NCBI RefSeq assembly: GCF_003334815.1 | Contig: NZ_QOWO01000036.1 | DNA: 37,286 bases | Source: Escherichia coli | GTDB taxonomy: Bacteria > Pseudomonadota > Gammaproteobacteria > Enterobacterales > Enterobacteriaceae | Strand: one strand, 5' to 3' | In this document: positions 1 through 37,286 of the stretch, piece after piece | Position numbering within the stretch: position 1 is the stretch's first letter | Layout of the letters: each line of letters begins with the position of its first letter | The notes under the pieces: model-generated | The model's database searches: none | What the model was told of the DNA's origin: nothing | What the model saw: only the letters and a program-made list of their open reading frames with translations | Made by a program: the position numbers and the translations under genes

Positions 1-20115: not shown

Positions 20116-20286
20116 CTCCGTGTGTAATTTGCTCGAAAATAGCACTAAATCGCCGCAACGGCAGAATGCAATGCAAAATCAGGAAGGAAGATTCCAGAAT
20201 TTCTTTGCGCTAATTTGCAAAACTGAATAATAACCTCAAGAAACGATCGGCATCATAGCGGCAAAAGGTAAGAAAAAGGTGGCAGG

Positions 20287-20517
20287 ATGTTTACGAAGGC
20301 GTTATCGGTTGTCTTATTAACGTGTGCTCTGTTTTCAGGACAACTCATGGCAGGGCACAAAGGACATGAATTTGTGTGGGTAAAGAATGTGGATCATCAG
20401 CTGCGTCATGAAGCGGACAGCGATGAATTGCGTGCTGTGGCGGAAGAGTCGGCGGAAGGTTTGCGCGAGCATTTTTACTGGCAAAAATCGCGCAAACCAG
20501 AAGCGGGACAACGTTGA
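20287..20517 (+). CDS. yncJ: Small secreted protein
   Basis: 76 aa, signal peptide MFTKALSVVLLTCALFSGQLMA; RBS AAAGGTGG upstream. Confidence 0.75.
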   Translation: MFTKALSVVLLTCALFSGQLMAGHKGHEFVWVKNVDHQLRHEADSDELRAVAEESAEGLREHFYWQKSRKPEAGQR

Positions 20518-20526
20518 GTCATTTGA

Positions 20527-20558
20527 TGCCGGATGCGGCGTAACGCCTTACCCGGCAG
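20527..20558. repeat. REP (repetitive extragenic palindromic) element, single copy
   Basis: GCCGGATGCGGCGTAACGCCTTACCCGGC matches the REP consensus; lies between convergent yncJ and rlhA. Confidence 0.6.
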
Positions 20559-20608
20559 GCAATATCATGCAGATTCAATAAGTTGTGAGTAACCAGAAAA
20601 CTGGCGTT

Positions 20609-22570
20609 TTACCCTTTTCGCTTCGGCAATGTTTTCAGCAGCTCATCCGGACTTACGGATGCCACTACGCTTCCCGGTAACGGCATTTTCAGTATGTGAT
20701 TTTTGATTTTGCCAATGACGTGCATCTCGCATGGGCGGCAATCAAACTTTAGCGTTAATACTTCATCGCCGTTAACCAGTTGCATTGGCGTCGCCTTCCA
20801 GCTTTTGATATTGCCTTTCGCCTGTTTCGGGCACAGATTAAAGGCAAAGCGCAGACAATGCTTGGTGATCATCACCGGGACTTCGCCCTTCTCTTCATGT
20901 GCTTCATACGCCGCGTCAATCAGCTGCACACCATAGCGATGATAAAATTCACGCGCTTTCTGGTTGTATACGTTCGCGAGGAAACTCAGATGCGTTTGCG
21001 GATAAACCGGCGCAGGATCAGCAACCGGTTTACGGCTGCCGCGCTGGTAACTGGCAAGACGCGCAGCATCCAGCATGTCAGCAGCTTCACGGCGGAACTG
21101 GTTTAACAGACTGTTTGGTACAAACAGCGCCCCCGGCAAATTAATTTGCACATCGCGGGCGTAATAGAGGGTTTGCCCCAGTTTTGCCAGACCATCCTTC
21201 AGATTGTTCATTGCTTTTTCGGCGTTATTGGCTTCGTCGAACTGCCCGTCCAGCGTATGCGTGATGCTGACACCCTCTTCACTGGTGAGGGTCAGAATCA
21301 GTTGTTCCTGCCAGCCGCCCAGTTCAATGTCTACCGCCACCCGACGTTCGCTGGAGGTTTTTGTCAGTGCCTGCTGCCAGTTATGATCAAGATTACGGTT
21401 TAGTGGGTGATGTGGACGAATTTTGTGCAAATCTGCTGGCATTTCATTGGGCCAGACGCGGTACTGATTTTCTCCGGTTTTCTCGACCGTATTGGCACGA
21501 AAACCGACGACTTCACGTTTAATCAACACGTTCAGGCCATCGCCATTTGCCAGTGGCTCGGTAACGGCAACATCGAGATGATCTTTCGCCACTTTCACTA
21601 CTTCGCCTACCGGCAGGCCGATAAATTTCGGCGAATCGAACGCGCCAATATCGCCTTTACGGGCATTCATAAAATAATCTGTGCTACCACGGTGGAAAGT
21701 CTTTTCCGTCGATGGAACAAAGAAATGTTCAGTACGACCTGATGAAGCGCGCGCCAGATCGCCACGTTCTTCAATAATGGCATCAAGCATCTGGCGATAA
21801 TGGGCGGTGATATTCTTCACGTAGCTCATATCTTTGTAACGCCCTTCAATCTTGAAGGAGCGTACACCAGCATCAATCAGCGCGCCGAGGTTGGCAGTCT
21901 GATCGTTATCTTTCATCGACAGCAGATGTTTTTCATAGGAAACCACCCGCCCCTGATCGTCTTTCAATGTGTATGGCAAACGGCACGCCTGCGAGCAATC
22001 GCCACGGTTGGCGCTACGCCCTGTTTGCGCATGAGAAATGTAGCACTGACCCGAATAGGCCACGCACAGTGCCCCATGAATAAAGAATTCAATGGTCGCG
22101 TCCGTAGCCTGGTGAATCGCGCGGATCTGATCAAGATTCAGCTCTCGCGCCAGCACAATCTGCGTGAAGCCAACATCAGAGAGGAACTTCGCTTTTTCAA
22201 CTGTACGAATGTCGCACTGCGTACTGGCGTGCAGTTCAATCGGCGGAATATCAAGTTCCAGAATCCCCATATCCTGAACAATCAGCGCATCGACACCGGT
22301 CTGGTAGAGGTCAGTAATCAGCCGTTGCGCGGGTTCCAGCTCATCATCATGCAAAATGGTGTTAAGCGTGACGAAAATTTTTGCACCATAACGATGGGCA
22401 AACGGCACCAGCTCGGCAATATCTTTCAAGCTATTACTGGCATTATGACGGGCACCAAAACCAGGGCCGCCGATATAAACAGCATCGGCACCGTGCAAAA
22501 TAGCTTCGCGGGCAATGGCGGCATCGCGTGCCGGGCTTAACAGTTCAAGTCGATGAGAAGATACGGTCAC
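20609..22570 (-). CDS. rlhA: Peptidase U32-family protein (23S rRNA 5-hydroxycytidine synthase RlhA)
   Basis: Long ORF with U32-family sequence. Start set at GTG 22570 (653 aa); an upstream in-frame GTG at 22612 (667 aa, as in the ORF track) cannot be excluded. Lies 72 bp downstream of ydcN. Confidence 0.75.
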   Translation of the reverse strand: MTVSSHRLELLSPARDAAIAREAILHGADAVYIGGPGFGARHNASNSLKDIAELVPFAHRYGAKIFVTLNTILHDDELEPAQRLITDLYQTGVDALIVQDMGILELDIPPIELHASTQCDIRTVEKAKFLSDVGFTQIVLARELNLDQIRAIHQATDATIEFFIHGALCVAYSGQCYISHAQTGRSANRGDCSQACRLPYTLKDDQGRVVSYEKHLLSMKDNDQTANLGALIDAGVRSFKIEGRYKDMSYVKNITAHYRQMLDAIIEERGDLARASSGRTEHFFVPSTEKTFHRGSTDYFMNARKGDIGAFDSPKFIGLPVGEVVKVAKDHLDVAVTEPLANGDGLNVLIKREVVGFRANTVEKTGENQYRVWPNEMPADLHKIRPHHPLNRNLDHNWQQALTKTSSERRVAVDIELGGWQEQLILTLTSEEGVSITHTLDGQFDEANNAEKAMNNLKDGLAKLGQTLYYARDVQINLPGALFVPNSLLNQFRREAADMLDAARLASYQRGSRKPVADPAPVYPQTHLSFLANVYNQKAREFYHRYGVQLIDAAYEAHEEKGEVPVMITKHCLRFAFNLCPKQAKGNIKSWKATPMQLVNGDEVLTLKFDCRPCEMHVIGKIKNHILKMPLPGSVVASVSPDELLKTLPKRKG

Positions 22571-22642
22571 ATTCTTATCCAGTAGCTGAAAAATGGCGGC
22601 TATTTTAGCCACAAGCGCGACGTTGCGAAATAGTTTTCCCGC

Positions 22643-23179
22643 TTAACTGCGCGGGTAATGGATGAGGGAATGAAAATGTACGGTTTGCTCCCCACCATTA
22701 CGATAGATATGCGTGACGTCTGCAGCAAATCGAACGCCTTCCCCACAATTAAGGGTCTGCCATTCCCCATCAACGCACAGATCAAGTTGTCCATCAATGA
22801 CGACGACATGTTCGATTACCCCCTTCTCATGGGGCGTCGATTCGCTTATTGCACCAGATGCCATCTGAATCGAGAAGTGTTCAAAGCAGAGTTGTGGATC
22901 ATAAGGAAACAGCGAAGTGATCACCATCGCCTGCTGTTGTGGATCATAAACTGAAGGCGTAGCGGACTGCGGCGGAGAAATAAATGTTGAAAATGGTACG
23001 TTCAACCCGGTGGCAATTTTCCATAATGTCGCGACCGTCGGACTGGACTCATTACGCTCAATCTGCCCTAACATTGCTTTAGAAACGCCCGTCGCTTCTG
23101 CCAGTCGCGAAAGACTCCAGCCGCGCTGCTGGCGTAGTTGTTTAAGTGTGGTGGATAAAAAGCGAGCGAGATTTTCCAT
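22643..23179 (-). CDS. ydcN: XRE-family HTH regulator with C-terminal cupin domain
   Basis: 178 aa; N-terminal HTH (LKQLRQQRGWSLSRLAEATGVSKAMLGQIERNES); ATG at 23179 preceded by GGAGGAG. Confidence 0.8.
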   Translation of the reverse strand: MENLARFLSTTLKQLRQQRGWSLSRLAEATGVSKAMLGQIERNESSPTVATLWKIATGLNVPFSTFISPPQSATPSVYDPQQQAMVITSLFPYDPQLCFEHFSIQMASGAISESTPHEKGVIEHVVVIDGQLDLCVDGEWQTLNCGEGVRFAADVTHIYRNGGEQTVHFHSLIHYPRS

Positions 23180-23216
23180 GCGACTCCTCCGGCAAAACGG
23201 AAGTTTATCACTTGTG

Positions 23217-23258
23217 CGTTATAACGGACAAATGCTACGGTGCCTGTACGCTATAACG
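23217..23258. promoter_or_regulatory. Two copies of a palindromic 10-mer in the ydcN-ydcO divergent region (operator candidate)
   Basis: CGTTATAACG (23217-23226, perfect palindrome) and CGCTATAACG (23249-23258), 32 bp apart centre to centre. Confidence 0.35.
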
Positions 23259-23270
23259 CACGAGGTGACT

Positions 23271-24446
23271 ATGCGTCTGTTTTCTATTCCTCCACCCACG
23301 CTACTGGCGGGGTTTCTGGCGGTATTAATTGGCTACGCCAGTTCAGCGGCAATAATCTGGCAAGCAGCGATTGTCGCCGGAGCCACCACTGCACAAATCT
23401 CTGGCTGGATGACGGCGCTGGGGCTGGCAATGGGCGTCAGTACGCTGACTCTGACATTATGGTATCGCGTACCTGTTCTCACCGCATGGTCAACGCCTGG
23501 CGCGGCTTTGTTGGTCACCGGATTGCAGGGACTAACACTTAACGAAGCCATCGGCGTTTTTATTGTCACCAACGCGCTAATAGTCCTCTGCGGCATAACG
23601 GGACTCTTTGCTCGTCTGATGCGCATTATTCCGCACTCGCTTGCGGCGGCAATGCTTGCCGGGATTTTATTACGCTTTGGTTTACAGGCGTTTGCCAGTC
23701 TGGACGGTCAATTTACGTTGTGTGGAAGTATGTTGCTGGTATGGCTGGCAACCAAGGCCGTTGCGCCGCGCTATGCGGTAATTGCCGCGATGATTATTGG
23801 GATCGTGATCGTCATCGCGCAAGGTGACGTTGTCACAACTGATGTTGTCTTTAAACCCGTTCTCCCCACTTATATTACCCCTGATTTTTCGTTTGCTCAC
23901 AGCCTGAGCGTTGCACTCCCCCTTTTTCTGGTGACGATGGCATCGCAAAACGCACCGGGTATCGCAGCAATGAAAGCAGCTGGATATTCGGCTCCTGTTT
24001 CGCCATTAATTGTATTTACTGGATTGCTGGCACTGGTTTTTTCCCCTTTCGGCGTTTATTCCGTCGGTATTGCGGCAATCACCGCGGCTATTTGCCAAAG
24101 CCCGGAAGCGCATCCGGATAAAGATCAACGTTGGCTGGCCGCTGCCGTTGCAGGCATTTTCTATTTGCTCGCAGGTCTGTTTGGTAGTGCCATTACCGGG
24201 ATGATGGCTGCCCTGCCCGTAAGTTGGATCCAGATGCTGGCAGGTCTGGCGCTGTTAAGTACCATCGGCGGCAGTTTGTATCAGGCGCTGCATAATGAGC
24301 GTGAGCGAGACGCGGCGGTGGTGGCATTTCTGGTAACGGCAAGTGGATTGACGCTGGTCGGGATTGGTTCTGCGTTTTGGGGATTAATTGCCGGAGGCGT
24401 TTGTTACGTGGTGTTGAATTTAATCGCTGACAGAAACCGATATTGA
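23271..24446 (+). CDS. ydcO: BenE-family (benzoate-transporter-like) membrane protein
   Basis: ATG at 23271 preceded by GAGGTG; 391 aa, highly hydrophobic. The ORF track extends 87 codons upstream across the ydcN start. Confidence 0.85.
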   Translation: MRLFSIPPPTLLAGFLAVLIGYASSAAIIWQAAIVAGATTAQISGWMTALGLAMGVSTLTLTLWYRVPVLTAWSTPGAALLVTGLQGLTLNEAIGVFIVTNALIVLCGITGLFARLMRIIPHSLAAAMLAGILLRFGLQAFASLDGQFTLCGSMLLVWLATKAVAPRYAVIAAMIIGIVIVIAQGDVVTTDVVFKPVLPTYITPDFSFAHSLSVALPLFLVTMASQNAPGIAAMKAAGYSAPVSPLIVFTGLLALVFSPFGVYSVGIAAITAAICQSPEAHPDKDQRWLAAAVAGIFYLLAGLFGSAITGMMAALPVSWIQMLAGLALLSTIGGSLYQALHNERERDAAVVAFLVTASGLTLVGIGSAFWGLIAGGVCYVVLNLIADRNRY

Positions 24447-26190
24447 CATCCTCCACGCCCTGAAGGACGTGGATCCCTGCTACGTTCAGGCTGTCGCCTG
24501 AATCATTTCGGTGGGTTCCTGCTTCAACGGGCGGCCTGACTGCACCATCTCTCCACAGGCAAGAACGGCGTGCCCCGCCGCTAAAATGTTGCGAGCGCCA
24601 TTTACATCGGCGTTCGCTGTATATCCACATACCTGGCATCTGAATTTACTTTGTGACAGGCGGTTCTCTTTCGCTGTATGACCACAGTACGCGCAACGCT
24701 GGCTTGTATACGCTGGCGGAACAGCAAGCACCTGACCGCCACGCCAGAGCTGCTTGTACGCAAGCTGGCGGCGCATTTCATACCAGCCCTGATCCAGTAT
24801 CGAACGGTTTAAACCTGATTTTGCCCGGACATTGCGCCCCGGCTGGCTGACCGTACCCGCTGCTGACTTTGACATGTTGCTGACCTTCAAATCCTCAATG
24901 ACTATCATTGCGTGGTTTTTGCTGACGGCCGTTGTGACTTTGTGAAGGTAGTCCCTGCGGATATTTGCGATACAGGAATGCAGTCGCTGTATTTTGCGTT
25001 TCTGCTTTTGCCAGTTGTTGCTGAATTTGACCTTGCGGCTTAACTGTCGCTGAAGTCTCGCCAGCTTCTTCTGGTTTTTCTGAAAACTGTTTACAGGCTC
25101 AAAGACTGTGCCATCTGACAGCGTGGCGAGTTTAGCCACGCCAGCATCCAGCCCGACCATTGATGCTGAAGGGTGAACCGGAGTTGATACTTCACTTTCT
25201 GTCTGAATACTGATGTACCACTTACCGCAGGACTGGCTGACAGTGACATTTTTCACAACACCCGTGACCTGACGGCTGTTCCGGTAGCGCATCCAGCCCA
25301 GTTTCGGCAGAAAAATACGGCTGTTTTCCTGATCGAGCTTAACGCCCTGCGGGTAGCGGAATGCATCATTCTGTCCCCGCTTTTTGAATCGGGGAAAAGC
25401 AGCCCGCTTCCGGAAGAAGTTTTTGTAAGCCCGCTCAAGGTCTTTCAGTGACTGTTGCAATGGCTGTGAGGGAGAATCTTTAAGCCATTGCGTTTCAGTG
25501 GCATTTTTCCACTCAACCAGCCAGGAAGCCATTTTCCCGTAAGGGATGTATTTATTACCGGCCTCATGATTCTCATTCTGACGTGCCAGAGCACGATTGA
25601 AAACGAAACGACATGCGCCTGCGAAGCGCCTCATTTCACACTCCTGTTGACCACCGGGTCTTAACTGGAATTTAAATGCCTGTAATCGTTTCACAGGTCA
25701 AATGATACTTTGGTCTGTGAAAAAAGAAACCGATATCCGGCGTGGAAGGCATTGTGTTTTCCTGATGCATGTTCACCTGCTCTTTGTCACCAGATACCGA
25801 CGCCAGATTTTTGACCATGACGCGACAGAAAAACTACGCACTTACTTTTCAAATGTATGTGCTGATTTTGAAGCTGAACTGGTTGAAATGGATGGCGAAC
25901 CAGATCACGTCCATTTGTTAATTAACTATCCTCCCAAACTGGCGATATCCAGTCTGGTAAACAGCCTCAAAGGCGTATCGGGTAGGTGACTGCGACGAGA
26001 TCGACCAGATATTGCATTCAGGTATTACTACAAAGGCGTTTTGTGGAGTCCTGGCTATTTTGCCAGTAGCTGCGGAGGTGCGCCAATATCCGTCATCCGC
26101 CAATACATTGAACAACAGCAAACACCTGGTCAGGTGGAAAACCGCGCCTTATATCCCCGCCCTGAAGGATGGGGTTTTACGGCGCACCGG
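24440..26190 (-). mobile_element. IS200/IS605-family insertion sequence (IS609-like), about 1.75 kb; boundaries approximate
   Basis: Divergent tnpB and tnpA; no terminal inverted repeats; subterminal hairpins at both ends share the 12-mer CGCCCTGAAGGA (24456-24467 and 26158-26169); sits between the ydcO stop and the ydcL terminator. Confidence 0.6.
24486..25694 (-). CDS. insQ: TnpB (IS609 OrfB; RuvC-like RNA-guided nuclease family)
   Basis: 402 aa from GTG 25694 (382 aa from ATG 25634, which has an AGGAG RBS). Conserved N-terminus [10 protein letters not shown]; RuvC-I GLDAGV, RuvC-II IEDL, zinc finger CAYCG...CQVCG, Ruv[13 protein letters not shown] all present. Confidence 0.8.
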
Positions 26191-26208
26191 ATAAAAAGCG
26201 CCATCTAA
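25702..26208 (+). pseudogene. IS200-type TnpA (Y1/HuH transposase) interrupted by one in-frame TGA
   Basis: ATG at 25702; 95 codons containing the HuH motif (PDHVHLLINYPP), then TGA at 25987-25989, then the same frame continues with ...LWSPGYFASSCGGAPISVIRQYIEQQ (conserved catalytic-Tyr region) to TAA at 26206-26208. Confidence 0.65.
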
Positions 26209-26217
26209 CGATGGCGC
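26193..26217 (-). terminator. Intrinsic terminator of ydcL
   Basis: Minus-strand RNA: GCGCCAUC-GUUA-GAUGGCGC followed by UUUUUAU, starting 9 nt after the ydcL stop. Confidence 0.6.
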
Positions 26218-26225
26218 GTCTGGAA

Positions 26226-26894
26226 CTACTTTTTGTTAACGTCAAACATGGTGGCATCGGTCGCCATGTCATCAATAACTTGTTTAATATTTTCGAAAGC
26301 CATTGGCGTACTTTCGTTATTCAGGTCTTTACCTTCGCCCTGACGAACGACTTTGATAACCGGTTTATTAGTCGCTGCATCAATCAGCTCACCTTCAAAA
26401 TAGAGGCGAGTATCCATGGTACGGTGGACTGTAGCCATTTGCGTCCCCGCAACCACTAATGCAACAGGAACCACTTCATAGAATTGCAGCCCTTCTTTGC
26501 TGGTATCTACACCGGTAATGGCCCCACGGAAAATCAGACTACGCGGCCCAGCGGTGGTAACCAGTGGTTTACGCTGCGCTATCGCTTCTTTCATTTCGGT
26601 GTTGGTATAGTTCAAAATTTTATCCAGAACTTTCTGCCCTACCTGGGTCGACGGTTTCGGTACCGGATAATAAGTGATTGGGTTCCAGACGATGCTGTCA
26701 TATTTGCTTTGATCAAAACTCGGGTCTACCCAACGTAAAACAGGTTTACCTGTAGCCGAGGTTGTTTCTTTTAAATCAGAGTAATTGTTTAAAAAACCAG
26801 AATATTTATCTGGCTGGGTGATTTTAGAGGCACAACCAGACAGAGCCAATAAGCCGCATAAAGCTGCAACTTTCGCAAATGATGTGGTACGCAT
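26226..26894 (-). CDS. ydcL: Lipoprotein
   Basis: 222 aa; signal peptide with lipobox (MRTTSFAKVAALCGLLALSGCAS). Confidence 0.85.
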   Translation of the reverse strand: MRTTSFAKVAALCGLLALSGCASKITQPDKYSGFLNNYSDLKETTSATGKPVLRWVDPSFDQSKYDSIVWNPITYYPVPKPSTQVGQKVLDKILNYTNTEMKEAIAQRKPLVTTAGPRSLIFRGAITGVDTSKEGLQFYEVVPVALVVAGTQMATVHRTMDTRLYFEGELIDAATNKPVIKVVRQGEGKDLNNESTPMAFENIKQVIDDMATDATMFDVNKK

Positions 26895-27195
26895 GAATAG
26901 TTTCCTGAGATGATTATATTACTTTCTAAGTTATAGCAAAAAGCGCCGCTTCGTGTTGTGGCAAAAAAAGTGTTGGTGAAAATAAATTTTTCAGCCCCTT
27001 TTCAGACGACATAGTCAATGCCGAAAAAGGGGCTAAGTCAATCATCAGTACTTAAATTTCAGTAAGTTAAGCTGCTAAAAACTTCGACTACTGTGATTAA
27101 TTTCACATCCCTTCGATAAAAAATATGCTTACCGAAAAGAAGAACAGTAAATCATCTCAGCGTGGGGAATTTTCACGCGTTTTGTGCTTACCGGG

Positions 27196-27789
27196 TCATT
27201 TTTTACGTGCCAGCATCGTGGCGAAACGCAGTTTAATACGATTACCGTTGGCGTCGGTGCGGTGCAGCTCGCCGACGTCTTCATTGTATTTCACCCTCTC
27301 CCAGCCTTCGTAATATCGACGTAATTCTCCCTCTTTGAAGGCAAACGGGAAGCCGACGGTACATGGATAATCAGCGGTATCCATCGCCGCCACAATCAGG
27401 TTGTAACCACCAGGTTTAGTGCAACGTTGCATATTGGCAATCAACCCGGGGATGGTTTTAGCCTCAAGGAACATCAGCACCACAGTCGAAAGAATAAAAT
27501 CGTACTGTCTATCAAATGTGAGGTTATTCAGATCAACGACTCGGGTGTGTAAATTATCCAGATTTTCAATGGATTTAATGCGCTCGACGTTGGCGATACT
27601 CATGGCATTTTTATCCCATGCGTCAACATCATAACCATTGGCTGCCAGGTAAAGACTGTTACGACCATTGCCACAGCCCAGATCCAGCGTTTTACCCGGT
27701 TTAACCACTTTCACCGCTTCCAGTACTTCAGAGTGTGTGCGGGTTAATTCATATTTATCAGTAAAATAGTTTTCGTCACGAATGATCAT
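27196..27789 (-). CDS. tehB: Tellurite resistance protein TehB (SAM-dependent methyltransferase)
   Basis: 197 aa; SAM-binding motif ([15 protein letters not shown]); start overlaps the tehA stop (ATGA). Confidence 0.9.
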
Positions 27790-28778
27790 TCTTTGTCCTC
27801 TGCTTTCATTAAAACGGCGCGCTCGGTTCTGACTAACAATTTTCCCTGCATCAGAAGCGCAAAAGTACGGATGAGCAGTATTGCAATAATAAAATTGGTA
27901 AAGATAAACAGCGGCACCGCCAGCGTATGGAAAAATCCATTATCGCTGCCACTCCCCAGATGCAAACCGGTGGTTGCCAGTGCAGATACGCCGAACGAGA
28001 AACTCCAGAATGAAGCATTAAATGGCTGGGAGAGATACCATGGCATCAGACGTAGCATAAACAGCAGTTGCAGCAGTCCATAACCGAAAAGCATTTTCGC
28101 CAGCGTGTCACCCTCGCCGCCGTTGACGCTCAGCCAGGCACTACAAGCCACCAGCGCAGGAGCGAGCTGAATGCCGAGTGATGTCCGCAGTGCCGTGGGT
28201 AATTCTCCCGAACTGCGCAGACGCTGCAAGATCACCGGTTCAAGGCTTAGCCATGAGAAAACGCCTGCGCCTAAAAACACCAGACCGGCGTCGGTGTAGC
28301 CCAACGCACCACAGGCCATTGCGCTGATAAAGTTGTTGGCAACTGTCGGCAGATACAGTCCAGGCGTGGTAGCTTCTTCAGGGTGAGATCCGCGCCATAA
28401 TCCCGCAGTTTGCCAGGCGGCATAAGCCAACTGAACCACGACACCAAAACTGAACAGGCACACCGCCAGTGGGCGAAACCACGGAACAAAACCAATCGCC
28501 ACCAGCATCGTCGTTGCCGGAAACAAACTCACAAAACTGCTCAGCACTGGATGGCGAACTTCCGCCAGCACGCTATGCGGAAAGCGTATGAGTCGGGCAA
28601 TAAATGCGCTAGTCAATAATCCCCAGATGATCATCGCCAGAATCACCAGCCCATCCCCTAACCAGTGGCTGACCTGCCAAACCTGGCTGGCATAGCGCCA
28701 GGCAAATCCCATCCCTATCGTCCCCAACACAATACCAAAGTAGCCTGCCGGCAAATTGAGCACTTTATCGCTCTGCAT
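27786..28778 (-). CDS. tehA: Tellurite resistance protein TehA (SLAC1/TDT-family membrane channel)
   Basis: ATG at 28778 giving 330 aa ([19 protein letters not shown]...), multi-pass membrane protein. The ORF track extends 36 codons upstream; an ATG at 28790 is also possible. Confidence 0.85.
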
Positions 28779-28901
28779 CTTCTTACTCATTTTGTTTAAT
28801 TTATAAAGTATATTTGAAATGCATTTTATGGAATTTTCTCGAGCATAGCCAGAGCCGCAGAATTTGCTACGGTTATAGTAAGTCACCTGTGGGAAAACGC
28901 T

Positions 28902-29882
28902 ATGCGCAAATATCGTCTAAGTGAAGAACAGCGAGCCTTTAGTTATCAGGAAGATGGCACTAAAAAAAATGTGTTATTACGGCAGATTATCGCCATTAGC
29001 GATTTTAACGATGTGATAGCAGGAACCGCTGGCGGCTGGATCGATCGCGAAACGGTGTTAGCACAAGAAGGAAATTGCTGGATTTACGACCAGAATGCTA
29101 TTGCGTTCGGCGGAGCGGTGATTTCCGGTAATACGCGTATCACCGGCACCAGCGTGCTGTGGGGAGAGGTTTACGCAACGGATAACGTCTGGATCGATAA
29201 TAGTGAAATCAGCCAGGGTGCATATATAAGTGACAGCGTCACCATTCATGACTCATTAGTTTACGGGCAATGTAGAATATTTGGTCACGCCTTAATTGAT
29301 CAACATTCTATGATCGTCGCCGCACAAGGCTTAACGCCCGACCATCAACTCCTGCTCCAAATTTATGATCGCGCAAGGGTTAGCGCCTCGCGTATTGTCC
29401 ACCAGGCACAAATTTATGGCGATGCCGTCGTCCGGTATGCTTTTATTGAACATCGCGCCGAAGTTTTTGATTTTGCCAGTATTGAAGGTAATGAAGAGAA
29501 CAATGTCTGGCTATGCGATTGCGCTAAAGTCTACGGTCACGCGCAGGTGAAAGCTGGCATAGAAGAAGATGCCATTCCGACGATTCATTACAGTTCGCAG
29601 GTGGCGGAATATGCCATTGTGGAAGGTAATTGTGTGTTAAAACATCATGTCTTGGTTGGCGGAAATGCCGTGGTACGTGGCGGACCGATTCTGCTCGACG
29701 AGCACGTTGTCATACAAGGTGAGAGCCGTATTACAGGTGCGGTGATAATTGAAAACCATGTGGAGTTAACCGACCACGCCGTCGTTGAAGCCTTTGATGG
29801 CGACACGGTTCATGTCCGTGGTCCAAAAGTCATTAACGGCGAGGAGCGCATTACGCGAACGCCGCTGGCAGGGTTATTGTGA
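28902..29882 (+). CDS. ydcK: Uncharacterized protein with repetitive beta-helix-like segments
   Basis: 326 aa; repeated short G/V/I-rich periodic segments; ATG at 28902. Confidence 0.8.

Positions 29883-37286: not shown

Follow-up and report, generated by a model that had tools for sequence, protein, structure and literature searches.

The window analysed here, a stretch of 37,286 nucleotides of Escherichia coli DNA (contig NZ_QOWO01000036.1), contains two divergent genes separated by a 91-bp spacer (23180-23270). On the minus strand lies sutR (ydcN, b1434; 22643-23179), an open reading frame annotated in NC_000913.3 that encodes a regulator of 178 amino acids, and on the plus strand ydcO (b1433; 23271-24446) encodes a BenE-family transporter of 391 amino acids. 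The region is 100% identical to that of E. coli K-12 MG1655, where the two genes are annotated as sutR and ydcO, and was found in 5,409 of 5,426 complete E. coli genomes. YdcN is the already-named regulator SutR, and this name is used below except where published data are quoted. Published positions were converted using two relations: window position x equals NC_000913.3 position 1529351 - x, and NC_000913.2 coordinates are shifted by +1976 to obtain those of NC_000913.3. This offset could be fixed because the ydcN coordinates reported as 1504196-1504732 in NC_000913.2 numbering (Kim et al., 2012, PMC3415461, supplementary file 2) use the same system as the ChIP-exo peaks considered here.

Both gene identities proposed by the first-pass annotation, an XRE/cupin regulator and a BenE-family transporter, are right. 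SutR carries Pfam domains HTH_3 at residues 12-64 (1.5e-16) and Cupin_2 at residues 105-171 (3.9e-10), the N-terminal helix-turn-helix and C-terminal cupin architecture of XRE-cupin regulators. The nearest solved structures are 1Y9Q and 6B8W, of which 1Y9Q aligns over residues 8-177, and a SutR dimer has been predicted from 1Y9Q (supplementary table of Gao et al., 2021, PMC8464067). YdcO belongs to the BenE family (TC 2.A.46): it fits the family model TIGR00843 over its full length (residues 1-382), scoring 703.8 bits where the cut-off is 203.4.

The surroundings of the pair differ among taxa. In the window, insQ (a TnpB-type putative RNA-guided endonuclease, IS609; 24486-25694, minus strand) is located 39 bp past the ydcO stop, and in many other genera an open reading frame that looks AraC-family by reading of the sequence is found on this side. 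On the other flank, the neighbor of sutR in Enterobacteriaceae is rlhA/ydcP. The gene after sutR is not rlhA in Erwinia loci L060, L065, L068 and L070 or in Serratia loci L061-L074; to judge from the sequences as read, the Erwinia gene is similar to peptidase T and the Serratia gene to a prolyl-oligopeptidase. Such peptidase-like neighbors are a weak hint toward peptide-related substrates, and the gene neighbors across the orthologous loci give no firm clue to the SutR ligand. Two repeats join the first codons of sutR and ydcO, namely a 25-nt direct repeat with 80% identity (23115-23139 and 23290-23314) and an 18-nt inverted repeat with 78% complementarity that flanks the spacer (23120-23137 with 23333-23350); these are probably chance matches. 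A genomic SELEX peak of RNA polymerase with sigma-28 has been reported at 1504230 and classed inside ydcN (PMC5493296). If NC_000913.2 numbering is assumed, it corresponds to window position ~23145, near the 5′ end of sutR. There may be cross-talk of SutR with the flagellar sigma factor, as the SutR regulon quoted in the literature includes fliAZ.

Within the spacer, two 10-mers stand out, CGTTATAACG at 23217-23226 and CGCTATAACG at 23249-23258, placed 32 bp apart start to start, just as the first-pass annotation had described them. The 37-kb window has three exact strand-matches to CGYTATAACG, all in these two places, where 0.08 are expected, and none of 100 shuffles gave as many. With one mismatch permitted, the 10-mer shows no enrichment in the window (7 against 3.96 expected), so that significance attaches to the exact pair. 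The repeat extends beyond what had been seen at first: the 10-mers are contained in a 17-nt direct repeat, TGTGCGTTATAACGGAC and TGTACGCTATAACGCAC, a pattern for which 0.04 matches are expected by chance. Comparison with orthologues further shows that the 10-mers are the cores of 20-bp palindromes with the consensus TTGTGCGTTATAACGCACAA. The first of these, O1 (23212-23231; TTGTGCGTTATAACGGACAA), holds the 10-mer at 23217-23226, agrees with the consensus palindrome at 19 of 20 positions and scores 30.8 bits on a position weight matrix built from orthologous sites only; the second, O2 (23244-23263; CTGTACGCTATAACGCACGA), holds the 10-mer at 23249-23258 and scores 29.5 bits. No other match in the window reaches 5 bits.

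The conservation of the two palindromes was followed through a scan with the YdcN protein, using one genome per species, which gave 80 loci. These cover the enterobacterial genera Escherichia, Citrobacter, Kluyvera, Kosakonia, Enterobacter, Lelliottia, Cedecea, Serratia, Erwinia and Pectobacterium, and also take in Halomonadaceae (Halomonas, Salinicola, Modicisalibacter and Chromohalobacter) and one Paenalcaligenes genome. A divergent ydcO orthologue is present in 78 of the 80 loci, and in 75 of these 78 both 20-bp operators are kept. The remaining three, Intestinirhabdus alba (L046), Salinicola avicenniae (L066) and Chromohalobacter israelensis (L077), each retain one intact operator, the one nearer ydcO; the O1 position of L046 is degenerate with nine mismatches, and the spacer of L066 is enlarged to 472 bp. 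The two loci that lack ydcO, in Kosakonia cowanii (L014) and Klebsiella indica (L019), keep sutR followed by rlhA/ydcP and have lost both operators along with ydcO, with no motif within six mismatches in 5.5 kb. There is no obvious autoregulatory site for SutR in these two genomes.

Sequence constraint is concentrated on the operators and the bases between them. In the orthologous loci, which total ~440 kb, the sutR-ydcO spacer is the only place with the core CGYTATARCG, and it also holds all but one (L015, position 1083) of the matches to the full motif with up to five mismatches. Motif frequency was judged from this collection, the 37-kb window and the ChIP-exo list. All 75 orthologous O1 sites begin with TTGT (positions 1-4), and the right end of O1 is less conserved. 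When 22 Enterobacteriaceae spacers are aligned, every invariant column apart from the two start codons lies within O1, O2 or a TG.TA...T element between them.

The distance between the operators is not constrained in the same manner. A spacing of 32 bp is typical of Enterobacteriaceae, and the first-pass annotation had read it as about three helical turns; as a constraint this does not hold, since the spacing ranges from 27 to 45 bp across the 75 loci. The distribution is 27 bp in five loci, 29 in two, 30 in one, 31 in 23, 32 in 24, 33 in four, 34 in one, 36 in one, 37 in six, 38 in seven and 45 in one, and spacings of 27 and of 37-38 bp would place the operators on opposite faces of the helix. 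Helical phase between O1 and O2 is thus not a conserved constraint, and a fixed phase is ruled out by the distribution. Mirror positions within the palindromes vary independently (of 151 sites, 74 have A at position 5 with C at 16, and 51 have C at position 8 with A at 13), and this lack of covariation points to recognition by a protein and not to a hairpin.

The identity of this protein is indicated by published binding data. ChIP-exo of myc-tagged YdcN yielded 62 sites, of which the strongest by far lies at NC_000913.2 1504105-1504137 with a signal/noise of 1344.75; the next, at dppA, reaches 140.56, about ten-fold lower (Gao et al., 2021, PMC8464067). In the window the top peak spans 23238-23270 with its center at 23254, within 0.5 bp of the center of O2 at 23253.5. 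SutR therefore occupies O2 in vivo. The same peak is also flagged as bound by RNA polymerase, and the accessible part of the report describes the YdcN motif found by MEME as palindromic (PMC8464067). The peak covers O2 only, with no separate peak for O1 among the 62 reported sites, which may result from peak calling that reports only the strongest border pair.

The orthologue-derived matrix was then scanned over 351-451 bp around each of the eight peaks that follow in strength. Seven (dppA, yehB, fucO, ttdB, caiF, mltD and ydiY) have their best match no more than 2 bp from the peak center, where chance would give a centered best match in about 1% per peak; yffQ is the sole failure. At caiF and mltD, which need no coordinate conversion, match and peak center differ by 0.5 bp and 0 bp. 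The proposal of the first-pass annotation that YdcN binds this spacer is therefore well founded, with the strongest SutR peak on the second site and the motif central in seven of the eight peaks next in strength. Sites at the other peaks, such as GCGTTATAACGC at fucO and CCGTTATAACGG at ydiY, score at most 15.6 bits as compared with the 30.8 and 29.5 bits of O1 and O2, and these weaker scores parallel their roughly ten-fold or lower signal. The highest of them, ATGAACGCTAAAACGCACAG (15.6 bits), lies between dppA and proK at NC_000913.3 3708114-3708133 (locus L082) under the second-strongest peak, in the extended upstream region of dppA, a dipeptide transporter gene. In Pseudomonas, PsdR is a regulator of dipeptide uptake, and the parallel with the SutR site at dppA may be a coincidence.

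Genomic SELEX has ydcO/ydcN among the SutR targets at the resolution of the spacer (Yamamoto et al., 2015, as quoted in the accessible text of PMC5934670), and the SutR regulon as quoted in the same text consists of cysE, fliAZ-tcyJ and sutR, with ydcO missing. The RNA-Seq tables that include b1433 and b1434 appear to concern other regulators, ydcN being absent from the set of factors whose expression effects were profiled (PMC8464067). A 2026 preprint in which the name 'SuTR' occurs was set aside, as it describes an unrelated SqrR-based reporter.

Mapped transcription start sites allow the operators to be placed relative to two promoters. The ydcO transcript starts at the A at 23248 (plus strand; NC_000913.2 1504127, minus strand, 12 reads), leaving a 23-nt leader, and the sutR transcript at the G at 23193 (minus strand; NC_000913.2 1504182, plus strand, 48 reads), leaving a 14-nt leader (PMC3415461). 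The start of ydcO had been predicted at 23248 from the conservation of TGnTAnnnT before the published value was met, and the two agree exactly; the published sutR start lies 2 nt from its prediction. The ydcO promoter has an extended -10 element TGcTACGGT at 23233-23241 (plus strand), with the hexamer TACGGT at 23236-23241 (-12 to -7), and a -35 hexamer TTGTGC at 23212-23217, 18 nt upstream of the -10 hexamer, that is formed by the left half of O1. On the minus strand, the sutR promoter has an extended -10 element TGaTAAACT at 23202-23210, with the hexamer TAAACT at 23207-23202, found in the printed upstream sequence (PMC3415461), and the right half of O1 serves as its -35 hexamer, TTGTCC at 23226-23231, with the same 18-nt distance to the -10 hexamer. 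Directly after O1 on the ydcO strand, TGnTAnnnT is present in 70 of 76 orthologous loci. The sutR-side counterpart is more variable, with TGnTAnnnT at the same offset in 31 of the 76 loci and TAnnnT alone in 24 more, 20 of which have it one base further from O1.

O1 therefore fills the interval between the two -10 elements and supplies both -35 hexamers and most of both spacers; it extends from -36 to -17 relative to the ydcO start and from -38 to -19 relative to the sutR start. O2 covers -4 to +16 of the ydcO promoter, including most of the 23-nt leader, and abuts the ydcO ribosome-binding site; with respect to the sutR promoter it lies at -51 to -70. The mapped starts and the -10/-35 spacing identify sigma-70 promoters overlapped by an operator. 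The starts are 55 bp apart, so that the two RNA polymerase footprints overlap. A simple consensus promoter scan flagged neither promoter in the spacer, and both are accordingly weak by consensus. The variation in operator spacing among taxa falls downstream of the -10 element and by calculation moves the center of O2 from about +1 to about +12 of the ydcO promoter. Since O2 always stays inside the region covered by RNA polymerase, a steric block fits better than a contact that depends on helical phase.

Taken together, the 10-mers are the cores of two 20-bp SutR operators laid over shared divergent promoters, an ordinary arrangement of repressor and operators. We consider it probable that SutR on O1 and O2 sterically represses both promoters and that this repression is relieved by a ligand. 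One SutR dimer would presumably sit on each operator. With O1 overlapping both -35 hexamers and spacers, SutR bound there would shut both promoters; if O1 is occupied, RNA polymerase would be excluded from both, giving autorepression together with repression of ydcO. SutR on O2 would provide a further obstacle, this one to ydcO alone. Binding of a small molecule at the cupin domain would then be expected to release SutR and induce the transporter. Of the elements of this scheme, the motif, the start sites and the occupancy of O2 are backed by data, and we infer repression as the direction of regulation. The layout anticipated by the first-pass annotation, a regulator controlling a divergent transporter, is supported as far as sites and binding are concerned, and control of ydcO is deduced from the position of the operators.

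The direction of regulation could differ between the two genes. SutR might be a dual regulator that represses from O1 and, from O2, activates sutR or tunes it in response to the ligand, instead of simple autorepression. The location of O2 at -51 to -70 of the sutR promoter, with its center at about -60, is near the classical positions of class I activators at sigma-70 promoters, the annotation of NC_000913.3 labels SutR a 'dual regulator', and the sole reported ChIP-exo peak, the one also flagged for RNA polymerase, is on O2. The same O2, however, lies over -4 to +16 of the ydcO promoter, which is a repressing position, and O1 sits between the -35 and -10 elements of the sutR promoter. The distance from O2 to the sutR promoter also shifts by up to 18 bp among taxa (27-45), unlike that of an activator site bound to one face of the helix, and because this distance is not conserved we rate a dual role as unlikely.

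Far less probable still is that the palindromes are operators of another factor and the SutR signal is coincidental or indirect. The IclR-family regulator PlaR (YiaJ) is the candidate to be weighed, as its genomic SELEX lists SutR and YdcO among the operons with a binding site in the spacer (PMC6958661). The motif, though, travels with ydcN orthologues to Halomonadaceae and Paenalcaligenes, recurs centered in seven of the eight SutR ChIP-exo peaks next in strength and is gone where ydcO and the spacer have been lost. PlaR might instead act as a second layer of control at the spacer. It is equally implausible that the TATAAC cores, although they match the -10 consensus at five of six positions on both strands, are -10 hexamers of divergent promoters, which the mapped starts exclude by placing the hexamers outside the cores (23236-23241 for the start at 23248 and 23207-23202 for that at 23193), or that the palindromes are DNA or RNA hairpins, which is excluded by the absent covariation, it being sequence and not pairing that is conserved; O2 is transcribed within the ydcO leader, but O1 is upstream of both starts and hence untranscribed.

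The arrangement proposed for SutR has counterparts among known regulators. PuuR, the other E. coli regulator of this kind, combines an XRE-type helix-turn-helix with a sensor domain and represses the divergent puu genes until released by putrescine. It acts locally, from several sites in the spacer between divergent genes, one of its targets being its own promoter. PuuR is also the best NCBIfam match of SutR, but the match is limited to the helix-turn-helix region and its 41 bits fall well short of the cut-off of 211, so that SutR does not qualify as a PuuR equivalog. The two further differ in operator sequence and in target, which for SutR is a BenE-family transporter and not a catabolic operon. 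As in the XRE repressors of phages (Cro/CI type, such as those of 434 or P22 C2), a helix-turn-helix dimer, as proposed for SutR, reads a palindrome of ~14-20 bp, and adjacent operators overlap the -35/-10 elements of back-to-back promoters, with autoregulation likewise proposed for SutR. The phage systems differ in that nothing observed for SutR points to cooperative switching from one state to another; its operators may stand anywhere from 27 to 45 bp apart, and the presence of a cupin domain implies that a small molecule is in control.

Binding of SutR to the spacer, the palindromic motif and both start sites were already published, and the present finding is to this extent a correct rediscovery: the published binding concerns the same locus, protein and DNA, and its peak coincides with O2. 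In its accessible parts, the SutR literature does not state an operator sequence, a second site, a relation to the start sites or control of ydcO; nor do these texts state the two-operator structure and its embedding in overlapping divergent promoters, or the conservation with free spacing and ydcO as the main conserved target. Part of this anatomy may already have been described, the 2015 SutR study lying outside the accessible texts. The present analysis adds base-pair detail by specifying the 40 bases that SutR reads and their placement relative to the two mapped promoters. It does not change thinking on how XRE-cupin regulators work.

In vivo, SutR occupies sutR-ydcO roughly ten-fold more strongly than any other site, and from Escherichia across to Halomonas the architecture has been retained. 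Both points suggest that the principal target to be conserved is ydcO, which the SutR regulon as quoted leaves out. A further step, on which we are evenly divided, is to regard SutR as a dedicated local repressor of YdcO, with O1 and O2 as its only deeply conserved, high-affinity targets and the 'sulfur utilization' regulon as a set of weak secondary sites. If this is true, the name sutR would be misleading, and the operator/regulator pair would be a biosensor for the YdcO substrate. With ydcO as the principal target, what YdcO transports becomes a testable question.

Follow-up and report, generated by a model that had tools for sequence, protein, structure and literature searches.

A characterized relative of the system described here is the TnpB–omegaRNA complex of ISDra2 from Deinococcus radiodurans, whose guide RNA is encoded across the 3′ end of tnpB and the right end of the element and whose TAM, TTGAT, lies 5′ of the left end. 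Transposases of the same IS200/IS605 family bind subterminal hairpins on the top strand. IS609, a member described in ISfinder, is intact in Escherichia coli O157 and other strains, and the element itself, its dead transposase in K-12 and the TnpB identity of its product InsQ are already documented in databases and publications. TldR and other exapted TnpB-like regulators also keep a tnpB homologue without a working transposase, having an inactivated RuvC site and no transposon ends. On the RNA side, RF03065 and RF02998 were named as Rfam's TnpB-associated omegaRNA models by Meers et al., and sotRNA and RAGATH-18 have been linked in the literature either to the 3′ ends of tnpB genes or to guide RNAs of TnpB. 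We found no K-12-specific study of an omegaRNA or of insQ function in the literature.

The stretch of DNA analyzed in full (the window; 37,286 nucleotides) carries, at 24443–26190 between ydcO and ydcL, the sole IS609 copy of E. coli K-12, and a sequence search found no difference between this region and K-12 W3110 (100% identity). Comparison with an empty ydcO/ydcL allele (locus L002), in which CCGATA is followed at the insertion point by ATAAAAAGC, places the boundaries of the element at 24443 (right end) and 26190 (left end) and reveals no target duplication; the O157 comparison agrees, and IS609 copies elsewhere in E. coli share precisely these limits. The boundary at 24440 proposed in the initial annotation was 3 nt off. 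The complete copy is 1748 bp long, with divergent tnpA and tnpB and with the minus strand as its tnpB-sense, or top, strand, and it is 97.8% identical in nucleotides to the O157 copy over the whole element, with the same ends, TTTAT flank and gene layout. Like other IS200/IS605 elements, it is inserted 3′ of a short conserved motif, and its ends are direct repeats, not terminal inverted ones, each with an imperfect subterminal hairpin: the right-end hairpin (24452–24473, minus strand), a 9-bp helix that doubles as the terminal helix of the RNA scaffold discussed below, and the left-end hairpin (26154–26174, minus strand; direct repeat D2) are direct repeats with 86% identity. Another hairpin, the intrinsic terminator of ydcL identified by a terminator scan (26198–26217, minus strand), belongs to the host flank according to the empty-site alignment; its T-tail, TTTTTAT, holds the presumed TAM and the element follows directly after it. 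At the opposite end, the stop codon of ydcO (TGA; 24444–24446, plus strand) is built from right-end bases of the element, while the gene ends with CGA TAA in the empty allele.

Alignment with the intact O157 gene identifies the Y1 HUH transposase gene tnpA (25702–26133, plus strand; older names yncK and insP) as a pseudogene, and RefSeq marks it as such. Unlike its O157 counterpart, it has a nonsense substitution, TTA>TGA, at codon 96 of 143 (L96*; 25987–25989) and has lost its normal stop codon through TAG>CAG (26131–26133); the 95 N-terminal residues match NCBIfam transpos_IS200 with 99 bits, and the part cut off presumably carries the catalytic tyrosine. A frameshift was considered as the defect and rejected in favor of the single nonsense substitution and the stop-codon loss, and an open reading frame at 26041–26208, in another frame, is irrelevant to it. 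All eight of the other same-locus copies that we sampled have a tnpA pseudogene as well. Because the nonsense codon removes the C-terminal part of TnpA, the K-12 copy is, by its sequence, a defective member of its family, and with tnpA knocked out, the element cannot move. The initial annotation was therefore right to call the partner gene disrupted, and the change at codon 96 fits the published record: a stop codon in IS609 tnpA and the absence of transposition were reported in 2010 (PMC2891674), and in mutation-accumulation lines with one IS609 copy, none of 758 new insertions was due to it (PMC5009759).

The nuclease gene insQ (tnpB; 24486–25694, minus strand; GTG start, 7 bp from the start codon of tnpA) encodes an apparently intact RNA-guided endonuclease of 402 amino acids, labeled in RefSeq as "RNA-guided endonuclease InsQ/TnpB family protein", with the Pfam domains HTH_OrfB_IS605, OrfB_IS605 and Cas12f1-like TNB and with a score of 379.8 bits against NCBIfam guided_TnpB (NF040570; COG0675 InsQ), for which the cutoff is 100. 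Its match to the ISDra2 TnpB structure (PDB 8EXA/8H1J) has an E-value of 1.9e-54, and the two proteins have the same domain order, D/E/D triad and zinc-finger residues, although IS609 differs from ISDra2 in its distant sequence (about 188 bits), its divergent tnpA and tnpB and its TTTAT motif. The triad residues of InsQ, in GLD183AG, IE267DLK and NAD363VNG, line up with the acidic residues of the ISDra2 protein, so placing the catalytic codons at 25146–25148 (D183), 24894–24896 (E267) and 24606–24608 (D363) on the minus strand; all three fall in columns at least 95% conserved among 49 homologues, and the CxxC…CxxC zinc finger of the TNB domain (C334, C337, C353 and C356) is also conserved. Across all 130 such columns in these homologues, which are 58–94% identical, K-12 InsQ has the consensus residue. 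The claims that TnpB is intact, with three RuvC motifs and a zinc finger, and that its 3′ end lies at the ydcO-proximal right end thus held, and the alignment revealed no substitution of the D/E/D residues. InsQ looks catalytically competent, as judged from these alignments. Those parts of the published work on IS609 TnpB purification that were available contain no report of TnpB as an active enzyme.

Past the insQ stop codon, conservation continues in about 70–80 related loci and ends sharply at …GGAGGATGTCAA (24443). The predicted omegaRNA scaffold, 148 nt long (24443–24590, minus strand), covers the final 34 codons of insQ, its stop codon and the 43 nt of the right end; it terminates in …GGAGGAUGUCAA at the transposon boundary, as is the case for the omegaRNAs of TnpB systems. 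Its minimum free energy is −61.2 kcal/mol, with a z-score of −3.0 vs −1.7 on the opposite strand. In a structure-blind MAFFT alignment, compensatory changes were found in 25 of 50 pairs (12 ± 2 in shuffles and 7–14 in slid controls), and 103 cells were changed on both sides, compared with 13–34 in the slid controls; strong compensatory covariation is seen in four to five helices, among them the terminal one, in which seven of the nine pairs have compensatory changes. A covariance model, R1, that we built from 32 loci recovered all 39 held-out loci at 90–145 bits, the latter with 230 double-change cells against 16–62 in slid controls, and gave a single match in the 37-kb window, exactly over the scaffold, with a score (170 bits) higher than for any other locus. 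With RNAalifold, the MAFFT alignment of 70 sequences yielded just 12 pairs, its register having been disrupted by hairpin insertions specific to particular lineages; the 32-sequence subset, with explicit pair counting and the held-out test, took its place. An outer helix, ACAUUU/GGAUGU (24589–24584 with 24451–24446), is 97% paired, with changes that are only one-sided and wobble-compatible, and was left out of the model as unproven.

Support for the scaffold comes from the newly built model, since Rfam gave only subthreshold matches: at gathering thresholds, there were none in the IS609 region, and in a permissive scan, HgcC (RF00062) scored 22 bits (threshold 50), sot0042 (RF02656) 15 (88) and RAGATH-18 (RF03064) 25 (44.9), all at the scaffold position on the minus strand within 24433–24559, with RF03065 and RF02998 absent even at E ≤ 10. 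These three families share with the scaffold the terminal hairpin with its GGAGGAUGUCAA tail and the CCUGUGGAG…GAAGCAGGAA helix, but scores of 15–25 bits are far under the gathering values of 44.9–88, and the RNA of the IS609 clade lies outside every curated Rfam model. The omegaRNA search suggested earlier was thus unsuccessful with Rfam and successful with R1; the region first proposed, 24650–24440 on the minus strand, indeed contains a covarying structured RNA over the tnpB 3′ end and the right end, within the narrower limits of 24590–24443.

Directly 3′ of the conserved right-end terminus, the minus strand at 24442–24427 provides a predicted guide of 16 nt, 5′-UAUCGGUUUCUGUCAG-3′, the length being assumed from the TnpB literature. 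As a prediction, this agrees with the earlier proposal of a guide derived from the terminal ydcO codons (…D R N R Y), to which it is antisense, and the only match to it in the window is its own position. At the other end, TTTAT (26191–26195, minus strand), the insertion target and presumed TAM, stands directly 5′ of the left end and is present at both the K-12 and the O157 sites. The matches with IS609 copies located elsewhere in E. coli run 5 nt past the left end (query position 1896), and the left-flank motif is TTTAT or TTTAC in related elements and TTGAT in distant ones. By analogy with other TnpB systems, TTTAT would act as a TAM for IS609, and not just as the TnpA target, in combination with a 16-nt guide. 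The empty ydcO/ydcL allele has this presumed TAM and target side by side, as TTTAT+TATCGGTTTCTGTCAG, and it is intact in 2020 of 5426 complete E. coli genomes (about 37%), the occupied allele being found in about 62% by the junction search; we therefore rejected the view that the insertion is fixed in E. coli. A higher count of 4308 genomes is inflated, as it includes IS609 copies at other sites.

Eight other IS609 copies at ydcO/ydcL were compared for signs of constraint. insQ is broken in two of them (a nonsense change at codon 77 in L085 and loss of the start, GTG>GCG, in L088), and L211P, N244Y and R308H affect family-invariant positions in other copies. Between the most diverged pairs, dN/dS is 0.23–0.43, and with 15 synonymous and 23 nonsynonymous variants in insQ, the ratio of the latter to the former reaches about 0.4 of the value expected under neutrality. 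Nucleotide diversity is 0.0115 in insQ, 0.0188 in the tnpA pseudogene and 0.004, the lowest in the element, in the scaffold; between K-12 and O157, 12 nonsynonymous positions differ in TnpB and 2 positions in the scaffold. These population data point to relaxed constraint rather than domestication. The description of the locus as a retained nuclease on a nonmobile element was correct about the dead tnpA, but "retained" overstates the case because two of the eight same-locus insQ genes are broken and several have substitutions at family-invariant residues.

Taken together, we consider the K-12 IS609, with its dead tnpA, competent-looking TnpB and conserved scaffold, to be a structurally intact, idle selfish remnant under relaxed constraint, with a probability of about 0.8. 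If IS609 works in the way established for TnpB systems, a transcript running from insQ into the flanking DNA would be processed into an omegaRNA with a guide of roughly 16 nt, UAUCGGUUUCUGUCAG, and the TnpB–omegaRNA complex would then cut DNA where TTTAT is followed by a guide-matching sequence, that is, at the ydcO/ydcL junction without the IS. Where the element is present, the right end (GTCAA), not TTTAT, precedes the target, and the occupied locus would therefore escape cutting. As K-12 has no transposase and hence no excision, the nuclease would be without a substrate in the cell. An empty allele entering from outside could still be a target for the InsQ module.

An idle remnant has to be distinguished from an inert one, in which the K-12 module is unexpressed or lacks biochemical activity and looks intact only because too little time has passed since the death of tnpA. 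We find this possible, at odds well short of even. The broken same-locus copies and the changes at invariant positions point in this direction, as do the zero IS609 events in the mutation-accumulation lines (PMC5009759) and the result of a simple scan of the minus strand from the ydcL terminator to insQ, which found no sigma-70 promoter-like site. Simple decay, however, sits poorly with a K-12 InsQ that deviates at none of the 130 conserved columns, a scaffold that has the top R1 score of all loci and the lowest diversity in the element, and a nonsynonymous-to-synonymous ratio well below neutral; furthermore, insQ mRNA has been detected in other E. coli strains (microarray or RNA-seq mentions). 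It is extremely unlikely, in our judgment, that the conserved structure is a signal at the DNA level, with the right end bound by TnpA as single-stranded DNA and no role for an RNA. The terminal hairpin does have a duplicate at the left end, which R1 matches weakly at 26155–26174 (minus strand), and the covariation of this helix could stem from its function in DNA, as the hairpin bound by TnpA; moreover, since the top strand is the tnpB-sense strand, G-T or G-U wobble pairs cannot separate the DNA and RNA readings. On the other hand, the helices 50–148 nt inside the end, within the coding sequence, have no left-end counterpart, and three of them covary strongly (helices 2, 4 and 6 in the MAFFT alignment and 1, 3 and 5 in the held-out loci), while a fourth (34–38 with 72–76) is nearly invariant. 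The RAGATH-18 consensus is matched by this fourth helix together with the sequence on either side, and HgcC and sot0042 by the 3′ part of the scaffold, all below threshold.

The opposite possibility is that the TnpB–omegaRNA has been domesticated or behaves like a drive, being kept without the transposase to exclude or convert incoming IS-free alleles, in effect homing without transposition, or to affect ydcO expression through the antisense guide. The frequency of the occupied allele and the perfect TAM and target in the remaining 37% of genomes would fit with this, as would the dN/dS below 1 in insQ while tnpA gains extra lesions and the position of the guide against the 3′ end of ydcO. We nevertheless regard it as distinctly improbable: the locus is polymorphic, same-locus copies include insQ pseudogenes and changes at invariant residues, and a dN/dS of 0.25–0.4 amounts to weak constraint. 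We rejected an exapted protein of the TldR type, as the RuvC triad of InsQ is intact and both transposon ends remain; unlike in those regulators, the guide corresponds to the flank, and the locus is polymorphic and decayed in some strains. A stand-alone allele drive, in which TnpB–omegaRNA cuts TTTAT+TATCGGTTTCTGTCAG when the alleles meet by horizontal transfer, either blocking replacement or converting the empty allele through homologous repair, might explain the persistence of IS609 in most E. coli, and we think it unlikely; if true, homing without transposition would take place in a standard laboratory strain.

To what was known of IS609, our analyses add the precise limits of the transposon, a prediction of its guide and TAM, an omegaRNA model supported by covariance for a clade that extends from Enterobacterales to Burkholderiales and is outside Rfam coverage, and a first look at constraint across same-locus copies. 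Should InsQ–omegaRNA prove active in K-12, the laboratory strain in widest use would harbor a programmable nuclease of its own, with a natural target allele that is common elsewhere in E. coli. This would have consequences for TnpB work in K-12 hosts, given possible background activity or cross-loading of guide RNAs, and for strain crosses at ydcO–ydcL, and it would bear on how IS200/IS605 elements persist after the loss of their transposase.

The element is the single IS609 copy of K-12, since the 2.1-kb region around insQ matches E. coli K-12 W3110 with 100% identity and RefSeq gives the gene order ydcO, insQ, tnpA pseudogene, ydcL, labelling insQ 'RNA-guided endonuclease InsQ/TnpB family protein' and the tnpA pseudogene 'IS200/IS605 family transposase; internal stop; missing C-terminus'. 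On the plus strand, the empty ydcO/ydcL junction of the empty-site E. coli L002 reads CCGATA followed directly by ATAAAAAGC, and in the occupied K-12 junction an element running from TTGACATCC to GCGCACCGG separates the two; the element therefore spans 24443-26190 (1748 bp) and has no target duplication. Read on the minus, tnpB-sense strand, TTTAT is followed by the left end, tnpB and the right end, which closes with GGAGGATGTCAA and gives way to TATCGGTTTCTGTCAG. An O157 copy at a different site has identical ends and the identical TTTAT, and related elements have TTTAT or TTTAC beside the left end, distant ones TTGAT. The direct-repeat subterminal hairpins expected at both ends of IS200/IS605 elements lie at 24452-24473 (right end) and 26154-26174 (left end), and all sequence features tested agree with membership of that family as a transposase-defective IS609.

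At the ydcO side, the K-12 stop codon TGA (24441-24446 region, plus strand) is made from right-end bases of IS609, and the IS-free allele ends CGA TAA; K-12 YdcO therefore has one residue (Tyr) more than its empty-site counterpart. At the other side, IS609 directly adjoins the intrinsic terminator of ydcL (GCGCCATCGTTAGATGGCGC TTTTTAT; 26191-26217, minus strand), whose T-tail provides the TTTAT target or presumed target-adjacent motif (TAM) and whose hairpin lies, in the empty allele, between the convergent ydcO and ydcL.

The initial annotation had described an apparently intact nuclease beside a disrupted tnpA, and both descriptions are borne out. Against the intact O157 IS609 tnpA, the K-12 gene has a nonsense substitution at codon 96 (TTA>TGA, 25987-25989) and has lost its normal stop codon (TAG>CAG, 26131-26133), with no frameshift. 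This defect is already known: PMC2891674 describes a stop codon in the gene and a lack of transposition. MG1655 carries one IS609 copy, and none of the 758 new insertions counted in mutation-accumulation lines was of IS609 (PMC5009759). The insQ ORF (24486-25694, minus strand) encodes 402 amino acids from a GTG start, with the Pfam domains HTH_OrfB_IS605, OrfB_IS605 and Cas12f1-like TNB; its product, the namesake of COG0675, scores 379.8 bits against NCBIfam guided_TnpB (cutoff 100) and matches the solved ISDra2 TnpB structure with E=1.9e-54. Alignment to the latter confirms that the three RuvC motifs (GLD183AG, IE267DLK, NAD363VNG) and the zinc finger (C334/C337/C353/C356) are kept, the D/E/D residues being free of substitutions. 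Among 49 uninterrupted homologues of 58-94% identity, drawn from 80 related loci, K-12 InsQ carries the consensus residue at 130 of 130 columns conserved to at least 95%. All sequence features tested are those of a TnpB, and the TldR type of exapted, nuclease-dead TnpB does not fit. The GTG of insQ (25694, minus) and the ATG of tnpA (25702, plus) are divergent and 7 bp apart; a 14-nt inverted repeat (25689-25702/25709-25722) across the tnpA start codon may serve as a translational hairpin of the IS200 kind or as a control site for both genes.

No Rfam family reached its gathering score over the insQ 3' end and right end, and the K-12 scaffold belongs to no curated Rfam family; a permissive scan returned, on the minus strand, sub-threshold hits to HgcC (24433-24549, 22 bits), RAGATH-18 (24516-24559, 25 bits) and sot0042 (24452-24490, 15 bits). 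The sotRNAs are transcripts reported at tnpB 3' ends, RAGATH-18-derived RNAs are guides of IS607 TnpBs, and Rfam's coverage of TnpB omegaRNAs is limited to a small subset (Meers et al.). Because existing models left the question unsettled, comparative data were used. Nucleotide conservation among about 70 related loci runs beyond the tnpB stop and ends abruptly after GGAGGATGTCAA, where the flanks become unrelated. The minus strand of 24590-24443 folds into four stem-loops within an outer closing helix (-61.2 kcal/mol, z=-3.0; z=-1.7 for the plus strand). When 32 loci are aligned by MAFFT without regard to structure, this fold keeps 89% of cells paired and shows compensatory double changes at 25 pairs, against 12+/-2 in shuffles and 7-14 with slid partners, and 103 double-change cells against 13-34 in slid controls. 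Support comes from a coding-region helix (GCGGCG/CGCCGU), a helix spanning the stop codon (UUCAGGC/GCCUGAA) and the terminal hairpin, and is partial for the inner helix of the CCUGU...GCAGG domain. Conservation of the terminal hairpin may be partly due to its binding by TnpA as DNA; this cannot explain the internal helices. A covariance model built from the 32 sequences matches the 37-kb window once (24443-24590, minus strand, 170 bits), with a faint echo at the left-end hairpin, and in 39 of 39 held-out, more distant loci (90-145 bits) it matches over its full length, on the tnpB strand and up to the right-end terminus; double-change cells number 230 in these loci, compared with 16-62 for slid controls, in an alignment fitted to the model and so biased towards structure. 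Judged from sequence, 24590-24443 (minus strand) encodes a conserved omegaRNA scaffold, which ends at the right end and is shorter than the suggested 24650-24440; the proposed covariance-model search succeeded with our own model and not with existing ones.

In distant homologues, mostly from Burkholderiales, the loops of two omegaRNA helices contain additional hairpins of ~25-45 nt (in alignment A3, loci L031, L043, L044, L057, L059-L061, L065-L067, L076-L083 and others), and their left-end flank is TTGAT instead of TTTAT/TTTAC. A Hahellaceae MAG (L027:4849-4971, plus strand) has a second, weak model match (29.5 bits) ~1.1 kb downstream of the main one, possibly a decayed right end or a solitary one. 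The enterobacterial-type IS609-like tnpB (82% amino acid identity) on a 2057-bp contig assigned to 'Streptomyces mutabilis' (L014, NZ_BMTT01000064.1) probably reflects contamination and not a genuine element of Streptomyces. At the window end, a full-length match to sok antitoxin RNA (RF01794; 37134-37286, plus strand; 72.4 bits, gathering score 59) extends up to the last base and is presumably the hokB/sokB locus.

The TnpB mechanism is established, reportedly on the basis of work by Karvelis (2021) and Altae-Tran (2021). Meers 2023 is a further basis. The predicted guide (24442-24427, minus strand) is antisense to the last ydcO codons (..D R N R Y), in agreement with the initial annotation. 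By analogy, the InsQ-omegaRNA complex would recognise TTTAT followed by TATCGGTTTCTGTCAG, which is exactly the IS-free ydcO/ydcL junction. At the occupied locus the 16 nt of TATCGGTTTCTGTCAG are preceded by GTCAA, so that self-cutting would be avoided, and the window holds no further match to them. An exact 12-nt direct repeat, AGAAACCGATAT (24432-24443 and 25725-25736, plus strand; chance expectation in the region ~0.1), means that nucleotides 1-11 of the predicted guide recur inside the element near the tnpA 5' end, preceded by CCGGA and not TTTAT.

Of 5426 complete E. coli genomes, 2020 carry an intact empty junction and ~3370 a split, that is occupied, one; the locus is polymorphic for IS609. 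In one empty-type match (H31) the junction is ~42 bp longer. In a small sample of eight further same-locus copies, tnpA is a pseudogene in all, with additional frameshifts in some, and insQ is intact in six, the others having a nonsense codon at 77 and a lost start codon. Across the nine sequences including K-12, insQ has 23 non-synonymous variants against 15 synonymous ones, roughly 0.4 of the ratio expected under neutrality, and the former include L211P, N244Y and R308H at family-invariant positions; dN/dS is 0.23-0.43 in the most diverged pairs, and nucleotide diversity is lowest in the scaffold (0.004), compared with 0.0115 for insQ and 0.0188 for the tnpA pseudogene. The suggested retention of the nuclease is an overstatement: the data point to relaxed, yet not absent, constraint or a mix of functional and decaying lineages, and do not point to domestication. 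That the TnpB-omegaRNA pair acts as a transposase-independent allele drive against the empty junction we regard as improbable.

The observation of an apparently intact RNA-guided nuclease gene on this element is confirmed, and its interpretation is supported at the sequence level. We found no literature on the K-12 IS609 omegaRNA, its guide or activity; an 'IS609' TnpB was purified in a 2026 screen, in the available text of which it is not named as active. Both the kind of system and the element are already known, and the omegaRNA annotation and target prediction are a small increment. The comparisons show that in K-12 the nuclease gene looks intact, the scaffold is intact, the transposase is dead, and both the flank and the TAM-like motif are defined. 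Because K-12 is unable to excise the element, the nuclease would be without an in-cell substrate, and it could matter only upon entry of an empty allele.

Follow-up and report, generated by a model that had tools for sequence, protein, structure and literature searches.

The IS609 copy between ydcO and ydcL of Escherichia coli combines a broken tnpA with an intact tnpB

The ydcO-ydcL locus of Escherichia coli raises the question of which mobile element has settled there, where exactly it begins and ends, and which of its parts may still be at work. In a window of 37,286 nucleotides (the whole stretch analysed, from contig NZ_QOWO01000036.1), we put a probability of about 90% on 24443-26190 being a resident, non-autonomous IS609 copy of the IS200/IS605 family with divergent tnpA and tnpB, oriented on the minus strand (Table 1). 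IS609 at ydcO-ydcL is already annotated in E. coli as insQ plus a tnpA pseudogene, and its anatomy is close to the IS608 and ISDra2 models. Compared with the K-12 element (insQ/ydcM as tnpB, insP/yncK as tnpA pseudogene), which has the same locus, the same genes and the same internal tnpA stop, there is no material difference, and the 2.5 kb from 24100 to 26600 are 99.9% identical to three K-12 derivatives (H2, H4, H5) and 100% identical to strain 52F4 (H1). Beyond the known K-12 IS609, our data add the exact ends, a split ydcO stop codon, a mutation in the left-end (LE) hairpin and the population pattern.

Table 1. Coordinates of the IS609 copy, its parts and the adjoining sites in the window.
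Feature	Position	Strand	Remarks
IS609 element	24443..26190, 1748 bp	-	tnpB forward: LE at 26190, RE at 24443
Left end (LE)	26134..26190	-	palindrome 26174-26155 (CCCCATCC TTCA GGGCGGGG), AAAA at 26178-26175
Right end (RE)	24443..24485	-	palindrome 24473-24452 (TCCACGTCC TTCA GGGCGTGGA), GGAT just before; cleavage site TCAA 24446-24443
tnpB (insQ)	24486..25694	-	402 aa, GTG start, intact
tnpA pseudogene (Y1 HUH transposase)	25702..26133	+	in-frame TGA 25987-25989; stop at 26131-26133 now CAG
Predicted omega-RNA/reRNA scaffold	24443..24600	-	overlaps tnpB 3' end and RE
Predicted omega-RNA guide segment (TATCGGTTTCTGTCAG)	24427..24442	-	outside element; antisense to last ydcO codons; inferred from TnpB mechanism
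Target / left cleavage tetranucleotide TTAT (ATAA on +)	26191..26194	-	outside element; predicted TnpB target-adjacent motif (TAM); within ydcL terminator T-tract
Present ydcO stop TGA	24444..24446	+	supplied by IS609 RE
ydcL intrinsic terminator hairpin	26198..26217	-	flank, not element; 8-bp stem, then TTTTTATCCG (terminator scan)

The first-pass annotation had described an IS609-like element of the IS200/IS605 type at 24440-26190. This assignment is borne out by i) 97.8% identity (39 differences in 1748 bp) with another copy, L002, whose tnpA product RefSeq names “IS200/IS605-like element IS609 family transposase”, ii) the Pfam domains of the encoded proteins and iii) the empty site. The comparison with an insertion-free E. 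coli genome (L001), which had been proposed as well, fixes the ends at 24443 and 26190; the right boundary had been exact, but the element starts at 24443 and not at 24440. The empty allele reads ...ACCGATA directly followed by ATAAAAAGCGCC, and in the occupied allele the element (TTGACATCC...CACCGG) stands between ...ACCGATA and ATAAAAAGCGCC, without target duplication. On the plus strand, the element begins with TTGACATCC... at the low coordinate and closes with ...GCGCACCGG at the high coordinate. These ends are common to copies at four loci: at four independent sites, the flanks part company exactly at TTGAC... and, on the opposite side, after ...CACCGG ATAA, and the alignment of other-locus copies to the window is restricted to 24442/24443-26195. 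At each of the four independent sites, LE is adjoined by ATAA, which occurs a single time in the empty site. The IS200/IS605 trait of insertion 3' of a specific tetra- or pentanucleotide next to LE (here TTAT), with no target-site duplication, is present both in the comparison of empty and occupied alleles and at the four independent sites.

IS609 entered in the manner of single-strand “peel and paste” elements, 3' of TTAT and without duplicating its target, where the ydcO stop codon meets the T-tract of the ydcL terminator. The minus strand is the active “top” strand, in keeping with an internal hairpin mismatch that is a T.G wobble on minus and C.A on plus. In the canonical orientation, the right end (RE) is thus at the low coordinate and LE at the high coordinate. 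Among 5426 complete genomes, the occupied allele is found in 3252 (~60%) and the empty allele in 2017 (~37%).

The insertion also concerns the end of ydcO. It had been proposed that the element is wedged after the ydcO stop and before the ydcL terminator; the hairpin indeed lies 6 nt past the present TGA and the terminator beyond the element, but the insertion is actually inside the native TAA (empty: ...CGA TA/A TAAAAAGCG, the slash marking the split), and the present TGA is IS sequence. The gene thus ends with ...AAC CGA TAA in the empty and with ...AAC CGA TAT TGA in the occupied allele, where YdcO has one extra C-terminal Tyr, and in K-12-type strains both the YdcO C-terminus and the stop codon are products of the insertion. 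The sequence of the ydcL terminator is the same in the empty site.

As is characteristic of the IS200/IS605 family, subterminal imperfect palindromes are present on the same strand at both ends (24452-24473 and 26155-26174), without terminal inverted repeats. The identical, same-orientation 12-mer noted earlier in the hairpins at both ends stood up to a window search, shuffles and folding. CGCCCTGAAGGA has exactly two copies in the window (24456-24467 and 26158-26169, both on the plus strand) and no third even with one mismatch; by chance, 0.16 matches are expected (shuffle mean), and 0 of 100 shuffles reach two. However, this 12-mer comprises the upper stem plus the TTCA tetraloop and not the loop region alone, as had been stated. 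As DNA, the RE hairpin (24452-24473) folds at -9.3 kcal/mol (z = -2.4), with a 9-bp stem and, on the minus strand, a TTCA loop; there are compensatory changes in this stem, and the RE cleavage site is located 9 nt beyond the hairpin foot on the 3' side. Among tnpB homologues down to 62% amino acid identity, the terminal ...GGAGGATGTCAA does not vary, and similarity ends exactly there. At LE, cleavage falls 16 nt 5' of the hairpin foot, and the hairpin reaches -10.5 kcal/mol (z = -1.0), compared with -18 kcal/mol (z = -4.05) in the L002 copy, where the base corresponding to 26170 is C. What had been described as matching hairpins conceals a weakening mutation: a destabilising C-to-T change at 26170 with loss of a G-C pair, T being found in 14 of 14 ydcO-ydcL copies and in 0 of 5 copies at other loci. 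REP or terminator structures unrelated to the IS are ruled out as an explanation of the hairpins, which move with the element to four loci.

The ends can also be read by the recognition code of IS608, in which CL TTAC pairs with GL AAAG and CR TCAA with GR GAAT, and in which cleavage takes place at distances of 19 nt (on the 5' side) and 10 nt (on the 3' side) from the hairpin feet (PMC3201880, PMC5934647). In IS609, the four bases that precede each hairpin foot (AAAA at LE, GGAT at RE) occupy the IS608 guide positions, and the cleavage sites are TTAT and TCAA. With IS608/IS605 of Helicobacter pylori, the type elements of the family, IS609 has in common the Y1 HUH TnpA together with TnpB, the one-strand subterminal imperfect palindromes and a duplication-free insertion 3' of a tetranucleotide, to which putative guide tetranucleotides in the corresponding positions would be added. 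IS608 has the same right cleavage site TCAA and a similar spacing (16/9 nt in IS609, 19/10 nt in IS608); the target with its GL (TTAT with AAAA versus TTAC with AAAG) and GR (GGAT versus GAAT) differ. Relatives carry GAAT/TCAA at RE, and L016, a relative with 95% identity, has GL AAAG beside a TTAC flank, as covariation predicts, albeit as a single covarying example. A more distant relative (L020) was dropped as a further case, since its LE hairpin differs and its boundary is not fixable without an empty site. The likeness of TnpA to 2a6m is at family level only (E = 7e-19), and the genes are co-directional in IS608 and divergent in IS609. A divergent gene order as in IS609 is also that of IS605.

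The transposase gene itself is broken. Codon Leu96 has changed from TTA to TGA and the natural TAG stop to CAG, the translation runs ...GVSGR*LRRD... in place of GVSGRLLRRD in the intact 143-aa L002 protein, and RefSeq annotates “internal stop”. The intact L002 TnpA matches Pfam Y1_Tnp (2e-41) and NCBIfam transpos_IS200 (145.7 bits, cutoff 55), and also solved IS200/IS608/ISDra2-type transposases. The first-pass annotation had treated tnpA as the working gene of a divergent pair and had overlooked its pseudogene status, but the divergent and closely spaced starts are correct: tnpB GTG at 25694 (-) and tnpA ATG at 25702 (+) are separated by a 7-bp spacer, both as in RefSeq. From this closeness it had been deduced that each promoter should sit within the opposite gene, which is logical but stays a supposition. 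A sigma-70 consensus scan of 24300-26350 gave no promoter-like site near 25600-25800 on either strand and none for tnpA, tnpB or the guide RNA, and its overall site count was no higher than in shuffles.

A working divergent pair would imply an autonomous, currently active IS609 copy, and both ends, the TTAT target and tnpB are indeed all present. Nevertheless, we consider this reading practically untenable: the TGA at codon 96 of 143 precedes the region of the catalytic Tyr (...IRQYIEQQ), the LE hairpin is weakened, and transposition is absent in published work. The IS609 transposase has been described as having a stop codon with no transposition seen (PMC2891674), and none of the 758 IS insertions newly found in K-12 mutation-accumulation lines was IS609 (PMC5009759). 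Because of the tnpA nonsense codon and the lost G-C pair in the LE hairpin, self-mobility of the ydcO-ydcL copy is most unlikely.

TnpB presents a different picture from TnpA. It has the HTH/WED, RuvC and zinc-finger TNB domains of an RNA-guided TnpB endonuclease. It combines the Pfam domains HTH_OrfB_IS605, OrfB_IS605 and Cas12f1-like TNB, scores 379.8 bits against NCBIfam guided_TnpB (cutoff 100), and its residues 3-376 match the ISDra2 TnpB structures 8bf8/8exa/8h1j (E = 2e-54). The RuvC residues D183, E267 and D363 and the zinc-finger pairs C334/C337 and C353/C356 are retained, so that the RuvC D-E-D triad and the zinc finger are conserved in both IS609 TnpB and ISDra2 TnpB of Deinococcus radiodurans. 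K-12-type TnpB has K210, lineage-specific at an otherwise uniform position, and A312, where Glu is found in 12 of 12 other orthologous copies and in ISDra2 TnpB; judging from this pattern, A312 could impair the K-12-type protein. No functional study of IS609 TnpB or insQ was found in the literature searched; IS609 TnpB was one of nine purified candidates in a screen whose main text gives no result for it (PMC12781874).

The putative guide RNA scaffold at 24443-24600 forms a nearly invariant nucleotide block among homologues with 62-95% amino acid identity, and compensatory changes are seen in 6 of the 44 pairs of its consensus structure. IS609 would resemble ISDra2 with its omega-RNA/reRNA in this predicted structured RNA region, which overlaps the tnpB 3' end and ends at RE. 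A transcript overlapping the tnpB 3' end was seen in E. coli K12 RNA-seq data (PMC4615843), and the sotRNA, HgcC and RAGATH-18 classes have been tied to tnpB 3' ends or TnpB guides (PMC4615843, PMC11061315). The IS609 RE resembles these classes in its UUCA tetraloop hairpin and in weak covariance-model matches, which have the right location and strand. On the scaffold strand, Rfam returned HgcC (E = 0.026), RAGATH-18 (0.083) and sot0042 (0.48) and no other match at E <= 1; all are below their gathering scores (22-25 bits versus 45-50, and 15.5 versus 88 for sot0042) and were treated as hints only, so that the predicted RNA is not a member of the HgcC, RAGATH-18 or sot families as curated.

TTAT plus TATCGGTTTCTGTCAG is the exact minus-strand sequence of the empty site in L001. 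Going by the TnpB mechanism, we see about an even chance that the ydcO-ydcL locus makes a TnpB-guide RNA complex with ~16 nt of flanking ydcO as the guide. Such a complex would cut TTAT + TATCGGTTTCTGTCAG, i.e., the empty ydcO/ydcL allele, and the cut would favour retention of the element or its re-copying by homologous repair. The predicted TAM, TTAT, differs from TTGAT, the TAM of ISDra2 TnpB.

How the two genes have fared can be followed in the orthologous ydcO-ydcL copies, in which the 1209-bp tnpB is intact in 14 of 14. In contrast, tnpA is dead in all 14 sampled lineages and shows at least six different kinds of damage (three different nonsense codons and three indels). The pN/pS values are ~0.28 for tnpB, 0.77 for tnpA, 0.12 for flanking ydcO and 0.04 for ydcL, the tnpB estimate being based on 14 sequences with recombination ignored. 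The same tnpA lesions also occur in copies at other loci. Since these lesions are identical, they show that gene conversion or trans-mobilisation takes place. Multiple independent hits of IS609 variants at ydcO-ydcL, likewise suggested by the common lesions, were rejected as the main explanation, since the 26170 change in LE and the loss of the tnpA stop are common to all 14 copies and absent from the 5 other-locus copies.

Based on this pattern, our tentative reading is that mobility has been lost at an old, vertically inherited locus and that tnpB and the guide RNA may be kept by selection, working on their own as an “anti-loss” or homing nuclease aimed at the empty ydcO/ydcL allele; we hold it with well below even confidence. 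Alternatively, the whole element could be an inert relic, with TnpB and its RNA non-functional and the intact tnpB frame owed to limited time or sampling. K210 and A312 at otherwise uniform positions, a tnpB pN/pS above that of ydcO and ydcL and the lack of a promoter-like site in the sigma-70 scan are consistent with a relic, but the same 14 genomes hold 6 disabling events in the 432 bp of tnpA and 0 in tnpB, where ~17 would be expected at the tnpA rate, or ~8 if only secondary hits are counted. Moreover, tnpB and its flanking genes have the same level of synonymous divergence, which means time enough for decay, and every catalytic and zinc-binding residue is kept. Taken together, we regard an inert relic as less likely than not.

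The upkeep of tnpB during the decay of tnpA and LE, the presence of the element at ydcO-ydcL in 60% of complete E. coli genomes and a guide antisense to the ydcO 3' end would also suit a domestication of TnpB and guide RNA for a host function, be it RNA-guided or antisense control of ydcO, or defence. The known exapted TnpB-derived regulators, the TldR proteins, have lost the RuvC triad, which IS609 TnpB, in contrast, keeps; in addition, the element is absent from ~37% of genomes, and in the occupied locus the guide-matching DNA adjoins RE and not a TTAT TAM. We consider a host function quite improbable.

The overall weight of these findings is small, as IS609 is annotated and its transposase defect and inactivity are published. 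Nevertheless, if selection does keep tnpB and the guide RNA against the empty allele, the ydcO-ydcL copy would be a natural test case of TnpB-driven transposon retention, uncoupled from transposition and already present in K-12. With a K-12 tnpB that is apparently intact and a TAM (TTAT) and guide that can be predicted, it may offer a handy native system for studies of TnpB-mediated retention.

Comparison with the empty ydcO/ydcL site (L001), which the first-pass annotation had suggested as a means of defining the ends, fixes the element at 24443 and 26190. The empty site reads ...GACAGAAACCGATA followed directly by ATAAAAAGCGCCATC..., whereas in the occupied window the same two sequences enclose TTGACATCC...GCGCACCGG, and thus the insert is 1748 bp long and lacks a target duplication. 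The upper end of the originally proposed span (24440-26190) was therefore exact, and only its start moves, to 24443. Using window 24100-26600 as megablast query against 5426 complete E. coli genomes, we found the entire stretch in 3252 genomes and the empty allele, in which ydcO directly abuts ydcL without an insert, in 2017; copies at other loci align only over 24442/24443-26195. The ends are identical in copies at three other loci, namely a TetR-family gene near ytfB, a DUF3251 gene near nrdR and a sulfatase-like gene near yidI, and ATAA (plus strand) then adjoins each copy. In minus-strand orientation, TTAT stands on the 5' side of the element in the window and at these three loci alike, and ...GGATGTCAA is its 3' terminus.

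The earlier placement of the element, with the ydcO stop on one side and the ydcL terminator on the other, is nearly right but inexact: it does adjoin the terminator T-tract, of which the TTAT target is a part, but at its other end it is inserted within the ydcO stop codon. The native TAA is split between bases 2 and 3 (window 24441-24446; compare L001 640-644), so that ...AAC CGA TAA of the empty allele reads ...AAC CGA TAT TGA in the window and YdcO carries an added C-terminal Tyr (...DRNRY in the K-12-type protein, ...DRNR in the empty allele). The current TGA (24444-24446) is the complement of the TCAA at the right end of the element. In the neighbourhood, strain 2014C-3051 carries an in-frame 6-bp insertion in ydcO (L013, near window position 24295), and strain AH04 an IS1A just past ydcL (L010 3272-3301).

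Features of the element and its flanks (window coordinates)
Feature	Position	Strand	Detail
Low-coordinate hairpin	24473-24452	minus	TCCACGTCC-TTCA-GGGCGTGGA
High-coordinate hairpin	26174-26155	minus	CCCCATCC-TTCA-GGGCGGGG
Shared 12-mer	24456-24467 and 26158-26169	plus	CGCCCTGAAGGA
tnpB	24486-25694	minus	402 aa, GTG start; ORFs and RefSeq annotation agree
tnpB codons 210 and 312	about 25065-25067 and 24759-24761		
45-nt block in tnpB	24516-24560	minus	GCCTGTGGAGGGATGGTGCAGTCAGGCCGCCCGTTGAAGCAGGAAC; alignment A1 columns 41-86
tnpA	start 25702	plus	ORFs and RefSeq annotation agree
tnpA codon 96	25987-25989		TGA; TTA (Leu) in intact allele
Natural tnpA stop	26131-26133		TAG, now CAG
tnpA lesions shared across loci	25813-25817 and 25929		
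Predicted guide	24442-24427		TATCGGTTTCTGTCAG
ydcL terminator hairpin	26198-26217		

The identical 12-mer reported for both ends, in the same orientation, was recovered by a 12-mer search, and no third copy occurs in the 37 kb of the window, also when one mismatch is tolerated; shuffled sequence gave a mean of 0.16 matches and never two. Both copies do lie within hairpins, but since these read stem-TTCA-stem at both ends, the 12-mer corresponds to the upper stem plus tetraloop and not to the loop alone. Folded as DNA, the low-coordinate hairpin reaches -9.3 kcal/mol (z = -2.4) with nine pairs, one of them a T.G wobble. Each hairpin has an internal mismatch that reads T.G (a wobble) on the minus strand but C.A on the plus strand. 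This and the location of TTAT identify the minus strand as the "top" strand, and hence the high-coordinate end as LE and the low-coordinate end as RE.

IS608 recognises its two cleavage sites through guide tetranucleotides, one located 5' of the foot of each hairpin. Compared with that element (PMC3201880, PMC5934647), IS609 has TTAT instead of TTAC as left cleavage site, 16 instead of 19 nt 5' of the left hairpin foot, and its putative left guide is AAAA where IS608 has AAAG. The right cleavage site is TCAA in both, 9 nt (IS609) versus 10 nt (IS608) 3' of the right hairpin foot, and the putative right guide is GGAT versus GAAT in IS608, the latter also being carried by five relatives. In a relative on plasmid pVE362 (L016, 95% identity), the left guide AAAG stands beside a TTAC flank, which in this single example is the change that the IS608 pairing rule would predict. 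The anatomy of the element shows no departure from the IS608 and ISDra2 models.

The divergent tnpB and tnpA starts are confirmed by ORFs and RefSeq annotation, with a 7-bp spacer. That the putative promoter of each gene would lie inside the other, as the first-pass annotation had concluded, follows from this spacing; a consensus scan found no sigma-70-like sites near 25600-25800 on either strand, and overall no excess over shuffles. TnpB contains the Pfam domains HTH_OrfB_IS605, OrfB_IS605 and Cas12f1-like TNB, scores 380 bits against NCBIfam guided_TnpB (cutoff 100), aligns over residues 3-376 to the solved ISDra2 TnpB structure (E = 2e-54) and retains the RuvC residues D183, E267 and D363 as well as both CxxC pairs. 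The intact tnpA of strain 116 (L002) encodes 143 aa matching Y1_Tnp/IS200 transposase profiles, and its RefSeq name, "IS200/IS605-like element IS609 family transposase", upholds the proposed IS609-like identity together with the TnpB and TnpA domain matches. The window element differs from the L002 copy at 39 of 1748 positions, and across window 24100-26600 identity is 99.9% to three K-12 derivatives and 100% to strain 52F4. The element is IS609, the known annotated transposition-defective copy of K-12-type E. coli.

This copy is most unlikely to be mobile on its own. With a nonsense codon and the natural stop lost (see table), tnpA is a pseudogene, a point overlooked by the first-pass annotation. 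This is in line with reports that the IS609 transposase gene has a stop codon and that transposition does not occur (PMC2891674), and with the finding that, of 758 IS insertions newly gained by K-12 mutation-accumulation lines, none was IS609 (PMC5009759). The LE hairpin, too, has a defect overlooked there: C-to-T at 26170 replaces a G-C pair by A.C on the active strand, lowering the predicted stability of the LE to -10.5 kcal/mol (z = -1.0) in the window, compared with -18 kcal/mol (z = -4.05) in L002. T at 26170 occurs in each of the 14 ydcO-ydcL copies examined but in none of the five at other loci. Position 26149 affects an additional, outer stem, formed by GCGCCGTA/TACGGCGC in L002; with this stem, the guide AAAA would sit within an internal loop. 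The copies at the DUF3251 (L003) and sulfatase-like (L004) sites have an un-mutated LE hairpin and carry the tnpA lesions Y76* and a 5-bp deletion, as in some ydcO-ydcL copies; such identical lesions across loci imply that copies have undergone gene conversion with each other or that defective ones have been mobilised in trans.

With regard to a guide RNA, we aligned the final ~160 nt to the RE tip of eight elements (TnpB identity 62-100%). Similarity stops exactly at ...GGAGGATGTCAA, and a 45-nt block is nearly invariant down to 62% TnpB protein identity. Of the 44 pairs in the consensus structure, six show compensatory changes, two of these in the RE hairpin. A permissive Rfam search returned three hits only, all on the minus strand within 24433-24559 and below gathering scores: HgcC (E = 0.026), RAGATH-18 (0.083) and sot0042 (0.48). 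sotRNAs overlap tnpB 3' ends and have a UUCA tetraloop in common with HgcC, and a transcript of this type is reported from E. coli K12 RNA-seq data (PMC4615843); IS607 TnpBs are guided by RAGATH-18-derived RNAs (PMC11061315). The near-invariant block, which gives the sub-threshold RAGATH-18 match, suggests an RNA-level constraint inside the tnpB coding sequence. The locus is predicted to produce a guide RNA whose guide is antisense to the ydcO end, and TTAT plus TATCGGTTTCTGTCAG is exactly the empty-allele sequence. Self-cleavage of the occupied chromosome is not expected, because the guide-matching DNA is there preceded by RE and not by TTAT.

Close tnpB homologues (84-92% aa identity) also occur on conjugative or mobilizable plasmids: Salmonella pESI (L017), Xylella taiwanensis pPLS16B (L018), from a genus distant from Enterobacteriaceae, and E. 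coli pBY68-1 (L019). No annotated tnpA lies within 900 bp of these three tnpB genes in the PLSDB gene tables, which are incomplete.

Across 14 orthologous ydcO-ydcL copies (window 24486-26133 and loci L005-L013 and L022-L025; 98.3-100% identity), tnpB is 1209 bp long in every copy without stop or indel, encoding 11 distinct proteins, and at synonymous sites it has diverged (0.025-0.027) about as much as ydcO (0.031) and ydcL (0.027). tnpA has accumulated three nonsense codons (E62*, Y76*, L96*) and three different indels in the same copies; tnpB, which shows none, should at this rate have acquired ~17 such disabling events (~8 counting secondary tnpA hits only). pN/pS is 0.28 for tnpB versus 0.77 for tnpA. 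K-12-type TnpB has K210 and A312, and all 12 other orthologous copies T210 and E312, the latter corresponding in the alignment to the Glu in "QLEYK" of ISDra2 TnpB. The tnpA/tnpB pattern, seen in a small sample, with recombination ignored and with identical tnpA lesions in copies at other loci, suggests that an intact tnpB was kept by selection, or by survivorship, once mobility had gone. TnpB has been proposed to promote transposon retention, an idea with which this intactness would fit. The one mildly interesting point is that tnpB seems to have been maintained over a long time in a copy that no longer moves.

Follow-up and report, generated by a model that had tools for sequence, protein, structure and literature searches.

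The window, a stretch of 37,286 nucleotides from the Escherichia coli contig NZ_QOWO01000036.1, has the gene order sutR, ydcO, insQ (tnpB), tnpA, ydcL, tehB and tehA. A copy of the insertion sequence IS609 lies between ydcO and ydcL. Its two genes are divergent, with the ATG of tnpA (25702) and the GTG of tnpB (25694) 7 bp apart. The tnpA gene is yncK, which is presumably the gene also called insP. The features of the element are as follows:

24443 to 26190: IS609 element, 1,748 bp, between ydcO and ydcL, its limits set by the divergence outside them in copies elsewhere
24452 to 24473, minus strand: RE hairpin at the tnpB end, an inverted repeat reading TCCACGTCCT-TC-AGGGCGTGGA on the tnpB-sense strand
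24486 to 25694, minus strand: tnpB or insQ (b1432), 402 codons, open, RNA-guided nuclease family
25702 to 26133, plus strand: tnpA pseudogene yncK (b4578), codons 1 to 143 and codon 144, the former natural stop
26155 to 26174, minus strand: LE hairpin at the tnpA end, from DNA folding, its stem weakened by a T at 26170
26191 to 26194, minus strand: target tetranucleotide TTAT (tnpB-sense strand; ATAA on the plus strand), host DNA abutting LE

Over 24,987 bases the window matches K-12 (W3110-derived genomes) with 100% identity, and yncK of K-12 MG1655 is the same object as the tnpA described here. The MG1655 record NC_000913.3 carries a mobile_genetic_element IS609 at 1503161-1504908, which matches 24443 to 26190 in length and position. 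It already annotates yncK (b4578) as a pseudogene inside IS609, with insQ as b1432, and the automated NCBI annotation (PGAP) flags tnpA as a pseudogene with an 'internal stop'. A literature search on yncK, insP and insQ returned little beyond the papers on IS609 itself.

The assignment to IS609 is supported by the hairpins near the ends, the lack of terminal inverted repeats and of a target duplication, the fixed short sequence at the flank, the presence of tnpB beside tnpA, and the reference label on exactly the same 1,748-bp interval. That insertion occurs without target duplication is seen when the locus is set against copies elsewhere and against the empty site of CFT073, CCGATA/ATAAAAAGCGCC. 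The vacant ydcO-ydcL site reads TTAT then TATCGGTTTCTGTCAG, and TTAT occurs in it once. TTAT adjoins LE at all seven of the insertion sites compared, the next base being variable. The site restored if IS609 were excised would read CCGATAATAAAAAGC.

At the tnpB end, the RE hairpin has a DNA fold of -7.7 kcal/mol and is followed on the tnpB-sense strand by GGATGTCAA, the terminus of IS609. The RE and LE hairpins have the core CGTCCT-TC-AGGGCG in common. The LE hairpin folds at -6.0 kcal/mol in the window versus -9.6 kcal/mol in two copies at other loci (L002 and L004). Base 26170 is T at the ydcO-ydcL locus and C in copies elsewhere; the T is specific to this locus except for L010 and L038. InsQ scores 380 bits against the NCBIfam guided_TnpB model NF040570 (cutoff 100), and the tnpB frame is open in 11 of the 12 distinct sequences first sampled.

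The original prediction treated positions 25702-26208 as an IS609-like tnpA frame broken by a single in-frame TGA (25987-25989) followed by C, with the HuH motif before the stop and the catalytic-tyrosine region after it. Translation bears this out in most respects. The plus-strand frame has 168 codons with one internal stop, at codon 96, and both active-site motifs are where they were placed. The positions of interest within the frame are:

25906 to 25914, plus strand: HUH motif H69-V70-H71 (CAC GTC CAT), read from the sequence and aligned to the HiH of IS608
25987 to 25990, plus strand: premature opal codon 96, TGA, with C at 25990, which arose from TTA (Leu) through T>G at 25988
26104 to 26106, plus strand: TAC codon of the catalytic Tyr135, the Tyr of QYIEQQ, which aligns with Y127 of IS608
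26131 to 26133, plus strand: codon 144, CAG (stop loss), which is TAG in the O157:H7 copy and several copies at the yoaG-yeaR locus
26134 to 26208, plus strand: non-native tail, codons 145 to 168 and TAA at 26206-26208, crossing the element boundary at 26190/26191

The frame on the far side of the stop is clearly that of a TnpA, as had been claimed. With the stop masked, the sequence matches the whole of the Pfam Y1_Tnp model PF01797 (1-121 of 121) over residues 18-139 (E 2.7e-40), and the 143-residue protein repaired with Leu scores 143 bits against NCBIfam NF033573 (cutoff 55). The alignment with solved TnpA structures, from IS608 (2a6m), ISDra2 (2xm3) and Sulfolobus (2f4f, 2ec2), continues through the stop. 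In an alignment of close relatives V70, H71 and Tyr135 are invariant and H69 is nearly so. The TnpA frame proper extends to residue 143 only. With the stop at codon 144 lost, the frame continues through 25 more codons (26131-26205), out of IS609, to a TAA in the host sequence; this last part of the interval is a stop-loss extension and not TnpA. The gene thus has the Y1_Tnp domain and the HUH and single C-terminal Tyr expected of an IS200/IS605 transposase in its reading frame, and lacks the uninterrupted functional frame of about 140 residues through TGA96 and the codon 144 stop loss. It is a member of the IS200/IS605 family by descent, and a pseudogene. A search for a sigma-70 consensus promoter for tnpA within 25300-26300 found none, a result that is uninformative.

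The residue that normally occupies codon 96 is leucine. Nineteen close relatives (80-98% identity), from Salmonella, Proteus, Photorhabdus, Morganella and others, all have Leu96, and the codon is TTA in every stop-free copy examined, making TTA the ancestral codon. The residues aligned to it in the distant solved structures are I, L, L or R, so strict invariance does not extend to them. The same 19 relatives all terminate at residue 143, well beyond the end near residue 95 that would have spoken against the prediction. Further substitutions in the tnpA of the K-12 haplotype are Val27Leu and Val106Phe.

A single T>G transversion at 25988 changed Leu96 (TTA) to an opal stop in the Y1/HUH transposase of IS609. 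Translation would halt after 95 residues, giving a fragment with the HUH metal-binding motif, which is upstream of the stop, and without the nucleophilic Tyr135, which is downstream of it. In enzymes of the IS608 and ISDra2 type, both HUH and Tyr are required for the cleavage and rejoining of single-stranded DNA. The predicted 95-residue product would be capable of neither, because the part with Tyr135 is missing. Only one copy of IS609 is present in the K-12 record, so no transposase would be supplied in trans in K-12, and the element would be stuck between ydcO and ydcL. The loss of the codon 144 stop and the destabilised LE hairpin, which TnpA has to recognise, point the same way: a repaired enzyme or element would be expected to be impaired by the C-terminal tail and the weakened hairpin.

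Such immobility agrees with the literature. Umenhoffer et al. ascribed the lack of transposition activity to a stop codon within the transposase gene of IS609, with the data not shown there, and IS609 is known not to move and hence tolerated in 'IS-free' chassis strains (PMC2891674). In mutation-accumulation lines, none of 758 IS insertions was an IS609 event (Lee et al. 2016, PMC5009759). Together with the annotation of b4578, these reports uphold one of the two readings originally offered, in which a plain nonsense pseudogene keeps the element immobile.

The other reading was that the stop is leaky and allows a trace of full-length transposase to be made. The context itself, UGA then C, is indeed leaky: inefficient termination at a +4 C, especially after UGA, has been called well documented (PMC5289835), and the RF2 of K-12 is weak at UGA (PMC5373646). 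The accompanying statement that UGA-C is the weakest termination context in E. coli is at odds with an MG1655 reporter library in which it is +4 G, not C, that lowers termination efficiency most (PMC11126739). Premature TGA codons in the same MG1655 reporters were decoded chiefly as Trp, and at hotspots read-through rose to several percent (PMC11126739). With weak RF2, some ribosomes in K-12 would read through UGA-C, mainly inserting Trp. Trace read-through of this kind is biochemically plausible, and transcription of tnpA would probably give some full-length protein.

On this basis, the UGA-C might be tolerated as a form of attenuation, with tRNA-Trp read-through, stronger where RF2 is weak or UGA read-through is raised, yielding trace TnpA that leaves IS609 rarely mobile and limits damage to the host. 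IS609 would then be an insertion sequence throttled by read-through, and would not be strictly immobile in laboratory strains. A more specific version makes the opal codon a conditional throttle, in which about 1% read-through under weak RF2, cold, starvation or RF3 loss gives an active Trp96 TnpA; apparently 'dead' IS609 copies would be rarely and conditionally mobile, which would help to explain the TGA in a third of copies. The leaky context, the weak RF2 of K-12 and the preference for Trp in MG1655 all favour these ideas. Two further signs of programmed read-through, conservation of the stop among homologues and a stimulatory RNA downstream, were not seen, and none of the 19 relatives has the TGA. 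After the UGA, no SECIS-like or other stimulatory structure was found, the minimum free energy of 25981-26050 being no better than that of shuffled sequences (z = +0.41). The movement that read-through would permit has not been seen in K-12 (PMC2891674, PMC5009759). The product would also carry L96W at a residue that is invariant in close relatives, end in a foreign tail of 25 residues, and face a weakened LE hairpin. The 168-residue read-through protein is judged to be biologically irrelevant.

Two other ways around the stop are decoding of UGA as selenocysteine and a split enzyme, made from the 95-residue N-terminal fragment and a separately initiated C-terminal fragment. The transposases of IS200/IS605 elements work as dimers, and in IS608 the HUH at each active site comes from one subunit and the Tyr from its partner. 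This and a 55-codon open reading frame from 26041, which starts with TTG and spans the Tyr region, lend the split enzyme some appeal. No convincing ribosome-binding site precedes 26041 as read from the sequence. The fold after the UGA, no better than shuffled sequence, has no SECIS-like hairpin, and an Rfam search gave only sub-threshold matches, at the 3' end of tnpB, and none in tnpA. For selenocysteine, the ancestral residue is Leu rather than Cys or Sec. The probability of either is close to nil.

The same TGA is found widely in other E. coli. Of approximately 9,736 IS609 copies, 3,377 (35%) have the TGA allele, in 2,729 of 5,426 complete genomes and with a maximum of four per genome. The TTA allele accounts for 6,359 copies (about 65%) in 3,896 genomes. 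Approximately 1,640 genomes have both alleles and approximately 1,090 have TGA copies only. Alleles were counted with 55-mers that had the variant base in the middle, which restricts megablast seeding to the same allele, and the sum of the two alleles, 9,736, equals the total obtained with allele-blind 57-mers. The ydcO-ydcL site itself is occupied in about 3,370 genomes and vacant in about 2,044 of 5,417, including O157:H7, CFT073, F11 and others.

The TGA allele was at one stage thought to be confined to ydcO-ydcL, since the exact 95-residue product of K-12 was found in that context in 30 out of 30 contigs. This was rejected when TGA was found on Val27 backbones at three further loci, bringing the total to four or more; one genome has three TGA copies. 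The further loci are:

the 'yedK' site, beside yedE/TusA/SRAP
the yoaG-yeaR site, occupied in 1,099 genomes
a site beside the 6-phospho-alpha-glucosidase gene, occupied in 300 genomes

With this many genomes occupied, the idea that the yoaG-yeaR and 6-phospho-alpha-glucosidase sites are young was also discarded.

The frequency of the allele and its presence at four or more loci are points in favour of a leaky stop, and the several loci might have been a sign of continuing transposition of TGA elements. Transposition was considered for the TGA allele at yoaG-yeaR (L029), which lies near L028 in a neighbour-joining tree, and was set aside when site-by-site comparison gave a gene-conversion tract. 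The yoaG-yeaR site is polymorphic, with five sampled alleles having TTA, three of them intact genes for 143 residues. L029 has variants private to its locus at both ends (24465-24663 and 26158), and its interior from 24929 to 26050 is the same as the yedK copy of the same genome at 27 out of 27 informative sites, the TGA included. The interior is an ectopic gene-conversion tract of 1.1-1.5 kb that carried the stop with it. In that genome the ydcL copy, too, matches the yedK copy without a difference from 24709 to 26049, and another pair of copies (L042 and L043) has no differences on the tnpA side versus 85 on the tnpB side. These comparisons suggest that IS609 copies in E. coli evolve in concert, gene conversion having been resolved at one locus, yoaG-yeaR. 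Because they do so, a null allele at several fixed sites would need no activity. At the yedK and 6-phospho-alpha-glucosidase sites, mobilisation of a TGA copy in trans by co-resident TTA copies is possible.

The TGA is best seen as an old null allele, passed on vertically at fixed sites and carried from one site to another by gene conversion. In the nine distinct alleles sampled at ydcO-ydcL the state of tnpA is as follows:

the window and L010: TGA96 alone, on two different backbones
L007: TAA76 and TGA96
L005 and L012: 5-bp deletion and TAA76
L008: TAA76 and a 1-bp deletion
L009: TAA62 (E62*)
L011: a different 1-bp deletion
L006: tnpA still open

Besides the TGA, at least five further independent knock-outs are present in these orthologous alleles (the TAA stops E62* and Y76*, the 5-bp deletion and the two 1-bp deletions), and one of them sits on the TGA background, in L007. 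The tnpA gene is thus decaying by many routes, of which TGA is simply the commonest.

In favour of a leaky stop, the frame is otherwise open at the DNA level in 29 out of 30 TGA copies. This has no weight, as the copies have diverged very little there, were chosen for an identical N-terminus, and are homogenised over this segment by concerted evolution. Over codons 97-143, pS is 0.005 and pN is 0.0046, with too few events to compare in a segment homogenised by gene conversion; the changes among TGA copies there include V106F, P117A, V131I and I136V, plus one frameshift. Another 10 copies of the K-12 haplotype are nearly identical and give no information on constraint. The absence of TGA from 65% of E. 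coli copies, the gene conversion in the one multi-locus case that was resolved, and the second stop gained on the TGA background make attenuation by read-through very unlikely, and the conditional throttle a little less probable again. A functional transposase in trace amounts, as opposed to some read-through as such, is the part of the original prediction that found no support, the stop being unconserved, without a stimulatory structure, and joined by additional knock-outs.

A different explanation is that loss of TnpA was selected. Inactivation would fix the module of tnpB and its guide RNA in place, as a form of domestication, and the TGA would have become more frequent and spread from copy to copy because the host or the element benefits from a TnpB locus that does not excise. 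The contrast between the two genes is in keeping with this: among the nine ydcO-ydcL alleles there are at least six independent knock-outs in tnpA (432 nt) versus one in tnpB (1,209 nt), and Nei-Gojobori dN/dS is approximately 0.75-0.8 for tnpA and 0.32-0.36 for tnpB (about 0.8 and 0.33), in a small sample of 12 sequences picked by their spread of tnpA-region identity, with the ascertainment bias that this brings. The homogenisation of the TGA-bearing segment across the copies within a genome could be added to the case. However, the tnpB gene is disrupted in many yedK-site copies by a 7-bp deletion or stops, and hence is not universally preserved, and neutral decay of an unneeded transposase with unbiased gene conversion explains the same data. 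Selected inactivation is unlikely, although more credible than either form of read-through control.

It is therefore very probable that yncK is an ordinary nonsense pseudogene, and a known one, that immobilises IS609. That it is a nonsense pseudogene was already known. Additions that do not contradict the annotation are the ancestral codon, the loss of the stop at codon 144, the change in LE and the distribution in the population. Along with the retention of tnpB and the concerted evolution of copies, these by-products are of modest interest: one null transposase allele is common to thousands of E. coli genomes at several sites via concerted evolution, and the gene for the RNA-guided nuclease usually stays open at the K-12 locus.

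The closest parallel for the stop is the recoding site of prfB, the E. coli gene for RF2, which has the same four bases, UGA-C, and is likewise a poor terminator. The weak stop of prfB is conserved and works together with a programmed +1 frameshift, which a Shine-Dalgarno sequence upstream stimulates. The yncK stop, in contrast, is a derived polymorphism for which no stimulatory element was found.

The closest parallels for the element are IS608 of Helicobacter pylori and ISDra2. Sequence comparison places their TnpA proteins in the same fold family (E about 1e-19 to 1e-24), and while they are only about 30% identical to the TnpA of the window, HUH and Tyr align. Like them, IS609 has imperfect hairpins near both ends and inserts 3' of a fixed tetranucleotide without duplication. 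The right end of IS608 finishes in TCAA, as does that of IS609, and the target is TTAC for IS608 and TTGAT for ISDra2, compared with TTAT for IS609 here. The genes tnpA and tnpB of IS609 are divergent and not co-directional, and the copy in the window is non-functional.

Intact IS609 transposases of 143 residues are encoded in O157:H7 (WP_000604943.1) and at yoaG-yeaR (WP_000604932.1), with approximately 97-98% DNA identity. Their elements share with the window the divergent tnpA and tnpB with starts 7 bp apart, and the same ends. They have TTA96, TAG144, Val27, Val106 and an intact LE stem; the corresponding states in the window are TGA, CAG, Leu27 and Phe106, with the stem weakened.

At the ydcO-ydcL site the two genes of IS609 have fared differently. 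The tnpB gene (insQ, 1,209 nt; 24486-25694 on the minus strand) is open in eight of the nine distinct alleles, which are that of the window and L005 to L012 among the sampled IS609-region sequences, whereas the 432 nt tnpA is disrupted in eight of the nine, through at least six independent lesions. The dN/dS ratio is approximately 0.33 for tnpB versus approximately 0.8 for tnpA, in a small sample of sequences picked by tnpA identity. Together, the mostly open tnpB with its lower dN/dS and the mostly broken tnpA suggest that tnpB has been kept at this locus after the loss of the transposase.

Two other states of this site were seen. In some genomes (L021 and hit H1, strain MS 196-1) an IS3-family element is inserted within tnpB. 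In L014 (strain HH45), at approximately 350-395 of that sequence, the element is reduced to its first 19 bases, TTGACATCCTCCACGCCCT, followed by GGCT, a run of approximately 19 C and then the ATAA target; this remnant reflects a deletion of an unusual kind or else an artefact of assembly.

The natural end of tnpA is also altered in the window, where codon 144 reads CAG in place of the TAG stop, as it does in most E. coli IS609 copies:

26131-26133, plus strand, stop-loss at codon 144 of tnpA, which also concerns the sampled sequences L002, L032, L039 and L047 to L049

With CAG at this codon the tnpA reading frames extend into the flanking DNA and their lengths are therefore locus-specific, with proteins of 168, 204, 213 and 222 aa, among others. 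TAG and CAG at codon 144 are each found with TTA and with TGA at codon 96, and the occurrence of all of the combinations is a further sign of recombination among IS609 copies. The extended frame of the window stops (TAA, 26206-26208) within a perfect 8 bp hairpin, GCGCCATC-TAAC-GATGGCGC (26198-26217), directly beyond the IS609 end. The hairpin is followed on the minus strand by a T run and looks like the ydcL terminator.

In one clade of copies at the yedK site (among L036 to L045), the tnpB side, equivalent to 24443-25694 of the window, is approximately 7% diverged from all other copies (81 to 93 differences) and carries a 7 bp deletion and premature stops, while the tnpA side has merely 0 to 8 differing positions. 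Judged by sequence, either two IS609 lineages have been joined into a mosaic in this clade, or the tnpA half of an old copy has been overwritten.

The tnpB GTG start (25694, minus strand) and the tnpA ATG (25702, plus strand) are divergent and just 7 bp apart (25692-25704), so the promoter of each gene must, on this arrangement, be located within the opposite gene. No sigma-70 consensus promoter was found in a search around these starts. Some gene callers start tnpB instead at an internal ATG, preceded by AGGAG, giving 382 aa.

At the other end of tnpB, in 24433-24549 on the minus strand, which takes in the 3' end of the gene and the element's right end, Rfam gives sub-threshold matches: HgcC (22 bits, E 0.026) and sot0042. 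These matches are consistent with a TnpB guide-RNA scaffold at the tnpB 3' end that every Rfam model would have missed; HgcC and sot0042 are RNA families linked to tnpB 3' ends in archaea.

Follow-up and report, generated by a model that had tools for sequence, protein, structure and literature searches.

A sense-strand RNA hairpin at a mapped transcript 3' end between tehB and ydcL of Escherichia coli

The tehB-ydcL spacer and its inverted repeat

The stretch of DNA analysed here (hereafter the window) comprises 37,286 nt of an E. coli contig, NZ_QOWO01000036.1. Taken as its reverse complement, positions 1447-37209 are 99.975% identical to E. coli K-12 MG1655, and the first 1446 bases (1-1446, on the rhsE side) have no alignment to that genome; the window thus derives from a K-12-like strain and not from MG1655 itself. 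We took gene positions from the RefSeq annotation of K-12 MG1655 (NC_000913.3), using the conversion K-12 coordinate = 1502155 + (27196 - window coordinate). In this annotation, tehA, tehB, the lipoprotein gene ydcL and insQ of IS609 all lie on the minus strand (Table 1), and tehB is separated from ydcL by a spacer of 301 nt (27195..26895). At the far end of the window lies the sokB antitoxin RNA (37134-37286; Rfam sok, 72 bits). Scanning with Rfam 15 at the gathering threshold returned only sok matches in the window, and a permissive scan of 26850-27250 gave nothing above 18.5 bits.

An earlier, sequence-only reading of this DNA had drawn attention to a perfect 10-bp inverted repeat in the spacer. 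The repeat is real, AGCCCCTTTT being fully complementary to AAAAGGGGCT with 22 nt between them, and the K-12 annotation confirmed its placement between the tehB stop and the ydcL start (26894), with A/T runs on its flanks. Taken alone, such a repeat is not improbable: perfect 10-mer repeats with loops of 3-30 nt gave 9 overlapping hits in the whole window, corresponding to 5 distinct repeats, and dinucleotide shuffles of the window gave 1.4 +/- 1.3 hits, so that a lone 10-bp repeat in 37 kb is about what chance provides. What raises the tehB-ydcL repeat above chance is its folding z-score of -6.1, its conservation, its presence in seven Escherichia lineages and an RNA 3' end mapped at this site, all of which are described below.

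The window contains other perfect inverted repeats as well. One of 13 bp (12275-12309) lies between the convergent genes patD and yncL; a published 3'-end catalogue gives the yncL primary terminus at K-12 1517030-1517043, adjoining it (PMC10687069), and the repeat is probably a shared or bidirectional patD/yncL terminator. Another, of 10 bp (GTGCGTTATA-N28-TATAACGCAC, 23214-23261), is found in the divergent ydcO-sutR promoter region and could be a regulator binding site. Two further repeats (10-11 bp, loops 18-21 nt) fall inside coding sequence, in yncJ (20458-20498) and pqqU (7119-7156).

When the spacer was folded as minus-strand RNA, i.e., the sense strand of tehA, tehB and ydcL, the repeat became part of a larger hairpin of 46 nt. 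Its lower stem consists of 13 bp (27036-27024 with 27003-26991), in which UUAGCCCCUUUUU pairs with GAAAAGGGGCUGA around a GCCCC/GGGGC core. This stem is followed by a 3-nt bulge (UCU, 27006-27004), an upper stem of 6 bp (27023-27018 with 27012-27007, CGGCAU/AUGUCG) that includes one G.U pair, and an apical loop of 5 nt (UGACU, 27017-27013). The 22-nt loop of the sequence-only reading was thus an artefact of counting perfect Watson-Crick DNA pairs only. Predicted energies for the hairpin were -24.4 to -25.4 kcal/mol, at z = -5.1 to -6.1; 200 shuffles gave no fold as good. Folding of the plus strand was weaker (-16.7 kcal/mol, z = -3.7), because the antisense has C.A mismatches in place of three G.U pairs of the sense RNA. 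The same fold, at -25.4 kcal/mol, is printed in Supplementary Data 3 of Bar et al. 2023 (PMC10687069). Relative to tehB, the hairpin starts 160 nt downstream of the stop codon, and the element spans 160-206 nt past it.

Table 1. Features of the tehB-ydcL region, in window coordinates
Feature	Position	Strand	Basis or remark
tehA	28778..27786	minus	RefSeq K-12 annotation
tehB	27789..27196	minus	RefSeq K-12 annotation
tehB stop codon TGA	27196..27198	minus	
Complete 46-nt RNA hairpin	27036..26991 (K-12 NC_000913.3 1502315-1502360)	minus	folding
Right arm of the repeat, AAAAGGGGCT on the plus strand	27025..27034	.	5' arm of the RNA stem
Left arm of the repeat, AGCCCCTTTT on the plus strand	26993..27002	.	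3' arm of the RNA stem
Mapped RNA 3' terminus	26983..26992 (K-12 1502359-1502368, +)	minus	RNAtag-seq, two datasets (PMC10687069)
Tail AAAAUUUAUUUU	26979..26990	minus	after the extended stem
Conserved block upstream of ydcL, TTTTTTTGCCACAACA ... TTTGCTATAAC	26930..26969	minus	27 loci, about 15 genera
ydcL	26894..26226	minus	RefSeq K-12 annotation
IS609 insQ	25694..24486	minus	RefSeq K-12 annotation

Two further features of the spacer frame the hairpin. On its ydcL side, the motif pair TTTTTGCCACAACA ... TTTGCTATAAC keeps a fixed distance to the ydcL start codon in about 15 enterobacterial genera. The block that contains this pair would be the ydcL promoter and, as such, the downstream limit of the terminator zone. 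Within it, TGCTATAAC (26938-26930) looks like a sigma-S-like extended -10 element, and an RpoS genomic-SELEX peak has been reported between tehB and ydcL (PMC5493296). From the hairpin it is at least about 45 nt downstream to the -35-like ACAACA of this block, and some 58-114 bp to the inferred ydcL start site. On the tehB side, 55 bp upstream of the hairpin, the spacer carries a perfect CRP consensus, TGTGA-N6-TCACA (27092-27107; TGTGAAATTAATCACA, or TGTGATTAATTTCACA on the plus strand), which occurs once in the window, where chance would give 0.05, and is kept at all Escherichia loci with the long spacer. From this site it is 21 nt to a weak -10-like TTAACT on the minus strand; together the two would be arranged as in a class II promoter, and the start predicted from them is near 27058 (K-12 1502293). 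We found no report of CRP binding at 27092-27107 in the literature.

RNA 3' ends and the tail of the hairpin

Bar et al. 2023 mapped the 3' termini of E. coli MG1655 by RNAtag-seq (PMC10687069), and one of these termini falls at the foot of the hairpin. In their Supplementary Data 2 (sheet "E. coli - Barsheshet", LB exponential), it spans 1502359-1502367, with a dominant position of 1502365 and a signal of 0.94, and in Supplementary Data 3 (the authors' own samples) it spans 1502359-1502368, with a dominant position of 1502361 and a signal of 0.81; in each of the two datasets, the terminus was significant in 3/3 replicates (PMC10687069). The dominant ends correspond to window positions 26986 and 26990, respectively. 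The peak as a whole therefore lies about 1-9 nt beyond the extended stem, the dominant ends being 1 and 5 nt after it, and 1502365 is 7 nt past the last G-C pair of the stem. The catalogue rows that cover the spacer list neither another sense terminus between the tehB stop and the hairpin nor an antisense terminus in that stretch (PMC10687069). The supplements of Adams et al. 2021 eLife, and likewise those of the TERMITe and SMRT-Cappable-seq papers, contain no tehB or ydcL rows; these tables are possibly incomplete or thresholded.

The catalogue classes this terminus as premature, in the "5' UTR of ydcL" (PMC10687069). Under its rules, a 5' UTR is the stretch of at most 100 nt upstream of a start codon that has no known 5' UTR, and a primary terminus lies within 100 nt of a stop codon (PMC10687069). 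Since the label was assigned by these 100-nt distance rules, it is purely positional and can be corrected accordingly; the hairpin has in effect been present in a published 3'-end table, uninterpreted there.

The tail that follows the stem is unusual. The U-rich run begins 5 nt past the extended stem and 7 nt past the perfect arm, such that four to six A's stand between the stem and UUUAUUUU (AAAA counting from the extended stem, GAAAAA counting from the perfect arm). In full, the tail reads AAAAUUUAUUUUC when counted from the extended stem and GAAAAAUUUAUUUUC when counted from the perfect arm, the G in the latter being an A in most E. coli. The first 9 bases of the tail include only 2-4 U's. 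The TransTermHP-style tail score is -1.6 to -1.9, like that of random sequence, compared with -4.9 for the ydcL terminator, and it would be -4.65 if the same U-run abutted the stem. In a consensus terminator scan of the window, the tehB-ydcL hairpin was not called.

In other respects the hairpin resembles an intrinsic terminator: it is a stable sense stem-loop with a G+C-rich base in the transcribed-strand RNA, its apical loop is within the usual range of about 3-8 nt, it is positioned at the end of a transcription unit, past the stop codon and upstream of the conserved ydcL promoter block, and in vivo RNA 3' ends lie a few nt beyond the stem (PMC10687069), at about 7 nt past the last G-C pair. 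It differs from one in lacking a tract with 5 or more U in about 8 nt that begins 0-2 nt past the stem (the tail being GAAAAAUUUAUUUU / AAAAUUUAUUUU), in being long and bulged, and in standing 160 nt from the stop codon instead of within a few tens of nt. Because the A's separate the stem from UUUAUUUU, the canonical test fails, and the Escherichia hairpin is not a canonical terminator. The sequence-only reading had also called the repeat atypical for a terminator, on the ground of its long loop; this ground was wrong, as it is the tail that is atypical.

The hairpin equally has the attributes of a protective stem-loop of the kind found at Rho-dependent or processed ends, being stable, free of an adjacent U-tract and associated with 3' ends at or near the stem foot. 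Such protective stem-loops, described by Dar and Sorek in 2018, reportedly mark the trimmed ends of Rho-dependent transcripts. Where it may depart from them is in the short distance to the next gene's promoter and in its upstream 3' UTR, which is C-poor (C/G about 0.55) and would thus be a poor Rho-loading (rut) site, with no obvious rut; the 60 nt downstream of the hairpin are, for their part, C-rich and G-poor (C/G = 2.0). REP/BIME elements offer a further comparison: like them, the tehB-ydcL element is an intergenic palindrome downstream of a gene that could stabilise the upstream message, but unlike them, it is single-copy, has no REP consensus and is restricted to one locus and to Escherichia.

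Conservation in Escherichia and in other genera

We searched 5426 complete E. coli genomes with the 101-nt region around the hairpin. The region was present in 5407 of them, with coverage of at least 80% in 5405, and 5399 of the 5426 genomes carried it at an identity of at least 95%. It was found at a median of one place per genome across the 5407 genomes, and RefSeq annotates nothing over it in the complete E. coli genomes. As the hairpin is single-copy, a REP-like element or MITE was ruled out; an end hairpin of IS609 was likewise ruled out, IS609 lying beyond ydcL. Five of the about 5400 spacer matches were on plasmid-labelled records, which could be misassigned replicons or captured chromosomal segments.

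The hairpin, with its GCCCCUUUU/AAAAGGGGC stem, is kept in each of the seven lineages of Escherichia that we sampled, among them E. albertii, E. whittamii and cryptic clades. The heptamer ATTGACT, which occurs twice in the element, 26 bp apart, is invariant in Escherichia. Natural variants keep or improve the pairing, a G.U pair being replaced by A-U in NR329, a U-A pair by C-G in MOD1-EC7003 and a C-G pair by U.G in E69. Covariation within Escherichia was not significant, with one compensatory pair and 84 of 500 shuffles reaching the observed score; as judged from these alignments, the predicted structure is supported by conservation and not by covariation. The advantage of the sense strand in folding holds for E. 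coli proper and MOD1-EC7003; in the remaining Escherichia lineages, which have a different upper helix (UUGAC/GUCAG), it is slight or missing.

Two natural rearrangements affect the spacer. In Escherichia sp. MOD1-EC7003, the tehB-ydcL spacer is 174 nt long and lacks 127 nt that include the CRP site (L002:3092-3268, compared with window 27190-27062), with everything from GAAATTTA through the hairpin to ydcL retained. With spacers of about 283-302 nt in all other Escherichia, a deletion is the apparent cause. In E. coli ET210, IS1-family sequence (a complete copy plus a partial one) is inserted in the 3' arm (L082:2569-3590, at about window position 26995), with a target duplication of CTGAAAAGG(GG). 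This insertion is a natural knock-out of the hairpin, which is accordingly dispensable.

To look beyond the genus, we compared 80 tehB loci from other species, 27 of which keep tehB-ydcL synteny with a short spacer. At each of the 27 syntenic loci, a stable hairpin (-11 to -25 kcal/mol) was found in the stretch from tehB to the ydcL upstream block; for the most part, these hairpins are unrelated in sequence. Those of Yokenella, Trabulsiella, Atlantibacter and Pseudocitrobacter have 6-8 U in the 9 nt that follow and are, by sequence, predicted canonical terminators. In Citrobacter, Salmonella arizonae and Salmonella diarizonae, the hairpin has no U-tract, as in Escherichia. A short motif, TTCGGCAT, is common to the Citrobacter and Salmonella hairpins and the upper stem of E. 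coli, and the comparison suggests that the Escherichia hairpin may be an older hairpin enlarged by an outer GC/AU stem. A covariance model built from nine Escherichia hairpins (R1) and searched over 81 sources matched only in the Escherichia tehB-ydcL spacer, the Citrobacter and Salmonella hairpins going unrecognised; the grounds for wider homology are thus limited to position and the TTCGGCAT motif.

How the hairpin may act

Taken together, these results make it very likely that the hairpin acts as sense-strand RNA, setting and protecting the 3' end of a transcript shortly before the ydcL promoter. With moderate confidence, we also favour a more specific reading, namely that this is the 3' end of the tehAB transcript and that it is formed by non-canonical intrinsic termination. 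Here, the repeat would encode a stem-loop in the minus-strand RNA, and tehAB transcripts, which we infer to start at the tehA promoter, would pass a 160-nt 3' UTR, fold the hairpin of -25 kcal/mol and end within the next 1-9 nt. The GC-rich base of the stem, followed by the all-A/U stretch GAAAAAUUUAUUUU, would leave a weak RNA:DNA hybrid, such that the transcript would be released about 7 nt past the last G-C pair in a factor-independent manner, after which the stable hairpin would shield the 3' end from exonucleases. In this way the hairpin would mark the end of the tehAB message and insulate the separately promoted ydcL downstream. The 3' ends would then stem from termination and not from processing; we favour termination because of the all-A/U stretch, the end at 7 nt, the canonical terminators of relatives and the C-poor 3' UTR, and count against it the missing U-tract and a tail score like that of random sequence.

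The suggestion of the sequence-only reading that the repeat may be a tehAB terminator variant is therefore largely borne out: sense 3' ends 1-5 nt past the extended stem speak for it, as do the hairpins and canonical terminators of relatives, and the displacement of the U-tract speaks against it. The tehB-ydcL hairpin is essentially an ordinary end-of-operon hairpin with a displaced U-tract, for which the terminator idea was right once moved to the correct strand. On this reading, the tehAB operon gains a defined 3' end and a 3' UTR of about 206-210 nt, and the hairpin provides a natural example of a transcript-end structure whose U-tract is displaced by an A-run. With either canonical terminators or U-less hairpins at the same position in relatives, the locus also offers a small test case for the intrinsic versus the post-transcriptional share of termination.

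The main rival, which we consider rather unlikely, is that the hairpin is a protective 3'-end structure and not a terminator, polymerase reading through it or being stopped by Rho downstream. The mapped ends would then come from an RNase E cut in the A/U tail or from 3'-to-5' exonuclease trimming, with a tehAB fragment being stabilised. RNase E prefers RN↓WUU, which AA↓AUU just past the stem fits, and no U-tract is found next to the stem. Moreover, the 3' ends are found 1-5 nt beyond the extended stem, with a spread of 10 nt and, in one dataset, a dominant end only 1 nt past it, a pattern that is said (Dar and Sorek, 2018) to be typical of trimmed Rho-dependent transcripts. The C-rich, G-poor composition of the 60 nt past the hairpin points the same way, and the likewise U-less hairpins of Citrobacter and Salmonella hint that the element may not act by canonical termination. 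However, the C-poor 3' UTR upstream would be a poor rut site, the about 95 nt between the hairpin and the ydcL start codon leave little room for Rho, the other dominant end (1502365) follows the last G-C pair by the classical 7 nt, and related genera carry canonical intrinsic terminators at this very position. The ends could also belong to a different RNA, one that starts at a CRP-dependent intergenic promoter near 27058, about 20 nt upstream of the hairpin, and is ended or attenuated there. It would then be either a small RNA of ~70 nt under catabolite control or a ydcL leader that depends on CRP and is attenuated. We regard such a transcript as improbable. The perfect CRP consensus, its rarity and its conservation in long-spacer Escherichia are in its favour, and so are the predicted, exactly class II spacing to the -10-like hexamer and the conservation of the block from the predicted start to the hairpin, which is exactly what the MOD1-EC7003 spacer retains. 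The catalogue class of the 3' end, premature in the ydcL 5' UTR, would also agree (PMC10687069), and indirectly so would the joint increase of the proteins YdcL, RbsB and RbsK in a ptsG deletion strain (PMC9356451). Yet that class is positional only, the candidate -10 is weak (3/6) and not conserved in E. albertii or strain E69, a promoter scan found nothing on the minus strand of the spacer, MOD1-EC7003 has the hairpin without the CRP site, and the putative RNA matches no Rfam family and no RefSeq annotation.

The two remaining accounts dispense with the sense RNA. It is highly improbable that the repeat acts as double-stranded DNA, be it as an operator for a dimeric ydcL regulator or as a bidirectional or plus-strand element, although its arms do form a perfect 10-bp palindrome, the two ATTGACT copies are invariant, the RpoS SELEX peak falls in the spacer (PMC5493296) and a Shigella flexneri study lists an sRNA, 'Ssr15', on the opposite strand of the tehB-ydcL spacer, as a prediction only (PMC4782007). 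A gap of 22 bp between half-sites would be unusual for an operator, and the element is far from the inferred ydcL start site (roughly 58-114 bp upstream). In E. coli the additional, G.U-dependent helix exists only in the minus-strand RNA, and the recurrence of unrelated hairpin sequences at the same place in other genera fits a structural role. A function of the plus strand was rejected in view of its weaker fold, a tail with no U-run and the catalogue rows covering the spacer, which list no antisense 3' end at the site (PMC10687069). The proposal of the sequence-only reading that the repeat may be a protein-binding site in the ydcL promoter found no support, given its distance from the -35-like ACAACA, the strand-asymmetric G.U pairing and the absence of a match to a known operator. 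Finally, a functionless chance palindrome is barely credible. About one perfect 10-bp repeat with a loop of at most 30 nt is expected per 37 kb, covariation is not significant and one strain (ET210) carries IS1 in the 3' arm; but chance would leave unexplained a folding z-score of -6, the conservation of the element across the genus Escherichia, the RNA 3' end mapped at the hairpin foot and the recurrence of hairpins at the tehB-ydcL position in other genera.

Apart from the hairpin, the spacer contains several smaller elements. A 39-codon open reading frame runs across the hairpin in K-12 (27045..26926, minus strand, MIDLAPFSALTMSSEKGLKNLFSPTLFLPQHEAALFAIT); we rejected it as neither its start codon nor its frame is conserved, the ATG being ACG, AAG or ATA in other Escherichia and the frame carrying a 1-nt insertion in E. 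coli THO-010. A second hairpin, directly after the tehB stop (27178-27160), was considered as the tehAB terminator and dismissed: in the sense orientation it has a 9-nt loop and no U-run, and it is terminator-like only on the opposite strand. There, GCGTGGGGAATTTTCACGC followed by GTTTTGTGCTT (27160-27188, plus strand) abuts the tehB stop, a terminator-like arrangement that is not conserved in other Escherichia. It lies about 30 nt past a promoter-like element, TTCACA-16-TATGCT (27102-27129, plus strand, antisense to tehB), that most Escherichia have kept; the -35 of this element overlaps with the CRP site.

Follow-up and report, generated by a model that had tools for sequence, protein, structure and literature searches.

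The convergent 9-bp overlap of ydcK and rimL in Escherichia coli is an ordinary in-register overlap of two gene ends

Background

Convergent genes that share coding nucleotides at their 3' ends form a common class. Published censuses of E. coli count 58 or 75 convergent CDS overlaps (Lillo & Krakauer 2007, PMC2174442; Huvet & Stumpf 2014, PMC4161906), and one phase, 123:321, accounts for 21% of all convergent overlaps and for 33% of those of at least 5 nt (PMC2174442). It was stated in 2007 that the terminators of convergently overlapping genes must sit within the CDS of the partner; a rho-independent terminator is predicted in only 20% of the convergently overlapping genes of E. coli, and a stop-codon-mutation model fits convergent overlaps generally (PMC2174442). 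The ydcK-rimL pair is one of these 58-75 E. coli pairs. Like the other phase 123:321 pairs (PMC2174442, PMC4161906) it has a short overlap of shared 3' ends, each stop codon is complementary to a TTA, CTA or TCA sense codon, and any terminator would fall inside the partner gene. We found two real genes on opposite strands whose 3' ends, both stops included, share nucleotides in register. The modal overlap of the class is 4 bp (TTAA, CTAG, etc.) whereas that of ydcK-rimL is 9 bp; otherwise nothing essential differs.

Other described systems concern the transcripts. Convergent excludons are opposite-strand neighbours with overlapping transcripts. ExcludonFinder (Sanmartin et al. 2025, PMC12288877) gives 165 of them that recur in at least 50% of 58 MG1655 RNA-seq samples, this exact pair included. 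The defining property of an excludon, however, is mutually exclusive expression, brought about by interference or RNase III, and the bulk RNA and rnc-mutant data on ydcK-rimL do not suggest it. Rho suppression of antisense and read-through transcription (PMC7815308, citing Peters et al. 2012) ends untranslated C-rich antisense RNA in a bicyclomycin-sensitive manner at least ~100 nt past the translation stop. The locus is alike in this respect, but the ending is documented in one direction only and at low positional resolution. In bidirectional or collision terminators (10.1101/2022.10.23.513370, building on Ju et al. 2019) both convergent transcripts likewise end in a tiny space, but ydcK-rimL lacks an A/U-flanked intergenic stem-loop and a conserved hairpin, and leaves no intergenic space whatever.

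The overlap is therefore real, ordinary and already known. It stands in the K-12 reference annotation, the terminator argument that applies to it dates from 2007 (PMC2174442), and the excludon listing dates from 2025 (PMC12288877). Its significance beyond bookkeeping is slight, and we offer three modest additions, namely the mutual lock of the two stops, the split of E. coli between two junction alleles, and the documented ending of the rimL transcript by Rho.

Results and discussion

The junction

We analysed a stretch of 37,286 nt of E. coli DNA, henceforth referred to as the window. It carries ydcK on the + strand at 28902..29882 (b1428 in MG1655; 326 aa, a putative left-handed beta-helix acyltransferase) and rimL on the - strand at 29874..30413 (b1427 in MG1655; 179 aa, the ribosomal protein L12 serine N-acetyltransferase), the low end of rimL being 29874 and its annotated start 30413. 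The acetylated form of L12 is L7. The two are unrelated housekeeping or accessory genes.

Their 3' coding ends have 9 bp in common, TTATTGTGA, which occupy both strands of 29874..29882. The feature was defined from the sequence and the ORF translations and was followed through relatives and E. coli allele counts. On the + strand, YdcK ends in ...TPLAGLL*, and its last codons TTA TTG TGA (Leu-Leu-stop) are the shared ones. On the - strand, RimL ends in ...ARIIDSQ*, and the shared codons are the last three, TCA CAA TAA (Ser-Gln-stop). Each stop faces its complement: TAA of rimL lies opposite the Leu codon TTA of ydcK, and TGA of ydcK opposite the Ser codon TCA of rimL. Codon boundaries of the two genes coincide throughout the overlap, which is phase 123:321.

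Positions 28651-30951 of the window are a perfect reverse complement of 1498400-1500700 in E. coli K-12 MG1655. The reference annotation of that genome places rimL at 1498938-1499477 (+) and ydcK at 1499469-1500449 (-), with the identical 9-bp overlap, and the PGAP annotation of further RefSeq E. coli strains agrees. An earlier note on this DNA had described an overlap of 9 bp that includes both stop codons, and the sequence, both ORFs and the MG1655 annotation bear this out.

We consider it likely that ydcK-rimL is an ordinary in-register tail-to-tail overlap that is passively held, and that read-through is a tolerated by-product ended by Rho. Such an overlap probably arose in a tightly abutting convergent pair, when one stop shifted to the next in-frame stop. 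It would then have been kept passively, each stop being the reverse complement of a sense codon of the partner (TTA, CTA or TCA).

Two stop codons that lock each other

We scanned for YdcK in one genome per species and obtained 39 loci; 37 species-level loci carry both genes. Both ydcK and rimL are thus conserved across Enterobacteriaceae. The genes are convergent and nearly touching in all 37 of these loci, across many genera, with spacings between an overlap of 9 bp and a gap of 22 bp. Exactly 9 bp are shared in 31 of the 37 species-level relatives, down to 54% YdcK identity. This 9-bp group includes Escherichia coli, E. albertii, E. whittamii and the cryptic clades, 13 Citrobacter, Enterobacter, Superficieibacter electus, Pluralibacter gergoviae, Yokenella, Trabulsiella and unnamed Enterobacteriaceae. 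The length is shared but the letters are not: nine different 9-mers are found among these loci (TTATTGTGA, CTATTGTGA, TTATTCTGA, TTACTCTGA, TCACTCTGA, TCACTCTAA, TCACTGTGA, TCACGTTGA and TCACTTTGA).

The variation is confined in a specific way. TTA, CTA and TCA are the sole sense codons complementary to the stops TAA, TAG and TGA. Across the 9-bp loci (n = 31), ydcK codon -2 is only ever TTA, CTA or TCA, and rimL codon -2 (n = 31) is only ever TCA or TTA. Overlap positions 3, 7 and 9 are invariant because the two stop codons require them. The tail of rimL varies in length beside an unchanged 9 bp, ending in IIDSQ* in Escherichia and in IIDCASE* in Citrobacter.

In the window, stop loss would add 35 codons to RimL and 6 to YdcK, and the overlap would be held because losing either stop would lengthen a protein. 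The simplest reading of these patterns is a mutual lock, in which each stop is kept for the sake of its own gene and thereby restricts a codon of the partner to a stop complement. Read in this way, the junction is a clear case of two stops locking each other across genera.

The loci outside the 9-bp group are arranged otherwise. In more distant genera the stops abut (0 bp; Cedecea and Dryocola), the genes overlap by the classic 4 bp, TTAA (strain RIT693), or a gap of 22 bp separates them (a Buttiauxella MAG). In these, YdcK ends in GVF*, and its codon -2 is not a stop complement. In one Superficieibacter an earlier rimL stop leaves a 3-bp gap. A Pluralibacter MAG (3473-3481) is the only ydcK locus that has no rimL downstream, so that convergent apposition is kept in 37 of 38 ydcK loci. 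Its codon -2 is TCG, not a stop complement; this would fit release from the constraint that the rimL stop imposes, in what is a single MAG contig that may be misassembled. The outgroup arrangements (0 bp, 4 bp and a 22-bp gap), set against the 9 bp of the ingroup, would fit an origin by stop shift, with both gain and loss of the longer overlap possible.

Two junction alleles in E. coli, and loss of either gene

We counted junction alleles with allele-specific 32-nt searches over 5,426 complete E. coli genomes. The K-12 allele TTATTGTGA, with its 9-bp overlap and a RimL of 179 aa, is present in 3,363 genomes (62%). A second allele, TTATTATGA, reduces the overlap to 6 bp and is present in 1,925 (35%). 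This split between a 9-bp and a 6-bp overlap is a new detail. The two alleles differ at window position 29879 (G), where the change is synonymous in ydcK (TTG -> TTA) and nonsense in rimL (CAA -> TAA), with loss of Gln179. In the 6-bp carriers G3/10 and an O121 strain, rimL is annotated as a normal gene of 178 aa. Judged by this comparison, the 6-bp form is derived, because all other Escherichia species have TTG. To judge from the genomes surveyed, overlap length as such is not under selection, because 35% of E. coli carry the 6-bp form and one Superficieibacter has a 3-bp gap.

The 6-bp allele was considered as the source of the PGAP "internal stop" flag on rimL of O157:H7, and this was ruled out by a separate lesion. 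In the O157:H7 strain Rafaela_II, rimL has a TGG->TGA nonsense change at codon 99 (...EIGY*LDESH; equivalent to window 30117-30119), and the annotation marks it as a pseudogene. This nonsense codon, searched as an exact 33-mer, occurs in 295 complete genomes, and all serotype-labelled matches among those listed are O157:H7. rimL thus appears to be inactivated across the O157:H7 lineage.

Disruption of ydcK was also observed. The gene is split by IS1A (IS1) in strain TUM12357 and is only partial in strain LHM10-1, which suggests that ydcK is dispensable. On the evidence of these alleles (the O157:H7 rimL nonsense codon and the TUM12357 ydcK IS1 insertion), each gene is dispensable in some lineages.

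Among the complete genomes, 2-5 records labelled plasmid also match the junction; they are probably replicons with a wrong label, or pieces of chromosome.

Read-through and its ending by Rho

The earlier note had argued that neither gene has room for a terminator of its own, so that each transcript must enter the partner. This holds: both stops lie within 9 bp, with no hairpin and U-tract embedded. With neither intergenic DNA nor an embedded intrinsic terminator in its way, a polymerase leaving either gene would run into the other in antisense. Published data agree with such read-through: both genes have antisense reads, the rimL strand has a Rho region, ydcK yields dsRNA, and the pair is listed as an excludon. 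The untranslated, C-rich antisense RNA would be ended by Rho within about one to a few hundred nucleotides. This ending is documented on the rimL strand and is presumed on the ydcK strand.

On the rimL strand, a Rho termination region is reported at MG1655 1499587 (+) and classed as antisense to ydcK (Adams et al. 2021, PMC7815308, Supplementary file 2). Its Rho score is 4.31 (p 1.5e-8), and the position is approximate since the score was computed on 800-nt windows (PMC7815308). Counts upstream and downstream of it are 82/20 without bicyclomycin and 137/144 with bicyclomycin (PMC7815308). The site corresponds to window position 29764 (-), 110 nt past the rimL stop and inside ydcK. The rimL read-through RNA, antisense to the 3' end of ydcK, therefore covers approximately 29764..29873 (-). 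Both a bicyclomycin-sensitive drop and a C-rich, G-poor untranslated stretch, the marks of Rho action, are found on this strand. The tables of the same study hold no Term-seq 3' end for rimL or ydcK and no Rho region on the ydcK strand (PMC7815308), and the SMRT-Cappable-seq supplements mention neither gene. What these data document for the end of the rimL transcript is Rho and not intrinsic termination.

In E. coli the C/G ratio of the rimL read-through RNA is 1.5-1.9 in 100-nt bins from +100 to +300 past the stop, and reaches 2.4 in 60-nt windows. Across genera the ratio is 1.33, modestly above an antisense background of 1.15 +/- 0.12. A conserved rut element was ruled out, since C/G enrichment, strong in E. 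coli, exceeds that background only slightly across genera. Rho sensitivity here looks generic, with no dedicated element; clearance by Rho would be generic because antisense RNA is generically C-rich.

Published read counts allow a rough estimate of how far transcription extends in each direction. In the wild type, rimL has 35.9 RPM sense and 9.2 RPM antisense, and ydcK has 66.1 RPM sense and 5.0 RPM antisense (Huang et al. 2020, PMC7373196, Table S1c). We computed from these values a sense density of ~0.066-0.067 RPM per nt for each gene. The antisense signal would be roughly equivalent to ~75 nt of full-density read-through into ydcK and ~136 nt into rimL. We place the ydcK read-through RNA, antisense to the 3' end of rimL, at 29883..30020 (+), an estimated extent that includes a hairpin found only in E. 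coli at 29969-30003. Capture with p19 yielded 133-221 RPM of dsRNA from ydcK in 4 of 6 libraries, per-gene values that are similar to those of like-sized neighbours (PMC7373196). The p19 dsRNA cluster tables hold no coordinate-level entry near the junction. From the substantial ydcK dsRNA we conclude that duplexes do form.

Transcription upstream of rimL was also seen in these datasets. ydcH lies on the same strand as rimL, 62 bp away, and its sense RNA density is ~3.7x that of rimL (PMC7373196). A "primary" Term-seq 3' end is recorded at window position 30474 (-), upstream of rimL and 2 nt past the ydcH stop at 30476-30478 (PMC7815308, Supplementary file 1). Much of ydcH transcription seems to end, or to be processed, before rimL.

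Is the pair a functional excludon?

The earlier note had added that the overlap allows antisense interference. The transcript overlap stands, on published antisense reads and the Rho region; of actual interference, RNase III mutant data show no sign. The reading to be weighed is that of a functional convergent excludon, in which polymerase collision and/or RNase III would bring about mutual repression, the two genes would be expressed reciprocally, and their apposition would be conserved for that purpose. We regard this as unlikely.

Several observations nevertheless speak for it. Published data document the overlap of the two transcripts in vivo, and the pair is in the ExcludonFinder list (PMC12288877). 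dsRNA was captured from ydcK, and the antisense/sense ratio of rimL, ~25%, is above that of most neighbouring genes. Tight convergent apposition is conserved in 37 of 38 ydcK loci, and excludon pairs are reported in the literature to be more syntenic than other neighbours. Given the tight apposition in 37 of 37 loci and this excludon synteny, selection may act on the transcriptional overlap.

Other points speak against it. From the way the method works, we infer that the ExcludonFinder criterion is nearly automatic for overlapping CDSs once both are expressed. In bulk wild-type RNA, rimL and ydcK are co-expressed, at equal low density. In rnc-14 and rnc-38 mutants the sense RNA of both genes falls (PMC7373196); neither rises in either mutant. 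These data give no sign of RNase III-mediated decay, relief from which would predict a rise in sense RNA. Overlap length varies freely, among E. coli genomes (9 or 6 bp) as well as from genus to genus, and we found no conserved RNA structure. RimL and YdcK have no known functional link, and either gene can be lost, rimL as a pseudogene across O157:H7 and ydcK through an IS1 insertion in another strain. A more specific version holds that the near-zero spacing, shared across Enterobacteriaceae, was selected for reciprocal expression, coupling RimL acetylation of L12 to the acyltransferase activity of YdcK; we consider this quite improbable.

Were the pair a true excludon, the 6-bp allele and the O157:H7 rimL pseudogene would be natural perturbations of the switch. 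If this were proven, ydcK-rimL would make a small model pair, with natural alleles, for interference between weakly expressed convergent genes. Under the passive reading that we prefer, the short 3' sense/antisense overlap would be tolerated as a by-product, both genes being weakly expressed, rather than serve as a dedicated means of regulation.

Terminators and hairpins at the junction

True transcript overlap would be minimal if a bidirectional intrinsic terminator, or a programmed head-on collision of polymerases at an embedded stem-loop, ended both transcripts at the junction. Collision-assisted bidirectional termination has been described for convergent pairs and needs a stem-loop in the nascent RNA (Wang et al. 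2022, 10.1101/2022.10.23.513370). E. coli does have two candidate hairpins. One lies at 29866-29835 (-), just past the rimL stop, with ~-15 kcal/mol, and is followed by UUAAUGACUUUUGG. The other lies at 29969-30003 (+), with -18 kcal/mol. Neither has a U-tract, however, and both fail the terminator scan.

A scan for the intrinsic terminator consensus found none at the junction, and no hairpin with a U-tract is embedded at either 3' end. The arrangement expected of a bidirectional intrinsic terminator, a G+C-rich stem-loop with an A-tract and a U-tract between the genes, is absent from the junction. The folding energy of both flanks is no better than that of shuffled sequence (z = 0.02 and -0.34), and the hairpins are not conserved across genera. 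With RNAalifold over 18-19 genera, the rimL read-through side keeps only an invariant GC stem of 4 bp with covariation essentially absent, and the ydcK read-through has no conserved structure. Neither rimL nor ydcK has a Term-seq 3' end in the published tables, and the signal reported there responds to bicyclomycin and is hence due to Rho. The weak expression of both genes should also make frequent collisions unlikely. The consensus scan, the hairpins without U-tracts and the RNAalifold results rule out an intrinsic or bidirectional terminator at the junction, and we hold this whole reading, programmed collision included, to be very improbable.

A known RNA family at the junction was likewise ruled out. 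An Rfam scan of 28800-30800 (E<=1) found no junction element, and its single match, a spurious lncRNA, lies outside the junction.

The hairpin at 29969-30003 is a near-perfect inverted repeat with 17-nt arms, inside the rimL codons for ...SNQVALRNG.... The repeat is weaker in E. albertii and absent from other genera, and it is probably fortuitous.

Both gene ends

Salmonella orthologues of both proteins have crystal structures. For RimL, residues 1-178 align to residues 1-178 of 1Z9U (179 aa), and 1S7K also aligns over 1-178. For YdcK, residues 1-325 align to 1-325 of 2F9C, which ends in ...TRTPLVGS plus one residue. Mis-set gene ends can in general create short overlaps, and a natural 6-bp variant exists, but the idea that one gene ends earlier or that one ORF is not a gene has almost no chance of being right and was ruled out by the ORFs, by the structures of the orthologues and by conservation: where a stop codon lies is no choice of annotation, both frames are open up to their stops, both orthologue structures match within one residue of the C-terminus, and the stop positions are kept across genera. 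The earlier note had named corrected gene ends as a way in which the overlap might disappear, and no corrected stop removes it, the frames being open to the stops and the Salmonella structures matching to the C-terminus. By full-length alignment to these structures and by the conservation of the stops, both gene ends are real.
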